A DNA stretch of 64,000 nt from Phenylobacterium deserti (GCA_945883235.1 CAMCXF010000009.1:34632-98631), one strand, 5' to 3'. Positions 1-64,000 are shown, numbered from the stretch's first letter. The notes: generated by a model from the letters alone, not told the origin. Translations and numbers: made by a program.

Positions 1-2
1 TG

Positions 3-242
3 CAGCAGGCCGGCCGCAATAAACATGACCATATCTGCGAGTCGCTGGAGCTGTTCGCGGCCGAAGTCATGCCGGCCTTCAAGGCCGAGGTCGCCGAACG
101 TGAGGCGAAGAAAGCTCGGGAGCTGGAACCGTTCCTCGTGGCCGCGATGGCCCGGAAAAAGTGGATGAAGCCGTTGGCGGATCACGAGATTCCGGTGGTC
201 CCGTCCTCAAGGCCCAAGGCCCAGATCAACCAGGCGAGCTAG
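3..242 (+). CDS. C-terminal fragment of a luciferase-like (LLM-class) flavin-dependent oxidoreductase; the 5' end lies outside the window
   Basis: Frame 3 is open from the window edge to TAG at 240-242. The tail ...HICESLELFAAEVMPAFKAEV... resembles LLM monooxygenase C-termini. The fragment is short and recognised from memory only. Confidence 0.4.
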   Translation, partial: QQAGRNKHDHICESLELFAAEVMPAFKAEVAEREAKKARELEPFLVAAMARKKWMKPLADHEIPVVPSSRPKAQINQAS

Positions 243-342
243 CGCGCAGGGCCCCTGAAGCAAACGGATGTTTGCCTGCAAGGCGGAATTGGCGTTTCTT
301 ATTTTCTGAATACTGCGTCGCGTCGTCGCTTTCGGCACGCGA

Positions 343-1620
343 GTGAAGGAGACCTCGTCCATGGCCGACGGTGCCACCAACCTTAAAGATCAGGCCCGCG
401 CGGCCGCCTATGCGATCCCGCTGGAGGATATGCACCCCGGTGATCCGGAGCTGTTCCTCAACGATGCCCACTGGCCCTATTTCGAACGCCTGCGTGCCGA
501 GGACCCGGTGCACTGGTGCAAGGACAGTGAGTTCGGCTCCTATTGGTCGGTGACCCGCTATCAGGACATCATGGCGGTGGACACCAACCACGGCATGTTC
601 TCGTCAGACGCAGCACTGGGCGGCATCACCATTCGCGACGCGCGCCCGGATCTGCGCCGGCCCAGTTTCATCGCCATGGATCAGCCCAAGCACGACGTGC
701 AGCGCAAGGCCGTCAGCCCCATCGTGTCGCCCGCCAACCTGATGCAGATGGAGCCGATCATCCGCGAGCGCGCGGCGAAGATCCTCGACGCCCTGCCCAT
801 CGGTGAGACGTTTGACTGGGTCGACCGGGTTTCCATCGAGCTCACCACCCAGATGCTGGCCACCCTGTTCGACTTCCCGTTTGAGGAACGCCGCAAGCTG
901 ACACGCTGGTCCGACGTCGCCACCGCGATGCCGATCAAGGGCGGCATCGTCGAAACCGAGGACGCGCGCCAAGCTGAGCTGATGGAATGTCTGGCCTATT
1001 TCACCGGGCTCTGGAACGAGCGGGTCAATGAGCCGGTGCGCGGTGACCTGATCTCGATGATGGCGCACAGCGATGCGACCAAAAACATGACCCCGGACGA
1101 ATATCTGGGCAATGTCATCCTGCTGATCGTCGGCGGCAACGACACGACCCGCAACTCGCTGACAGGCGGCCTTTATGCGCTGAACAAGTTCCCGGAGCAG
1201 TTCGACAAGCTGCGCGCCGACCACAGCCTGATCACCAGCATGGTACCGGAAATCATCCGCTGGCAGACGCCGCTGGCCCACATGCGCCGCACCGCATTGC
1301 AGGACGTAGAACTGGGCGGCAAGACCATCAAAAAGGGCGACAAGGTTGTCATGTGGTACGTCTCGGGCAACCGCGACGATACCGAGATCGCCAATCCCGA
1401 AGCCTTCATCATCGACCGTGAGCGGCCCCGCCAGCACCTGTCGTTCGGCTTCGGCATCCACCGTTGCGTCGGCAACCGCCTGGCGGAGCTACAGCTGAAG
1501 ATCGTCTGGGAAGAAATCCTCAAGCGCTGGAGCCGCATCGAGATCATGGACGAGCCCAGGCGGGTGCGGTCCAGTTTCGTCAAGGGCTACGAGAGCCTGC
1601 CGGTCCGGATCGTCGGCTGA
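343..1620 (+). CDS. Cytochrome P450, CYP153-like (terminal alkane/alkyl hydroxylase type)
   Basis: It has the heme-thiolate loop FGFGIHRCVGNRLAE, the I-helix LLIVGGNDTTRNS and the N-terminal WSVTRYQDIMAVDTNHGMFSS. AAGGAG at 346-351 suggests the real start is ATG 361. Confidence 0.9.
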   Translation: MKETSSMADGATNLKDQARAAAYAIPLEDMHPGDPELFLNDAHWPYFERLRAEDPVHWCKDSEFGSYWSVTRYQDIMAVDTNHGMFSSDAALGGITIRDARPDLRRPSFIAMDQPKHDVQRKAVSPIVSPANLMQMEPIIRERAAKILDALPIGETFDWVDRVSIELTTQMLATLFDFPFEERRKLTRWSDVATAMPIKGGIVETEDARQAELMECLAYFTGLWNERVNEPVRGDLISMMAHSDATKNMTPDEYLGNVILLIVGGNDTTRNSLTGGLYALNKFPEQFDKLRADHSLITSMVPEIIRWQTPLAHMRRTALQDVELGGKTIKKGDKVVMWYVSGNRDDTEIANPEAFIIDRERPRQHLSFGFGIHRCVGNRLAELQLKIVWEEILKRWSRIEIMDEPRRVRSSFVKGYESLPVRIVG

Positions 1621-1624
1621 CGCT

Positions 1625-2668
1625 CTACGGCTTCCACGACACCTTGACGCCCCAGGTGCCCATCCGGGGTTTGACCACGACCGAGTCGCTGGCGCGGTAT
1701 TTCCAGGTGCTGTCGGGTCTCGCCCACTCGAGCTGGTAGCGAACCACATATCCGTCGTGGTCAGATAGGCCGGGCTGGCCCTTCGATTGTGCAAACATGA
1801 CGTCGGTCTTCAGGGGACGGACGCTGACCTGATCATCAGCGACGAAGGCCTGAAGGTCCTGTGAGCGCAGCCAGGGTTCGGAGGTGGGATCGCCGCCACT
1901 GTCCCCGCAGGCCGCCTCGGGGCGTTGGCTGCAGTACTCGCTGACCACAGTGTAGGGCCGATCCAGCGCGTTGAAATAGTAGCGTTGCGGCGAGTTCCGT
2001 ACGTTGAAGTCTCCACCCACGAGGATGGGAATGCCATCTGCGCGCGCTTCAGCAATGAACGCGTCCAACTGGCGAACCTGTTGATTGTGGGCGGCCAGGG
2101 ATTGCGCCGGCGCTGCGCGCGACGCGCGCCGGGAGTTGAGATGGGTATTGACGATATCGATCGGCGTCGGCGACCCGTCCGGGACAAGCCGTACCCGCAT
2201 CACGCCCTTGTTGGCGAAACAGTCCAGGCCAGCGCAGTGGCCAAAGGCATGTCGGGCGACGTCCACGATCGGCGCGTCCGACAGAACGTGGAGCCCGGCG
2301 CTCGTCAACCGCCCGAAACTGGTGCCGCGTCCCGGCCCCTTCGCCCAGAACCGGTAGCCGCTGGCCTGCACCAGCTCGGCCATTTCGCTTCGGAAGCCCT
2401 CCTGGATCAGGACGACATCCGGTTGGCTCCCTGATTGCCGCATCTGGGCCAGTTCCTGACCGATCGACCTGAGTGCGTCTCCGCGCCCGCTGGCCAGGGG
2501 CCAGGGAAGACCGCGGACGTTATAGGTCAGAACAGTGATGTCCGTCGTTTGCCCTGGCGTGCCGGGTGGCGGGATGGAAGCACCCGCCACGGCACCGGCC
2601 TCGACAGCAGGCCGCTGCAGCGACGCCACCGGTTCAATGTGATCCATGTACATCATCTGCCGCTCCAA
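1625..2668 (-). CDS. Endonuclease/exonuclease/phosphatase (EEP) family hydrolase, sphingomyelinase-C-like
   Basis: 347-aa ORF with the EEP motifs LTYNVRGLPW, VVLIQEGF, GGDFNV and LSDHDGY. Confidence 0.75.
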   Translation of the reverse strand: MERQMMYMDHIEPVASLQRPAVEAGAVAGASIPPPGTPGQTTDITVLTYNVRGLPWPLASGRGDALRSIGQELAQMRQSGSQPDVVLIQEGFRSEMAELVQASGYRFWAKGPGRGTSFGRLTSAGLHVLSDAPIVDVARHAFGHCAGLDCFANKGVMRVRLVPDGSPTPIDIVNTHLNSRRASRAAPAQSLAAHNQQVRQLDAFIAEARADGIPILVGGDFNVRNSPQRYYFNALDRPYTVVSEYCSQRPEAACGDSGGDPTSEPWLRSQDLQAFVADDQVSVRPLKTDVMFAQSKGQPGLSDHDGYVVRYQLEWARPDSTWKYRASDSVVVKPRMGTWGVKVSWKP

Positions 2669-3267
2669 AGACTTGCGAGCGCCTCGTTGCGGATCTCGAA
2701 GCGACCCACGTTCGACGAAGCGATGCGTTGCTTAAGTGCCGCCCCGGGACATTGTGGTTATCTTGGGGCGCAGGCTAGATGATCTGATTGGGTTACCGCC
2801 ACATGACGCCTTTGCTGCAGTATCGTGTCGGCGCAGGATTTGTCGGGCAGCATGATCAAGCCTGCTGGACGTCGCCATCGAACGCGCAACGTGGACTGGT
2901 GGAAAGAATCTGACGCTCCGCACCCACGCGGCCATAGGCCGGCAGGACCGTGGATTGCCGCATCGCCACGAGCGGACACTCCGAACGGCAGGGGGGGGGA
3001 GGCGGACATTGTGACCTTCCAGGCCATGACAACGCCCGCATATCTCGAAGCTGCGCGTGGACCGGCACCGGCAGTGGAGGCAGACCGCCTGGCTGATCAC
3101 ATCCGCCGAGAACCGGCGCGTTTGAACGAGATCGGCTTCACAAAAAACTCCATTCCGGCGTGTGACTACGCCAAACTGGAGAGCTTTTGCGCTTTGCCTG
3201 CCAGCACCACGCCGCCTGCCAGGACCCCCTGGATACGCTGAGCCGGCGCGAACCGTAGGGCGCCTAC

Positions 3268-4083
3268 TCAGACCGAAGGGCGCTCCCCCGCCGCAATCCG
3301 GGCCTCGATCCGGGCGAGCGCGGGGGCGAGGTCGGCGACGCTGTCGATGACGTAGTCGGATTTTGCGGCCTCCAGGCTCGCCCGCGCGACGGCCAGACGC
3401 CGGGCGCGCTCAGTGTGCGACAGCGCCAGATAGGCCTCGAGGCCCAGCCCCATGGCGTTTCCCGACGCGGCGACACCGATCGTCCAGGCGCCGGCCGCGC
3501 GTCCCTCGGCGATGCCAACAGGGGCGTCGTCGACCTTGACGCAGGTGGTGACCGGCGAGGTGACGCCCATGTCCGACAGCGCCCGCAGTATGGGTTCGGC
3601 GGACGGCCGTCCGCGTGCCGTCTCGCCCGCGCAGATCACCACTTCGGGCCTGTACCCCTGGGCAGCGGCCTTCGGCAGGATGGCCTGCATCATGGCGCGC
3701 GTGTAACCGGTCCCCGACCCCACCCGGACGCCCGCCGCGCGCAGCGCCTCGAAGGTCTCGCGCGCGCCCGGAATGAGTTGCGCGCATTCGCCGGCGGCAG
3801 CGATCATCAGAGGTTCGACGGCCCTGTGCAGCCGATCGATCTCTGCGTCGCCGGGCCCCTCGGCGTGCAGCGACAGCCAGGCCTCGCGCTGGCGCGGCAT
3901 CTCGAGCAGGCGGGCGATGTGATCGCGCTTGGCCATCCCCATATCCCGCCGGACGTCCGCCTCTGAGGCATCGACGCCCTCGTCCAGCAGCACTGCTTGC
4001 AACGCCCTCACGGGCGCGAGGCAGCCGAAATCGACCATGGTTCCGGCCCAGTCGAAGATCACCGCCTTTACAAGCCCGTTCAT
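3268..4083 (-). CDS. phnX: Phosphonoacetaldehyde hydrolase (phosphonatase)
   Basis: HAD nucleophile motif VIFDWAGTMVDFGC and Schiff-base lysine context MGMAKRDHI. By eye it aligns along its full length with Bacillus cereus PhnX. Its ATGA start overlaps the stop of the upstream gene. Confidence 0.85.
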   Translation of the reverse strand: MNGLVKAVIFDWAGTMVDFGCLAPVRALQAVLLDEGVDASEADVRRDMGMAKRDHIARLLEMPRQREAWLSLHAEGPGDAEIDRLHRAVEPLMIAAAGECAQLIPGARETFEALRAAGVRVGSGTGYTRAMMQAILPKAAAQGYRPEVVICAGETARGRPSAEPILRALSDMGVTSPVTTCVKVDDAPVGIAEGRAAGAWTIGVAASGNAMGLGLEAYLALSHTERARRLAVARASLEAAKSDYVIDSVADLAPALARIEARIAAGERPSV

Positions 4084-5225
4084 GCCGCCGCGCCCATCCG
4101 CACGCCGAAGAGGTCGCCAATCACCTCTTCAGCCAGGGCGAAGGCGGTCGACGCCCCCGTTCCGCTGGTCACCATGACCAGGCGAACCGATGGCTCGGGC
4201 GCGTCGACGAATGCCTGTTGCTCAGCGACGGCGTAGGTGCCGATCCAGCGATCCAGCACTGGCGGCGGCGGCCCAAACACGTGGGCGTATTCATCAAGGA
4301 TCAGACTGTCGACGAAGGCGCTCGCAAAGGGCTCCGGCGTCTCGGCGTAGTGATGGCTGTCACCGACCACGAGCGAGCCGTCGGCGCTCTGTACCACGAT
4401 CAGGTGAACACCGTTCCGCAGGTGGTCGGCCTGTTCCAGGTCCAGCCGTCGCCGTAGGGCCGCAGCCTGGGGCAATTCAGCGTAGCCCAGGTAGCGAATG
4501 AGCCCTAGGTCGGACATAACTGCGCCGGGTAGGCGGAACCCCGGATCAGACAGACGCAGCATCTGCAGGCGACAGCGCCGCACCTTGTGCGCCGCGATGC
4601 GTCCAGGAAACAGGGTGGCGAGGTCATCTCCCGGGCAGACGACGAGGGTCTCAGCGGCGATCTCGCCGCGCGTGGTCTCCAGGCGTCCGCTGCTTGCGCC
4701 CAGCACAGCAACGCCACGCAGGAACGCTACTCCAAAGGACTCTGTCAGCCAGGCTGCCAGTCGCGGAATCGCGGTGCGCGACTCTACGCGCAGCTCATGG
4801 GGACTCCACAGCGCGCCGGTAACGCCCTTGCCGATTTGGGGCAGACGCGCCCGGGCTTCATCGGCGCCGAGCAGATCGCAGCTTGCACCCATTTCGGTCT
4901 GCAGGAAGGCGGCCAACAGCTCGCGGGACTCCGGACGCCGGGTTGCCAACAGCAGGCCCCGCTGGACGATCTCGATCCCGGCCTGGGGTGCGATCTCGGC
5001 CCACACCTCGCGCGATCGCCTGGCCCTGGCCCAGGTTTCCCCGCGGGCTTGGCCGGTAACTGTAATGAATCCGAAGTTGCGCACGGAGGCGCCATTGGCC
5101 TGAGCGTCGCGGTCAACCACAACCACGCGCTTGCCTAGGCGCGCAGCTGCCAGAGCGTGCGCCAAACCCACTATGCCTGCCCCCACGACCGCGACGTCGT
5201 AGGGACCTTGCAGACTTCCAGTCAA
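4080..5225 (-). CDS. FAD-dependent (DAO-family) oxidoreductase of the phosphonate-cluster-associated type (TIGR03364-like), probable aminophosphonate oxidase
   Basis: Dinucleotide fold YDVAVVGAGIVGLAHA followed by ASVRNFGFI. It is translationally coupled to phnX (ATGA). Confidence 0.75.
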   Translation of the reverse strand: MTGSLQGPYDVAVVGAGIVGLAHALAAARLGKRVVVVDRDAQANGASVRNFGFITVTGQARGETWARARRSREVWAEIAPQAGIEIVQRGLLLATRRPESRELLAAFLQTEMGASCDLLGADEARARLPQIGKGVTGALWSPHELRVESRTAIPRLAAWLTESFGVAFLRGVAVLGASSGRLETTRGEIAAETLVVCPGDDLATLFPGRIAAHKVRRCRLQMLRLSDPGFRLPGAVMSDLGLIRYLGYAELPQAAALRRRLDLEQADHLRNGVHLIVVQSADGSLVVGDSHHYAETPEPFASAFVDSLILDEYAHVFGPPPPVLDRWIGTYAVAEQQAFVDAPEPSVRLVMVTSGTGASTAFALAEEVIGDLFGVRMGAAA

Positions 5226-5239
5226 CTCTACTCTCCGCC

Positions 5240-7684
5240 TCAGAACGCCATCGTCAGCGTGAAGGCAACGGTGCGCGGCGCACCCACGTTGTAGCGCTGG
5301 GTGAACTCGTCAAGAACACCTCCGATGTATTCTTCTTCCAGCAGGTTGTTGACGACCAAACGGCCCTCCGCGTAACGGCCCTCCTCCCCCAGCGAAATTC
5401 GATAGCCGACCGAGAGATCCACCAGGGTGTAGGCGGGCAGGGCCAGACCCGAAGTGTTGGCCGCATCGCCGGGCGCTTCGCCGACCCGACGCACGGACAG
5501 CTGGGCGGAGAAGTCCTCGCGCTGGTAATTCAATACCCCGGCCAGGATGTATTCGGGCGTACCCGACACCTTGGCGTCCTTCGCAACGATCAGGGGGTTT
5601 CCACTATAGCTGGCCGCCCTGAAGCCAGAGGTGTATTTGGCGTCGGTCACCGTGACCGCGCCGTAGGCGCTGAGCTCGTCGGTGAGGCGGACGTCGACGC
5701 TGCCCTCGAAGCCCATGCTTTCGACGCCGCCGTCGATGTTGAAGTAGGTGCCACCGGTCCCTGCGGAATAGTTGATACCGCCGGTTCCGACCGCGAAGTC
5801 GTTGGTCAGGAACACGATCGCATCGTCATACTTGATCCGGTAGACGCTTGCGGCCGCGCGGATGCGATCGCCCGTGAAGCGGACGCCCGCCTCGATATTG
5901 GTGGCCACTTCCGGCTTGAGATTGGTGAAGTCGGTGCCGGTCTTTTCCACCGCCCAGTCGCCGATCGCTGCGAAATTCTTGGAGTAACCCGCAAAGACCT
6001 GGATCTGGTCGGTTGCTTCGAAGACGACGCCGACGGAAGGCAGGAACTCATTGCTGTCGGACTCGAACGCCGAAGCGGTGGTCGAGATCTGCTGGCCGAC
6101 GGCGTTGAAGTTCCGGTCCTCGACCGAGGTTCCTTCCACGTCCACGAGGTAATGCTGCACTCCCAGGTCGATGGTGAGTTGATCGGTCACCTGCCAGGTG
6201 TCGGCGATATGGAACTTGAAGGAGTCGGTCTTGAAATTCTGTCGGAAATCCTCGCGGTATGTGATGTCCGAGGCGATCGGTCCCCTGCGGATATCCAGGT
6301 AGGGATACCATTTGCGACCGAAATCACGGTCAAGGTGTTCGTACCAGACGCCGGCGCGAATCTGGTGCCCGCCCCATTCGTACTCGCCGCTCGCCACGAT
6401 ACCGGTGCGGCGATGGTAGTAGGTGGAGTTGCGGTAGCTTTGCGCCGATGAGCAGTCAGCGCCGGCTCGCGCCGTGTTGTCCGGGTTGAAACAGGCTGAC
6501 GAGCGGACCTGCTGGCCCTGCAAGTTCGTGTAGATGCGTTCTACGCCGCCGGCCGCGAACGGCAGGACGGCCCGGCCCTGGGCGTCGGCCTGGGTGGTGC
6601 GGATGCGCGATCCGCCCAGGATAACCTGGGTCAAGGCTCCGGGGGTGGTCCCCACCAGGCGCGGCTCCTGGAACGGCGGCAGGAACTCGCCCACGCCTTC
6701 ATTGCGATGGCCGTAGGGTGCCAGCGTCAAGCGAAGGCTGTCGCTCACCCGCCAGTCGAACTTGAGGTACCCGAAGGTGTTATCGCGGATGGCGGCCCAC
6801 TCGTCGGCCCAGAACTCATTGGGTGTCGCGCTGGCCGTGTTGAAAACCGAAGCCGAACCATCGACGCGGTAGCCGGTCTGCTCGATGAACGCCCGGGTCG
6901 CCTCAATGACCGGGTCGTCGTCGCTCTCGTTGTGGGACACCCGCGCGGTGATGGTGAGCGCTCCGAGCTCGGTGACGCTCTTGGCCTCCACATGGAATTG
7001 CTCCAGACCGGCGGGCGTCGACCCCCCGTGCGGCCAGAGGTGCGTGTCGAGGTCCGACACCGACACATAGGCCCGCGTGTTTCCAAAGATGACGCCGGTG
7101 TCGAGGTTGGCATAGAAACGGCGACTGTTGTAGCTCGCAAGCGTCGCCGAGATCTTGCCTCCGAATTCCTGCGCCGGGTCACGGGAGAAGTAGGCGAGCG
7201 TGCCGCCCAAGGCCGAGGTCGAGGGCGAGCCGACATCGGCCGTGCCCTGGTTAACCTGCACACGTTGAGCGTTCTCGGTGAGGAGGTACTTCGCCGCCGG
7301 GGCGCCGCCAAGGTAGTAGGAGGCGTTGAACAGTGGCAGACCGTCCAGGGTCTGGCCGATCTTGGACGAACGTAGGTTAACCTCGAAGCCGCGGATGTTG
7401 ATGCCGTAGCTCCATGGGTCGCCATTGAAGGCGTCGGCGCCGCGGATCTGCACGCCGGGCACGAAACGCACGGCGTCGACGATGTTCTGACCGCCGGCAA
7501 GGCTCTCTATGCGCTGCTCGCCAACAACATTGTTGGCGCGGGCGAGCGGCTCGCCGGTCACCACCAGTTCCTCGACACTCGCGACAGCGTCGGCTGCCGC
7601 ATCGGCCGCCTCGGCGACGCCGGCAAATCCCACCACGCCGGCCGCACTGGTGGCGCAAAGCAGCGCCTTAAGCCTGAGTCGCAT
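5240..7684 (-). CDS. TonB-dependent outer-membrane receptor
   Basis: 814 aa with a signal peptide (MRLRLKALLCATSAAGVVGFAGVAEA), a plug region and a beta-barrel ending in the terminal ...FTLTMAF. Confidence 0.9.
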   Translation of the reverse strand: MRLRLKALLCATSAAGVVGFAGVAEAADAAADAVASVEELVVTGEPLARANNVVGEQRIESLAGGQNIVDAVRFVPGVQIRGADAFNGDPWSYGINIRGFEVNLRSSKIGQTLDGLPLFNASYYLGGAPAAKYLLTENAQRVQVNQGTADVGSPSTSALGGTLAYFSRDPAQEFGGKISATLASYNSRRFYANLDTGVIFGNTRAYVSVSDLDTHLWPHGGSTPAGLEQFHVEAKSVTELGALTITARVSHNESDDDPVIEATRAFIEQTGYRVDGSASVFNTASATPNEFWADEWAAIRDNTFGYLKFDWRVSDSLRLTLAPYGHRNEGVGEFLPPFQEPRLVGTTPGALTQVILGGSRIRTTQADAQGRAVLPFAAGGVERIYTNLQGQQVRSSACFNPDNTARAGADCSSAQSYRNSTYYHRRTGIVASGEYEWGGHQIRAGVWYEHLDRDFGRKWYPYLDIRRGPIASDITYREDFRQNFKTDSFKFHIADTWQVTDQLTIDLGVQHYLVDVEGTSVEDRNFNAVGQQISTTASAFESDSNEFLPSVGVVFEATDQIQVFAGYSKNFAAIGDWAVEKTGTDFTNLKPEVATNIEAGVRFTGDRIRAAASVYRIKYDDAIVFLTNDFAVGTGGINYSAGTGGTYFNIDGGVESMGFEGSVDVRLTDELSAYGAVTVTDAKYTSGFRAASYSGNPLIVAKDAKVSGTPEYILAGVLNYQREDFSAQLSVRRVGEAPGDAANTSGLALPAYTLVDLSVGYRISLGEEGRYAEGRLVVNNLLEEEYIGGVLDEFTQRYNVGAPRTVAFTLTMAF

Positions 7685-7774
7685 GATCTATCCCCTGACA
7701 GGCGGCGCGGCGGGAGGCCGGCGTCGTAGCTCAACAAGGAACGCCCGGACTGCCGGCGTTTCAAAGTCTTTGGG

Positions 7775-7801
7775 CCTATGCCGGGGATAGGCCGAAGCTA
7801 T
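7775..7801. promoter_or_regulatory. Candidate LysR-type operator (overlapping CCTAT-N7-ATAGG and ATAGG-N6-CTAT dyads) in the divergent promoter region
   Basis: Inverted repeats cctatgccggggatagg and ataggccgaagctat lie between the TonB receptor and the LysR gene. A third ATAGG occurs about 30 bp downstream. Confidence 0.3.
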
Positions 7802-7873
7802 GGGACCGAAGCGGAAGTTTCACGAAACAGCCATAGGCGACGGGTAAGGCGGAGCGTTAAGGAGACCCTCAGG

Positions 7874-8794
7874 ATGGCGGTCAATCTCCAGCACCTGCGC
7901 ACCTTTCACGCCGTCGCAATCGAAGGCAGCATAAGTCGCGCCGCGCGACGCCTCAACGTGAGCCAGCCAACCCTCTCGCAGCAGTTAAAGGCGTTGGAAG
8001 AGCGGCACGGAGTCATTCTCTTCGACGGGCGCAAGCCGCCGCTCCGGCTCTCCACCCTGGGTCGCGACCTGTTCGCGATCTCCCAACGACTGTTCGCCGC
8101 CAGCACCGATGTCGACGAGCTTCTTGGCGAAGCGCGCGGCCTCGACGCCAGCGTCACCTTGCGGATCGCGTCGGATTCACCGCCTTACGCGGCCCGGCTG
8201 ATCGCGGGGTTTCACCGCCGCCATGTCGATGCCAGCATCTCGTTGCGCGTGGGCAATGCGCGCGAAGTCATCGCGGCTCTTCGCGAAGGGCAGGTCGACG
8301 TGGCGATCGCGTCCGATCCTCCCGGCGACCCCCTCTTCGCCTACGAACCGCTGTTCGCCGACAACGTGGTCCTGGCGCTGCAGGCGGAACACCCGCTGAC
8401 TGCGGAGGCCAGCCTGCCGATCGACATCGTGCGGGATGAAATCCTGCTACGCCGGGAAGCGTCCTCGCGGACCCGCGCGGCCTCGGAGCGGGTGATGTCC
8501 GTCGCCGGCGTCGAGCCGCGCGGCGTGATCGACATGCACACCCGCGAGGCAGTGCGCGAGGGCATCGCACTGGGGCTGGGTGTGGGCTTCTTCTACTCTT
8601 CGGAATGTCCGCCCGACCAGCGTATCGCCTACCGCCCGATCGAAGGTTTGCGGCCCAACGGCGAGCTCAACGGCTATGTCGTCTGCCTGGCTGACCGCCG
8701 TCGCTCCGCGCTGATCCGTGAGGTCATGGTCGTGGCTGAGGCCCTGCGTCCGTTGAGTCCGTGCCCGCTGGCTCCGCGCGGCGCGGCGGCGTGA
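7874..8794 (+). CDS. LysR-family transcriptional regulator (aminoethylphosphonate-cluster type)
   Basis: N-terminal HTH MAVNLQHLRTFHAVAIEGSISRAARRLNVSQPTLSQQLKALEE. AAGGAG lies 10 nt upstream of ATG 7874, whereas the track ORF begins at 7778. Confidence 0.9.
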   Translation: MAVNLQHLRTFHAVAIEGSISRAARRLNVSQPTLSQQLKALEERHGVILFDGRKPPLRLSTLGRDLFAISQRLFAASTDVDELLGEARGLDASVTLRIASDSPPYAARLIAGFHRRHVDASISLRVGNAREVIAALREGQVDVAIASDPPGDPLFAYEPLFADNVVLALQAEHPLTAEASLPIDIVRDEILLRREASSRTRAASERVMSVAGVEPRGVIDMHTREAVREGIALGLGVGFFYSSECPPDQRIAYRPIEGLRPNGELNGYVVCLADRRRSALIREVMVVAEALRPLSPCPLAPRGAAA

Positions 8795-10125
8795 ACCGGC
8801 TTCGTTCGGCGCTGGACCGCGCCCATCCCGCCATCTTCTGTACCTATGCCGGCGCAGCGGCGTTTGCTGCGTACTTCTCGATGTACGCGTTCCGAAAGCC
8901 GTTTACGGCCGCGACCTTTGACGATGTGGCGGGCTGGAACTACGTGCTCGACTACAAGGTCGCCCTCGTTATCGCCCAGCTGGTCGGCTACGCGCTTTCG
9001 AAGCTGGCGGGGATCAGGATCATCGCGGAGACGGGCCGCACAGGGCGCGGCGTCGCGATCCTGGGCCTGGTCGGCGTCAGTTGGCTGGCGCTGCTCCTCT
9101 TCGCGCTGATCCCGGCACCCTGGAACGTCGCCGCCCTCTTCTTGAACGGCCTGCCGCTTGGCCTGATCTGGGGCCTGGTCTTCTCCTACGTCGAGGGGCG
9201 GCGAACCTCCGAGGTGCTGGGTGCCATCCTTTGCAGCGCGTTCATCGTCTCGTCGGGCTTGGTGAAGACTGTGGGGGGCTGGATCCTGGCGGCCGGGGTT
9301 TCGGACCATTGGATGCCGGCCGCGACGGGCGCGCTTTTCCTTCCGCTCCTGGCGCTCGCGGTCTTTGGCCTCTCCCAGCTCCCGCCCCCATCGCCTCAGG
9401 ACGAGGCCGAGCGGATCCGCCGCGCGCCCATGAGCGGCCGCGACCGCGCCGCCTTCCTGGGTGCCTATGGGCCCGGGGTGCTTCTTCTGGTGCTGGCCTA
9501 TGTGCTGTTTACAGCCGTGCGCGACTTCCGCGACAACTTCGCGGCCGAGATCTGGGCGGCGCTGGGCCATGCCAAGGCTGCGGCAATGTTCACCGCCAGC
9601 GAGCTGCCGGTGGCGGCGATCGCGCTGGCGGTTCTCGCCGCGACAATGGGCGTCCGCGACAACCGAAACGCCCTGCTGATCCTCCACGCGGTCATCGTCG
9701 CCGGCGCGCTCCTGCTCGGACTTTCCACGCTGGCCTTCCAGCTCGGGATGATGCCGCCGCTGGCCTGGATGATCGCCTCCGGCGCCGGGCTCTACATGGC
9801 CTACACGCCCTTCAACGCCATGCTATTCGACCGGATGATCGCCGCCACCGGCCGGGTGGGCGCCGCGGGCTTCCTGATCTATGTGGCTGACGCATCCGGC
9901 TATGTCGGCAGCGTCGGACTTATGCTGCTGAAGACGTTCGGGTCGCTGCGCCTCGATTGGCTGAACTTCTTCATTCTCACTGCCTACGGCGCAGCCCTCG
10001 CAAGTGTGTTCATGGTCGCCCTCTCCGGGCTGTACTTCGGGGCAAGAATTGGCGAAGGCGGGACGGGCCTGAGCGCCGGCAACACGCCGGAAACCCACCC
10101 TGAGACGACCCCTTTCCGACCTTAG
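8791..10125 (+). CDS. Polytopic inner-membrane protein, DUF5690-like putative permease
   Basis: About 12 hydrophobic segments and the N-terminal signature FSMYAFRKPFTAATF...DYKVALVIAQLVGYALSK, which I remember as DUF5690. GTG 8791 overlaps the LysR stop (GTGA). The track ORF starts at 8761. Confidence 0.6.
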   Translation: MNRLRSALDRAHPAIFCTYAGAAAFAAYFSMYAFRKPFTAATFDDVAGWNYVLDYKVALVIAQLVGYALSKLAGIRIIAETGRTGRGVAILGLVGVSWLALLLFALIPAPWNVAALFLNGLPLGLIWGLVFSYVEGRRTSEVLGAILCSAFIVSSGLVKTVGGWILAAGVSDHWMPAATGALFLPLLALAVFGLSQLPPPSPQDEAERIRRAPMSGRDRAAFLGAYGPGVLLLVLAYVLFTAVRDFRDNFAAEIWAALGHAKAAAMFTASELPVAAIALAVLAATMGVRDNRNALLILHAVIVAGALLLGLSTLAFQLGMMPPLAWMIASGAGLYMAYTPFNAMLFDRMIAATGRVGAAGFLIYVADASGYVGSVGLMLLKTFGSLRLDWLNFFILTAYGAALASVFMVALSGLYFGARIGEGGTGLSAGNTPETHPETTPFRP

Positions 10126-10313
10126 ATCGGTGGCTTCGCCAGGCGGCCGCGGGACCTTGCCCACCCCTTCGCGCAGGCTGCGGCGGTCCCGACCTTCCAT
10201 ACCTCATGGGCCTGCGCTCGCAAGGTTCGTATGCCGGGCTGGGAGATCAGGTGGGGCTGAGGTCTTGTCAGGCGAAATGCACCGCAGCCGTTCGGTCATG
10301 ATCGTCGCGTCCT

Positions 10314-10391
10314 ATGACCCGCCATCCCAAGCCCGACAAACCGTTCCGCTGGTTCGACTCGTCGTCGAAGGCGCTCCGGCTGGCCGTCATG
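10314..10391 (+). mobile_element. Relic of an IS6-family transposase N-terminus (about 26 codons, truncated)
   Basis: PFRWFDSSSKALRLAVM resembles the PFRYFNSSPEVIRLVVM N-terminal signature I recall from alphaproteobacterial IS6 transposases. Similarity is lost after about codon 26, and I could not identify terminal repeats. Confidence 0.3.
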
Positions 10392-10526
10392 ACTCAAGAT
10401 GGAGAACCTGAGCGGCTAGAGTCTGCTTCGGGTCGGCTCTCCCCGTTGACTTCCGGTCCGGAACCGGACGTTCGATCAAAAGCCACGCCACCGGACCGCC
10501 GGGGCTCAAGTGTCAGATTATGACCA

Positions 10527-11828
10527 CTAGCGATCTGACGTTGTTACGTCGGCGCGCGAGTTCTCGTGGCACTCTGAAGCCTGCTGCTCCGCGATGCCGG
10601 AGATCGTCCGGAATCGAGCCTCGAGGTCGTCGATGACCAGGGCGTTGGTGCTGCGGGCGAGAACTTCCTGGTTCAGATACCGCGATGTGATTGTATAGTT
10701 GAAGCTGCCGAACCACGCCGAGCGTTGGCCACCGTCATCAATCACCACGAACTTGGCGTGCATCGGCAAGCCCTCGACGTCGCAGTATCGGCGGATGTTG
10801 ACGCCGGCCTTGTCGAGCTCCCTGAAGACGCCCTTGGGTACCCGGCGTGCGGTGTCGTGAACGACGAGGTCAATTTCCGCGCCGCGCTCCGCCGCCTTGG
10901 CCAGCTGTCGGGCGAAGGGCCCCTGATCCATGTGTGATATGGCGGCCTGGACGCGATCTCCGGGCCCCAGCTGCGCGACGCGCCGATCCACGATGTCGGG
11001 GCGCAGGCGCGGGAAATAATAGAGCCGGGCGTCGTCGAACTTGCGGGCGCGATTCATCCCCCGGTCAAACCGCGAGATGCCCTTGCCCTTCCAGAGCCTC
11101 TTGGCCTGACGATGCAGCGACCGGGCGACTTGCGGGTCCCGGAAGGCCACCAGCAGGTTCTGGCCGCGATCCTGGTCGCCGATGTCCGCGATGAGCTCGG
11201 CGTCGGGCGTCTCATCGCCGGACGGATTGAATGACCCGATCATCGATTCCGGCTCCGGGCCTGTAAAGGTGTAGATCTTCGCGTGCAGGTTCGCGAGCCC
11301 GAACCACGAATGTTGCAGGCGCAGGCCCTCGCCCAGACCGGCGCGAAGCGTCTCGATCGCCGCAGAATTCGCGCCGCTCTTCCGCGGCGTTCCCTCGATA
11401 CGGATCCGGACCTTGACGCCGCGTTTCCGGGCGGCGACCAGGCTCTCGGCAAGGTCCAGGTCGCGGAAATAGTAGGTCGCCCAGATGATTTCACTGCCGG
11501 CCGGCGCCGCTTCCACCTTGGCCTTCAGAACGTCGCGCAGCGCGCGAGGGGGCAGGTCAGGCCCGCCATAATAGACCTCGGTCAGCGGGCGAACGACCGC
11601 CGGTGGGACGGTCGATCCGTCAACCTTCGGTACTGTTTCGGTGTCCAGCCACATAACCCGTCTCGATATCCGCCAAAGGCCAGCGTCATCCGGTTCGACC
11701 ATAGCCGGTGCGCTCTCGGAATTGCAATTTATCGGGCCACGTCGGGTCCGGACATTGTGACAACGCCATGCACGAACGGTACCAGTTGGAAGAATCTGCC
11801 CCGCCTTGACGGGTCTGCCCATCGACAA
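10527..11828 (-). CDS. Phospholipase D-like (two HKD motifs) domain protein
   Basis: Two HKD motifs: NLHAKIYTF...GSFNPSGDE and MHAKFVVIDDGG...FGSFNYT. The true start is probably internal (for example MVEPDD or MWLDTE). Confidence 0.75.
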   Translation of the reverse strand: MSMGRPVKAGQILPTGTVRAWRCHNVRTRRGPINCNSESAPAMVEPDDAGLWRISRRVMWLDTETVPKVDGSTVPPAVVRPLTEVYYGGPDLPPRALRDVLKAKVEAAPAGSEIIWATYYFRDLDLAESLVAARKRGVKVRIRIEGTPRKSGANSAAIETLRAGLGEGLRLQHSWFGLANLHAKIYTFTGPEPESMIGSFNPSGDETPDAELIADIGDQDRGQNLLVAFRDPQVARSLHRQAKRLWKGKGISRFDRGMNRARKFDDARLYYFPRLRPDIVDRRVAQLGPGDRVQAAISHMDQGPFARQLAKAAERGAEIDLVVHDTARRVPKGVFRELDKAGVNIRRYCDVEGLPMHAKFVVIDDGGQRSAWFGSFNYTITSRYLNQEVLARSTNALVIDDLEARFRTISGIAEQQASECHENSRADVTTSDR

Positions 11829-11927
11829 GGGTGGATCATGCCGGGTAAATGCCCGCGGGATGCACGCACGGCCCTCCTCAGTTCAGGCATAGGGTCGCGT
11901 TTCGGTGTGCTTGTGTGAGAGACGACG

Positions 11928-16562
<4,635 letters not shown>

Positions 16563-16583
16563 TACAAGCCTAAGAGGGACCAC

Positions 16584-18035
16584 ATGGGCAAGCCCACCGG
16601 CTTCCTGGAGATCGAGCGCCATGACCGCGGGTACGACCCCGTGGCCAAACGCCTGAAGACCTGGAAAGAATTCGTCCAGCCGCTGCCGCAACCCGAGTTG
16701 CAGCAGCAGGCCGCGCGCTGCATGGATTGCGGGATTCCGTTCTGTCACCAGGGCTGCCCGGTGAACAACCAGATCCCGGATTTCAACTCCCTGGTTTATC
16801 GCGACCAGTGGCGCGAGGCGCTGGATAACCTGCAGTCCACCAACAATTTCCCGGAATTCACCGGCCGCATCTGCCCCGCCCCCTGCGAGGCGTCTTGTAC
16901 TCTGAACATCCAGGACAATTCGGTGACGATCAAGTCGATCGAATGCCAGATCGTCGACCGTGGATGGGACGAGGGCTGGATTACCCCGCAACCCTCGGCG
17001 CGAGGCACGGGCAAGCGGGTTGCCATCGTGGGCTCCGGCCCGGCGGGACTGGCGTGCGCGCAACAGCTGGCCCGCGCCGGTCATGTCACCACCGTGTTCG
17101 AAAAGTCGGATCGTCCGGGCGGCCTGCTGCGTTACGGCATTCCCGACTTCAAGATGGAAAAGCACCTCATCGACCGGCGGATCCGGCAGATGGAGGGCGA
17201 GGGTGTGATCTTCCGCTGCAACTTCGAGGTCGGCGTCGACGTCTCGGTGCAGCGCCTGCTGGACGACTATGACGTGCTGGTGATGGCCAACGGGGCCGAG
17301 GACCCGCGCGATCTCGAGGCGCACGGACGTGAACTGGACGGCGTCCACTATGCCATGGAGTTCCTGACCCAGCAGAACAAGCGCAACGCTGGCGACGCAG
17401 AGGACGTGGCGGCACCCACCGGCACGCTGTCGGCCAAGGGCAAGCATGTTGTGGTCATCGGCGGCGGCGATACCGGGTCTGACTGCATCGGCACGTCGAA
17501 CCGCCAGGGTGCGGCCTCGGTCGTGCAGCTGGAAATCATGCCGCAGCCACCCGAGCGTGAGAACAAGGCCCTGACCTGGCCCGACTGGCCGCTCAAGATG
17601 CGGACCTCGTCATCGCAACAGGAAGGTGTCGAACGCGACTTTGCCGTCGCCACCCGCCGTGCTGTTGGCAAGGACGGGCGCGTGACGGCTCTGGATTGCG
17701 CGCGTCTTGAGTGGGTGGCTGGTCCTGATGGTCGGATGCAGATGCAGGAAATCGAAGGCTCGAGCTTCGAGCTCAAGGCTGACCTGGTACTGCTCGCCAT
17801 GGGCTTTGTGGGCACCCGCAAGGCCGGCCTGGTCGAGCAGAGCGCCGTCGAGCTGGACGCGCGCGGCAACGTCAAGGCCAACGTGCAGGACTACCGCACG
17901 TCCGACAGCCGCATCTTCGCCTGCGGTGACGCACGTCGCGGCCAGTCTCTGGTGGTCTGGGCGATCCGCGAGGGCCGCCAGTGCGCACGGTCGGTGGACC
18001 AGCACTTGATGGGCAGCACAAAGCTGCCCCGGTAG
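16584..18035 (+). CDS. gltD: Glutamate synthase small subunit
   Basis: 483 aa with Fe-S cysteines ([18 protein letters not shown]) and the dinucleotide motifs [12 protein letters not shown] and [13 protein letters not shown]. Confidence 0.95.
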
Positions 18036-18045
18036 GGCGGCCCAA

Positions 18046-18179
18046 CGCCCCCTCCGTCGCCCCGGATCAAGTCCGGGTCGCCACCTCCCCCGTCGTCTTC
18101 GCGACAAGGGAGGAGCGATGGCGGTTCCGCTCCTCCCTCGCTTGCGGGGGAGGTGGCGGCGAAGCCGACGGAGGGGGCG
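18046..18179. repeat. About 134-bp imperfect palindrome (three nested stems), a REP-like G-rich element between convergent gene ends
   Basis: cgccccctccgtcg pairs with cgacggagggggcg, ccacctcccccg with cgggggaggtgg, and agggaggagcg with cgctcctccct. The motifs are related to the repeat family at 25987, 30068 and 31988. Confidence 0.65.
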
Positions 18180-18186
18180 CTGCGCT

Positions 18187-19014
18187 CTACCTCCCGTTGA
18201 AGACCGGCTCGCGCTTGTCCACAAATGCCTTGGTCGCCTCGCGGTGGTCCTGCGTCTGGCCGCAATGGACGTGGTGGGTGGCCTCCAGGTCCAGGCAGTC
18301 ATCGACGTCGCCCGCCATCGCGCGATTGAGATTTTCCTTCATATAGCGGTAGGCTACCGTCGGGCCCGCAGCCAGGCGACCGGCGATCTCGCGGGTCTTC
18401 GCGGCCAGGTCGTCGGGCTCACAAACCCAGTTGGTAAGGCCCAGCCGCAGCGCCTCCTCGGCGCTGACTCGGTCCGACAGGTAGTACAATTCCCGCGCCT
18501 TGGCCGAGCCGACCAACTGGGTGAGAAAATAGGTTCCGCCATAGTCGCCAGAGAAACCGACCCGGGCGAAGGCCGTGGTCAGGATGGCGCTGCTCGACAT
18601 AATCCTCAGGTCGCAGGCCAGAGCCAGGGCAAGTCCGGCACCTGCCGCTGCGCCCGGCAGCGCCGCGATGGTGGGCTTGGGCATCTTGAACAGCTTGCCG
18701 GCTGTGGCCCGCTGATTGACCCGCTGGCGATGGATCGCGCCATCGATGGTGTTGTCGCCGACCGTGCCGTCGCCGCTGGCCGCCATGCCCTTGACGTCAC
18801 CCCCCGCGCAGAAGCCTTTGCCGGCACCGGTGAGCACAACGCACTTTACGGATCGCTCAAACTCCGCCCATGCCAGCTGGGTCGCCAGCGCATTGGTCAT
18901 GGCACCCGTCATGGCGTTGCGCGCCTCCGGCCGGTTCAGCGTGAGTGTCAGGATGCCGCCGTCCAGATTGGCCAGCAGGTCGTTGGTGCCTGTATCGATG
19001 GTGGTCGCGCCCAT
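18187..19014 (-). CDS. Enoyl-CoA hydratase/isomerase (crotonase) family protein
   Basis: [12 protein letters not shown]...[17 protein letters not shown] oxyanion-hole region. Confidence 0.85.
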
Positions 19015-19134
19015 GACGAAAAGCTCCTTTGTTTCTTCCCGGACTGACTGTGTCTGATGACAGCGGCCTTGACCACTGCCTGCACCGATCCTCTAGTCGT
19101 GGTGGACAACAATCTCATTCAATAGGTACCTGAC

Positions 19135-19887
19135 ATGCGCCTCAGACAAATCGCCCTGGTCGGCCAGGACCTTGAGGCCGCCACAGCTGATATCGTCGCT
19201 GTCCTGGATCTTGGCGCAGCCTATGCCGACCCGGGTGTCGGAAAGTTCGGCCTGAAGAACGCTGTCTGGCCGGTAGGCGACACATTCCTTGAGGTGGTGA
19301 CGCCCAAGGCGCCCGGCACCACGGCGGGTCGTCTGCTGGAAAAACGCGACGGCGACGGCGGCTATATGGTCATTCTCCAGGTCCCCGACATTGCTGGGGC
19401 CCGCAGCCACATTCAGGCTGCAGGCGCGCGGGTGATCGAACAGGTCGATATACCGGGCAAGGTGTCCATGAGCCACATCCACCCCAAGGATATCGGCGGC
19501 GCGATCCTGTCGGTGGACCAAATGATCCCGCCGGAAGCCTGGGAATGGGGTGGCCCGCACTGGCAGGCCAGCGTGCAGACCGGGACGTCGGTTGCCATTG
19601 TCGGCGGTGAATTGCAGGGCGACGATCCCGCCGGTATGGCGGCCCGATGGGCCAGGGCGCTGGGTTGTGAGGCCGTGGCCATGCAGGGCGGTTGGCGGAT
19701 CGCTCTCGACCGCAGCGAACTTCGGTTCGTCAATGCGAGCGACGGCCGTGGCGAGGGGCTAGGCGCGTTCGATGTCGCGGTCCATGACCCCGCAACCGTG
19801 CGAGCGCGCGCCAAGGCGCGCGGATTGCTCGACGCAGACGGCGAGGTGACTCTATGCGGTGCCCGCGTCCGGCTGGTGCAGGCCTGA
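19135..19887 (+). CDS. VOC (glyoxalase-like) family protein
   Basis: 250-aa ORF with glyoxalase-like beta-alpha-beta repeats (weak recognition). Confidence 0.5.
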   Translation: MRLRQIALVGQDLEAATADIVAVLDLGAAYADPGVGKFGLKNAVWPVGDTFLEVVTPKAPGTTAGRLLEKRDGDGGYMVILQVPDIAGARSHIQAAGARVIEQVDIPGKVSMSHIHPKDIGGAILSVDQMIPPEAWEWGGPHWQASVQTGTSVAIVGGELQGDDPAGMAARWARALGCEAVAMQGGWRIALDRSELRFVNASDGRGEGLGAFDVAVHDPATVRARAKARGLLDADGEVTLCGARVRLVQA

Positions 19888-19891
19888 CGCC

Positions 19892-20320
19892 CTATTCGCT
19901 GCGGCTGAGGATCGAGGCGGTGTCGACCAGTTCGGCCAGCAGCGCCAGGGTCGACTGACCCGAGCAGTCGAACGGATCCAGCTCCACCCGCCTGAAATAC
20001 TTCAACAGCAGTGACGGATTGATCTTGGCGATATTCACCTGGCCCATGGTCCAGTTGCCAAACCGCCGCTCGCGGATTTCTTCATAGACCAGCAATCTGA
20101 CCTGCTGGTGGCGTTCGTCCATGACGATCTTATTGTAGAGATCATTGACCTCATCGCGACCGCCTTCAAGCACCTGAATGAACAGGCCTTCGGACACGCA
20201 GAGCAGTCCTGTCACACCCAGTCTGGGATTATTCTTGCGCGATTTGGCAAGGATATCGTCGAAGGACGAAGGGACCAGCGCCGCTGACGGCCGGCTGGCA
20301 TAAAGGCTGCGTACGAGCAT
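19892..20320 (-). CDS. BLUF-domain blue-light photoreceptor (stand-alone, short C-terminal extension)
   Basis: Conserved Tyr (SLYASR), Gln (FIQVLEG) and Trp/Met (NWTMG), plus VTGLL and DERH. Confidence 0.85.
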   Translation of the reverse strand: MLVRSLYASRPSAALVPSSFDDILAKSRKNNPRLGVTGLLCVSEGLFIQVLEGGRDEVNDLYNKIVMDERHQQVRLLVYEEIRERRFGNWTMGQVNIAKINPSLLLKYFRRVELDPFDCSGQSTLALLAELVDTASILSRSE

Positions 20321-20327
20321 CTCCGGC

Positions 20328-21041
20328 TCACTTCCGTTGTTGCAGGAGGGACAGGAATTCGCTCCTGAGGTGTTTGTTCTTGAGGAATGAGCCGCGCATC
20401 ACACTGTTGATCATCTTGGTCTCGGTATCCTTCACGCCGCGCCAGTGCATGCAGAAGTGGTCGGCCTCCATGACGATGGCCAGGCCATCGGGGCGCACCT
20501 TGTCCATCAGCAGGTCGGCCATCTGGGTAATGGCCTCCTCCTGAATTTGTGGTCGCGACATCACCCAGTCGGCAAGCCTTGAATACTTCGAAAGGCCGAT
20601 CAGATTGGAATGCTCGTTGGGCATCAGTCCGATCCATATCCGCCCCATGATCGGGCAGAAGTGGTGACTGCAGGCGCTTCGCACTGTGATCGGCCCCACG
20701 ATCATCAGTTCGTTCAGCGACTCGGCGTTGGGGAACTCGGTGACGGGCGGTGGCGCGGCATAGCGGCCGCGAAACACTTCGGTCAGATACATCTTGGCGA
20801 CACGCCGGGCGGTGTCCTGGGTGTTGTGGTCGGTCTCGGTGTCGATCACCAGGCTTTCCAGCACGCCCTGGAACTTGACCGCTACCTCGGCCAGCAGGGC
20901 ATCCATCTCGCCGGGCTCCACGAACGCGGCAATGTTATCATTGGCGTTGAAGCGCCTGCGGGCGCGCTGCAGCCGCGCCCGGATCGTCGCAGAGACGGGC
21001 TCGGGCAGGTTCGTATCGTCTGGCGTGGTCAGGTCGCTCAT
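20328..21041 (-). CDS. folE: GTP cyclohydrolase I (FolE type) with an N-terminal extension
   Basis: Zn/catalytic motifs CSHHFCPIMG, IGLSKYSRL, RPQIQEE and EADHFCMHWRGV align with E. coli FolE CEHH...HYC. The start is ATG 21041 or 21083; the track ORF runs to 21200. Confidence 0.8.
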   Translation of the reverse strand: MSDLTTPDDTNLPEPVSATIRARLQRARRRFNANDNIAAFVEPGEMDALLAEVAVKFQGVLESLVIDTETDHNTQDTARRVAKMYLTEVFRGRYAAPPPVTEFPNAESLNELMIVGPITVRSACSHHFCPIMGRIWIGLMPNEHSNLIGLSKYSRLADWVMSRPQIQEEAITQMADLLMDKVRPDGLAIVMEADHFCMHWRGVKDTETKMINSVMRGSFLKNKHLRSEFLSLLQQRK

Positions 21042-21130
21042 GGGGACTTTCGCGGCGCTCCGTGTCAGAGGCGCGATCTCCATACCGGTCTGTCGCGTCC
21101 GTCGATAGGTCGTTTTCAGGCGTGTGACGA

Positions 21131-23830
21131 CTATTTGTCGGTCAGGTTCCAGACGCCATCCCAGTCTGCCGGCGGCGGCGTCTGCGCCAGGACCTTGCAC
21201 CGTTGCAGGTAGGTCGCCGATGGGCCATCTTTCGGATAGAGTTCCAGAGCTGCCGCGAAGGACCGCGATGCCTCAGCCCAGTTTCTGACGCGATAGGCCT
21301 CGACGCCGGCCGCATGCAATTCAAGCAACGCCGATAGCCCTGGCTCGCCGGCGCGGTAGCCCAGGGACTCATAGACCGCCACGGGGCGATCCTTGCCCTT
21401 CACGCGTATCAGATCGATTTCCCTCAAGGTGGCCGGGCGTTTCAGCGACCGCACCGTCGTCTCTGACAACACGATTTTGGCACCGTACTGCTTCGTGGCA
21501 CTTTCCAGCCGCGAGGCCAGGTTCACATTGTCGCCGATCACCGTGTAATCCAGCCGGCGCACCGAGCCGATGTTGCCGACCACGGTGGGGCCCGTCGAGA
21601 ACCCGATCCCGATATCCAGGGCCACCTGTCCGGCGGCGACGCGCCTTAGGTTGAGCTCGGACAGGCGCCGCATCATGTCATCGGCGGCAGCCAGGGCATT
21701 GTCCGCATCGTTCGGGCCGACAAGCGGCGCGCCGAAAAGGGCCATGATGCCGTCGCCCATATATTTGTCGAGGATGCCGCCGTGCTGGAAAATCACGTCG
21801 ACCATCTCGGTGAAGTACTCGTTCAGCAGCGACACGGTCTCGCGCGGGCCCAGGGCTTCTGCGATCGAGGTGAAGCTCCGGATGTCGGAGAACATCACCG
21901 TGACCTTCTGCTCCTTGCCGCCCAGTTCCAGTTCACCGGCGGACAACAACTGGTCCGCCACCTCCTTCGACATATAGCGCGACATCGTGGACCGGACGCG
22001 CTTCTCCTCGGTGATATCCTCCAGCACCAGCATGGAGCCGATCCGGGCCTCGGTCGCATCGATGAGCGGCATGGCGGTCAGGTTCACGGTCGAGACGCCC
22101 CCGTCGCCGCGCGCCAGTTCCGCATCGATGGCCAGCGCAGTCTCGCCGCCCTCGGCCTTGCCCAGACTGTCGATGATCCAGGCATTTGCGCCCGTGAACA
22201 CCGTGCTGGCTTCCCGTCCGATCAGGAGGTCGCGGGCCAGCCCGAGCAACACCTCGGCGGTGTCGTTTGCGGTGACGATCTTGCCGTCGGCGTCAAGGGT
22301 GACGATGCCGTTCGACGTGCTCTTCAGAATGCTCTCGTTGTAGTTCTTGATGCTCAGCACATCGTCGAACAGCTTGGCGTTTTCCAGGCTGACCGCCACC
22401 TGGGCTGCGAACGCCTTCATGCGGGACTCGTCCTTGACCGAGAAATGGCCACCGCGCTTGTTCAGGGCCTGTGCGACGCCGATGCGGGCTCCCGCTTTGT
22501 TGGTGATCGGGACGCAAAGAATGCTTCGGGTTGTGAAGCCGGAGAGCCGGTCAATCGCGGAATTGAAGCGAGGGTCCTGATAGGGTTCGTCGATATTTTC
22601 GATCTTTCCCGAGGTGAAGACTGCTCCGGCAATTCCGCTGGTGGTCGGTACCCGGATCTGCCGCATCTCCATGCCGTCGGCATAGACGGTGTAGAGTTCG
22701 TCGGTCTTGTCGTCATAGATGAACAGCGAGGCGCGTTCGGCAGTCAGCAGCTGGGTCGTCGCCGTCATGATCCGGGCGATCAGGACTTCCAGCAGCAGTT
22801 CGCCTGCCAGATCCTGCGTAACCTCCAGGATCTGCTGCTCCTCGCGCAGGGAATTCAGCATCAGATCGAAACCTCGATTGATGTCCGCGTATTCGTCGGT
22901 ACTCAACACCTCCAGCCGAGCGTCTTCCAGCTGGCCGCGCTCGACCCGGCGCATGGCTTCGATCAGCCTTGCGGCAGATTGGGACACCTCGCGTGAGGTC
23001 AGGACGGCCATCGAGACCGAGCCCAGGATGCAGACGCCCACCACGCCGGCGCTCCAGATGTAAAGCGCCACCATCTCGCTGGACGGGACCGTGAACCCGT
23101 TGCCCTTCAGCATCCGATCAAACTTGAACAGGAACGAGGCGGCGGCAAAGGCCAGCGGCAAGGAACTGACGGCGATCGCCAGGAACAACAGCTTTGTGCG
23201 CAGTGGCACCGAGGTCAGCTCGGCCAGCTGGTTGGGCGGAACCTGGCCGTCCAACTCGCGCGACAGGCGTTGGGCCAGCGGCTGGATGACGCGACTGACC
23301 GCGAAATACTCGAAGATCGCGTGCGCCGGCGTGGCGAAGACGAAGATCAGGGTCGCCAGCGCGAGCACCTGCCACAGGGCCACCCCGGCATCGAAGAAGA
23401 CGTTGATCGGGACGATCACCAGCAGCAGCGACAGCGTCGCCATGGGGCCGTGCAGCACGATCACCCTGACAGCGGACAACTGAGGCAGGTTCAACGCCCG
23501 CACCAGCGCGGTACCAAGGACAACGTCATCAGGCCGCGTGCCCCGGTCGAGCGCAGTCAGAACCGGCGCAAGGGGTTTGAGGTGTCGCCTGATCGCAATG
23601 ACGTCGATCGAGGTGAAGAAGGCGACTGCGAATGGCGCGCCCAGCCAGAACAACAGCCACTGACGGCTGGTGAACTCCAGCCCCAGCAGACCCAGCCCCA
23701 TCGAGATCGCGACGGCTGTGATCGACGCCATGTGGTAGATAACGATCAGACGCCAGAAAAGCGCGCGTCCGGAATCGGAGACGCGGCCTGAGTCCTCCGA
23801 CACGAGAGCGTGAGGCGCAGACGCGTTCAC
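21131..23830 (-). CDS. Membrane-anchored class III adenylate cyclase with HAMP, GAF and PAS domains and a TPR-like tail
   Basis: N-terminal TM helices and a cyclase core VTVMFSDIRSFTS...KYMGDGIMALFGAP...DYTVIGDNVNLASRLE. The Lys/Thr specificity pair suggests an ATP substrate. Confidence 0.85.
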   Translation of the reverse strand: MNASAPHALVSEDSGRVSDSGRALFWRLIVIYHMASITAVAISMGLGLLGLEFTSRQWLLFWLGAPFAVAFFTSIDVIAIRRHLKPLAPVLTALDRGTRPDDVVLGTALVRALNLPQLSAVRVIVLHGPMATLSLLLVIVPINVFFDAGVALWQVLALATLIFVFATPAHAIFEYFAVSRVIQPLAQRLSRELDGQVPPNQLAELTSVPLRTKLLFLAIAVSSLPLAFAAASFLFKFDRMLKGNGFTVPSSEMVALYIWSAGVVGVCILGSVSMAVLTSREVSQSAARLIEAMRRVERGQLEDARLEVLSTDEYADINRGFDLMLNSLREEQQILEVTQDLAGELLLEVLIARIMTATTQLLTAERASLFIYDDKTDELYTVYADGMEMRQIRVPTTSGIAGAVFTSGKIENIDEPYQDPRFNSAIDRLSGFTTRSILCVPITNKAGARIGVAQALNKRGGHFSVKDESRMKAFAAQVAVSLENAKLFDDVLSIKNYNESILKSTSNGIVTLDADGKIVTANDTAEVLLGLARDLLIGREASTVFTGANAWIIDSLGKAEGGETALAIDAELARGDGGVSTVNLTAMPLIDATEARIGSMLVLEDITEEKRVRSTMSRYMSKEVADQLLSAGELELGGKEQKVTVMFSDIRSFTSIAEALGPRETVSLLNEYFTEMVDVIFQHGGILDKYMGDGIMALFGAPLVGPNDADNALAAADDMMRRLSELNLRRVAAGQVALDIGIGFSTGPTVVGNIGSVRRLDYTVIGDNVNLASRLESATKQYGAKIVLSETTVRSLKRPATLREIDLIRVKGKDRPVAVYESLGYRAGEPGLSALLELHAAGVEAYRVRNWAEASRSFAAALELYPKDGPSATYLQRCKVLAQTPPPADWDGVWNLTDK

Positions 23831-23962
23831 GCTTGCCTCGCAAGCAATGCGGCTATGGCCTGCAACATGGACTCCCAGTCCCCAACGACCGCTAGTCTAG
23901 ACCGCCTTTATCGGGCGCGCCAAATGCTGTGTCCTCTTCGGGGTAATTCGTCGCATGCGGGG

Positions 23963-25540
23963 TCACTTTGGCGGGTCAGGTTGCTTTGCCGTGACCTGCC
24001 ATTCCGGCGGGAAGTCCGCGGCTCCGCTCCCGTCGCGATCGCGAAGCGTGAGCCCGGCGCTCGACTTCTCCGAATAGGGGACCGCGTGCCGCCCACCCTT
24101 CGTCGCCAGCCCCGCGAACAGAGCCCGGCGGAGCTCGATCCTGGCGGCAGCGTAAGCCTTGTCATTGACGAGGTTATTCATCTCATCGGGATCCCTGGAC
24201 AGGTCGTACAGCTCCTCCAGATCCCAGACCCCGTGGTACTGGATATACTTCAGTCGGCCCCGCTGGATGGCGAATGTGGTGGGCGTCTGCGGGAAGGTCC
24301 ATTCCCAGTAGTATTCATAGATAAAATCGTTCTCGACCCAGTCCTTGACGGCGACCGCTCCGGTCGCAACGGGCAGGACGCTGTGGCCTTCAAACTGTGC
24401 CGGCGGCTTGACGCCCGCCAGATCCAGGAAGGTCGGCGCCAGGTCCAGGTTGCGTACCCGCACCGGATTGGTGACCCCCTTGGGCAACAGACCCGGCGCG
24501 TAGGCCACCATCGGCACGCGGACGGACGGCTCATAGGCGTTGCGCTTGTCGATCAACCCGTGCTCGCCCATCAGGAACCCGTTGTCGCTGGTGAAGACGA
24601 TCAGGGTGTTGTCCTCCAGCTTGTTCTTTCGCAGGTAGGCCAGGGTTCGCCCGAGATTGTCATCCACCGCGCTGAGCGTGGCGAAGTAGGTCCTGAAATA
24701 GGCCGCAAGGTCGCGCTTGGAATGGTACGGAAAATCAACGCCGTGCCAGCTGTTGCGCTGGTTCTGCACCCACATCGGCTTGCCGCGATTGTTCCCGGGC
24801 GTATCGGCCATGCTGTCGGGCATCTTGATATCGAGATCAGCGTACTGGCCCACGTGGCGCGCGGCAGGCTGGGCGTCGGAGTGCACCGCCTTGTGGGACA
24901 GATAGAGGAAGAAGGGCTTTGACTTGTCCCGGCCGGTCTCCAGCCAGTCCAGCGCATAGTCGCTGAGCTCGTCGGTCATGTAGCCCGTCCGGTCCACGAT
25001 CTTGCCGTCGACGTTCAGGGTCTGGCGCTTGCCGGCGGCGATGTCCTGAGGCGTCAGCCCCTCGGTCGCCGAATAGGTTCCCTGACCCTTGAAACTGACC
25101 CACTTGTCGAAGCCGGGACGTGGCGCGTCTGTGGCGGCGCCCATGTGCCACTTGCCAAAGAAAGCGGTCTGGTAACCGGCCGCCTGCAGGTACGTCGGGA
25201 AGAACACCAGGCCCGCTTCCGACGAATTGTTGTTGTCCACCACGCCGTGGTTCCGGGTGGTCTGGCCCGTCAGGATGGTGGCGCGACTGGGTGAGCACAG
25301 CGACGAGGTCACCACGGCGTTGGGAAAATAGACCCCGTTCTTCGCCAGGAAGTCGATGTTCGGGGTCTTCAGTCCCGGCCGCAAAAAGCCCATGCCGTCA
25401 AAGCGCAGATCGTCCACCAGCACGAAGATGATGTTGTGGGGTTTGGCGGCGGCGGCGGGCGGCGGCGGCGCTGCGCGAGACATCAGGGGTATCGAAACTG
25501 CAACAACAGCCGCCGCGCAGGCGCGCAGTACCCGGTTCAT
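23963..25540 (-). CDS. Secreted sulfatase (formylglycine-dependent)
   Basis: Signal peptide, VLVDDLRFDG and the CSPSRATILTG (C-x-P-x-R) motif. Confidence 0.9.
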   Translation of the reverse strand: MNRVLRACAAAVVAVSIPLMSRAAPPPPAAAAKPHNIIFVLVDDLRFDGMGFLRPGLKTPNIDFLAKNGVYFPNAVVTSSLCSPSRATILTGQTTRNHGVVDNNNSSEAGLVFFPTYLQAAGYQTAFFGKWHMGAATDAPRPGFDKWVSFKGQGTYSATEGLTPQDIAAGKRQTLNVDGKIVDRTGYMTDELSDYALDWLETGRDKSKPFFLYLSHKAVHSDAQPAARHVGQYADLDIKMPDSMADTPGNNRGKPMWVQNQRNSWHGVDFPYHSKRDLAAYFRTYFATLSAVDDNLGRTLAYLRKNKLEDNTLIVFTSDNGFLMGEHGLIDKRNAYEPSVRVPMVAYAPGLLPKGVTNPVRVRNLDLAPTFLDLAGVKPPAQFEGHSVLPVATGAVAVKDWVENDFIYEYYWEWTFPQTPTTFAIQRGRLKYIQYHGVWDLEELYDLSRDPDEMNNLVNDKAYAAARIELRRALFAGLATKGGRHAVPYSEKSSAGLTLRDRDGSGAADFPPEWQVTAKQPDPPK

Positions 25541-25914
25541 TTCCGCACGAACGCGCAGAGCTTGTTGCCGTCGCAGTCGCGGACGTAGGCCGCGTAGAAC
25601 ACCGGGTTCATGCCTTCGCGCACTCCCGGCGGGCCCTCACAGGTTCCGCCGTTCTCAAGGGCGGCGGTGTGGAAGCGGTCGATGGCCTCGCGGTCGATGC
25701 CCAGAAACGCCAGCATCGCACCGTTGCCGCCGTTCGCCGCTGCCCGGTCAAACGGCCGGGTCAGGAAGAACTTCGCGCGGTCGCCCTGCCGGGTATAGCC
25801 GGTCCAGGTGTTGCTGGTGGTGTCGCGCACCGCGCCAAGCGGCGCGAAAGCCGCGTCGTAAAAGCGGATGGCGCGGGCCATGTCGTTCACGCCGATGGTG
25901 GAATAGGCGATCAT
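25537..25914 (-). CDS. VOC/glyoxalase family protein
   Basis: 125 aa; MIAYSTIGVNDMARAIRFYDAAF is typical of small VOC proteins. It overlaps the sulfatase start by 4 bp. Confidence 0.7.
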   Translation of the reverse strand: MIAYSTIGVNDMARAIRFYDAAFAPLGAVRDTTSNTWTGYTRQGDRAKFFLTRPFDRAAANGGNGAMLAFLGIDREAIDRFHTAALENGGTCEGPPGVREGMNPVFYAAYVRDCDGNKLCAFVRK

Positions 25915-25986
25915 CGTGGCGTCTTCCTTAGCCTGTCTGGATGCTTGGCATCGCGTGAGTGGGCAGCCCGGCGGGTGAAGTCATCT

Positions 25987-26153
25987 TTCTCCTCACCCAT
26001 CGGGGGAGGGGGACCCCGAAGGGGTGGAGGGGGCCGCCGTCGCACGGTGTCGGCCAGGCCAATGCGGGTGCTGAAGTTGTCACAGGTTTCAGCCGCGGCA
26101 GGCCCCCTCCACCACGCTCCGCGCGGTCCCCCTCCCCCGATGGGTGAGGAGAG
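25987..26153. repeat. Gene-less pair of G-rich inverted repeats (arms about 48-53 bp, about 66-bp centre) of the DUF559-associated family
   Basis: Left arm: tctcctcacccatcgggggagggggacc-N7-ggtggagggggcc. The right arm is its reverse complement with a different short loop. Confidence 0.75.
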
Positions 26154-26194
26154 AAGGAACTTGTCTCGCAACGCGCTTCCGGGCATCGCGAACA

Positions 26195-27355
26195 TCAGAA
26201 CCCGGCCGTCATGGTGGGCAACCCCAGGTACAGACGGCCCGCCGTTTCCGCGATCATCGGCGACACCATGAAGTGCTGGGTGGCCACATGCACATCGCGA
26301 AACTGCCGCTGCAACGGCGAGATGTCATAGATCGAACTGCCGCCGGCCAGATTGTACATCATGTCGACCACGGCAGCGGATTCCTGCATCGCGTGCCATG
26401 TGGCCAGGCGCATGTCGCGGCTGTGGTGGATCGCCACCGGCCCGCCGGCGTTGGCGGCCTCCCACCCGGCGTCGATGGCGTCATAGAAGAACGCCCTGGC
26501 TGACCGCAGACGGGCTTCGGCGCGGGCGATCTCCATCTGGACGTAAGGCTTCTCCGCCAGCGGGGTCGACGATCCGCCGCGCTTCTTCTCTCCGGCGACC
26601 GTCATGAGCTCCGAGATGCTGGCCCGCGCAATGCCAAGGCCGACCGCGCCAACCCCCTGGGCCAGGGGCGAGAACCCCGGAAACCGGAACAGCGGCCGGT
26701 CCGGCGGCGACCTGACCTGATAGCCGGCGGCGCGGTGCTCGGGCACGAACAGGTCCTTGACCTGAAACGCCGTGCTGCCGGTCCCGCTCAGGCCAGCCAC
26801 ATGCCAGGTATCCAGCGAGATCACGTCCGCTGCCGGAAAGAACAGCATGTGGTTGCGCGGCAATCCCGCCGAGTTGGTCAGGGGCTGGCCGTCCTCCACC
26901 AGCACACACCCACCGCCAACCCACTGGGCGTTGCCCGAGCCGGACCCCCACTGCCAGGTCCCGGTGACCCGAAAGCCGCCAGCCACCTTTGTCGCCGTCC
27001 CCAGGGCCGCAAACACGCCGGAGACCAGGTTGGCCGGATTGGCCAGCAGCTCACGGGTCGCATCATCCGTCAGGCGTCCGAACGCCAGCCCCGTGGTCGC
27101 GCCGATGAACGTCACCCAGGCGCTGGCGGCGTCACCCTCGGCCACGGCCTCAATGACCTGGGCCGCGATAGACGGCGGCACTTCCAGGCCACCCGCGCTC
27201 TCGCTGACGTACATCCGGTAAAACCCGGCCTCGCCCAGGCGCATCGCAATATCGCCTGGCAATCGCCGCAACGCCTCGATCTCGGCCCCGCGCGGGGCGA
27301 TCTCGGCGGCAATGGTTCGCGCCGTTTCGACGACGTTCTGAGTGTCGGCCATCAT
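26195..27355 (-). CDS. Acyl-CoA dehydrogenase-fold flavoprotein (ACAD type 2, monooxygenase-like)
   Basis: About 386 aa with the ACAD N-terminal, middle and C-terminal domain pattern. ATG 27355 overlaps the stop of the upstream rhodanese gene (ATGA). Confidence 0.65.
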   Translation of the reverse strand: MMADTQNVVETARTIAAEIAPRGAEIEALRRLPGDIAMRLGEAGFYRMYVSESAGGLEVPPSIAAQVIEAVAEGDAASAWVTFIGATTGLAFGRLTDDATRELLANPANLVSGVFAALGTATKVAGGFRVTGTWQWGSGSGNAQWVGGGCVLVEDGQPLTNSAGLPRNHMLFFPAADVISLDTWHVAGLSGTGSTAFQVKDLFVPEHRAAGYQVRSPPDRPLFRFPGFSPLAQGVGAVGLGIARASISELMTVAGEKKRGGSSTPLAEKPYVQMEIARAEARLRSARAFFYDAIDAGWEAANAGGPVAIHHSRDMRLATWHAMQESAAVVDMMYNLAGGSSIYDISPLQRQFRDVHVATQHFMVSPMIAETAGRLYLGLPTMTAGF

Positions 27356-28221
27356 GCCCCCGTCTCCATCGGGAGGCGCTCGTCCTTCGTCCATTCCGAC
27401 ATCGACCCGTCGTAAACCGCCACCGACGGGTGCCCCAGCCGCGTCAGCGCCAGCGCGTCCATGGTCGCCGAGATGCCGCCGCCGCAGTAGAAGATCACCC
27501 GGGGCCGTTCAAACGCGCCCACCCCTTCGAACAGCGCCCGCAGTTCGTCGTCACTCCGATAAAGCCCGTCCGCGTCCAGCAGCGCCGCATAGGGCACATT
27601 GCGGCTGCCCTTGATGTGGCCCTTGCGGCCATAGTTCATCGCCGCCTCGCCACTGTGAACCCCGGCCGACAGCGCATTGATGGTGCAGACTGCGCCGTCG
27701 TCGATCGCCGCCAGCACGGCGTCCCTGTCGGCCCAGGCGTCAGCACGTTCCGTAACCACCGCACTCGCCGCCGGATAAGTCCTGACAGGCGTCTCTACCG
27801 GCCGCCCCTCGGCCACCCAGCGCGCAAACCCGCCGTCCAGTACCGCCACGTCGGCCACCCCCGCCGAGCGCAAGATCCACCACAGCCGCGTCGCCCACAT
27901 CGGCGTCGACGTACTGTAACAAACCACCTTCACCCCCGGCCCGATCCCCGCCGCGCCCAGAGCCTCCGCCAGCGCCTGGCCCTTCAACCGCGTGAACCCC
28001 AGCGGCGAGGTGGTGTCCGACAGGTCCCGCGCAAGGTCCAGAAACGCCGCGCCCGGAACATGCCCGGCCTCGTAATCCGCCCGCCCGCTCTCCACCACAT
28101 AGGGCCCGGGCGTGGCAGGCCGCAGGTGCACCGTGGCGTCGAAGATCCTGACGTCAGGATCGGTCAGATGCGCCGCCACCCAGTCCGTCGACACCAGCCC
28201 GCGCGCGTCCCAGCCGCTCAT
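27352..28221 (-). CDS. Two-domain rhodanese sulfurtransferase (thiosulfate/3-mercaptopyruvate type)
   Basis: LVSTDWVAAHL...GHVPGA in the first domain and the active-site loop FYCGGGISA in the second. A GGGAGAG RBS precedes ATG 28221. Confidence 0.85.
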   Translation of the reverse strand: MSGWDARGLVSTDWVAAHLTDPDVRIFDATVHLRPATPGPYVVESGRADYEAGHVPGAAFLDLARDLSDTTSPLGFTRLKGQALAEALGAAGIGPGVKVVCYSTSTPMWATRLWWILRSAGVADVAVLDGGFARWVAEGRPVETPVRTYPAASAVVTERADAWADRDAVLAAIDDGAVCTINALSAGVHSGEAAMNYGRKGHIKGSRNVPYAALLDADGLYRSDDELRALFEGVGAFERPRVIFYCGGGISATMDALALTRLGHPSVAVYDGSMSEWTKDERLPMETGA

Positions 28222-28364
28222 GATCATGCTCTCCCTGTAATTGCCGTGACCCTCATCCCGGCGCGCGCGAAGATCAAGACCGCGCGATCCGCGATCTTCG
28301 GGAGGTCTGCAAGCCACAGGTCGGGACTGGCGTTCTTGCCGCCTCCGCGCTAGCAGGCCGCCCC

Positions 28365-29993
<1,629 letters not shown>

Positions 29994-30067
29994 GGGCAAT
30001 AGCCGGCGTCGAACCTGCGCCCACCGGTGCCGGAAAGTGGAAGAGAACCACGGAAATCAAAAAAACC

Positions 30068-30130
30068 TTACCTCCCCCGCGTAGCGGCGGGAGGGGGACC
30101 GCGCCCCGAAGAGGGCGGGGTGGAGGGGGC
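30068..30130. repeat. G-rich repeat arm (left arm of DUF559 cassette 1)
   Basis: ttacctcccccgcgtagcggcgggagggggaccgcgccccgaagagggcggggtggagggggc. Its inverted partner is at 30514-30578. Confidence 0.75.
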
Positions 30131-30457
30131 AGGCGGCGCGCTCCGCCGTTCGTCCGCCAACCTCAAAACACAGTCCGCCACCCGACCCGGATCCCGGAAA
30201 ACCTCTGACGCCGGAACGCGCAGCACCGCCACACCTTGTCGCGAAAGCCAGTGATCCCGCGCCTCATCCCGATCTCGACTCGTCTCATCCCAGTGCGACG
30301 ACCCATCGACCTCGACAGCCAGCCTTGCCGAGGGGCAATAGAAATCGACGATGATGGAACCGATGGGATGTTGTCGGCGGAATGTCGGCTTATCCGGATT
30401 TCGGCCTCGCAGGCGGGTCCATAGCAACACTTCGGGCGGGCTCATGGACTTTCGCAT
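30068..30457 (-). CDS. DUF559 (Vsr/PD-(D/E)XK-like) endonuclease domain protein
   Basis: MSPPEVLLWTRLR...FRRQHPIG..IVDFYCPSARLAVEVDGSSH...RD..L...G..VLRV. The C-terminal about 25 codons read through the repeat arm. The track ORF extends to 30679. Confidence 0.8.
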   Translation of the reverse strand: MRKSMSPPEVLLWTRLRGRNPDKPTFRRQHPIGSIIVDFYCPSARLAVEVDGSSHWDETSRDRDEARDHWLSRQGVAVLRVPASEVFRDPGRVADCVLRLADERRSAPPAPSTPPSSGRGPPPAATRGR

Positions 30458-30513
30458 CGCCCGGGCGCGGGTGGCGATCAGAGTGATGTTTCGCACGGCG
30501 TGACTCGCGGCTT

Positions 30514-30578
30514 GCCCCCTCCACCACGTCCTCTTCGGGGCGCGGTCCCCCTCCCGCCACTGCGTGGGGGAGGTGAGA
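30514..30578. repeat. G-rich repeat arm (right arm of DUF559 cassette 1)
   Basis: Its reverse complement, tctcacctcccccacgcagtggcgggagggggaccgcgccccgaagaggacgtggtggagggggc, matches the arm at 30068-30130. Confidence 0.75.
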
Positions 30579-30672
30579 ACAATACAGGAACAAAAATGTC
30601 GGCCGCAGTCAACTTCTGGCGCCCCCACCCCCGCCAGCGTATGAACCCCCCACCCGGGGGCAGAACACACAC

Positions 30673-31947
30673 ATGGCATCCAGCATCCTCCTCCAGCTCC
30701 AGGGCCTGATCGGCATCGCCCTGATCACCCTGACCGCCTGGGCGCTTTCCGAAGACCGCCGCAACCGGCCCCGCGCCCTCTGGATCCTCGGCGCCATCGC
30801 CCTGCAGATCGCCATCGCGCTGATCGTCGTGCGCGTGCCCTTCGTGTGGTCCATCATCGGCCTGGCCAACCACGCCGTGGCCGCCATCGAGCAGGCCTCG
30901 CTGGTCGGCTCCAGCTACATGTTCGGCTACACGGGCGGCGGGGCGCTGCCGTTTGAGCTGAAACCGGGCGTCGCGCCGCCCCTGATCATCGCCTTCCAGA
31001 TCCTGCCGCTGATCATCGTCTATTCGGCGCTGGCGGCGCTGATGTGGCACTGGGGCGTGCTTTCGAGGATCGTTCAGGGCCTGTCCTGGGCCCTGCGCCG
31101 CACTCTGGGCGTCAGCGGCGTGGTGGGCCTCAGCGCCGGGGCGAACATCTTCCTGGGCGTCGTGGAATCGCCGCTGGTGGTGCGGGCCTATTTCGAGCGG
31201 ATGAGCCGGGCCGAGCTGTTCGCCGTCATGGTGCTGGCCATGTCCAACATCTCGGGCGTCTTGCTGGTGCTCTACGCCCAGACCCTGTCGAAGAGCGTGC
31301 CCGACGCGGTCGGCCACATGATCTCGGCCTCGCTGATCTCGCTGCCGGCGTCGATCCTGATCGCCCGGCTGATGCTGCCCGGCCAGGGCGGCACCGACGC
31401 CTCCACCGACGAGGCGGGCCTCAAATACGACAGCAGCATCGACGCCATCGTGCGCGGCACTATGGACGGCGTGCAGCTGTTCCTGGCGGTGATCGGGGTG
31501 ATCATCGTGATCTTCGCCCTGGTCGCCCTGGTGGATCAGGCCCTGACGCTGGCACCCCTGTTCGACGGCCAGCCGCTGACGCTGCGGCGGATCTTCGGCT
31601 GGCTGTTCTCGCCCCTGATGTGGACCCTGGGCGTGCCCTGGGACCAGGCGCCCCAGGCCGGGGCCCTGATGGGCACCAAGACCATCCTCAACGAATATGT
31701 CGCCTATCTGGACCTGGCCGCCCTGCCGGTGGCGACGTTCGATCCGCGCAGCCAGCTGATCGTCACCTATGCCCTGTGCGGCGTCGCCAACCTGGCCAGC
31801 GTCGGCCTCCTGGTCTCCACCATCGGCACGCTGGCACCCGGTCGACGGGCCGAGGTGGCGGCGCTGGGCATGAAATCCTGGCTCGCCGGCAACATGGCCT
31901 CCGCCATGACCGGCGCGGTGATCGGCCTGGTGACCTGGGTCGGGTGA
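30673..31947 (+). CDS. NupC/CNT-family concentrative nucleoside transporter
   Basis: 424-aa polytopic protein whose N-terminus LQGLIGIALITLTAWALSEDRR and overall pattern are typical of CNT transporters. Confidence 0.8.
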   Translation: MASSILLQLQGLIGIALITLTAWALSEDRRNRPRALWILGAIALQIAIALIVVRVPFVWSIIGLANHAVAAIEQASLVGSSYMFGYTGGGALPFELKPGVAPPLIIAFQILPLIIVYSALAALMWHWGVLSRIVQGLSWALRRTLGVSGVVGLSAGANIFLGVVESPLVVRAYFERMSRAELFAVMVLAMSNISGVLLVLYAQTLSKSVPDAVGHMISASLISLPASILIARLMLPGQGGTDASTDEAGLKYDSSIDAIVRGTMDGVQLFLAVIGVIIVIFALVALVDQALTLAPLFDGQPLTLRRIFGWLFSPLMWTLGVPWDQAPQAGALMGTKTILNEYVAYLDLAALPVATFDPRSQLIVTYALCGVANLASVGLLVSTIGTLAPGRRAEVAALGMKSWLAGNMASAMTGAVIGLVTWVG

Positions 31948-31987
31948 GGGGGACGCATTCCTCCTATCCGACGGTCACGGTCCCCCC

Positions 31988-32039
31988 TTCTCCTCACCCG
32001 TCGGGGGAGGGGGACCGCGCGAAGCGGGGTGGAGGGGGC
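31988..32039. repeat. G-rich repeat arm (left arm of DUF559 cassette 2)
   Basis: ttctcctcacccgtcgggggagggggaccgcgcgaagcggggtggagggggc. Confidence 0.8.
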
Positions 32040-32073
32040 TTGCCGGACCCTCCGCTTTTGACATTCTGACCCG

Positions 32074-32415
32074 ATGTACGCCCCGAAGCCAACAATTCGC
32101 CGCGCGCGGTCGCTTCGCCGCCGGATGACGCCGCCGGAAGCACGTCTCTGGGTCGCATTGCGTCGCAAAACCCAGGGGCTGCGGTTCCGCCGTCAACACC
32201 CCATCGGCCCCTATGTGCTGGATTTCTACTGCGACGCCGCCAAGCTCTGTGTGGAAGTGGACGGCCAGACACACTGGATCGGCGACGCTCAGGCGCGCGA
32301 CGCAGAGCGCGATGCCTGGTTGGCGTTGCGAGGCATCAGGACTTTGCGCATCGCGGCGAGCCTGGTGTTCGAGGATCTGGACACCGCCCTTCGAATGATC
32401 GAGGCGAACGCATAG
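32074..32415 (+). CDS. DUF559 endonuclease domain protein (paralog of 30068-30457)
   Basis: MTPPEARLWVALR...FRRQHPIGPYVLDFYCDAAKLCVEVDGQTH...RD..L...GIRTLRI. Confidence 0.8.
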   Translation: MYAPKPTIRRARSLRRRMTPPEARLWVALRRKTQGLRFRRQHPIGPYVLDFYCDAAKLCVEVDGQTHWIGDAQARDAERDAWLALRGIRTLRIAASLVFEDLDTALRMIEANA

Positions 32416-32431
32416 GCGCTGTGCGACGGAG

Positions 32432-32482
32432 GCCCCCTCCACCCCGCTTCGCGCGGTCCCCCTCCCCCGATGGGTGAGGAGA
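32432..32482. repeat. G-rich repeat arm (right arm of DUF559 cassette 2)
   Basis: By hand alignment its reverse complement differs from the arm at 31989-32039 at one position out of 51. Confidence 0.8.
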
Positions 32483-32505
32483 ATGAACGGAAGTGATGCA
32501 CCTGA

Positions 32506-32559
32506 CCCTCTCCTCCCCCGTCGGGGGAGGGGGACCAGACGTAGTCTGCTGGAGGGGGC
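32506..32559. repeat. Additional solo G-rich repeat arm (left-arm orientation)
   Basis: ccctctcctcccccgtcgggggagggggaccagacgtagtctgctggagggggc. Together with the arm at 32432 it forms a tail-to-tail doublet. Confidence 0.7.
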
Positions 32560-32618
32560 TTGGCTTGCGCCCGCGTTCAGGACAGTTTCCTCACGCTCGG
32601 AAAGGTCCCTAACTCCCC

Positions 32619-33221
32619 ATGTTTGACGCCAAACTCCGGCCGCTGATCGACCCCACCCTGAACCGCATGGGCACCGCCCTCGCGCGCCGCGGGATCACGG
32701 CCAATCAGGTGACGGTGGCGGGCGCAATCTGCGGCGCGCTGGCCGGGGTCGCCATCGGTCTGGGGCAACCGCTCATCGGCCTCGGCCTGATCCTCGCCAG
32801 CCGACTGCTGGACGGACTCGACGGTGCCATTGCGCGCGCCAGCCAGCCCACCGACTTCGGCGGCTATCTGGATATCGTCTGCGACTACGTCTTCTATCTG
32901 GCCGTGCCGCTGGGCTTCGGTTTCGCGGCCGCAGAGAACCTGCCCTTCGCCCTGGCCCTCGTGGCCGCCTTCACGCTGACGGCTGTCAGTTTCCTGGCCT
33001 ACGCGGCTCTGGCGGCCAAGCGGGGTGTCGAGACGCAGGCCCACGGGCCCAAGAGCTTCTTCTACAGCACCGGCCTGGCCGAAGGTGCCGAGACGATCCT
33101 GGCCTTCGTGTTGATGTGCCTGCTGCCTGGCCTGTTCCCGGCGGTCGCCGCCGTCTTCACGGGTCTCTGTGTCCTGACCGTGATCCAGCGTAGCATCATC
33201 GCGCGGCGTGTGTTTCGATAG
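32619..33221 (+). CDS. CDP-alcohol phosphatidyltransferase family protein
   Basis: Signature DGLDGAIARASQPTDFGGYLDIVCD (D-x2-DG-x2-AR...G-x3-D-x3-D) in a membrane protein. Confidence 0.8.
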   Translation: MFDAKLRPLIDPTLNRMGTALARRGITANQVTVAGAICGALAGVAIGLGQPLIGLGLILASRLLDGLDGAIARASQPTDFGGYLDIVCDYVFYLAVPLGFGFAAAENLPFALALVAAFTLTAVSFLAYAALAAKRGVETQAHGPKSFFYSTGLAEGAETILAFVLMCLLPGLFPAVAAVFTGLCVLTVIQRSIIARRVFR

Positions 33222-33251
33222 CGGCCGCCGACACTGATAGGGATCCTGCCG

Positions 33252-34058
33252 ATGAAACTGCTGCTCGCCCGCGCCTCCTTGATCCTCTCGCTGTTGCTGC
33301 CGGTCTATTTCCTGGTGGCGGCGCTGGGTGTGAAGTTCGGGCTCTGGCCCTGGCAGGTCGGCCTCATGAAGCTGATCATCCAGTTCGGCCTGCCGCTCAT
33401 CGGCTTCACCCTGCTGCTGGGTCTGGTGGCTCTGGTCGTCACGCTCATTCGCAAGCCGCGCACCGGCTGGGCGATGGCGCTGGTCGGTCTGCTGATCCCG
33501 GTGCTGGCGCTGGGCTATCTGGCCTCGGTGCGGGCGAAGTCGGCGGACATTCCACCGATCCATGACATCTCCACCGACATCATCGACCCGCCGGTGTTCT
33601 CGGACAAGCTGATGGCGGTGCGGCAGTCCACGGGCGCCAATCCGGTGAACGCCATGACGGCCCCGATGGCCAGCCTGAAAGCCTATCAGGCCCCGGCGTT
33701 CTCCAAGATCGCTGCCAAGACCCTGGGTCAGGTGGGCCACGAAAACTACCCCGCCGTCCGCTCCCTGACCGTCGCCGCCGACGCGTCGAAGGTCGCCGCC
33801 GCCGCCGAGGCCGAAGCCAGGGCCCAGGGCTGGACGGTGGTGACCACCGATCCGGCCACCGGTGTCGTCGAGGCGACGGCGGAAACCTTCTGGTTCGGGT
33901 TCAAGGATGATGTGGCCGTCCGCATTCGCGCGAACGCGACCGGCGGTTCGACGGTGGATGTCCGCTCGACCTCTCGCGTGGGCCTCAGCGACATCGGCGC
34001 CAACGCCGCCCGGATCCAGGCGTTCCTGACCGGCCTGAAGACGCGGCTGGCCGTCTAG
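33252..34058 (+). CDS. DUF1499-like membrane-anchored protein
   Basis: N-terminal TM helices followed by a PPIHDISTD..DPPVF-type motif that I remember from DUF1499. Confidence 0.5.
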   Translation: MKLLLARASLILSLLLPVYFLVAALGVKFGLWPWQVGLMKLIIQFGLPLIGFTLLLGLVALVVTLIRKPRTGWAMALVGLLIPVLALGYLASVRAKSADIPPIHDISTDIIDPPVFSDKLMAVRQSTGANPVNAMTAPMASLKAYQAPAFSKIAAKTLGQVGHENYPAVRSLTVAADASKVAAAAEAEARAQGWTVVTTDPATGVVEATAETFWFGFKDDVAVRIRANATGGSTVDVRSTSRVGLSDIGANAARIQAFLTGLKTRLAV

Positions 34059-34066
34059 GTCGACCT

Positions 34067-35200
34067 GTGCGCCCGCCCGGCGTTCGGGTCGTCCTGGTCG
34101 GCGCGGGCCACGCCCATCTGTATGTCCTGCGGCACGCCGGTCTTCTGCGCGCGGCCGGCGTCGAGCCGGTGTTGGTGGCACCGGCCGTGTTTCACTATTC
34201 CGGCCTGGCGACCGGCGTCCTGTCCGGTGCCCTCAGCGCTGATCGCGCCGAGATCGACGTCGCCGCACTGGCGTCCCGTTTCGGCGTCCGGCACATCATC
34301 GCCGAGGCGACGGATTTAGACCTTGCAAACAAAACTGTGCGCCTGACTGACAATCAGGACCTGGCTTTCGACGCGGTCTCCTTCAACGTCGGCAGCGTCA
34401 CGACAGATCGCCACAGCCTCGCCGGACAATCGGCCGTATGGTCAACTAAACCATCGATAAATATAATAAAATTTAAGAATTTTGTGGAGTTCCATATTCG
34501 GGATCACGGCGAAAGCCCCGCCATCGTCGTCGCTGGCGGCGGCCCCTCCGGCTTCGAAATCGCCGCCGCCCTTGCCGGACTTGTAAAGCGGAGGCGCACC
34601 GGAAATTGTATCCAAGTTGTGACAAACGGGAACGCGACATGGGGTCCGAAACGCGCGGTCGCCCAGCTCATCGCCACCCTGCAACGCCGCGGCGTCGTCG
34701 TCCTGCCTGGCGAGGTCGTCGAGCGCGGGATCGGGGTCTGTCGCCTCTCCGATGGTCAGAGTCTGCCCTGCGACATGCTGGTGCTGGCGACCGGTCTTTC
34801 GGCGGCGCCGGTGGTCGCGTCCCTGGGGTTGCCGCTCTCGGACGACCGCCGACTACGGGTCGGCCCGACCCTGCAGTCGATCGCCGATCCAGCCGTGTTC
34901 GCCGTCGGTGACTGTTCGGTGATCGACGGCGCGCCGAGGCCTGCGGCCGGCGTCTTCGGCGTGCGCGCCGTGCCGGTCCTGTTGCACAACCTGGCGGCGC
35001 TGGGCTCCGGCGGCCGGATGCGTCGCTATGTCCCCCAGCGCCGCTGGCTCTCGATCATGGATCTCGGCGACGGGACTGGACTGGCCACGCGGGGCCGACT
35101 CTGGTGGATGGGCCCGGTGGCGCTGGCCCTGAAGCGTCGCCTCGACCTGGGCTTCATCGACCGGATGCGCGCGCCGTCAGGCCACATGCTTCAGGATTGA
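34067..35200 (+). CDS. FAD-dependent pyridine nucleotide-disulfide oxidoreductase of the type found fused N-terminally to SelD in some genomes
   Basis: VVLVGAGHAHLYVL dinucleotide fold, a second fold IVVAGGGPSGFEIAAAL, and AVGDC near the C-terminus. Confidence 0.65.
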   Translation: MRPPGVRVVLVGAGHAHLYVLRHAGLLRAAGVEPVLVAPAVFHYSGLATGVLSGALSADRAEIDVAALASRFGVRHIIAEATDLDLANKTVRLTDNQDLAFDAVSFNVGSVTTDRHSLAGQSAVWSTKPSINIIKFKNFVEFHIRDHGESPAIVVAGGGPSGFEIAAALAGLVKRRRTGNCIQVVTNGNATWGPKRAVAQLIATLQRRGVVVLPGEVVERGIGVCRLSDGQSLPCDMLVLATGLSAAPVVASLGLPLSDDRRLRVGPTLQSIADPAVFAVGDCSVIDGAPRPAAGVFGVRAVPVLLHNLAALGSGGRMRRYVPQRRWLSIMDLGDGTGLATRGRLWWMGPVALALKRRLDLGFIDRMRAPSGHMLQD

Positions 35201-36595
35201 GACCAGCTTGCGTGTCCGGTCCGAGAACAGGGCCGGCGTGTAGAACGCCCCGGCCAGCCGCTTGCCGATCTCGCCCCGGGTCGGATAGGGGGCAATCATC
35301 CCGGTCAGCTGGCTGAGCTTCAGCCCCGCCGACAGCACCAGCGACCAGAGGTGGATATGGTCGCCTGCGTGGCGACCGACCAGGGTCACGCCCAGCACCT
35401 TGCCCTTGGCCGTGGTGATCAGCTTGCCGAACCCGCGCGTATCGCCTTCGGCCTGGGCGCGGTCATTCTCGGCAAACTCAAACGTCTGAATGCGGATATC
35501 GGCCCCATGCGCCTTGCGGGCCTCAGCCTCGCCCAGACCGATGGCCGCGAGTTCCGGGTCGCAATAGGTCACGCGGGGCACCGCAAGCGTGTCGGCATTG
35601 ACCGGCAGGGCAAAGATCGCCCGCCGCACCACGAGCGAGGCGTGGGCCCCGGCCAGATGCGTGAACTGGCCACGGCCCGCCGCGTCGCCGACCGCAAAGA
35701 CCCGGCGGTTCGAACTGCGCAGCGAGCGGTCGGTAATGATGCCATTGCGGTCGTGGGTAATCCCGGCCTTGTCCAGATCCAGCCCCTCCAGCGAGGGCGT
35801 GCGCCCTACCGCCACGAGCAGATGCGTGCCCGAAATCCGGGTTTCCCCCTCGGCGTGCGACAGGATGATCGTAGGGCCCGCTTCCACCCGGATCGCCTTG
35901 TGGCCGGCCAATAGCTCAACGCCGTCGGCCCGAAGCTGGTCCAGAACCACCCTGGCCGCAGCAGGATCCTCCCGCCCCAGGATCTCGGCGGCCTCGATGA
36001 TGACCACCTCCGAACCCAGCCGTCGAAACGCCTGACCCAGCTCCACGCCGATCGGGCCACCACCCAGCACGATCAGGCGCTCGGGAAGCGCCTTGAGCTC
36101 GAAGATGGTCTCGTTGGTGAGATGTGGCGTTGTATCGAGCCCCGGGATCGGCGGGATCATCGCCCGTGACCCAGTCGCCACCACGATCTTGCGGGCTTCG
36201 ACCCGGACGCTGTCGCTTGCCACCGTTCGCGCGTCGACGAAACGGGCCGCCTCGCGGATCACCTGGACTCCGAGCCCTTCGAACCGCTCCTGGCTATCGA
36301 CCGGCGCGATGGTCGCGATGGTGGCGTGGACGTGGGCCATGACCCTGGCGAAATCGACGCTCACCGATTTGGCCGTGACGCCCAGATGGCTGCCGTGCCG
36401 GGCCTCATGAGCCGCGCTGGCGGCGGCGATCAGGGCCTTGGAGGGAACGCAGCCATAGTTGAGGCAATCGCCGCCCATCTCGCCCTTCTCGAACAGGACG
36501 ACTTTCAGACCCAGCTGGGCCGCCCCCGCGGCGACGGACAGGCCGCCCGAGCCGGCGCCGAGAACGGCGATGTCGGCCTTGATCGTCTGGCTCAC
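35177..36595 (-). CDS. Class I pyridine nucleotide-disulfide oxidoreductase (dihydrolipoamide dehydrogenase/mercuric reductase-like)
   Basis: IAVLGAGSGG and the redox-active disulfide GGDCLNYGCVPSKALI, with a C-terminal dimerisation domain. It overlaps the convergent gene at 34067-35200 by 24 bp. Confidence 0.85.
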   Translation of the reverse strand: MSQTIKADIAVLGAGSGGLSVAAGAAQLGLKVVLFEKGEMGGDCLNYGCVPSKALIAAASAAHEARHGSHLGVTAKSVSVDFARVMAHVHATIATIAPVDSQERFEGLGVQVIREAARFVDARTVASDSVRVEARKIVVATGSRAMIPPIPGLDTTPHLTNETIFELKALPERLIVLGGGPIGVELGQAFRRLGSEVVIIEAAEILGREDPAAARVVLDQLRADGVELLAGHKAIRVEAGPTIILSHAEGETRISGTHLLVAVGRTPSLEGLDLDKAGITHDRNGIITDRSLRSSNRRVFAVGDAAGRGQFTHLAGAHASLVVRRAIFALPVNADTLAVPRVTYCDPELAAIGLGEAEARKAHGADIRIQTFEFAENDRAQAEGDTRGFGKLITTAKGKVLGVTLVGRHAGDHIHLWSLVLSAGLKLSQLTGMIAPYPTRGEIGKRLAGAFYTPALFSDRTRKLVSILKHVA

Positions 36596-37308
36596 AGGGT
36601 CTTTCCCGACTTGGCGCGAACGCGTTGATAGACCGTCGTCGCCAGGGTCAGTAGACCCAGGGCGACCAGCGGCAAAAGCACCTTGGGCGAGAAGATTACG
36701 CCGAGATCGGGCGTTTTTCCCTGCGCCAGCAGTTCGCCGATCCCCGCACCGATGCCGCTGTAGATGAAGGTCGCCGGCATGATGCCGATGAAGGTGGCCA
36801 GCGCATAGGCGCGCAACGGCGCGTGCGCCAGGGCGGCCGCCACATTGACCAGCCAGAACGGTGCCAACGGGATCAGGCGCAAGGTCAGGATATAGCCGAA
36901 CGCCCCGGCCTGGACGCCGTCGATCACCGACTTAAGCCGCCCGCCGGAGGCCTCGGCCTTGTCGCGCAACGCCTGGCCCAGCGAGGTCTTTACCGCATAG
37001 AACACCAGGATGGCCCCGGTCGTGGCTCCGATCACCGTGGCGACGCCGCCGACCCAGGTTCCGAACAGGTATCCGCCGGCCAGGGTCAGAACGATGGCAC
37101 CCGGCAGGCTGACCGCCGTGGCCAGCGCGTAGACAACGATGAATGTCAGCAGGGCCAGCGGTAGTTGCTGACCAACGAAGGCCCGCAGAGCGGCTTCATT
37201 GGCCTGCAGCGCTTCCAGATTGAGGTATCGGGTCGCGCCGCTGGCGAATACGGCGATGATCGCCATCACCAGGATCAACAGGGGGGCAAAGCGTTTGAGG
37301 CGGGCCAT
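36592..37308 (-). CDS. TVP38/TMEM64 (DedA-related) family membrane protein
   Basis: 238-aa polytopic protein with the ...LAGGYLFG.W.G...GAT.GA...F... pattern. It shows 4-bp overlaps with both neighbours. Confidence 0.75.
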   Translation of the reverse strand: MARLKRFAPLLILVMAIIAVFASGATRYLNLEALQANEAALRAFVGQQLPLALLTFIVVYALATAVSLPGAIVLTLAGGYLFGTWVGGVATVIGATTGAILVFYAVKTSLGQALRDKAEASGGRLKSVIDGVQAGAFGYILTLRLIPLAPFWLVNVAAALAHAPLRAYALATFIGIMPATFIYSGIGAGIGELLAQGKTPDLGVIFSPKVLLPLVALGLLTLATTVYQRVRAKSGKTL

Positions 37309-38144
37309 CAGGTCTCCGGCGTAGAATTCAGCGACCAGTCATAGGCGCCTCTGGCGATGCGGTCGACCGCTTGCAGACGCGCGCGCAACGGTGCGGCAGC
37401 ATATTGCGTAAGGTGGGCGATCACCTTTGCGTCCGTTCCTCCGAAGTCACCGCCGTACCATCGGTAAATCGAGGAGACGACCAGCTTCTCGCCTTCAAAC
37501 CGCACGCCGCGTGAATGGTTCACATAGGCGCGTGCCGCCGCGTCCAGCGCTGCTTCCAGCCCCACGCCCCGGAAGGCCTGAAGCGGCAGGTTCGGACAGC
37601 TGAACGAGGCGCAGTTGACCGCATAGTGCACCCGGGGGTCACGCCAGCCCTTACGCAGGATGTCGTGCTCGATGTTGTTCAGCGACAGGTTCACGCCTGC
37701 GACCCGCGTGATCGCCTTCCACCATGGGCCGGGCAGCGGCTTCGACGTGCGGATGTCGCGTATGGAGGCGACAGGATAGGCGTCAACCACCACCTTGATC
37801 GTGAGCGCATTGTAGAGATTGGCCCAGTAGGCGAACTGCTCGGCCCGCGTCAGGGTCAGGGGATCAAGCGCCGTCAGCAGGTCGATGTAACGCTTCAGCG
37901 CGTCTCGGTCCGCAGTGGATCGTTTCCAGCCCGCATAGTTGACCCTCACCACGCCGTCCGCCGAGCTTCTAGCCCAGCGAGCCAGCAAGGCGTCAAACCC
38001 GCCGTGGTCGACCACACCCGTTCCCGCCGTGCGGCCGGTGAAACGTGAAAGGCCCTGCGCCGACGCGGACCCTGAGCCAAACCCCAGCGAAATTCCCAGG
38101 CCTGCGCCAAGCAGGGCGCGTCTCGGGATAGGCAGAGAGATCAT
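37308..38144 (-). CDS. DUF547 domain protein (secreted/periplasmic)
   Basis: YWANLYNALTIKVVVDAYPVASIRDI...LSLNNIEHDILR...DPRVHYAVNCASFSCPNL, plus a signal peptide. Confidence 0.75.
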   Translation of the reverse strand: MISLPIPRRALLGAGLGISLGFGSGSASAQGLSRFTGRTAGTGVVDHGGFDALLARWARSSADGVVRVNYAGWKRSTADRDALKRYIDLLTALDPLTLTRAEQFAYWANLYNALTIKVVVDAYPVASIRDIRTSKPLPGPWWKAITRVAGVNLSLNNIEHDILRKGWRDPRVHYAVNCASFSCPNLPLQAFRGVGLEAALDAAARAYVNHSRGVRFEGEKLVVSSIYRWYGGDFGGTDAKVIAHLTQYAAAPLRARLQAVDRIARGAYDWSLNSTPET

Positions 38145-38221
38145 CGATCACCGTCCATTTCGCGTCGCGCCCGCAACCTGCCGCGCGATAGGGGCTATGC
38201 AAACCCCGGAAAAACGGCGGC

Positions 38222-38247
38222 AATGTGAGCTGTCGTCGCCTCACATT
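38222..38247. promoter_or_regulatory. Perfect 8-bp inverted repeat AATGTGAG-N10-CTCACATT just upstream of the RBS of the acyl-CoA ligase operon (operator or 5'-UTR hairpin)
   Basis: Read directly from the sequence. AAGGAG at 38253-38258 and the TTG start at 38265 follow. Confidence 0.3.
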
Positions 38248-38264
38248 ACTTTAAGGAGCCAAGC

Positions 38265-39899
38265 TTGTATCCAAGTCCGCCCGAACGCGTAGCCGCTTTC
38301 CGGGCGCGGGCATGGTGGCGCGGCGAAACCGTCGACGCCCTGTTCCGCAGGGCCGTCGCCGCCCGACGCGACCATGAGGCCTTGATCGATGCGCCAAACC
38401 GCGTGGCGCTGGTCGGCACGCCTCCGCAGCGACTGACCTATGCGCAGGTCGACGCCCGGGTCGACGCGATGGTGTCGGGCTTCACCCGTCTGGGCATTGG
38501 GCGTGGCGATGTGGTCGTGACGCAGCTGCCCAATGTGGTCGAAGGCGTGCTGGCGTTTCTGGCGTGCGCGCGCATGGGGGCGATCCTCAGCCCCTTGGCC
38601 ATGGCCTATCGCGGCCATGAGTTGCGCCAGATCTTGCCCTCGGTGGCGCCGAAGCTCTTCCTGACCGTCGGCGCATTCCACGGCCATGATCACGTCGCCA
38701 TGGCGTTGACGCTGAAAGCGGAGGGCGTGTTTTCGGGCGAGGTTATCGGGCTCGACCAACTGACGTCACCGGGGGGCACCGTCGCCACGCCCGCCGACCT
38801 TGACGCCGCCGAGGCCCTGACGATCTGCTGGACATCCGGCACCGAGGCCGCGCCCAAGGGCGTGCCGAGACACCATGATCACTGGGTGGTCAACGGCGAG
38901 GCGCTGGCGGAGGCCGCCAGCCTGGGCCCCGGCGACACCCTGCTCAACCCCTTCCCCCTGATCAATATCGCTGCCATCGGCGGCATGGTGATGCCGTGGC
39001 TGGTCTGTCAGGGACGGCTGGTCCAGCACCACCCCTTCGACCTGCCGGTGTTCCTGTCGCAGATGCAGGACGAGGCCGTGGCCTATACGGTGGCCCCGCC
39101 GGCGGTGCTGAACATGCTGCTGCAGAACGAAGCCCTGCTGTCGGCGACCGATCTCTCAAGCCTCAAGTGTCTGGGCTCAGGCTCCGCGCCGCTGGCACCC
39201 TGGATGGTCAAGGGCTGGCAGGATCGCTACCGCGTCACCGTGATGAACGTGTTCGGCTCCAACGAGGGCGCGTCCCTGTTCTCGACAGGCGAGGCCATTC
39301 CCGATCCGGAGCAGAGGGCCCAATTCTTCCCGAGGTTCGGTGCCGAAGACCTGGAGTGGCCCGCCGCGTTCCCGGCCAAGATCCGCACCCGGCTGGTCGA
39401 TCCCGAGACCGGGGTGGAGATCACGACGCCCGGAACCCAGGGCGAATTGCGGATCGCCGGGGCCATGACTTTCGACGGTTACTGGAAAGCACCCGAGCTG
39501 ACCCGCCTGGCCTTCGATGAGGATGGCTTCTTTCGCACCGGCGACCTGTTCGAGATCGCGGCCGAGGCGGGTGGGCGGTTCTACAAGTTTGTCGGCCGTC
39601 GCAAGGAGATCATCATCCGGGGCGGCGTGAACATCTCGCCGGCCGAACTTGACGGCCTGATCGAGAGCCACCCGGCGGTCCGTGAGGCGGCCTGCGTCGC
39701 CTACCCGGACGAGCGGCTGGGCGAGCGGGTCTGTGCGGTCGTCGCGCTGAAGCCGGGGCGGGGGCTGTCGCTGGAGGAACTCACCGCGCATCTGAAACAG
39801 CATGACATTGCAACCTACAAGTTGCCTGAACGGCTGCGGATTATCGACGCCCTGCCACGCAATCCATTGGGCAAGGTCCTGCGGCGGGAGCTGATGTAG
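38265..39899 (+). CDS. AMP-dependent synthetase/ligase (acyl-CoA synthetase family)
   Basis: Adenylation motifs TSGTEAAPKGV, GELRIAG and TGDL, and the C-terminal PRNPLGKVLRREL. Confidence 0.85.
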   Translation: MYPSPPERVAAFRARAWWRGETVDALFRRAVAARRDHEALIDAPNRVALVGTPPQRLTYAQVDARVDAMVSGFTRLGIGRGDVVVTQLPNVVEGVLAFLACARMGAILSPLAMAYRGHELRQILPSVAPKLFLTVGAFHGHDHVAMALTLKAEGVFSGEVIGLDQLTSPGGTVATPADLDAAEALTICWTSGTEAAPKGVPRHHDHWVVNGEALAEAASLGPGDTLLNPFPLINIAAIGGMVMPWLVCQGRLVQHHPFDLPVFLSQMQDEAVAYTVAPPAVLNMLLQNEALLSATDLSSLKCLGSGSAPLAPWMVKGWQDRYRVTVMNVFGSNEGASLFSTGEAIPDPEQRAQFFPRFGAEDLEWPAAFPAKIRTRLVDPETGVEITTPGTQGELRIAGAMTFDGYWKAPELTRLAFDEDGFFRTGDLFEIAAEAGGRFYKFVGRRKEIIIRGGVNISPAELDGLIESHPAVREAACVAYPDERLGERVCAVVALKPGRGLSLEELTAHLKQHDIATYKLPERLRIIDALPRNPLGKVLRRELM

Positions 39900-39980
39900 G
39901 TCGCTACGGACTTGGCCCCGCCGGGATCACTTGTATAATCAGACTCACTGACTTTCAGGCATCAAGCTGGCGAGGAAACC

Positions 39981-41201
39981 ATGGTCTATATTCTGGGCGG
40001 CTGGCAGAGCGACTTCTCGAAGAACTGGGCGCGCCAGCAGATGGATTTCGCCGACGCCTTTGCCGAGGTCGTGGGCGAGGGTCTGGCCGCTGTGGACCTC
40101 GAGCCCAAGGATATCGACACCGGACACGTGGGCAATTTCGTCGGCGAGCTCTTCGCCGGGCAGGGGTTGCTCGGCGGCTTCTTCGGGCTGGTGCATCCGG
40201 ACTTCGACGGCATGCCGACGGCGCGTCATGAGGCAGCCTGCGCCTCGGGCAGCGTGGCGATCCTGGCGGCAACCGCCGAGATCGAGGCCGGGCGTTATGA
40301 CACAGCCTGTGTTGTCGGCTTGGAGATGATGCGTAACGTCTCAGGCCAGCAGGCCGCCCAGAACCTGGGGGCCGCCGCCTGGACCGGCCATGAGTTCGAG
40401 GATGCGGCGTTCCTGTGGCCCCGGGCCTTCTCGGATCTGGGCGAGGAATACGACCGCCGCTTCGGCCTGAAGTACGAGCACCTGATGCGCATCGCCGAGA
40501 TTAACTTCGCCAATGGCCGCAAGAACCCCAACGCCCAGACCCGGCAGTGGGCTTTCAACGACAAGAGCTTTACGGCAGACGACGAGGCCAATCCGGTCGT
40601 CGAGGGCATGATCCGCAAGAACGACTGCGGCCAGGTGACCGACGGCTCGGCAGTGGTGTTTCTGGCGTCTGAAAAGGCCGCTACCGAGTATGCGGCCAAG
40701 CGCGGGATCCCGCTGGAAAGCCTGCCCCAGATCAATGGCTGGGGGCATCGGTCAGCGCCGATCAGCTATGACCGCAAGGTGCACGCCAGCGCCGGAGAGC
40801 CCTATGTGTTTCCGCAGGTGAAGCGCGCCATCGACGACGCCCGCGCGCGTGCCGGGATCACCAATGTCGACCAGCTGGACGCGGTCGAGACCCACGACTG
40901 CTTCACCACCACCGAGTACATGGCCATCGAGCACCTGGGCATGACGGCACCGGGCGAGGCCTGGAAAGCCATCGAGGACGGCTCCATCGAAATCGGAGGT
41001 CGCCTGCCGGTCAATCCGTCGGGCGGTCTGATCGGCGGCGGCCACCCGGTTGGTGCCACCGGCGTGCGCATGACGCTGGACGCCTTCAAGCAGGTGACGG
41101 GCCGCGCGGGCGATTATCAGGTCGAGGGTGCAAGGACCGTCCAGACGCTCAACATCGGCGGTTCGACCACCACGACCGTCAGCCTCATCGTGGGCGTCTG
41201 A
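39981..41201 (+). CDS. Thiolase-fold protein (SCP-x/lipid-transfer-type thiolase)
   Basis: Active-site Cys context HEAACASGSVAI, then ETHDCFT and GGGHPVGATG near the C-terminus. Confidence 0.8.
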   Translation: MVYILGGWQSDFSKNWARQQMDFADAFAEVVGEGLAAVDLEPKDIDTGHVGNFVGELFAGQGLLGGFFGLVHPDFDGMPTARHEAACASGSVAILAATAEIEAGRYDTACVVGLEMMRNVSGQQAAQNLGAAAWTGHEFEDAAFLWPRAFSDLGEEYDRRFGLKYEHLMRIAEINFANGRKNPNAQTRQWAFNDKSFTADDEANPVVEGMIRKNDCGQVTDGSAVVFLASEKAATEYAAKRGIPLESLPQINGWGHRSAPISYDRKVHASAGEPYVFPQVKRAIDDARARAGITNVDQLDAVETHDCFTTTEYMAIEHLGMTAPGEAWKAIEDGSIEIGGRLPVNPSGGLIGGGHPVGATGVRMTLDAFKQVTGRAGDYQVEGARTVQTLNIGGSTTTTVSLIVGV

Positions 41202-41204
41202 TCC

Positions 41205-42035
41205 GTGACGTCCGTGCTGGAAATCGCGACCATCCTGGCGATCAACGCCGGCGTCATTCTTGCGCTATTCGTGCTGGCCTGGGCGGCCTGTGTGGCCATG
41301 CGCGACTGCACACCGGTGGACAGCCTGTGGGGTGCAGGCATGGGGGTGGTGGCGATCTCCACGTTTCTGCAGACCGGCGGGGGCACTGAGCGCCGCGTCG
41401 TTCTGACGGTGATCTGCGTCGCCTGGGCGTTGCGCCTGGCGGGCTATCTGTTGTGGCGCTGGCGTGATCATGGCCCTGACCGGCGCTATGTCCGGATGAT
41501 GGACAAGGCCAAGGTCGAGCGCGGCTGGAATTATGGCTATGCGTCGTTCCGACTGGTGTTCTTGCTGCAGATGCCACTGCTGTGGCTGGTCTGTCTTCCG
41601 GTCCAGCTGGGCCAGATTTCGGTCGAGCCCGCTGAGCTGGGCTGGCTCGGGCTGGCGGGTGCAGGCCTCGCTGTCTTCGGTCTGATCTTCGAGAGCGTCG
41701 GCGACTGGCAGCTGGTCAAGTTCAAGAAGAACTCGGCCAATGAGGGCCTAGTCATGGACCGGGGGCTTTGGCGCTACACCCGGCACCCTAACTACTTCGG
41801 CGACGCCTGCGTCTGGTTCGGCCTGTGGCTGGTGGCCGCGGAGACCACGCCCGGGATCTTTGCCATCGTGGGTCCGGCCTATCTGGTGTTCACGCTGACC
41901 CGTTGGAGCGGCATGCCGACGGTCGAAGGCCGTATGCGCCGTCGCAAACCCGCCTATGAGGACTACGTGCGCCGGACCTCGGCCTTCATCCCCTGGCCGC
42001 CGAAGCCGCCCAGCCTGTCGATCCCGGCGGGCTGA
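41205..42035 (+). CDS. DUF1295 (steroid 5-alpha-reductase/ICMT-like) membrane protein
   Basis: GLWRYTRHPNYFGDACVWFGLW motif in a polytopic protein. Confidence 0.7.
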   Translation: MTSVLEIATILAINAGVILALFVLAWAACVAMRDCTPVDSLWGAGMGVVAISTFLQTGGGTERRVVLTVICVAWALRLAGYLLWRWRDHGPDRRYVRMMDKAKVERGWNYGYASFRLVFLLQMPLLWLVCLPVQLGQISVEPAELGWLGLAGAGLAVFGLIFESVGDWQLVKFKKNSANEGLVMDRGLWRYTRHPNYFGDACVWFGLWLVAAETTPGIFAIVGPAYLVFTLTRWSGMPTVEGRMRRRKPAYEDYVRRTSAFIPWPPKPPSLSIPAG

Positions 42036-42037
42036 CC

Positions 42038-42964
42038 GTGGGTCTGCCCGCCCATATCGCTGATCGCCTGAGGCTGCCCGCGATTGCGGCACCGATGTTC
42101 CTGGTGTCGGGTGTCGACATGGTGCTGGCGGCCTGCAAGGCCGGCATCATCGGGGCGTTCCCGGGCAACAACGCTCGGACGCTGGAGGTCCTCGACGACT
42201 GGATGGGCCAGATCGCCCGGACCTTGCCCGCCGACGCGCCGCCCTGGGCGATCAACATCATGGTGCATCGCTCCTACGCCCGCTGGGAAGAGGAGTTGGA
42301 GCTGGTCCTTAAGCACAAACCGCCCATCGTGATCACCGCGCTGGGTAGCCCCAAGGCGGTGGTCGAGGCTATTCAGGGCTACGGCGGGCTGGTCTATGCC
42401 GATGTGAACTCACTCACCTACGCCGAGAAGGCCGCCGCCACCGGCGTCGACGGTCTGGTGCTCGTGGCGGCTGGTGCCGGCGGTCATACCGGTCCGCTGT
42501 CCGGTTTCGCCTTTGCGCCGGCGGTGCGCGAGGTGTTCGACCGCACCATCGTGCTGGGCGGGGCCATTGGCTCCGGTCAGGCGGTGCGGGCGGCGCAACT
42601 GCTGGGTGCCGATCTGGCTAACCTCGGCACCCGACTGATTGCCTGCGAGGAGAGCCTGGCGGTCCCGGCCTACAAGCAGATGATGATCGACTCCAGCGCC
42701 GAGGACATCGTCCTGTCCGCCGCACTCACTGGCATTCCCGCTAACTGGCTGAAGGGCAGCTTGATTGCTGCAGGCCATGATCCCGACGGTCCGAAGGACA
42801 AGGTGGCCATCGACCTCGGCCGGCCCGAGGATGGTCCCAAACGCTGGCGCGACGTCTGGGGCGCGGGTCACGGCGTGGGCGAGGTACGTGCGGTCCAGCC
42901 GCTGGGCACAATCGTTGATAAACTGGTATCCGAGTACGCGGCTGCGCTGTCCGCGCCCCGGTGA
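42038..42964 (+). CDS. Nitronate monooxygenase (NMO/2-nitropropane dioxygenase family)
   Basis: LPAIAAPMFLVSGVDMVLAACKAGIIGAFPG and ...AAGAGGHTG motifs. Confidence 0.85.
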   Translation: MGLPAHIADRLRLPAIAAPMFLVSGVDMVLAACKAGIIGAFPGNNARTLEVLDDWMGQIARTLPADAPPWAINIMVHRSYARWEEELELVLKHKPPIVITALGSPKAVVEAIQGYGGLVYADVNSLTYAEKAAATGVDGLVLVAAGAGGHTGPLSGFAFAPAVREVFDRTIVLGGAIGSGQAVRAAQLLGADLANLGTRLIACEESLAVPAYKQMMIDSSAEDIVLSAALTGIPANWLKGSLIAAGHDPDGPKDKVAIDLGRPEDGPKRWRDVWGAGHGVGEVRAVQPLGTIVDKLVSEYAAALSAPR

Positions 42965-43899
42965 CGGCGCGTGCGCCTTCCCTGGTTCAGGCCAACTCCG
43001 CCGGCCGCGCGCTTAACCTGCTCGGTGACCGCTGGATCCTGATGATCCTTTACCTGGCGTTTCAGCGCGTCCGCCGGTTCGATGCGTTTCAGAGCCGGAT
43101 CGGTCTGGCGCGCAGCCTGTTGATCGACCGTTTGCGGCGGCTTCAGACAGCGGGTGTTCTCGAAAAAGCGCGCTACCAGGAACGGCCGATCCGCGAGGAA
43201 TATCACCTCACCGACATGGGTCGTGACCTCTTCACTGTGACGCTGATGATTATCCGCTGGGAGGCGCGTTGGTTCGACGGCGCGGCCCATCCGGTGCACC
43301 GACTGAAACACGCCTGCGGCAAGCCGTTCACGCCGGAACTGCGCTGCGGTCATTGTCGGGCGCTGGTGGACCCGCGCGATGTCTATGTGGAGGATGGCCC
43401 GGGTGTCGGCACTGATCCCGCGTCGCCGCCCCGGGCGCAGCGGCGCTCTATTGTCGCGTCGGGGACGCTGACGGACGGCAATCCCATGCTGGACCGGGCG
43501 CTGCAGGTGCTGGGCGACCGCTGGACCGCGCGCCTGATTGCCCAGGCGTTTATGGGTCTGCGACGGTTCAAGGATTTTCAGGGTGCGTTGGGTGTGGCGC
43601 CGAACATCCTGTCCGACCGGCTGGCGCGGTTGCTGACGCTGGGCGTCCTGCGGCGCGAGCGCTATCAACTCCGGCCCGAGCGGTTCGAGTACCGGCTGAC
43701 CGAGACGGGCCGCGACCTCTATCCCCTAATCGTTGAACTCAACCGGTGGGGCGACCGCTGGCTGGATGGCGGCAAGGGGCCGCCGTTGATCACCTTCCAC
43801 CGCCCGTGTGGTCATCGGCTTGAGCCAAGGATCACCTGCGACCAATGTGGCGACCTCGCCGATCTGGAGAGCGTCGGCCCGAAGGAGCCTACACCATGA
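42961..43899 (+). CDS. Tandem HxlR-type winged-helix transcriptional regulator (two HxlR domains)
   Basis: LLGDRWILMIL...EYHLTDMGRDL and VLGDRWTARLI...EYRLTETGRDL are two copies of the domain. The GTGA start overlaps the NMO stop. Confidence 0.8.
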   Translation: MTARAPSLVQANSAGRALNLLGDRWILMILYLAFQRVRRFDAFQSRIGLARSLLIDRLRRLQTAGVLEKARYQERPIREEYHLTDMGRDLFTVTLMIIRWEARWFDGAAHPVHRLKHACGKPFTPELRCGHCRALVDPRDVYVEDGPGVGTDPASPPRAQRRSIVASGTLTDGNPMLDRALQVLGDRWTARLIAQAFMGLRRFKDFQGALGVAPNILSDRLARLLTLGVLRRERYQLRPERFEYRLTETGRDLYPLIVELNRWGDRWLDGGKGPPLITFHRPCGHRLEPRITCDQCGDLADLESVGPKEPTP

Positions 43900-44312
43900 C
43901 GACCCAACTGAGCGACGAACAGAAGATCGCCAAAGGCCGCGAGATGGCGGCGGCGTGGAAGGCGCTGGACTGGCGAAAGGTCGCCGACATGTTTGCCCCC
44001 CACGGGGTGCTGCATTCGATGATGGTGGAGCCGGTGGTCGGCCGCGAGGCGGTCTTCAAGCGGGTGTCTGGCCTTGGCGACGGCTTGGAGTCGATCACGC
44101 TCAGCTATCTCCACATCGGGGTGATCGACGGGATCCTCTACATCGAACGGCTCGACGAGTTCGTGATCCGCGGGAGGTCAGGCTCGGCGCCGGTCGTCGG
44201 CGTGCTGGAGTTCGACGGGCCGCTGATCAAGGTCTGGCGCGAATATTACGACCGCGCCCACCTGCTGAAGGCCATGGGTCTCATCGAGGATTTCGACAGC
44301 AAGACCCGCTGA
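43896..44312 (+). CDS. NTF2-fold protein, limonene-1,2-epoxide hydrolase-like
   Basis: About 138 aa with an LEH/SnoaL-like pattern (...GILYIERLDEF......IKVWREYYD). ATG 43896 overlaps the HxlR stop (ATGA). Confidence 0.55.
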   Translation: MTTQLSDEQKIAKGREMAAAWKALDWRKVADMFAPHGVLHSMMVEPVVGREAVFKRVSGLGDGLESITLSYLHIGVIDGILYIERLDEFVIRGRSGSAPVVGVLEFDGPLIKVWREYYDRAHLLKAMGLIEDFDSKTR

Positions 44313-44705
44313 TCAGGGCTTGTGGCGCGAGTCCAGCAGGGCCTTGAACTGGGCGGAGTCGATGTACTCATCCAGCCGCACGATCACGCCGTCCTTAATG
44401 CGGACCACCGCGCAGGCGTCCATGGTCCACGGCTCGCCGCCCGGCAGCGTGGCCTCCAGGACGTGCTGCTGAACGAACCCGTCGGCCAGCGCCTCGCGAC
44501 GCACGATCCGGTAGTTGCGGACGGGAATGTAACGGATCATCCAGCCCAGCAGCTTCATGTTCTCCTCGACTGTCTGTTCGATCCCGTCGGTGTTGTGCCA
44601 GAGCTTGGCGTCCGGCGCGTAGCAGGCGCGAACCACATCCGTGTCGCCGGACTGGATGGCCCCCATGTAGCGTGCGGCAAAGTCGAGGTAGTCCTGCGGG
44701 GTCAC
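44313..44705 (-). CDS. NTF2/SnoaL-like small protein
   Basis: About 130 aa. AGGAG plus GTG 44705 overlaps the stop of the carotenoid oxygenase gene (GTGA). The track ORF is longer (to 44849). Confidence 0.5.
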   Translation of the reverse strand: MTPQDYLDFAARYMGAIQSGDTDVVRACYAPDAKLWHNTDGIEQTVEENMKLLGWMIRYIPVRNYRIVRREALADGFVQQHVLEATLPGGEPWTMDACAVVRIKDGVIVRLDEYIDSAQFKALLDSRHKP

Positions 44706-46204
44706 GATGTAGCTCCTGCGCCGGAGACGCCGTTGCGGATGAAGTCGCGGTCGGCCCAGACGCTGTGGGTGCCGCTGGACAGCTTGTGGGGCAGGGCGAT
44801 GCGCACCACCGGCCCGGCCTCGAAGTTCTTGCAGTCCACCAGGATGCATTCTGACGTGCCGGTGTTCTCGTCGATGATGAAGCTGACCAGGTAGCCGTCG
44901 TCTTCGTCCACCGCGCCGATCCTTGGCACGAACGGCGCCTCACTTGCGTAGCGACCCTCGGGCAGCTCTACCGACCAGGACTCGCCGGTCTCAAGATCGT
45001 GCTTCACGAAGCCCTTGAACAGGAACCATCCGGGCTTGGTGAAGGTGGAGTAGGCGTACCGGTAGGGCTTGCCCGCATAGCGCTGGTTGAACATCCCGAA
45101 CTCCAGGATGCGTTCATCCAGATGGTGTTCACGGGTTTCGCCGGTCTTCAGATTGAACCGCCAGCGGTGCAGTTTCGGCCGGAAACTGTGCTCGTCCACA
45201 TAGGCCATCATGTGCTCGAAGCCCGCCGGGGCGTCGGCCAGCGGGCGCGGCATCGGCTTTTCCTGGAAGTAGGCATCCATGACGATCTCGTCGCCGTCTT
45301 CATAGGCGTTGAGGAAATGCAGGATGTAGGTGGGATCGGCCTCGAACCACTGAATGTCCTCGGGGTTCCCGAAGCGCGGGATCACGGCGAACCGGGACGG
45401 CAGGCCCCGGTGCTCGCGTACCGCGTGGACGTTGCGCTTCAGTAGTTCCTCGTCCCAGAACACCGGCAGGTCGTTGAGGATCGAGTAGTTGGCGGTGAAC
45501 GCCATGTCGTGGGGCAGGCGCGGGCCGGGCAGGGGGACCGGCACGTAGTGGACCAGCTTTCCCGTCCGATCTACGACGCCATAGTGCATGTAGGGGGCGT
45601 GCTTGGAGTAGTTGAAGAACAGCAGCTCGCCGGTGGCCTCGTCGACCTTTGCGTGGGCCGAGACGCCGTCCAGTGGCCCCCAGCTGGCGACGCCGCCCTG
45701 TTCCAGGGTTTCGGGATCCAGCCAGTAGGCCTCACCGCACTGGTAGAAGGTCGAGACGATCCGGCCGCCATGCACCACCACGTCGGTGGACGAGGAATCC
45801 TTCAGGCCGCCGTGGGCACCGAACCCCGGGCGCAGGGACACGCCGGCGCCATCCATCAGCCCACCCCACAGCGACTGGCCCGCCTCCTGCTCGGCCTCGA
45901 ACCCGCGGGTGCGGACAAAGCGGTTGCGGTAGTTGGCGCGGCCCTCCTTGAAGTCGATCGTGTGCACCATGCCGTCCCCGTCGAAGGGGTGGTACCGGCC
46001 CAGCGCCTGATGAACCGGGTTCTCGGTGTTGCGAACATAAACGCCGTCGATGTCGGTGGGGATGGCGCCTTCCAGGACCGCGAGATCGGTCGCGTCGACT
46101 TCCTCATGCAGCGGGGTCCAGGCCCCGTTGAGATAGGGGTGGTTGCTGGGCTGCAGCGACGTTTTGACGGACGGAAGGCGTTCCAGTTTCATTTCATACA
46201 TCAA
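44702..46204 (-). CDS. Carotenoid oxygenase family dioxygenase (apocarotenoid/lignostilbene-type)
   Basis: NHPYLNGAWTPLHEEV...IPTDIDGVYVRNTENP, then HPFDGDGMVH, HDMAFT and HFLNAYE (four-His iron pattern). Confidence 0.9.
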   Translation of the reverse strand: MMYEMKLERLPSVKTSLQPSNHPYLNGAWTPLHEEVDATDLAVLEGAIPTDIDGVYVRNTENPVHQALGRYHPFDGDGMVHTIDFKEGRANYRNRFVRTRGFEAEQEAGQSLWGGLMDGAGVSLRPGFGAHGGLKDSSSTDVVVHGGRIVSTFYQCGEAYWLDPETLEQGGVASWGPLDGVSAHAKVDEATGELLFFNYSKHAPYMHYGVVDRTGKLVHYVPVPLPGPRLPHDMAFTANYSILNDLPVFWDEELLKRNVHAVREHRGLPSRFAVIPRFGNPEDIQWFEADPTYILHFLNAYEDGDEIVMDAYFQEKPMPRPLADAPAGFEHMMAYVDEHSFRPKLHRWRFNLKTGETREHHLDERILEFGMFNQRYAGKPYRYAYSTFTKPGWFLFKGFVKHDLETGESWSVELPEGRYASEAPFVPRIGAVDEDDGYLVSFIIDENTGTSECILVDCKNFEAGPVVRIALPHKLSSGTHSVWADRDFIRNGVSGAGATS

Positions 46205-46383
46205 CTTTGTTTGTCACAACCAAGCGTATATCTGGGTGGCAAACTAACAGCATAGTCTTGTTGTGCAAGTGACTGGTCGGCACCCTGCAAACCGGTGCGG
46301 GTGGTGCGCGCGACCTACCCAACGCCAACATCGCCCGCTAGACAGGTTTCAGACTCAGCAAGAACCACTACGGGCAGGAAACC

Positions 46384-47148
46384 ATGAAACTCAACGACAA
46401 GATCATCGTCGTCACCGGCGCGGCCAGCGGCATTGGACGCGCGCTCGCAACCCGTTTCGTCGCCGAGGGTGCGCGGACCGTAGTCTGTTCGGATCGGGAT
46501 GGCGATGGCGTGCGCGCCGTGGCGGCGGACATCGGCGGTGTTGCGATCCAGGCAGATGTTTCGCGCGAGGCGGACATCCAGGCGCTGATTGAACAGACCG
46601 AGCGCCAGTGCGGCCCTATCGACCTGTTCTGTTCCAACGCCGGCATCGGTGTCGGCGGTGGTGCCGAGACGCCGACCGAGGACTGGCAGCGGATCTGGGA
46701 CATCAATGTCATGGCCCACGTCTGGGCGGCGCGGCATCTGGTGCCGCTGATGGCGGCGCGGGGTGGTGGCTACCTGCTGAACACCTCGTCGGCAGCGGGG
46801 CTGCTGTCACAGATTGGCTCGGCGCCCTATGCGGTCACCAAACACGCTGCAGTCGGCCTGGCCGAATGGCTGGCAATCACCCACGGCGATCAGGGCATCA
46901 AGGTCTCGGTCCTGTGCCCCCAGGCGGTGCGCACGGCCATGACCGCCGGCAACCCCGATGGTGTCGCCAGCATCGATGGCATGATGGAGCCGGATGTCGT
47001 GGCCGAAGCCTGCGTGCGTGCCATCGAGGCGGAAACCTTCCTCGTGCTGCCGCACCCGGAAGTGCTGACCTACATGCGCAACAAGACCAACGACTACGAC
47101 CGCTGGATCGGCGGCATGCGTAAACTGAACCGACGGTTCAACGGCTAG
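46384..47148 (+). CDS. Short-chain dehydrogenase/reductase (SDR)
   Basis: TGAASGIGRA cofactor motif and the YAVTKHA catalytic YxxxK. Confidence 0.9.
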   Translation: MKLNDKIIVVTGAASGIGRALATRFVAEGARTVVCSDRDGDGVRAVAADIGGVAIQADVSREADIQALIEQTERQCGPIDLFCSNAGIGVGGGAETPTEDWQRIWDINVMAHVWAARHLVPLMAARGGGYLLNTSSAAGLLSQIGSAPYAVTKHAAVGLAEWLAITHGDQGIKVSVLCPQAVRTAMTAGNPDGVASIDGMMEPDVVAEACVRAIEAETFLVLPHPEVLTYMRNKTNDYDRWIGGMRKLNRRFNG

Positions 47149-47250
47149 CCGCGGGCTGGCCCAAGTTTGCCACAGCGCGAAATCTGTGGTCTCGACGACC
47201 TGATTGGCAGCGCCATACCCAGGGTGTTGTGTCCGCTAGGAGGCACCGGA

Positions 47251-48333
47251 ATGACGACGCGAAGGACCGTACTGGCCTCTGGTGCTGCACTCGTCGCTGT
47301 ACCAGGCGTCGCGGCTGCAACGGCCTATTGGCCAGACGCCACGAACTGGGCGGGCCGTGAGCCGGGCACCGCGGGGCTCGACCCCGTCAAGCTGTCCAAC
47401 GCGATCGATATCGCGATGGCGGACCGGAGCAACAGCGTCATGGTGCTTCGCGGAGGCCGGCGGGTCGTCGAGCGATATGCGGCGGGCATCACCCCGGCCA
47501 GCCGCCAGGAGATCGCCTCGGCGGCCAAGAGCTTTGTCTCGGTACTGCTCGGGATCGCCATCGACCAGGGCCGGATCAAGAGCGTCGACCAGAGCGCCGC
47601 CGACTTCATCCCCCAGTGGCGGAACACGCCGCAGGCCGCGATTACGCTTCGTCATATGCTGACCATGACCAGCGGGCAGGAATTCCGGGATCTCGCGCTC
47701 CGGGGCGTGGTGGGCGATCAGTTCGCTATCAATGCAGCGGCCCCGCAGGCCGTTCTGCCCGGAACGCGTTGGGCTTACGACACCGCCACTTTCCACCTGC
47801 TGTACCACGTGATCGCGCGGGCAGCAGGCGAACCCTTTGAGGTCTTCGCGCAGCGCAACTTGCTGGATCCACTCGGCATGGCGGACACCGGCTGGGTGAC
47901 CAACGTGGGGCAAGGCGCGGGCGGCCCGGTAACGAACTACTACTCCGCCAGATGTTCGGCGCGCGATCTGGCCCGCTTCGGCCTGTTCGCCCAGCGCGGC
48001 GTACGATGGGAAGGCAAGCAGATCGTCAGCGGGACCTACTTGCGGGCGGCCACGTCGCCCTCGCACGAGCTGAATCCGGCCTATGGCTATCTATGGTGGA
48101 ACAACGCGAAACCCGGACGTGGCGCAGGAGTCGGCGCCGGCGGTGCGGAGGCGTCGGGCTACCGGTTCGACGGGTCGCCCCGCGACACGTTCGCCGCCAT
48201 GGGCGCCGGCGGCCAGGTTGTGATGGTCGTGCCCTCGCTGGACCTGGTGGTGGTCCGGCAGGGGCAGAACCCGGGCGGTGCCCAGGCATTGCCGACGCTG
48301 CTGGCCTCGGTCTGCGCCGCCGTTAAAGCCTGA
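47251..48333 (+). CDS. Serine hydrolase, beta-lactamase/transpeptidase-like, exported
   Basis: TAGGAGG RBS, a Tat-like signal MTTRRTVLASGAALVAVPGVAAA, and SxxK as SAAKS. Confidence 0.8.
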   Translation: MTTRRTVLASGAALVAVPGVAAATAYWPDATNWAGREPGTAGLDPVKLSNAIDIAMADRSNSVMVLRGGRRVVERYAAGITPASRQEIASAAKSFVSVLLGIAIDQGRIKSVDQSAADFIPQWRNTPQAAITLRHMLTMTSGQEFRDLALRGVVGDQFAINAAAPQAVLPGTRWAYDTATFHLLYHVIARAAGEPFEVFAQRNLLDPLGMADTGWVTNVGQGAGGPVTNYYSARCSARDLARFGLFAQRGVRWEGKQIVSGTYLRAATSPSHELNPAYGYLWWNNAKPGRGAGVGAGGAEASGYRFDGSPRDTFAAMGAGGQVVMVVPSLDLVVVRQGQNPGGAQALPTLLASVCAAVKA

Positions 48334-48343
48334 GCATCAGGGA

Positions 48344-49759
48344 TCAGGCCGCCCGAAGGCGCGCCAGCATGGCGGCGGCGTGCTCAAGTGCCACCTCGAC
48401 CTCACCGGACTGTAACCCGGCCGTGACGGTTTCATAGCGGACCGCCGCCTCGGGCTCGGCAAAGTGCGCGGCCAATGGCAGGTAGCGCAGGTGGGCGTTC
48501 GCCAGACCGACGATGAACGCCGTCGGGCTTGCGGCCAGATCTGACCAAGCCTGCCCCACCTCGACCATCACCTCTCCCGGCAGCGCCAGAAACGCGAAAT
48601 CGTTGATCCGCATCACCTGGACCGGTGCCTTGACCGGCTTGGGCGGCGCAGCGTCCGCGCGTCGCTGGTAGAGGCCCAGATAGCGACAGCAGGCAATCAT
48701 CAGCTCGCGCATGTCGCCTTCGCTGAGGTCCCGCGCCACGACCACGTCAGAAGCCACTGACCACAGCGGCCCCGGTGGCAGCCCGCGTGCCAGGTCATCC
48801 CCCAGATACCGGGCCAGGGTCTGGCCCGCGTCGGCCAGCAGGGACGCGGCGGCTTCCGGCGTGTAGTCGGCGAAATTCGGCTTCAGCAATAGGGTCTGTC
48901 GCTCCGAAGAGACGCGCAGCGCTGTCGATGCCTTGGCTTCGGCCATCGCCTGCAGCACCGCGCGGGCCAGATCACCACCCATCTTTCGGGTATCGTCGTA
49001 AATCCCGCCGACGTAGCCGCGCGGGTCGAGAGCGTCGCGGTTCGGGCTGGTGATTGGCACCACATTGCCTTCGGTGGTGTTGAAGAACAGAGCGTTCACA
49101 CCCGGCATTGCCGCCTCGACGGCGCTTTGGGCGACGCCGGGGAAATCGCCGCTGATCTTCATATTGTCCCAGCCGAGTGTGACGGGGTGGCATCCAGCCC
49201 CGAACAGCACAGCTATGGGCTGGCCGCTCACCGCGTCGTCGGCGACGACGACCGGGATCCGGGTGTCGACCAGGTTGGGGGCACCTCGCGTTCGTCGATT
49301 GAGGAACCGGTCCAGCGTGCCGACGCCGGTGCGAATCCGACAGGGCCGGGCCGCCGCGACGGCCTGAATGCCGACGGCGATCATCGCCGCCTGCAGCGAG
49401 GCTGCGAACGCCGCCACGCCTGTCGCGTCATCACCGGCGTAATGTGGCATCGGCGCGGAATGGGTATGCGAGGCACAGATACAGATTTGTTCCGGCATCA
49501 GGCCCAGCGCATCGCCCAGTTCCGCAACAACCGCCTCGCCCAGCGGGCGCGGCGTGGAAATCAGGTCGGCCGTGATCAGCAGCAGCCGGTGATCGCCGTC
49601 GTCGAGGAACAGCGCCTTGACGAAAATCCGGTCAAGAACCCCGTTGCTGGGCTGGGTGCGTTGCCCGAAGCCGGCCAGCATTACCGGCCAATCCGGGGTC
49701 ACGTCGATCCGCGCGGTGCCGGCCAGAGAAGTCTCCATGGAGGTCACTCCGTTGCTCAA
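48344..49759 (-). CDS. Hydrolase resembling the neutral/alkaline non-lysosomal ceramidase N-terminal domain
   Basis: The N-terminal pattern ARIDVTPDWPVMLAGFG......DRIFVKALFLDDG..RLLLITADLI is recalled from that family; recognition is moderate. Confidence 0.45.
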   Translation of the reverse strand: MSNGVTSMETSLAGTARIDVTPDWPVMLAGFGQRTQPSNGVLDRIFVKALFLDDGDHRLLLITADLISTPRPLGEAVVAELGDALGLMPEQICICASHTHSAPMPHYAGDDATGVAAFAASLQAAMIAVGIQAVAAARPCRIRTGVGTLDRFLNRRTRGAPNLVDTRIPVVVADDAVSGQPIAVLFGAGCHPVTLGWDNMKISGDFPGVAQSAVEAAMPGVNALFFNTTEGNVVPITSPNRDALDPRGYVGGIYDDTRKMGGDLARAVLQAMAEAKASTALRVSSERQTLLLKPNFADYTPEAAASLLADAGQTLARYLGDDLARGLPPGPLWSVASDVVVARDLSEGDMRELMIACCRYLGLYQRRADAAPPKPVKAPVQVMRINDFAFLALPGEVMVEVGQAWSDLAASPTAFIVGLANAHLRYLPLAAHFAEPEAAVRYETVTAGLQSGEVEVALEHAAAMLARLRAA

Positions 49760-50595
49760 AGCCTGCGCCCGTGTCGCGCAAGGAAGCCCTCGAGGCCGCC
49801 GAACCGGACGACGCGAAACTCTTCTGCCACGTCCAGATCGTGACGCTTCCCGACCTGACGCGCGCCGCCGCGTATCAGGATCTCCATAAAGGGCCTGAGG
49901 TCGCCGCCCTCCGCGACCTCATCCAGCATCGCAACTGCCCAGCCCCCGGTGCGCGCCTGCATCCGCACCTGGTTCACGTAGTTCCGCAGCATGGTCTGAT
50001 GGCAGAGCGCCGCCTCCAGCTTGCGGTCCAGCACCGGGGCGATGTCCACCACGTCGGTTACCTGAGTCACCGAACGCCCGAAGTACCAGCGCTCGAAACA
50101 CCCATGCGGTGCCAGTCCGGCCTGCAGATGCTCGGGGTGATGCAGCGGGAACTGACTGGTCCAGAACGCCTCATCGACGGCGGCGGCGACCTTGATGTGA
50201 TCCTGATTGTCCTCGCCGTACATTGCATAGGGATCGAACGTGACCAGCGCATAGGGCCGGTGGGTGCGGATCTGGCGGATTACATGTTCGCGGAGTGCCA
50301 CTTCGCTGACGTCGCCCAGCACGTCTGTCGCGTAGTCGAGCTCTATGATCTTGGCGATGCCGAGCACAGCGGCCGCCTGGCGAAACTCGGCCCGGTTCGC
50401 GACGATGGTCTCGGCCTCGGTCTGTGTGCACGAGTCCCAGCGGTCATCGGTCACGCGAACGCAGACAACCTGCCACCCCGCGTCCGCCCAAAGTAGGATC
50501 GTGCCGCCGAGGAACAGCGCCGGGTCGTCGGCATGGGCCACCACCAGCAGGATCGTGCGGCCCTCGCCCGGCTCAATGATCGTCGGCACAGTCAT
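49756..50595 (-). CDS. PIG-L/LmbE family N-acetyl-sugar deacetylase
   Basis: ILLVVAHADDPALFLGGTI motif and a downstream His/Asp pattern. It overlaps the downstream gene by 4 bp. Confidence 0.8.
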   Translation of the reverse strand: MTVPTIIEPGEGRTILLVVAHADDPALFLGGTILLWADAGWQVVCVRVTDDRWDSCTQTEAETIVANRAEFRQAAAVLGIAKIIELDYATDVLGDVSEVALREHVIRQIRTHRPYALVTFDPYAMYGEDNQDHIKVAAAVDEAFWTSQFPLHHPEHLQAGLAPHGCFERWYFGRSVTQVTDVVDIAPVLDRKLEAALCHQTMLRNYVNQVRMQARTGGWAVAMLDEVAEGGDLRPFMEILIRGGARQVGKRHDLDVAEEFRVVRFGGLEGFLARHGRRL

Positions 50596-50683
50596 GAGGG
50601 CCGACGCTAGGCGCCCGGCGACCTCTGGTCAAATCATTGACGCAATGATCGCGACCCGCATAGGTTGGCCGCCGGGAGATACC

Positions 50684-51748
50684 ATGGCGCGCGACATCGA
50701 CCTTTTCGCCTCGATCATGATCGGCGAGCCGTTTGATGTCGCAGAGGTGTCGCTGGTCGATGTGCTGTCGGGCCTTGGGTCCTGGACGGCGGTGGTGAGC
50801 GATCCGCCGTGGACCCTGATCGCCCCGGCGTTTCCGAAACCGGCGCGGGTGGTGGTGGCAGGCGACATGGACCTGTCGGCGCTGGAGGCCCTGGCGGCGG
50901 TGACGGACCCCGGCCGCACCGTGGTGGGCATCGGCGGGGGTGCGGCGATGGACACCGCCAAGTTCCTGGCGTGGAAGCACGACAAGCCGCTGATCCAGGT
51001 TCCCACCATCACTTCGGTCGACGCCGCTTTCACCGATGCGATCGGTGTGCGTCAGGACCAGCGGGTCCGCTACATTGCCAAGGTCACGCCGCGTCTGGTG
51101 GTTCTGGACCTGCCGCTGATCCGGTCGGCGCCACCGCACCTGAACCGGGCCGGAGTGGGCGACGTGCTCTCCTGCCATACCGGCCTGTTCGACTGGAAGC
51201 TGGCCAGCGATGCGGGGCATGGCCACCCGTGGCGAAACGATCTGGCCGCCCTCGGCACGGAACTTCTGACTGGGCTGGAGGCCGCCGCCGAAGACATCCG
51301 CCGCGTCTCCGCCGACGGCGTCCGGTTTCTGGCCCATGCCTATCGCCGTATCGGCGCCGCGTGCGCTGAGGCTGGCCACAGCAGGTTCGAAGAAGGGTCC
51401 GAGCACTTCTGGGCCTATGCTTATGAGGCCCAGACCGGCGTGTCGCAGATCCACGGAGAGCTGATTGCCTGCGGCGTGGTGGCGTTGAGTGTGGTCCAGG
51501 ACAATGCGCCGGACCGCGCCGCCGACATCGTGACCCGCAGCGGCGTCCGCGCCCATCCGGCGGATCTCGGGATCACCGAAGCCCAGTTCCGGGCCGCTTT
51601 GACCGGTCTTGCGGCCTACGCGCGTACCGAGTCTCTCGACATTTCAGTGGCCGATCTCGCGCCTGTCACCCCCGACCAGATTGACGCCGCGTGGCAGGCG
51701 GTCTGCGCTCTGCCGCGCCGGCCGCATGAGCCGGAGCCTCCACAATGA
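50684..51748 (+). CDS. Iron-containing alcohol dehydrogenase superfamily protein (glycerol-1-phosphate dehydrogenase / dehydroquinate-synthase-like)
   Basis: VVGIGGGAAMDTAKFLA...PLIQVPTITSVDAAF...RAGVGDVLSCHT. GGGAGA RBS before ATG 50684; the track ORF starts at 50345. Confidence 0.6.
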   Translation: MARDIDLFASIMIGEPFDVAEVSLVDVLSGLGSWTAVVSDPPWTLIAPAFPKPARVVVAGDMDLSALEALAAVTDPGRTVVGIGGGAAMDTAKFLAWKHDKPLIQVPTITSVDAAFTDAIGVRQDQRVRYIAKVTPRLVVLDLPLIRSAPPHLNRAGVGDVLSCHTGLFDWKLASDAGHGHPWRNDLAALGTELLTGLEAAAEDIRRVSADGVRFLAHAYRRIGAACAEAGHSRFEEGSEHFWAYAYEAQTGVSQIHGELIACGVVALSVVQDNAPDRAADIVTRSGVRAHPADLGITEAQFRAALTGLAAYARTESLDISVADLAPVTPDQIDAAWQAVCALPRRPHEPEPPQ

Positions 51749-52986
51749 CCTCTACTGACCGGGCCGCGATCCTGGGCGGGCGGCCGCTGTGTGCCGAACC
51801 GTTTCCTCGCTGGCCGATCTGGGATGATCACGAGCGCGACGCCCTCACCGCTACACTGGATAGCGGCGGCTGGTGGGACGGTGACGGGGATCGGGCCGCC
51901 CGGTTCGCCTGCGACTTCGCCGCATATCACGGCGCGGCGCACGGCCTGGCCATGACCAATGGCACCCACACGCTTGAGGCGGCGCTGGCAGCTTGCGATG
52001 TGGGCGAGGGTGATGAGGTCATCGTTCCCGGAATGACGTTCGTGGCGTCTGCGGGCGCTGTCCTGGCGGTCAACGCCACGCCGGTGCTGGTGGATATTGA
52101 TCCTGAGACCCTGTGCATCGACGTGGTCGCCGCCGAGGCCGCCATCACCGGGCGCACGCGGGCGATCATGGCCGTGCATGTGGCCGGTGCCGCCGCCGAC
52201 CTGGACGCCCTCACCGAGCTCTGCGCGCGCAAGGGCCTGCACCTGATCGAGGACTGTGCCCATGCCCACGGCACCTTCTGGCGGGGTCGTGGCGTGGGGT
52301 CGTGGGGCAGTTTCGGCAGTTTCTCCATGCAGTCGTCAAAGCTGATGACGGCCGGCGAGGGCGGGGTGCTGATCTGCAACGACGACCGGCTGCGCGACCT
52401 GGCCCGCAGCTACGGCAACTGTGGCCGGGTGGAGGGTGAGTGGTTCTATCACCACGCCCGGTATGGCGCGAACCTGCGCATGACCGAGTGGCAGGGTGCC
52501 GTGCTCAGCGCCCAGCTCGAACGCTTCCCTGACCAGAACCGCAGGCGAAACCAGAACGCCGTGGCGCTGGGCGAAGCGCTGGCCCGGATTGATGGCGTGC
52601 GGCCCCAGTTCCGCGACCCCCGGATGAACAGCCAGGGCAATTACTGCTACGTCTTCCACTACGATCAGGTGGCCTTCGCGGGCATGGATCTGCGTCTGTT
52701 CGAAAAGGCGCTGGGCGCCGAGGGCGTGCCCATGGGGGTTTCCTATCCCAGCCTGAACGAACTGGAGGTGTTCCGCCGCGGCGACTTCGGACCGCGCCTG
52801 CGCGCCGCCGCGCCGAAGATCGACTACGCCAGCCTGCGGTTGCCCGTCGCCGAACGTGCGGCGCGCTCGACGGTCTGGTTGCAACACCGCCTTTTGCTGG
52901 GCGATCTGGATCAGGTGCTGGACGTGGCGCGGGCGGTGAAGCGCGTCCAGGACCAGGCGGCGGCGATCGTGGCGGCGGGTGGTTAG
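51745..52986 (+). CDS. DegT/DnrJ/EryC1/StrS-family PLP-dependent aminotransferase
   Basis: PLP-lysine context SFSMQSSKLMTAGEGG and N-terminal ILGGRP...WP. The ATGA start overlaps the upstream gene. Confidence 0.9.
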   Translation: MTSTDRAAILGGRPLCAEPFPRWPIWDDHERDALTATLDSGGWWDGDGDRAARFACDFAAYHGAAHGLAMTNGTHTLEAALAACDVGEGDEVIVPGMTFVASAGAVLAVNATPVLVDIDPETLCIDVVAAEAAITGRTRAIMAVHVAGAAADLDALTELCARKGLHLIEDCAHAHGTFWRGRGVGSWGSFGSFSMQSSKLMTAGEGGVLICNDDRLRDLARSYGNCGRVEGEWFYHHARYGANLRMTEWQGAVLSAQLERFPDQNRRRNQNAVALGEALARIDGVRPQFRDPRMNSQGNYCYVFHYDQVAFAGMDLRLFEKALGAEGVPMGVSYPSLNELEVFRRGDFGPRLRAAAPKIDYASLRLPVAERAARSTVWLQHRLLLGDLDQVLDVARAVKRVQDQAAAIVAAGG

Positions 52987-53660
52987 GCTAAGTCGGCCGC
53001 TCTGAAGGCGCCCTGCCGCACAATCTCATCTGCGGCCTGGGCGGCCAGGCTCTCGGCTTCGGGGCCCGGTACACCCAGCCCCCGCAGTTCCAGCGCACCG
53101 ATCTGCTGGGCGAGGGTGACCGCATGGACGAGGTTCGGGTTTCCGGCCACCCGGACAAAGGCCGCCTGGACGACACCGATCACAAAAATGAGCCCGGACT
53201 CCATGCTAGCGAGCGCGAAGCGACCGCTGGCCAGACCTGCTGTGACGTCGCTGACGACCCCTCGGTTCAAGGACGCTTCAGGCGCGTTGCCGGCATGGAA
53301 CCGGATGATTACCCCGGCACCCTGAGGGTCGTCTACGGCGTAGCGCAGATAGACACACAGTGCCCTGACCATCCGGCGTGCGCTGTCCTCGACGCCCGTG
53401 TTGGCTGCATCAACGGCGTGTTCGACGTCGGCGCGGATCAAGGCGGTCACGGCCCGCGCCAAAGCCTCTCGATCCGTGAAGTGATTGTAGAAGCTGCCCT
53501 TGGCCACCCCGGCTTCCCGGACGATGTCGTCGATGGCCACGGCGTCGATCGGGTGTTCGCAGAACAGCTTGCGACCTGCAGCGACCAGGGCCGCGCGTGT
53601 CTTCTCCGTACGACCGGGGCGATCAGCGGCCATGGGGCGCGGGCGCTGGAGTCGTTCCAT
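52983..53660 (-). CDS. TetR/AcrR family transcriptional regulator
   Basis: HTH region IDDIVREAGVAKGSFYNHFTDREAL. Confidence 0.85.
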   Translation of the reverse strand: MERLQRPRPMAADRPGRTEKTRAALVAAGRKLFCEHPIDAVAIDDIVREAGVAKGSFYNHFTDREALARAVTALIRADVEHAVDAANTGVEDSARRMVRALCVYLRYAVDDPQGAGVIIRFHAGNAPEASLNRGVVSDVTAGLASGRFALASMESGLIFVIGVVQAAFVRVAGNPNLVHAVTLAQQIGALELRGLGVPGPEAESLAAQAADEIVRQGAFRAADLA

Positions 53661-55131
53661 TGGTCACCTGCTGAGCGAAGGCGGCGGCCAGCACGTTGGG
53701 GTCTCCGGTTCCAAAAACGTACCGGTCGGGTCGGACCAGAACAGCATCGACGCCCTCCCGGTCAAGCCAGTCCGTCAACGCCTTGCAGAAGGGTGCGAGA
53801 GACGCATCCTCAAGGGTCATCGCCGTCGCGATGTCGCCGACCCGGGGCGCTGATGTCCTCGACAGCAGCCAGGCCCCGTCGTCCAGGACATCGTCCAGGC
53901 GTCGCCCCTCGGTCGTGGGTTGGGGAAAGAGCGCGCCCGCGGCAGGGGTCCCGGCCAGCACGCAGCCTGACGCCAGCGACGCCGGCCTGGCGGGTGGAAG
54001 CGACCGCGCACCGGCAGCCTGTTGCGCCAGCATGCCTCGGTCGCGCACGCTGGCTGCGACCGGATCCAGCGTGCAGACGATACGGCCCATGCCGATCGCC
54101 TGTTCGATGATGGCGCGGACATGCGGCGCGCGTTCGGTCTGGTAGGTGTCGAGCAGCGCCTCCGGAGCTCCCGCCAGTACCGCTTGCAGTTTCCACGCGA
54201 GGTTGGCGGCGTCCCTCAAGCCGGAGCACATGCCCTGCCCGGCGAAGGGCGGCATCTGGTGGGCGCTGTCGCCGGCCAGGAGGACGCGACCGTTTCGCCA
54301 ACGGTTCGCCATCAGGCCATGGAACCGGTAGACCGCCTTGCGTTCAAGCTCGACGGGCCCGCAATCCCACGGGGTGATCAGCGACTGGATGAAGTCGTCT
54401 TCGAGTGCCTGTTCCGGGGTCTCGCCCGGCAGCAGCATGAACTCCCAGCGATGCCGGCCCGGACCCATCAGCACACAGGTCGTGGGGCGCTTCGGATCGC
54501 AGATCTGCAGGTTGATCTCCGGCGTACGGGCACCCGGCAGGACGCGCGCGTCGATCACCAGCCAGGGCTCGTCGAACTGAAAGTCGATCATTCCGCCGCC
54601 GACTTCGCCGCGAACCGGGCTGGACGCGCCGTCGCAGCCCACGAGGTAGCGCGCGCGACGCGTTGTCCGGCCCGTCTGGGTCTCGATCGTCGCCGTGACC
54701 CCGAGGCTATCGTGGTCCAGGGACAGGTAGCGCCATCCGGTATGCATCGTGGCGGCGGGGAGCGTTGCGAGCAGATCGCGAAGGGCCTGTTCGAGCGCCG
54801 GCTGATGAAACATGTAGCCCGCAGCCCAGCCGGAGGGGCTGTGGGCAGGGATTTCAAAGCGCAACAGCGCCTGTCCATCCGCCGTGCGGAATTCATAGGC
54901 CGGGGCGACCCGGGTATGGCGCTCAACGATCTCGGCGATCCCAAGCTGCTGGAAGATCCGCATGATCTCGTGGTCGAAGTGGGCGGCCCTGGGCAGGGGG
55001 TAGACCTCGGCGTCCTTGTCGAGGGCGATGGTCCTGACGCCGGCGCGCGCCAGCAGGGCCGCAAGCGTTGCACCCACCGGGCCCAGGCCGATGATCAGCA
55101 CATCACAATCGAAGTCCGCACCCTGCGGCAT
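53623..55131 (-). CDS. FAD-dependent aromatic-ring hydroxylase (MhpA/3-hydroxyphenylpropionate hydroxylase-like)
   Basis: DVLIIGLGPVGATLA, GCDGASSPVR and GDSAHQMPPFAGQGMCSGLRDAANLAWKL. Confidence 0.85.
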   Translation of the reverse strand: MPQGADFDCDVLIIGLGPVGATLAALLARAGVRTIALDKDAEVYPLPRAAHFDHEIMRIFQQLGIAEIVERHTRVAPAYEFRTADGQALLRFEIPAHSPSGWAAGYMFHQPALEQALRDLLATLPAATMHTGWRYLSLDHDSLGVTATIETQTGRTTRRARYLVGCDGASSPVRGEVGGGMIDFQFDEPWLVIDARVLPGARTPEINLQICDPKRPTTCVLMGPGRHRWEFMLLPGETPEQALEDDFIQSLITPWDCGPVELERKAVYRFHGLMANRWRNGRVLLAGDSAHQMPPFAGQGMCSGLRDAANLAWKLQAVLAGAPEALLDTYQTERAPHVRAIIEQAIGMGRIVCTLDPVAASVRDRGMLAQQAAGARSLPPARPASLASGCVLAGTPAAGALFPQPTTEGRRLDDVLDDGAWLLSRTSAPRVGDIATAMTLEDASLAPFCKALTDWLDREGVDAVLVRPDRYVFGTGDPNVLAAAFAQQVTNGTTPAPAPHGR

Positions 55132-55132
55132 C

Positions 55133-55990
55133 TCAGGCCTCGGGCGCGCAAGGGTTTTCGATGGCACCCAGGGTCTCGATCTCAATCCGCACGCGATCGC
55201 CGGCTTTGAGGAACTGCATGGGCTTCATCGCCGCGCCGATGCCTCCGGGCGTGCCGGTGAAGATCAGGTCTCCGGCTTCCAGGGTCATGGCCTGCGACAG
55301 GTGCACGAGCTGGTCCCAGACATTGAACACCAAGTGCCGTGTGTTGGAGTCCTGCCGCGTCTCACCGTTCACGGTGCAGCGGATCGCCAGCGCATGCGGA
55401 TCGGGCACCTCGTCGGCGGTGGTGATCCAGGGGCCGAACGGCGCGTGGGTGTCGAAGGACTTGCCGACGACCCACTGCGGCGTGCGGTGCTGCCACGCCC
55501 GTTCGGTGGCGTCATTGCCCACGCAGTAGCCGAACACGGCGGAGGCGGCATTGGCTCTGGAAATGTGCCGCCCGCCGGTCCCGATCACGGCGACCATCTC
55601 AGCCTCATAGTCCAGCGCCTGAGAGACTTTCGGGACGTCGATCGGATCGAAGGGACCGTTCGCCGACGTTGGCGCCTTGCTGAACCAGACCTGGTGTTCC
55701 GGCGTGCCCATGCCGCTCTCGGCGATGTGGTCGGCATAGTTGAGGCCGATGGCCATGATCTTGCCGGGGCGCCGGATGGGTGCCAGCAGCCGGACCTGAT
55801 CGAGGTCCAGGGTCATCGTGGCCGCGTCTGCGGCGGCCCGGACGGCGGCTTCGACCGCGGGCCAGGACTGGATCAGGCCGATCATGTCCGTGGGCAATTG
55901 CGGGAGGATGCGGTTCAGCGGGACGATCTTCTGTCCGACGACGGCGCCAAGCTCTGAGGCTGAGCCGGTGGTGAAGGTTGCGAGTTTCAT
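55133..55990 (-). CDS. Fumarylacetoacetate hydrolase (FAH) family protein
   Basis: MKLATF start and the FAH C-terminal domain pattern (YEAEMVAVIG, GTPGG). The track ORF extends to 56077. Confidence 0.8.
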   Translation of the reverse strand: MKLATFTTGSASELGAVVGQKIVPLNRILPQLPTDMIGLIQSWPAVEAAVRAAADAATMTLDLDQVRLLAPIRRPGKIMAIGLNYADHIAESGMGTPEHQVWFSKAPTSANGPFDPIDVPKVSQALDYEAEMVAVIGTGGRHISRANAASAVFGYCVGNDATERAWQHRTPQWVVGKSFDTHAPFGPWITTADEVPDPHALAIRCTVNGETRQDSNTRHLVFNVWDQLVHLSQAMTLEAGDLIFTGTPGGIGAAMKPMQFLKAGDRVRIEIETLGAIENPCAPEA

Positions 55991-56012
55991 CTGGTCATTG
56001 CCTCGTCTGACG

Positions 56013-56939
56013 TCAGGCCATGGTCGGTGGTGCGGGCTGGCCCCACTGCACGGCCAGCAGGTCCTGCAGTGACGCAACGTTTGACCCGTCGCTGGCCGTC
56101 AGCAGGTCGCCGTCAGTCCAGTGCTCCAGGGTGTGGCCCCAGGGGTCGCGCCAGTAGTCGAACACCTGGCTGCCCAGGATGTGACGCCCTACGCCCCACT
56201 CGGCCTGGCGCCCCGCGTCCTTCAGCCGGGTGTGGCCCGCCATCAGGTCGTCGAGGTCGGCTACCTCGAAGGCGGCGTGGTTGAAGCCGGGGCCCTTGGG
56301 GCTCTGGGCGAGGAACAGGGTGTGGTGGTCGGTCGGCGTCTCGCCGCGATCGCACCGCAGGAAGGCGCCGAGCGAAAACTCGGGCGAGATCGCCACCTCA
56401 TCGGAGGTGATGAAACCGAAGCGGTCCTTGTACCAGGCCTCCGAGGCGCGGAAGTTGGACACGTTCAGCACACAGTGCCCCAGCCGCACCACGTGGGCGG
56501 CACCGACGCCGGTCCGCTTCACGGCCCGCAACCGTGCGTGCGCCCGGGCGTCATTCCACGGCGACCGTTCCGGAAGCGGCAGGGGATCGACGCGAGCCTG
56601 GCCTGCAACCACTTCGATGCGGTGACCGTCGGGATCGCTGAGCACGACCATCTGCCCGCCGCCCGGCGCGTCCAGTGGCTGGATCTCCACGCCTTCGGCC
56701 TTCGCCAGAAGCTCCAGATCGCCAGGCGACTCCGCGCGCAGGCCCAGCGCCGCGAAGCCCGGATCGCCCAGCTCGGTGGCGTGCAGGAAGGGTGCGGTTC
56801 CGGCACCCCGCGCGAACAGTCGTCCTGAGGTGGCGTCGGTCACCTGCAGCCCGAAGTCCGCCAGGAACCGGCTCATTTCGTCCAGGTCCGGTGCGCGGAG
56901 CCGGACATACCCGATGTCTTCGATCTTGATCAGGCTCAT
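56013..56939 (-). CDS. Two-domain VOC-superfamily extradiol ring-cleavage dioxygenase
   Basis: 308 aa with paired glyoxalase/dioxygenase modules (IGYVRLRAPDL... and LGHCVLNV...). It heads the operon with the FAH protein and the hydroxylase. Confidence 0.7.
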   Translation of the reverse strand: MSLIKIEDIGYVRLRAPDLDEMSRFLADFGLQVTDATSGRLFARGAGTAPFLHATELGDPGFAALGLRAESPGDLELLAKAEGVEIQPLDAPGGGQMVVLSDPDGHRIEVVAGQARVDPLPLPERSPWNDARAHARLRAVKRTGVGAAHVVRLGHCVLNVSNFRASEAWYKDRFGFITSDEVAISPEFSLGAFLRCDRGETPTDHHTLFLAQSPKGPGFNHAAFEVADLDDLMAGHTRLKDAGRQAEWGVGRHILGSQVFDYWRDPWGHTLEHWTDGDLLTASDGSNVASLQDLLAVQWGQPAPPTMA

Positions 56940-56958
56940 GGGATCATCCGGTTTTCAA

Positions 56959-56976
56959 AATGACTATCTGGTCATT
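56959..56976. promoter_or_regulatory. Candidate operator AATGAC-N6-GTCATT in the AT-richer promoter region of the ring-cleavage operon
   Basis: A perfect 6-bp inverted repeat lies 20 bp upstream of the dioxygenase start codon. Confidence 0.25.
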
Positions 56977-57238
56977 ATAGTGGTGTAAGATTCGGTCTTC
57001 AAGGGTCTTGTGAATGACGAAATAGTCAAAAAATGGTACGCCTTCGATGTCGCTGGACCTACTAAATCGCAATCATGGCGCTCAGCGTCGTCGACCGGGA
57101 AACAAACTCGACGTGGATTCTGCGCCCGCAGCCATGCGTCGACCGCGCTTCACGCTCGACTCGCAACCGCTGTTCATGGCACCCAGATAACCTCAAGCGC
57201 AGGTCCGACGCGCGCCCCCGGAAACGTCTGGAGCCCCC

Positions 57239-58111
57239 ATGAGCGACGCCACCTACACCCCGCCCGCCGTCTGGACCTGGAACAAGGAAAACGGCGGTCG
57301 CTTCGCGGCCATCAACCGGCCCATTGCCGGACCGACCAAGGAGCAGCCGCTGCAGGTCGGCAAGCATCCTTTCCAGCTCTACTCCCTGGCCACACCCAAC
57401 GGGGTGAAGGTGACGGTGATGCTGGAGGAGCTGCTGGCCAAGGGTCACAAGGGTGCGGAATACGATGCCTGGCTGATCAACATCGGATCGGGTGATCAGT
57501 TCGGCTCGGGCTTCGTCTCGGTGAACCCCAATTCCAAGATCCCGGCGCTGATGGACCACTCAGGCCCCACGCCGATCCGCATCTTCGAGTCCGGCGCGAT
57601 CCTGATCCACCTGGCGGAAAAGTTCGGGGAGTTCCTGCCGACCGAGCCGGCGGCGCGGGCCGAGTGCCTGTCGTGGCTGATGTGGCAGATGGGGTCCGCG
57701 CCCTATCTGGGCGGTGGGTTCGGGCACTTCTACGCCTATGCGCCCACCAAGATCGAATACGCCATCGACCGGTTCGCCATGGAGGTGAAGCGCCAGCTGG
57801 ACATGCTGGATCGCCGTCTGGCCGAGAGCGAGTATCTGGGCGGGGCGGACTACACCATCGCCGACATGGCGGTGTGGCCCTGGTACGGCGCCCTGGTGAA
57901 GGGCGTGGTCTATGAGGCCGGCGAGTTCCTGCAGGTGGCCGAGTACAAGAACGTCATCCGCTGGACCGACCAGATCGCCGAACGCCCTGCCGTCAAGCGC
58001 GGCCGCATGGTCAACCGCGCCCAGGGTGATCCGTCCAGCCAACTGCGCGAACGCCACGACGCCTCGGACTTTGACCTGCGCACCCAGGACAAGCTGGACG
58101 CGGCGGGCTAA
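57239..58111 (+). CDS. yghU: Nu-class glutathione transferase / GSH-dependent disulfide-bond oxidoreductase
   Basis: Collinear with E. coli YghU by eye: YTPPAVWTWNKENGGRFAAINRP..GPT, GKHPFQLYSL.TPNG.KVT.MLEELL, and the ERHDASDF tail. Confidence 0.93.
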   Translation: MSDATYTPPAVWTWNKENGGRFAAINRPIAGPTKEQPLQVGKHPFQLYSLATPNGVKVTVMLEELLAKGHKGAEYDAWLINIGSGDQFGSGFVSVNPNSKIPALMDHSGPTPIRIFESGAILIHLAEKFGEFLPTEPAARAECLSWLMWQMGSAPYLGGGFGHFYAYAPTKIEYAIDRFAMEVKRQLDMLDRRLAESEYLGGADYTIADMAVWPWYGALVKGVVYEAGEFLQVAEYKNVIRWTDQIAERPAVKRGRMVNRAQGDPSSQLRERHDASDFDLRTQDKLDAAG

Positions 58112-58114
58112 CGC

Positions 58115-59191
58115 TCACATCACCTGGATGGCGCTGAGGGCAAAGGTCAGGATCACCAGCGTCTCCAGCACGATAATCGCCAGTGAGTTCAGGCCCACCT
58201 TGAACATGTCGCCCAGCGAGGTCTTGACGCCCACGGCGGCAATCGCCGCCACCAGCAGCCAGCGGGACATCTCGCCAGCGGCTGTGGGCAGTTCCTTGGG
58301 CACCATGCCCGTGGAGTTGATCGCCACCAGGGCGATGAAGCCCAGCAGGAAGCCCGGGATCAGCGGGGCCGTGCGCCAGTTGGTCTTGGTCTCGGATTTC
58401 GCCCGGAACAGTAAGGCCACGATCACGATCACCGGCAGCAGCAGCGCGACGCGGTACAGTTTGACGATGGTGGCCGTGTCGCCGACTTCCTTGGAAACGC
58501 CGTAGCCGGCACCCACAACCTGGGCCACGTCGTGGATCGTGGCACCCAGCAGAAAGCCGGTCTGTTGGTCGGACAACCCCATCGCGGCGGCCAGCACCGG
58601 ATAGGTCACCATGGCCACGGTGGACAGGGCGGTCACGCCCACCACGGTCAGGAGCGTATCGCGCTCCCGGGTCGGTGACGGCGGCAGGACGGACGAAATC
58701 GCCAGCGCGGCCGAGGCCCCGCAGATCGCCACCGCGCCCGCTGTCAGCACGCCGAATTCAGGCCTGAGCTTCAGGAACCGCGACAGCACCCAGCCCGCGG
58801 TGATCGTGAAGGCGACCCCCAGCGTCACCACCAGCACCACATTGCCGCCCAGCGACATCACCTGATCGATGGTGATCCGCGCGCCCAGCAAGGCCACGCC
58901 CAGCCGCAGCAGCTGGCGGGTGGCGAAGTCCAGCCCCGGGCGATACAGCGTGTCCCCGCGAAGGAAGTTCATCGCCATGCCCAGCAGCAAGGCAAACAGC
59001 AGGATCGGCACCGTGTAGTGATCCGCGAGCCATGCGGCGGCCATCGACACCAGCACAACAATGGACAGACCCGGTGCCAGCTTGCGGGCCGTGACCAGGA
59101 GATTGGCGCGTGTGACCGGGGCCTCAACCGGATCCGGAACGCCCTCCAGCGAATCCAGCGACGAGGCGTTGTAGTGCTCTTCCCTCAGCAT
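58115..59191 (-). CDS. YeiH/UPF0324 family membrane protein (putative sulfate/anion exporter)
   Basis: 358-aa polytopic protein whose pattern is typical of YeiH-family transporters. Confidence 0.7.
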   Translation of the reverse strand: MLREEHYNASSLDSLEGVPDPVEAPVTRANLLVTARKLAPGLSIVVLVSMAAAWLADHYTVPILLFALLLGMAMNFLRGDTLYRPGLDFATRQLLRLGVALLGARITIDQVMSLGGNVVLVVTLGVAFTITAGWVLSRFLKLRPEFGVLTAGAVAICGASAALAISSVLPPSPTRERDTLLTVVGVTALSTVAMVTYPVLAAAMGLSDQQTGFLLGATIHDVAQVVGAGYGVSKEVGDTATIVKLYRVALLLPVIVIVALLFRAKSETKTNWRTAPLIPGFLLGFIALVAINSTGMVPKELPTAAGEMSRWLLVAAIAAVGVKTSLGDMFKVGLNSLAIIVLETLVILTFALSAIQVM

Positions 59192-59239
59192 AGCCGCTGA
59201 TCAGCCCTTTCGTGAGTCACGGCAAGAGCTGTCGACGCC

Positions 59240-59761
59240 CTACTGAACCGTCAGCGCCGCGATCACCTGCTCCAGCACCGCGTGCGCCTTGCCGCGCATC
59301 TCGTCGTCGGTGGCGTCCTGGATCGGATGGTCCACCAGCACATAGCGCGCGCCCTCCATGCCCAGCGCCTTGCGCTGAACCTGGGCGGCCTGGCCAAATT
59401 CGCTGGAGGCGATGGTCACCGCCGGAAGTCCCTGGATCTCAAACCATACAGTGTCGTGCAAACTGCACGTCGTGCATGATCCTCAATCAGCGAGGCCTTC
59501 CACCAGCACCGCGCACTCTGCCTTGATCTTCAGGCGTAGGTCCGACGGGCAGGGCTTGGTGAAGGTGGGCTTGGCGTAGCGCCTGACCTCGACCTTCGGG
59601 TACCGGGCTGCCATCAGCACTTCCAGCTCGTCCAGCAGGATGTTGCCGCGCGGCTTGGCGATGTCCAGCAGGCCGATCACACCGGTGATATCGCCCGTCC
59701 GCGCCGTGATCTGGCGCTCGACGGGGACCCGCTCATCGGTCGGGTCCAGAATGGTCGTCAT
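59240..59761 (-). CDS. Selenoprotein with a U-G-S-C motif (UGSC-type); in-frame UGA (Sec) at 59485-59483
   Basis: Track ORFs 59483-59896 and 59240-59461 are in the same frame, separated only by TGA. The read-through gives ...AVLVEGLAD-U-GSCTTCSLHDTVWF... A GGGAGGA RBS precedes ATG 59761, a hairpin lies downstream of the UGA, and selC and selB are adjacent. Confidence 0.8.
59434..59485 (-). promoter_or_regulatory. Candidate bacterial SECIS element immediately 3' of the UGA
   Basis: In the mRNA UGA GGAUCAUGCACGA-CGUGCA-GUU-UGCACG-..., a 6-bp stem with a GUU loop starts 13 nt after the UGA. An outer GGAUC/GAUCC pairing is also possible. Confidence 0.4.
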
Positions 59762-59792
59762 CGACGTCCTCCCAAGTTCAGGGTTGAGGCTA

Positions 59793-61379
59793 TCAGCATT
59801 CGATTTTCCGGGAAACGCTGATTGATCCCATCGGCCCGGTGACCCAGCCGTGGAAAGCGGCCGAGAATTTCCCGGCGTCAGATCCTGCCACCACAATGTG
59901 GATGTAGGCGTCGCTGGCGAACTTGGAGACCGGCGTATCCAGCTGAGCGTCGGTCATCTTCGCGGCCATGGCCAGAGTGATACCAGCCCCGGAAATCTCG
60001 TTGGCGACCATCTCGCGCAGGGGTCGCGTCGTCACCGCCTGGATGCGCTCGCGCAGCCGCGCCTTGGAATAGGGCCCCTCACTCGTCAGCGTCGCCAGGT
60101 GCTCGGGGCAGACCACCAGCAGGGCGTCAGTGTGCATGCGGTGGATCTTGGACAGGAACATGCTCTCCAGCCCCAGGCCCAGCGTGCCGCCCATCTGGTC
60201 GGGCTGCCGCGATTCCTGGTCGACGATCTGCACCGGCCCGCTGGTCATGGCGAAGGCGGTGACCACCGAGTCCTCGGCGTTGAAGCCGCGCTCCACATGC
60301 AGTGGCTCCCAGGGCGAGCCCTCCTCCCACTCGGGGAAGCACATGGTGAATTTCATGGGGTTGCTGAGCGTAGAGCGGTCCACCCCACCGGGCTGCGCGC
60401 CGCCCACATTGCGCACCACCAGCCTGAGCGCCCGACCGATAGTGGCGTTGGCGCGGCTTCCGGGCCCCAGCGCCCCCAGTCGCATGTTCATGCCAATCCG
60501 CTCACGGATCGGGCCGTTGACGACCAACACCGGCGAGGCACCCATGGTGGTAGCGGTCACGCCGTGCATGTTGAACTCGTCGGTGCAGACCGCCTCGAGC
60601 GCGGCGATCACCACCGGCAGGTACTCGGGCTTGCAGCCCGCCATCACCGCATTGATGGCGATCTTCTCCACGGTCACCGGCGCCATGTTTGGCGGCACGA
60701 TGGCGACGATGTCCTGCGGCGCGCGGGGTGTGCCGGCCAGCATGCGGATCACCCGCTCCGCCGTCGGCGGCACCAGCGGCAGGCCGTCGCTGAAGCCCTG
60801 GTCGAACATGAACTCGGCAATGTCGTCGGCGCTGGCGATCTCGATCCTGCGCGCCCGGATCGGGCTGTCGTCGGCTTCGGCCTGCAGCTTGTCGTGGATC
60901 TCCGGGTCCAGGTGCTTCGACCCGCAACCCGGTCGCCATTCCGGCAGATCGGCCCAGGCGATGGCGGCAGGGCCTGCGTTCAGATCGGCGGCGATCTGGC
61001 GATCCAGCGCCTGCCACTCCTCCCGGACGAACCCTTCCAGCTTGGTCTTCACCTCGCCGTCGGCCCCGATCCAGTAGACCGCCGGCACGATCTCGAAGTC
61101 CCAGGCGAACGAGGTCGTACACGCACTGTCGTCCAGGAACGGCACCGTGAAACCATGGCGTTCCTGCAGGACGTCATTGCCCTCGGTCGATTGCCCCAGC
61201 ACCAGCACATCGGCCCTGTCGCCCCAGGCCTGATGAAATGCCTCCAGCAACGGCGCCGCCAGATTGCAGGTGTGGCAGTCCTCCTTGATGAAACTGACCA
61301 GGCTTGCTCGCCCGGCAGGAAACCGCCGGGTCTCGCCGGCGCGGTCGGTCAGGGCGAAGGGCGGGCAGGGCACGGTCAT
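59793..61379 (-). CDS. Fusion protein: N-terminal thioredoxin/redoxin-fold domain (CHTC) plus a C-terminal domain of about 330 aa of unknown function
   Basis: FALTDRAGE...LVSFIKEDCHTCNLAAPLLE is redoxin-like. The C-terminal part (…FSDGLPLVPPTAERVIRML…AGCKPEYLPVV…) matches nothing I recognise. The track ORF (to 61511) runs over tRNA-Sec, so ATG 61379 is the plausible start. Confidence 0.65.
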   Translation of the reverse strand: MTVPCPPFALTDRAGETRRFPAGRASLVSFIKEDCHTCNLAAPLLEAFHQAWGDRADVLVLGQSTEGNDVLQERHGFTVPFLDDSACTTSFAWDFEIVPAVYWIGADGEVKTKLEGFVREEWQALDRQIAADLNAGPAAIAWADLPEWRPGCGSKHLDPEIHDKLQAEADDSPIRARRIEIASADDIAEFMFDQGFSDGLPLVPPTAERVIRMLAGTPRAPQDIVAIVPPNMAPVTVEKIAINAVMAGCKPEYLPVVIAALEAVCTDEFNMHGVTATTMGASPVLVVNGPIRERIGMNMRLGALGPGSRANATIGRALRLVVRNVGGAQPGGVDRSTLSNPMKFTMCFPEWEEGSPWEPLHVERGFNAEDSVVTAFAMTSGPVQIVDQESRQPDQMGGTLGLGLESMFLSKIHRMHTDALLVVCPEHLATLTSEGPYSKARLRERIQAVTTRPLREMVANEISGAGITLAMAAKMTDAQLDTPVSKFASDAYIHIVVAGSDAGKFSAAFHGWVTGPMGSISVSRKIEC

Positions 61380-61401
61380 CGAACGGGTCTCACCACAGGT
61401 T

Positions 61402-61496
61402 TGGCGGAGATGGATGGGAATCGAACCCACCACACGCCTTTTGGACGTGTCACTGGTTTTGAAGACCAGGGAAGCCACCAGACTCCAGTCACCTCC
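61402..61496 (-). tRNA. selC: tRNA-Sec (anticodon UCA), 95 nt including an encoded CCA
   Basis: GGAGGTGA acceptor arm, 6-bp D-stem with a 4-nt loop (GGAGUC-UGGU-GGCUUC), anticodon arm CUGGU-CUUCAAA-ACCAG, a long variable arm (ACACGUCC-AAAA-GGCGUGU), T-arm GGGUUCGAUUCCC, and ...CUCCGCCA at the 3' end. Confidence 0.93.
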
Positions 61497-61743
61497 AGAC
61501 GGGAGCGACACTAGAGCGGGATGGCGCGGGAAGCCCAGGTGTTTTTCTAGGGCGGGGTCAGGCGATGGCCATCACCTGGCCTCCCCCATCGCGCCAAGGA
61601 TGGGGGCAAGCACCCTGTAAGTCCCGATTTGCCAGGCGAGGTTTATGCGCATTTTTCACAAGTGGCTGTATATTCAGCCGTACAAACTGACGGGCTGCAA
61701 CTGTCGCCATAATTGGACGGCTGACGCGGGTTGGGGCGAAGGA

Positions 61744-62148
61744 TCAAAGCAGGATCTGAACCATCACAAGTGCCAGGCCGAGGGTGGCCAGGTTCCAGCT
61801 GAAAGTCCGCAGCCAGGGAACGCCCCACGCGTAGAGGGGAAGGAATAGTATCCGGCCCGCGATGTAGAGCACTGCGCCAATGGAACTGACGGTCCCGCCA
61901 CGGTCGAGCAGGTGGATCATTAGCACCGCAGCGACAAACACGGGGAAGGTCTCAAGGAAGTTCCGCTGTGCGCGGTCAAGCCGCCCGGCCACGCCGGTTG
62001 GCGAGAGCCCTTCGTCGCGGGCTCCGACGGAATATTGGTTGCCGACCTGCGCCTTGAAGGTGAACGAGGCGGCCGTGAGATGGACGAGCGCGAGCACCAT
62101 CGCCGCGTACAGAGTTCCCATTTCTATGGACAAGACGCTTCCTCCCAT
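61744..62148 (-). CDS. MAPEG-family membrane protein (membrane glutathione-transferase-like)
   Basis: 134 aa with four hydrophobic helices and the central R..RAQRNFLETFP motif typical of bacterial MAPEG proteins. Confidence 0.7.
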   Translation of the reverse strand: MGGSVLSIEMGTLYAAMVLALVHLTAASFTFKAQVGNQYSVGARDEGLSPTGVAGRLDRAQRNFLETFPVFVAAVLMIHLLDRGGTVSSIGAVLYIAGRILFLPLYAWGVPWLRTFSWNLATLGLALVMVQILL

Positions 62149-62180
62149 TTTCGTCGTATGGCACCCGCCATACCGCCCCC

Positions 62181-64000
62181 CTACGCCAACATCGTCGAGG
62201 AACCTGGAGCGGATCGATACCCCTCCACCACCCGGCGGACATCCCCCTCGCGCGACGTCGCGCCCTGGGTGTCGAGGTATTCCAGGACGGGTACGATGAA
62301 CTTGCGGGTGGTTTCGAGGGCTGCGCGGGCCTCGCCGGTTGTGAAGGTGGCGGCGTTGGGGAAGGCAGCGCGCAGGCTGTCGGCGGCGGCGCGGAGGGCG
62401 GCGGTGTGGAACACCAGGGTTTGTCTGAGGGCGTGGTTGCGCAGGGATACGGCACGGCCGGTGTCGATGAGCAGTTGCAACAAGGCTGCGCCATCGGGTC
62501 CCTCGTCGGCCAGGGCGGCGACGTCTGGTGGCATCAGGCCTCCGTTCCGCAGGCGCGCTTCGATCCGTTCCAGTTGCGCCAGCATCTCGACCGACAGGTT
62601 GGCCAGGGGATCGTGGCCGGGCAGGGCGACCTGGGATCCGGTCAGGCGGATCTGGCCCTCTGCGGCCAGGAGGCGTTCGGCATGGGCCACCAGGTCCCGC
62701 GATGCCTGGCCGGCCAGCGCCGCGCGGATGGAATTGACCGGTGCGGCAACCCTCAGGGGCGCGGCGCGGTGTTCGGCGGCCAGGCGGGCGAGCCAGGCCG
62801 ATTTCGCCGCGTTGACGGCGATGCGGCTGACCATCCGGTCGTCGTCGAGGGGCTGGAAGGTCGCCTCGAGTCTTTGTCGAACGTCACGGGCCAACTGCCG
62901 CGACAACCGGGCCAACTCGGTGACGGAGAGAAAGCCGCCATCGCGGGCCGCCAGGGCTGTGGCGAGTTGGTCCAGATCGCCCAGAGCGGCGGCAGCCAGG
63001 ACGGCCAGCCGCTGAGCGTTTCGTCCCCGCGAGGCTACCGGTTCGGCGTCCAGCACCACGGCCCCGCCGATGGTCTCGGCCGGCGAGGGGCGGCGCAGCA
63101 CGGCGCGCTGGCCGGTGAAGGCGATCACAGGCGTGGCGAACCGCAGTTGCACCAGACCGCGCTCGCCGGGCGCAATCGACGCACGGCCAAGCAGGCGCAG
63201 CGAGCCGATGTCTTGCCGCGCGCCCCACATCACCCGCACCTGATCCATGTGTTTGAGAGGCCGCGGGCTGTCGGCGGACAACGCCACCTCCACATCCACC
63301 TGCAGGGTTGATCGGTAGCTGCCCGGCGCACAGAGCACCTCGCCGGTGGCGATGTCGTCCGCTGACGCGCCTCTCAGGCCGACGGCGACGCGGCCGCCGG
63401 GGAGGGCGTTCTCAACCAGGCGACCATGGGTCTGGAGCTGTCGGATCGTCACCGGGCGGCCGGAGGGTTGCAGCACCATCTCCGCTCCGGAGGTCAAAGC
63501 GCCGCCCAGCAGTGTGCCCGTGACAATGGTCCCGGCACCGGTGATCGAGAAGCTGCGATCAATCGGCAGGAAGGCGACGGGCAGGTTTTCAACGGGCGGC
63601 GCCCGCGCCAGCAGGGCCTCAAGGGCGATGTCCAGCTCCGTCATGCCAGAGCCTGTCACAGCAGAGCAGAGGATGATCGGCTCCCCGGCCAGGAAGGTCC
63701 CCCGGAGCTGTTCGCGGGTGGCGTCCAGAACGGCGGCCTCGTCGCTGTCTGCCAGCAGGTCGGCCTTGGTCACCACCACGACCCCGGCGGCGACCCCCAG
63801 AAGTTCCGCGATCCGCAGATGCTCCAGGGTCTGGTGGCCAAAACCTTCGGTGGCCGACACCACCAGCAGCACCGCGCGCACGCCCGTCGCGCCGGACACC
63901 ATGGCGCGGATGAAGTCCTCGTGGCCCGGTGCGTCGATCAGGTCGACCGTGCCCGTGGGATAGTCTCGCGACGCAAACCCCAGGGTGATGGACAGGCCGC
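62181..64000 (-). CDS. selB: Selenocysteine-specific translation elongation factor (N-terminus outside the window)
   Basis: The frame is open to the window edge. GTPase region ...GLSITLGFAS...DLIDAPGHEDFIRAMVSGATG...VVTKADL, then domains II-III and C-terminal winged helices (…RKFIVPVLEYLDTQGATSREGDVR). Confidence 0.9.
   Translation of the reverse strand, partial: GLSITLGFASRDYPTGTVDLIDAPGHEDFIRAMVSGATGVRAVLLVVSATEGFGHQTLEHLRIAELLGVAAGVVVVTKADLLADSDEAAVLDATREQLRGTFLAGEPIILCSAVTGSGMTELDIALEALLARAPPVENLPVAFLPIDRSFSITGAGTIVTGTLLGGALTSGAEMVLQPSGRPVTIRQLQTHGRLVENALPGGRVAVGLRGASADDIATGEVLCAPGSYRSTLQVDVEVALSADSPRPLKHMDQVRVMWGARQDIGSLRLLGRASIAPGERGLVQLRFATPVIAFTGQRAVLRRPSPAETIGGAVVLDAEPVASRGRNAQRLAVLAAAALGDLDQLATALAARDGGFLSVTELARLSRQLARDVRQRLEATFQPLDDDRMVSRIAVNAAKSAWLARLAAEHRAAPLRVAAPVNSIRAALAGQASRDLVAHAERLLAAEGQIRLTGSQVALPGHDPLANLSVEMLAQLERIEARLRNGGLMPPDVAALADEGPDGAALLQLLIDTGRAVSLRNHALRQTLVFHTAALRAAADSLRAAFPNAATFTTGEARAALETTRKFIVPVLEYLDTQGATSREGDVRRVVEGYRSAPGSSTMLA

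What the first reader, a model, noticed from the sequence alone, without database searches (positions are those of the whole stretch)
30068..32559. DUF559 endonuclease genes enclosed by long G-rich inverted repeats: a REP/RAYT-like or cassette-like selfish element?
Two DUF559 (Vsr/PD-(D/E)XK-like) genes flank the nucleoside transporter gene. Each sits between inverted copies of a structured repeat of about 50-63 bp with conserved blocks CTCCTCACCC..GGGGGAGGGGGACC-(7-18 nt hairpin loop)-GGTGGAGGGGGC. In cassette 2 the arms (31989-32039 and 32432-32482) differ at one of 51 positions by hand alignment. The two DUF559 proteins, by contrast, are identical at only about half of aligned positions. 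The repeats are therefore far better conserved than the genes they enclose. This fits active repeat homogenisation or mobilisation, possibly by the enclosed nuclease, as REP sequences flank RAYT genes. I saw no target-site duplications, which argues against classical DDE transposition. The ORF of cassette 1 reads through its repeat arm and gains a Pro/Gly-rich tail. I know of no described mechanism linking DUF559 to such repeats.
Basis: partly seen in the sequence, partly recalled or inferred. Interest (0 to 1): 0.7.

Follow-up and report, generated by a model that had tools for sequence, protein, structure and literature searches.

The report
Nuclease genes bracketed by REP-like repeats
Two small DUF559 (Vsr-like) nuclease genes in this Phenylobacterium-like genome each sit between inverted copies of a G-rich, two-hairpin repeat that is also scattered through the genome in large numbers, an arrangement that mirrors the known REP/RAYT systems but with a different kind of enzyme and that recurs in several bacterial phyla.

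Summary
Both DUF559 genes (30068-30496 minus strand; 32074-32415 plus strand) are bracketed, tails inward, by inverted copies of a 50-65 nt repeat "R": CCTCCCC-loop-GGGGAGG-GGGACC-variable hairpin-GGT-GGAGGGGG.

R is a high-copy, intergenic, REP-like family found across alphaproteobacterial orders. It occurs mostly without a gene, as singlets and tight inverted doublets. Only about 5% of R-selected loci hold a DUF559 gene.

The reverse association is near-absolute. Of 80 metagenomic loci chosen only by DUF559 similarity, 75 carry R-type arms. R density beside the gene is 65 times that of the rest of the same loci.

Related G-rich hairpin arms flank DUF559 genes in Sinorhizobium, Azospirillum, Deinococcus and Pseudanabaena, but not in E. 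coli, Klebsiella or Neisseria.

The gene is under purifying selection (dN/dS 0.07-0.2). It is often kept at orthologous sites and is occasionally gained: strains about 97-98% identical lack the whole 668-nt block holding cassette 2.

Hairpin covariation, a G:T versus A:C bias and GNA triloops indicate that the G-rich strand folds, probably as single-stranded DNA.

Best reading: a REP/REPIN-RAYT-like system whose associated enzyme is a PD-(D/E)XK nuclease. The mechanism is inferred, not shown. I found no published description.

The parts
30070..30130 (+). Left arm of cassette 1: R repeat, type I, long-hairpin subtype. Head CCTCCCCC, P1 hairpin, GGGACC, P2 hairpin, tail GGTGGAGGGGGC pointing at the gene.
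   Evidence: (I1)
30068..30496 (-). DUF559 gene d1. Probable GTG start at 30496. There is no stop before the arm, so it reads through the left arm to 30068 and gains a non-conserved Pro/Gly tail.
   Evidence: 30496 C>T makes the start ATG in runs X7, X9 and X16.
30514..30578 (-). Right arm of cassette 1, the inverted copy of the left arm. It carries a compensatory change in the P1 extension (CCGC/GCGG versus CCAC/GTGG).
31951..32618 (.). 668-nt block that is present in this strain and absent in close relatives, where TCTG stands in its place. It holds cassette 2, a further R and degenerate R remnants at both ends.
   Evidence: Joint 31950->32619 in contigs of X9 and X16. More distant relatives have a 5-nt spacer here.
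31951..31985 (-). Degenerate R-like remnant (ATTCCTCC ... GGTCCCCCC) abutting the head of the cassette 2 left arm. Parsed by eye, low confidence.
   Evidence: the repeat finder D4 and I19
31989..32039 (+). Left arm of cassette 2: R repeat type I.
   Evidence: (I2, 98%)
32074..32415 (+). DUF559 gene d2, 113 aa, with the catalytic motif intact (E22, D50, E61-x-D63, H67).
32432..32482 (-). Right arm of cassette 2, with 1 mismatch to the left arm.
32509..32559 (+). Further R copy 26 nt after cassette 2. It has a different P2 hairpin (CAGAC-GTA-GTCTG) and forms a head-to-head pair with the right arm.
   Evidence: (D1, I3)
32575..32618 (-). Degenerate R-like remnant (TTTCCTCAC ... GGTCCCTAACTCCCC) that ends exactly at the block boundary. 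Low confidence.
   Evidence: boundary
25987..26034 (+). R type I, left half of an ORF-less tail-to-tail doublet with a 67-nt spacer.
   Evidence: present in all four related populations
26102..26152 (-). R type I, right half of the same doublet.
18041..18106 (-). R type II (core GGGGGAGGTGGC ... GACGGAGGGGGC), left half of a head-to-head doublet between convergent ORFs.
18123..18183 (+). R type II, right half of the head-to-head doublet.

Best explanation
The two cassettes belong to a widespread system built from two components.

Component 1 is R, a 50-65 nt intergenic repeat. Its G-rich strand folds into two hairpins: P1 (CCTCCCC pairing with GGGGAGG) and a hypervariable P2. Both are followed by a G-rich tail, GGAGGGGG. 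R populates alphaproteobacterial genomes in large numbers, at least about 130 copies in one Sphingomonas assembly, as singlets and inverted doublets. This is how REP and REPIN elements are organised.

Component 2 is a gene of about 115 codons for a DUF559 nuclease, a Vsr-like member of the PD-(D/E)XK superfamily. It is present in a few copies per genome. Each copy sits at the centre of an inverted R pair with the tails facing the gene.

I propose that the nuclease is the cognate enzyme of the repeat, playing the role RAYT plays for REP/REPIN. It would recognise the folded G-rich strand, most likely as single-stranded DNA exposed during replication or as an extruded hairpin. It would nick at or beside the repeat, and host repair or replication would then copy, convert or maintain R units.

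The gene itself is mostly inherited vertically. It is occasionally copied to a new intergenic site together with its arms and without a target-site duplication, as happened for cassette 2.

Shown here: the architecture, the statistical association, the folding strand, purifying selection on the protein, and presence/absence of the block. Inferred: that the nuclease binds or cuts R, and how copies are made.
For: Association from the gene side. In 80 loci picked only by protein similarity, 41 carry strict type I arms on both sides. Nearly all the rest carry variant arms. In total 75 of 80 have an R-type arm on at least one side. R density near the gene is 65 times that of the rest of the same loci, and arms point tail-inward 125 times against 21.

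Association from the repeat side. In 120 loci picked only by the repeat, 7 hold a DUF559 gene, and it is always adjacent to or between R copies.

REPIN-like population structure. Among 255 R copies there are 53 solo copies, 73 tail-to-tail doublets, 22 head-to-head doublets and 6 cassettes, with only 2 pairs in direct orientation. No pair has a spacing between 90 and 348 nt.

Copy-number ratio. Sphingomonas parapaucimobilis has at least 132 R hits against 3 DUF559 genes. About 10 R copies, all intergenic, lie in a 50-kb chromosomal stretch.

Each paralogue has its own arm subtype. This holds for d1 versus d2 in the window and for three arm types on three paralogues in S. parapaucimobilis.

The theme recurs in other phyla: Deinococcus in 4 of 4 loci, Pseudanabaena in 2 of 2, plus Sinorhizobium and Azospirillum lipoferum.

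Structure is selected on one strand. P2 is fully paired in 165 of 183 distinct copies, against 67 of 180 when partners are shuffled, and there are 105 distinct P2 sequences. G:T pairs number 36 against 2 A:C pairs. 82% of P2 loops are GNA triloops, the type known to give very stable DNA mini-hairpins.

The protein is functional. dN/dS is 0.07-0.20 and the catalytic residues are invariant in 34 sequences. A confident AlphaFold model (pLDDT 89.6) matches 3HRL, the homing endonuclease I-Bth0305I and Vsr.

Both persistence and gain are seen. Cassettes are kept at orthologous sites across species, while similar cassettes also occur in unrelated contexts. A population-level empty allele exists for cassette 2.
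Against: No biochemical or genetic evidence links the nuclease to R; everything here is association.

A 113-aa nuclease has no strand-transfer activity and no separate DNA-binding domain, so any dissemination must rely on host functions.

Arm type I versus II tracks the protein tree only weakly: within-type identity is 52.5% and between-type 49.8%, and 5 cassettes have mixed arms. This is partly explained by I/II heterodimer doublets.

The tight packing of the gene between the arms is tighter than in typical RAYT loci and would also fit rival models. In many cassettes the GGAGG tail sits 5-12 nt before the ATG and the stop codon lies a few nt from the other arm.

I could not test whether genomes that have R always have the gene, and the reverse.

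The only experimentally studied DUF559 protein in this bacterial order is Caulobacter VsrA. It was interpreted as a mismatch-repair nuclease linked to cytosine methylation, not to repeats (PMC12907096).
Confidence: 0.5

Rival explanations
1. Homing-type selfish gene. DUF559 is a free-standing homing endonuclease gene whose target is the centre of an R doublet or an R-containing spacer. It cuts gene-less sites and is copied in by double-strand-break repair, using the R arms as homology. On this view R elements are the landing pads and not the products, and they spread by some other means.
For: The nearest characterised structural relative apart from 3HRL is the catalytic domain of the homing endonuclease I-Bth0305I.

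The gene sits exactly where the spacer of a tail-to-tail doublet would be, and cassette size (348-394 nt) equals ORF plus a short spacer.

There is no target-site duplication, and 4 nt were replaced at the empty site.

Cassettes with mixed type I/II arms mirror the I/II heterodimer doublets.

About 14 nt next to one arm of the gene-less doublet at 26 kb match the 3' flank of cassette 2.
Against: The ancestral empty site of cassette 2 holds no doublet at all, only 4-5 nt between two genes.

In S. parapaucimobilis the standard doublet is I/II but the type-I cassette is I/I.

Only a small share of inverted R pairs hold the gene: 6 cassettes against 73 tail-to-tail doublets in repeat-selected loci.

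Many cassettes are retained at orthologous sites under purifying selection for long periods, unlike the gain-decay-loss cycle typical of homing genes.

The overall similarity between the doublet spacer and the cassette flanks is marginal: score 11 against a null maximum of 11.5.
Confidence: 0.2
2. Autonomous inverted-repeat element with miniature derivatives. R-DUF559-R is itself the mobile unit, a minimal transposon with terminal inverted repeats. The doublets are its gene-less, MITE-like derivatives, mobilised in trans by the nuclease acting as an unconventional transposase.
For: Sizes are bimodal, doublets versus cassettes, with no intermediates.

Similar cassettes, with 82-93% identical proteins and near-identical arms outside P2, occur in unrelated flanks.

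A whole block including arms was gained at a new site.

The gene is extremely compact between the arms.
Against: There is no target-site duplication.

No DDE, HUH or recombinase domain is present.

Doublets within one genome differ in spacer length, for example 23 versus 67 nt, and are often I/II heterodimers. They are therefore not simple deletion copies of one master element.

Solo R copies and head-to-head pairs are common.

Copies in unrelated contexts differ at 38-64% of synonymous sites, so they are not recent jumps.
Confidence: 0.12
3. Housekeeping repair nuclease with cis-acting RNA or DNA hairpins. DUF559 acts elsewhere, for example in Vsr-like mismatch or methylation-linked nicking as proposed for Caulobacter VsrA. 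The flanking R copies serve only to express or insulate a potentially toxic gene inserted in operons, by supplying a Shine-Dalgarno sequence, stabilising the mRNA, or pairing the 5' and 3' ends.
For: No promoter-like or terminator-like site lies inside the cassettes.

The GGAGG tail of the upstream arm lies 5-12 nt before the ATG in many cassettes.

Cassettes sit inside operons: sufB-sufC, pntAA-pntAB, paaD-paaZ, and transporter-pgsA-like in the window.

VsrA damages DNA when ScmA methylation is missing and is co-transcribed with its upstream gene.
Against: This does not explain why the same repeat exists in numerous gene-less copies, nor why the association holds across phyla with different arm sequences but the same design.

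About half of the cassettes are oriented against both neighbouring genes.

GNA triloops favour DNA folding over RNA folding.

DUF559 genes in E. coli, Klebsiella and Neisseria do without arms.
Confidence: 0.1
4. Invertible switch. The inverted arms mediate flipping of the gene by homologous or programmed recombination. This would turn expression on or off relative to read-through transcription from the surrounding operon.
For: A domain-wide screen found 'DUF559 domain-containing protein' 14-fold enriched, and 'Endonuclease domain-containing protein' 9.6-fold enriched, among predicted programmed-inversion targets (PMC9881135).

Cassette orientation relative to neighbours looks random.

Arms within a cassette are more alike than random arm pairs: P2 is identical in 7 of 44 cassettes against 2 of 300 random pairs.
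Against: No recombinase gene lies nearby.

That enrichment may simply reflect annotated ORFs running into the arms.

The only data available here are assembled contigs, which cannot show inversion.

An inversion switch would not explain the many gene-less repeats.
Confidence: 0.05

Closest known systems
REP / REPIN elements and their RAYT (TnpA-REP) genes in Gammaproteobacteria (Nunvar 2010; Bertels and Rainey 2011, PMC3116915; Ton-Hoang 2012)
   Same: Both have short structured intergenic repeats at high copy number, occurring mainly as inverted doublets plus singlets. Both have a low-copy gene flanked by inverted copies of the repeat, with paralogue-specific repeat subtypes. In both the gene is largely inherited vertically and is under purifying selection, and the repeats fold as single strands.
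   Different: The flanked gene is a 113-aa PD-(D/E)XK DUF559 nuclease, not an HUH/Y1 transposase. The repeat is a two-hairpin, G-rich unit of 50-65 nt without a GTAG head. The gene is packed within 10-50 nt of both arms. The same design is shared across orders and appears in other phyla.
CGTC-tagged REPs of Alphaproteobacteria (Di Nocera et al. 2013, PMC3733652)
   Same: Both are abundant palindromic intergenic repeats of Alphaproteobacteria, mostly organised as inverted dimers. The CGTC REPs are reported to 'lack a dedicated transposase'.
   Different: CGTC REPs are single 8-9 bp stems that start with A/T pairs and end in a CCA tail. R has G-rich conserved blocks and two hairpins, so it is a different family. 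That paper reports no link to DUF559.
I-Bth0305I and the EDxHD homing endonucleases (PDB 3R3P)
   Same: They share a Vsr-like catalytic fold and detectable sequence similarity (E 4e-4 with the profile; Foldseek TM 0.66). Both are selfish-gene candidates that spread without target duplications.
   Different: I-Bth0305I sits in a group I intron and carries an added DNA-binding region. The cassette genes are free-standing, minimal, and bracketed by repeats.
Vsr very-short-patch repair endonuclease (PDB 1VSR, 1CW0) and Caulobacter VsrA, CCNA_02930 (PMC12907096)
   Same: They belong to the same superfamily and share the catalytic constellation. VsrA is a DUF559 protein from the same order (Caulobacterales). 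It is not linked to a methyltransferase gene, is co-transcribed with its upstream neighbour, and can damage DNA.
   Different: E. coli Vsr is a separate Pfam family, is paired with dcm and has a zinc site. Whether VsrA has R arms was not testable here. No methyltransferase gene lies next to either window cassette.
NGO0050 of Neisseria gonorrhoeae (PDB 3HRL), a structural-genomics DUF559 protein
   Same: It is the closest solved structure (E 4e-22; TM 0.70 normalised to the query and 0.84 to the target).
   Different: It has no known function, and the N. gonorrhoeae locus examined has no flanking inverted repeats.

Membership tests
Pfam DUF559 (PF04480) | Match to the family profile above the curated cut-off | tested here: met
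   91.5 and 92.8 bits against a cut-off of 20.6.
Pfam DUF559 (PF04480) | PD-(D/E)XK fold with the conserved acidic and histidine residues | tested here: met
   D50, E61, D63 and H67 are invariant in 34 sequences. The AF2 model has pLDDT 89.6 and matches 3HRL, 3R3P and 1VSR.
REP/REPIN-RAYT system | High-copy, short, structured repeats confined to intergenic DNA | tested here: met
   At least 132 hits in one Sphingomonas genome. About 10 copies, all intergenic, lie in 50 kb. Arm depth is 10-40 times single-copy depth.
REP/REPIN-RAYT system | Inverted doublets as the main organised form | tested here: met
   73 tail-to-tail and 22 head-to-head doublets against 2 direct pairs.
REP/REPIN-RAYT system | A low-copy gene flanked by inverted copies of the repeat | tested here: met
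   75 of 80 gene-selected loci carry arms, with 65-fold enrichment.
REP/REPIN-RAYT system | The flanked gene encodes an HUH/Y1 tyrosine transposase (RAYT) | tested here: not met
   The only Pfam hits are DUF559 and, below cut-off, MTES_1575. The fold is PD-(D/E)XK.
REP/REPIN-RAYT system | Conserved unpaired GTAG-type head next to a single palindrome | tested here: not met
   The conserved blocks are CCTCCCC, GGGGAGGGGGACC and GGTGGAGGGGG, and there are two hairpins.
REP/REPIN-RAYT system | The enzyme binds and cleaves its repeat | not testable with these tools
   Needs biochemistry.
Vsr repair endonuclease | Match to the Vsr profile and genetic linkage to a C5-cytosine methyltransferase | tested here: not met
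   There is no Vsr Pfam hit. The neighbours are an ABC-F ATPase, a nucleoside transporter and a CDP-alcohol phosphatidyltransferase. Structural similarity to 1VSR is only moderate (TM 0.53).
Vsr repair endonuclease | Nicks 5' of T in a T:G mismatch | not testable with these tools
   Only a lead: 34 of 183 R copies carry a G:T pair at a fixed position of P2.
Homing endonuclease (EDxHD / I-Bth0305I type) | Vsr-like catalytic domain | tested here: met
Homing endonuclease (EDxHD / I-Bth0305I type) | Encoded within an intron or intein, or beside a defined cognate target that is absent from gene-bearing alleles | tested here: inconclusive
   There is no intron or intein. An empty allele exists, but it holds no R doublet and no recognisable target.
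Insertion sequence / MITE pair | Terminal inverted repeats | tested here: met
Insertion sequence / MITE pair | Target-site duplication | tested here: not met
   The filled allele reads ...GTGAGGG|block|ATGTTT and the empty allele ...GTGAGGG TCTG ATGTTT. There is no duplication and 4 nt are replaced. This is a single site.
Insertion sequence / MITE pair | A recognised transposase (DDE, HUH, or serine/tyrosine recombinase) | tested here: not met
Integron gene cassette | A single attC at the 3' end, arrays next to an intI integrase gene | tested here: not met
   Arms lie on both sides and the cassettes are dispersed singly inside operons. No integrase gene lies nearby.
Rfam RNA families | Match to any curated covariance model | tested here: not met
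   The only match at gathering score is tRNA-Sec. In E-value mode the arms give only sub-threshold microRNA hits, which are artefacts of the hairpins.

The most novel reading that the evidence does not exclude
DUF559 nucleases are the dedicated enzymes of a large, previously unrecognised superfamily of G-rich hairpin repeats. The shared design is a C-rich strand pairing with a GGGGAG(A)GG strand, followed by a G-rich tail. The superfamily spans Alphaproteobacteria, Deinococcus and Cyanobacteria. It would be a second, RAYT-independent kind of REP system, in which a structure-specific PD-(D/E)XK nick on folded single-stranded DNA, followed by host-mediated copying, disseminates or homogenises the repeats. 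This would assign a function to a domain of unknown function that is common in bacterial genomes.
Probability: 0.35. Interest if true: 0.9.

Novelty: new variant of a known kind. Interest (0 to 1): 0.78.

Why it matters
REP-type repeats are among the most abundant non-coding features of bacterial genomes. Only the GTAG class has a known partner enzyme (RAYT). The 2013 survey of alphaproteobacterial CGTC REPs, a different repeat family, stated that those repeats lack a dedicated transposase.

A second repeat-enzyme pairing built on a different nuclease fold would have several consequences:
- It would show that this lifestyle evolved more than once.
- It would give a testable function to DUF559.
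- It would explain spurious Pro/Gly tails and over-long ORFs in many genome annotations.
- It would explain why DUF559 genes score as "programmed inversion" targets in the domain-wide screen.
- It would explain assembly breaks around these genes.
- It would offer another reading of Caulobacter VsrA, a DUF559 protein that damages DNA when a cytosine methylation is lost.

The cassettes also sit inside conserved operons such as suf, pnt and paa, so they may affect expression of the surrounding genes.

Tried and rejected
- Rfam. There is no family for R at gathering score or in E-value mode.
- Single-sequence folding. The z-scores are unremarkable, from 0 to -2.2, because G+C-rich shuffles fold as well. 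Covariation across copies was the informative test.
- MAFFT alignment of R copies. It was not structure-aware in the 5' part. I therefore counted pairs directly in a script instead of building a covariance model.
- Literature. Searches for the repeat blocks as strings found only unrelated eukaryotic and viral hits. Searches on DUF559, REP/RAYT/Vsr, RIME and MITE/homing terms found no description of this association.
- The idea that R equals the CGTC REPs. Rejected on their published anatomy.
- Co-evolution of arm type I versus II with the protein tree. The signal is weak. The two types turned out to be the two halves of heterodimer doublets.
- The idea that the 26-kb doublet is cassette 2 minus its ORF. 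Only about 14 nt next to one arm clearly match, and the overall score is marginal.
- G-quadruplex potential. A canonical motif is present only in some arm types (Sinorhizobium, one Sphingomonas type, Pseudanabaena galeata). The window's type I arms qualify only if a long hairpin-bearing loop is allowed.
- Promoter and terminator scan of the cassettes. It found no promoter-like site and one terminator-like hairpin inside the d2 coding sequence, no more than the 0.8 expected from shuffles.
- Look-ups that failed. One relative's contig had no DNA and one protein was not on record.
- RNA-seq. No RNA runs exist for this organism, only metagenome contigs. Transcription and inversion could therefore not be examined.

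Full report
**What is in the window**

The window is 66% G+C. Its closest named relatives for both the DUF559 protein and the nucleoside transporter are Phenylobacterium (Caulobacterales). Near-identical DNA occurs in lake, river and estuary metagenomes.

They are the only DUF559 genes in the 64 kb and are 45-48% identical to each other. The gene between them is a CNT-family nucleoside transporter.

Each DUF559 gene is bracketed by inverted copies of one repeat.
- Cassette 2 arms are 52 nt long and 98% complementary.
- Cassette 1 arms are 86 nt long and 85% complementary. Their repeat core is 92% identical over 62 nt.
- The conserved blocks occur 8 and 7 times in the window, against about 1 expected by chance.

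There are further copies.
- One R lies 26 nt after cassette 2, at 32509-32559.
- A gene-less tail-to-tail doublet lies at 25987-26152, with a 67-nt spacer.
- A head-to-head doublet of a variant repeat lies at 18041-18183.

**Anatomy of the repeat (R)**

From 181 to 255 copies collected here and elsewhere, the unit reads as follows.
- (A/T)TCCTCCCC, a loop or extra stem, then GGGGAGG. Together these form hairpin P1.
- GGGACC, a variable stem-loop, then GGT. Together these form hairpin P2.
- A tail, GGAGGGGG, often followed by C-nn-GCCGC.

A second type (type II) replaces GGGACC...GGT by TG(G/T)C...GAC.

P2 is hypervariable, with 105 distinct sequences in 183 distinct copies, yet it is fully paired in 165 of 183. 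When the 3' halves are exchanged among copies of the same length, only 67 of 180 are fully paired.

Non-Watson-Crick pairs in P2 are G:T 36 times and A:C twice. It is therefore the G-rich strand that is selected to fold.

82% of P2 loops are GNA triloops closed by C:G. From established knowledge, d(GCGAAGC)-type GNA triloops give unusually stable DNA mini-hairpins. On that basis I infer folding as single-stranded DNA, but RNA is not excluded.

Single-sequence folding energies are not exceptional. No Rfam family matches.

**R is a large REP-like family**

These came from Sphingomonadales, Caulobacterales, Hyphomicrobiales, Acetobacteraceae and Rhizomicrobium.

In those loci plus the window, 255 R copies are arranged as follows:
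- 53 singlets;
- 73 tail-to-tail doublets, with 17-89 nt between the repeats;
- 22 head-to-head doublets;
- 6 pairs spaced 348-394 nt, every one of which encloses a DUF559 gene;
- only 2 pairs in direct orientation;
- no pair spaced between 90 and 348 nt.

In Sphingomonas parapaucimobilis YK209, one type I query finds at least 132 copies over about 3.5 Mb. The assembly is deposited as "plasmids" but carries ribosomal operons. A 50-kb stretch holds about 10 copies, all intergenic, mostly as type I/type II heterodimer doublets with a common design.

In the window's own population, arm depth is 10-40 times single-copy depth, and the loose ends of contigs reveal many different flanks.

**The association with DUF559**

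Starting from the repeat, only 7 of 120 loci hold a DUF559 gene, but in each it lies beside or between R copies.

Starting from the gene, I fetched 80 metagenomic loci by protein similarity alone.
- 41 have strict type I arms on both sides, at 10-70 nt from the coding region.
- Nearly all the apparent exceptions have variant arms.
- 75 of 80 have an R-type arm on at least one side.
- R density within 150 bp of the gene is 6.28 per kb, against 0.096 per kb in the rest of the same loci. That is 65-fold, with Poisson P about 1e-204.
- The tail points at the gene in 125 cases against 21.

The cassettes are very compact. In many of them the GGAGG tail lies 5-12 nt before the ATG, and the stop codon lies a few nt from the other arm or is missing. 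When it is missing, annotated proteins acquire non-conserved Pro/Gly tails, as in cassette 1.

**Beyond Alphaproteobacteria**

I ran tblastn of d2 against the plasmid collection, which includes several mislabelled chromosomes, and inspected the flanks of the hits.

Loci with inverted arms of the same design (a C-rich strand pairing with GGGGAG(A)GG, then a G-rich tail):
- Sphingobium;
- all three S. parapaucimobilis paralogues, each with a different arm type;
- Sinorhizobium, with 130-nt compound arms;
- Azospirillum lipoferum;
- four of four Deinococcus loci;
- two of two Pseudanabaena loci.

The signal was weak in Synechocystis.

Loci with no arms: E. coli, Klebsiella, N. gonorrhoeae, Photobacterium, one Methylobacterium locus and A. 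brasilense.

The cassette habit therefore belongs to part of the DUF559 family, but that part crosses phylum boundaries.

**Evolutionary behaviour**

The protein is under purifying selection. dN/dS is 0.07-0.20 in ten of eleven pairs, and the catalytic residues are invariant.

Some cassettes have stayed at orthologous sites across species. Examples are L134/L151 and L162/163/168/199, where protein identity is 71-83% and flank identity mostly 82-94%.

Other similar cassettes lie in unrelated contexts, for example L131/133/135/148. In that group the arm outside P2 is identical between copies, whereas 38% of synonymous sites differ.

Arms within one cassette are more alike than random arm pairs.

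Cassette 2 is a gain.
- Species with 82-86% identical transporters have 5 nt between the transporter stop codon and the next start codon.
- Contigs from two metagenomes, about 97-98% identical to the window, join 31950 directly to 32619 with only TCTG between them.
- The 668-nt block comprises cassette 2, a further R and degenerate R remnants at both ends.
- It shows no target-site duplication.
- The native sequence at its left edge, GTCGGGTGAGGG, resembles the R core. This hints at a microhomology junction, but it is a single case.

Cassette 1 and the 26-kb doublet are fixed in all four populations examined.

**The protein**

A confident AlphaFold model (pLDDT 89.6) and profile searches place d2 in the following order of similarity:
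1. N. gonorrhoeae NGO0050 (3HRL, function unknown);
2. the catalytic domain of the homing endonuclease I-Bth0305I (3R3P);
3. PvuRts1I;
4. Vsr.

It is a bare nuclease core with an N-terminal helical pair. It has no transposase or recombinase domain.

The only studied DUF559 protein from this bacterial order is Caulobacter VsrA (CCNA_02930). It causes an SOS response when the solitary cytosine methyltransferase ScmA is missing, and it is co-transcribed with its upstream gene. Its published active-site numbering is offset by about 52 residues from d2 (PMC12907096). That offset would fit an over-long annotated ORF like that of cassette 1. This is an inference; I could not read that locus.

**Interpretation**

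The architecture corresponds to REP/REPIN-RAYT feature by feature, except for the enzyme class and the repeat sequence.

I therefore favour a cognate nuclease-repeat system. The DUF559 protein would recognise folded R on the G-rich strand and nick it, and host functions would then copy or convert R units. The gene would be kept in the middle of a doublet. I put confidence at 0.5, because no step of enzyme action has been shown.

The main rival is a homing-type selfish gene that uses R doublets as landing pads (0.2). The fold relationship and the position of the gene speak for it. The R-free ancestral site of cassette 2 and the long vertical persistence of cassettes speak against it.

The other rivals are:
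- a minimal inverted-repeat transposon with MITE-like derivatives (0.12);
- a repair nuclease whose arms are only cis-acting expression elements (0.1);
- an invertible switch (0.05).

**Prior knowledge**

I found no paper linking DUF559 to flanking repeats. Two papers touch on it.
- A domain-wide screen lists "DUF559 domain-containing protein" as 14-fold enriched among predicted programmed-inversion targets, without discussing it (PMC9881135). That is what these arms would produce.
- A survey of REPs concluded that the alphaproteobacterial CGTC REPs, a different repeat, lack a dedicated transposase (PMC3733652).

The held library is incomplete, so an earlier description elsewhere cannot be excluded.

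Noticed in passing
window 61406-61496 (-): A selenocysteine tRNA gene: Rfam tRNA-Sec, 74.6 bits against a gathering score of 47. It is the only Rfam match in the window.
   Followed up: no
window 18041-18183: A head-to-head doublet of the type II variant of the repeat (GGGGGAGGTGGC ... GACGGAGGGGGC) lies between two convergent ORFs. The window therefore carries both repeat types.
   Followed up: partly
window 31939-31954 and junction at 31950/31951: The last codons of the transporter gene (GTC GGG TGA + GGG) resemble the R core GTCGGGGGAGGG. The inserted block begins exactly where that resemblance would continue (GGAC). This is a possible microhomology junction, seen at one site only.
   Followed up: partly
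R copies in L001-L200 and the window: 34 of 183 distinct copies have a G:T pair at one fixed position of hairpin P2 (ACC-G...T-GGT), while the reverse T:G arrangement is seen only twice. This is intriguing because Vsr-type enzymes recognise T:G mismatches.
   Followed up: no
L215, L231, L232, L233 (Deinococcus psychrotolerans; Sphingomonas parapaucimobilis): DUF559 cassettes sit in the short spacers of conserved operons: paaD-paaZ, pntAA-pntAB, sufB-sufC and yqeY-dnaG. The window's cassette 2 likewise sits between two genes that are 5 nt apart in relatives.
   Followed up: partly
L234:11690-11865, 19850-20010, 21690-21855, 30745-30925: In S. parapaucimobilis the standard doublet is a heterodimer. 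One arm is type I with a variable P2. The other is type II with a conserved P2 (CAGGCCTTCGGCCTG). The two arms share head and tail sequences.
   Followed up: partly
L216, L229, L228, L232, L233, L214 (arms): Several arm types without a P2 hairpin contain a canonical G-quadruplex motif, for example GGGGAGAGGGCTAGGGTGAGGGG. Its first two G-tracts are also the 3' strand of hairpin P1, so hairpin and quadruplex would compete. The window's type I arms qualify only if a long hairpin-bearing loop is allowed.
   Followed up: partly
window 32160-32370; runs X1, X7, X9, X16: The same metagenomes hold a second d2-like sequence, 91-93% identical. It is also present in populations whose transporter locus is empty, so a paralogous or allelic copy exists elsewhere. 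It is a possible donor for cassette 2.
   Followed up: no
P0005, P0019, P0066, P0079, P0113; window 30068-30679: Many database DUF559 proteins carry non-conserved Pro/Gly/Ser-rich N- or C-terminal extensions. These are translations of the repeat arms. This looks like a systematic annotation artefact, and it would also inflate 'inversion target' calls.
   Followed up: partly
Foldseek hits 9i05, 9g6k, 6z1p: Several mitoribosomal proteins of Toxoplasma and Tetrahymena match the DUF559 fold. This agrees with a report of DUF559-like domains in apicomplexan proteins and is unrelated to the finding.
   Followed up: no
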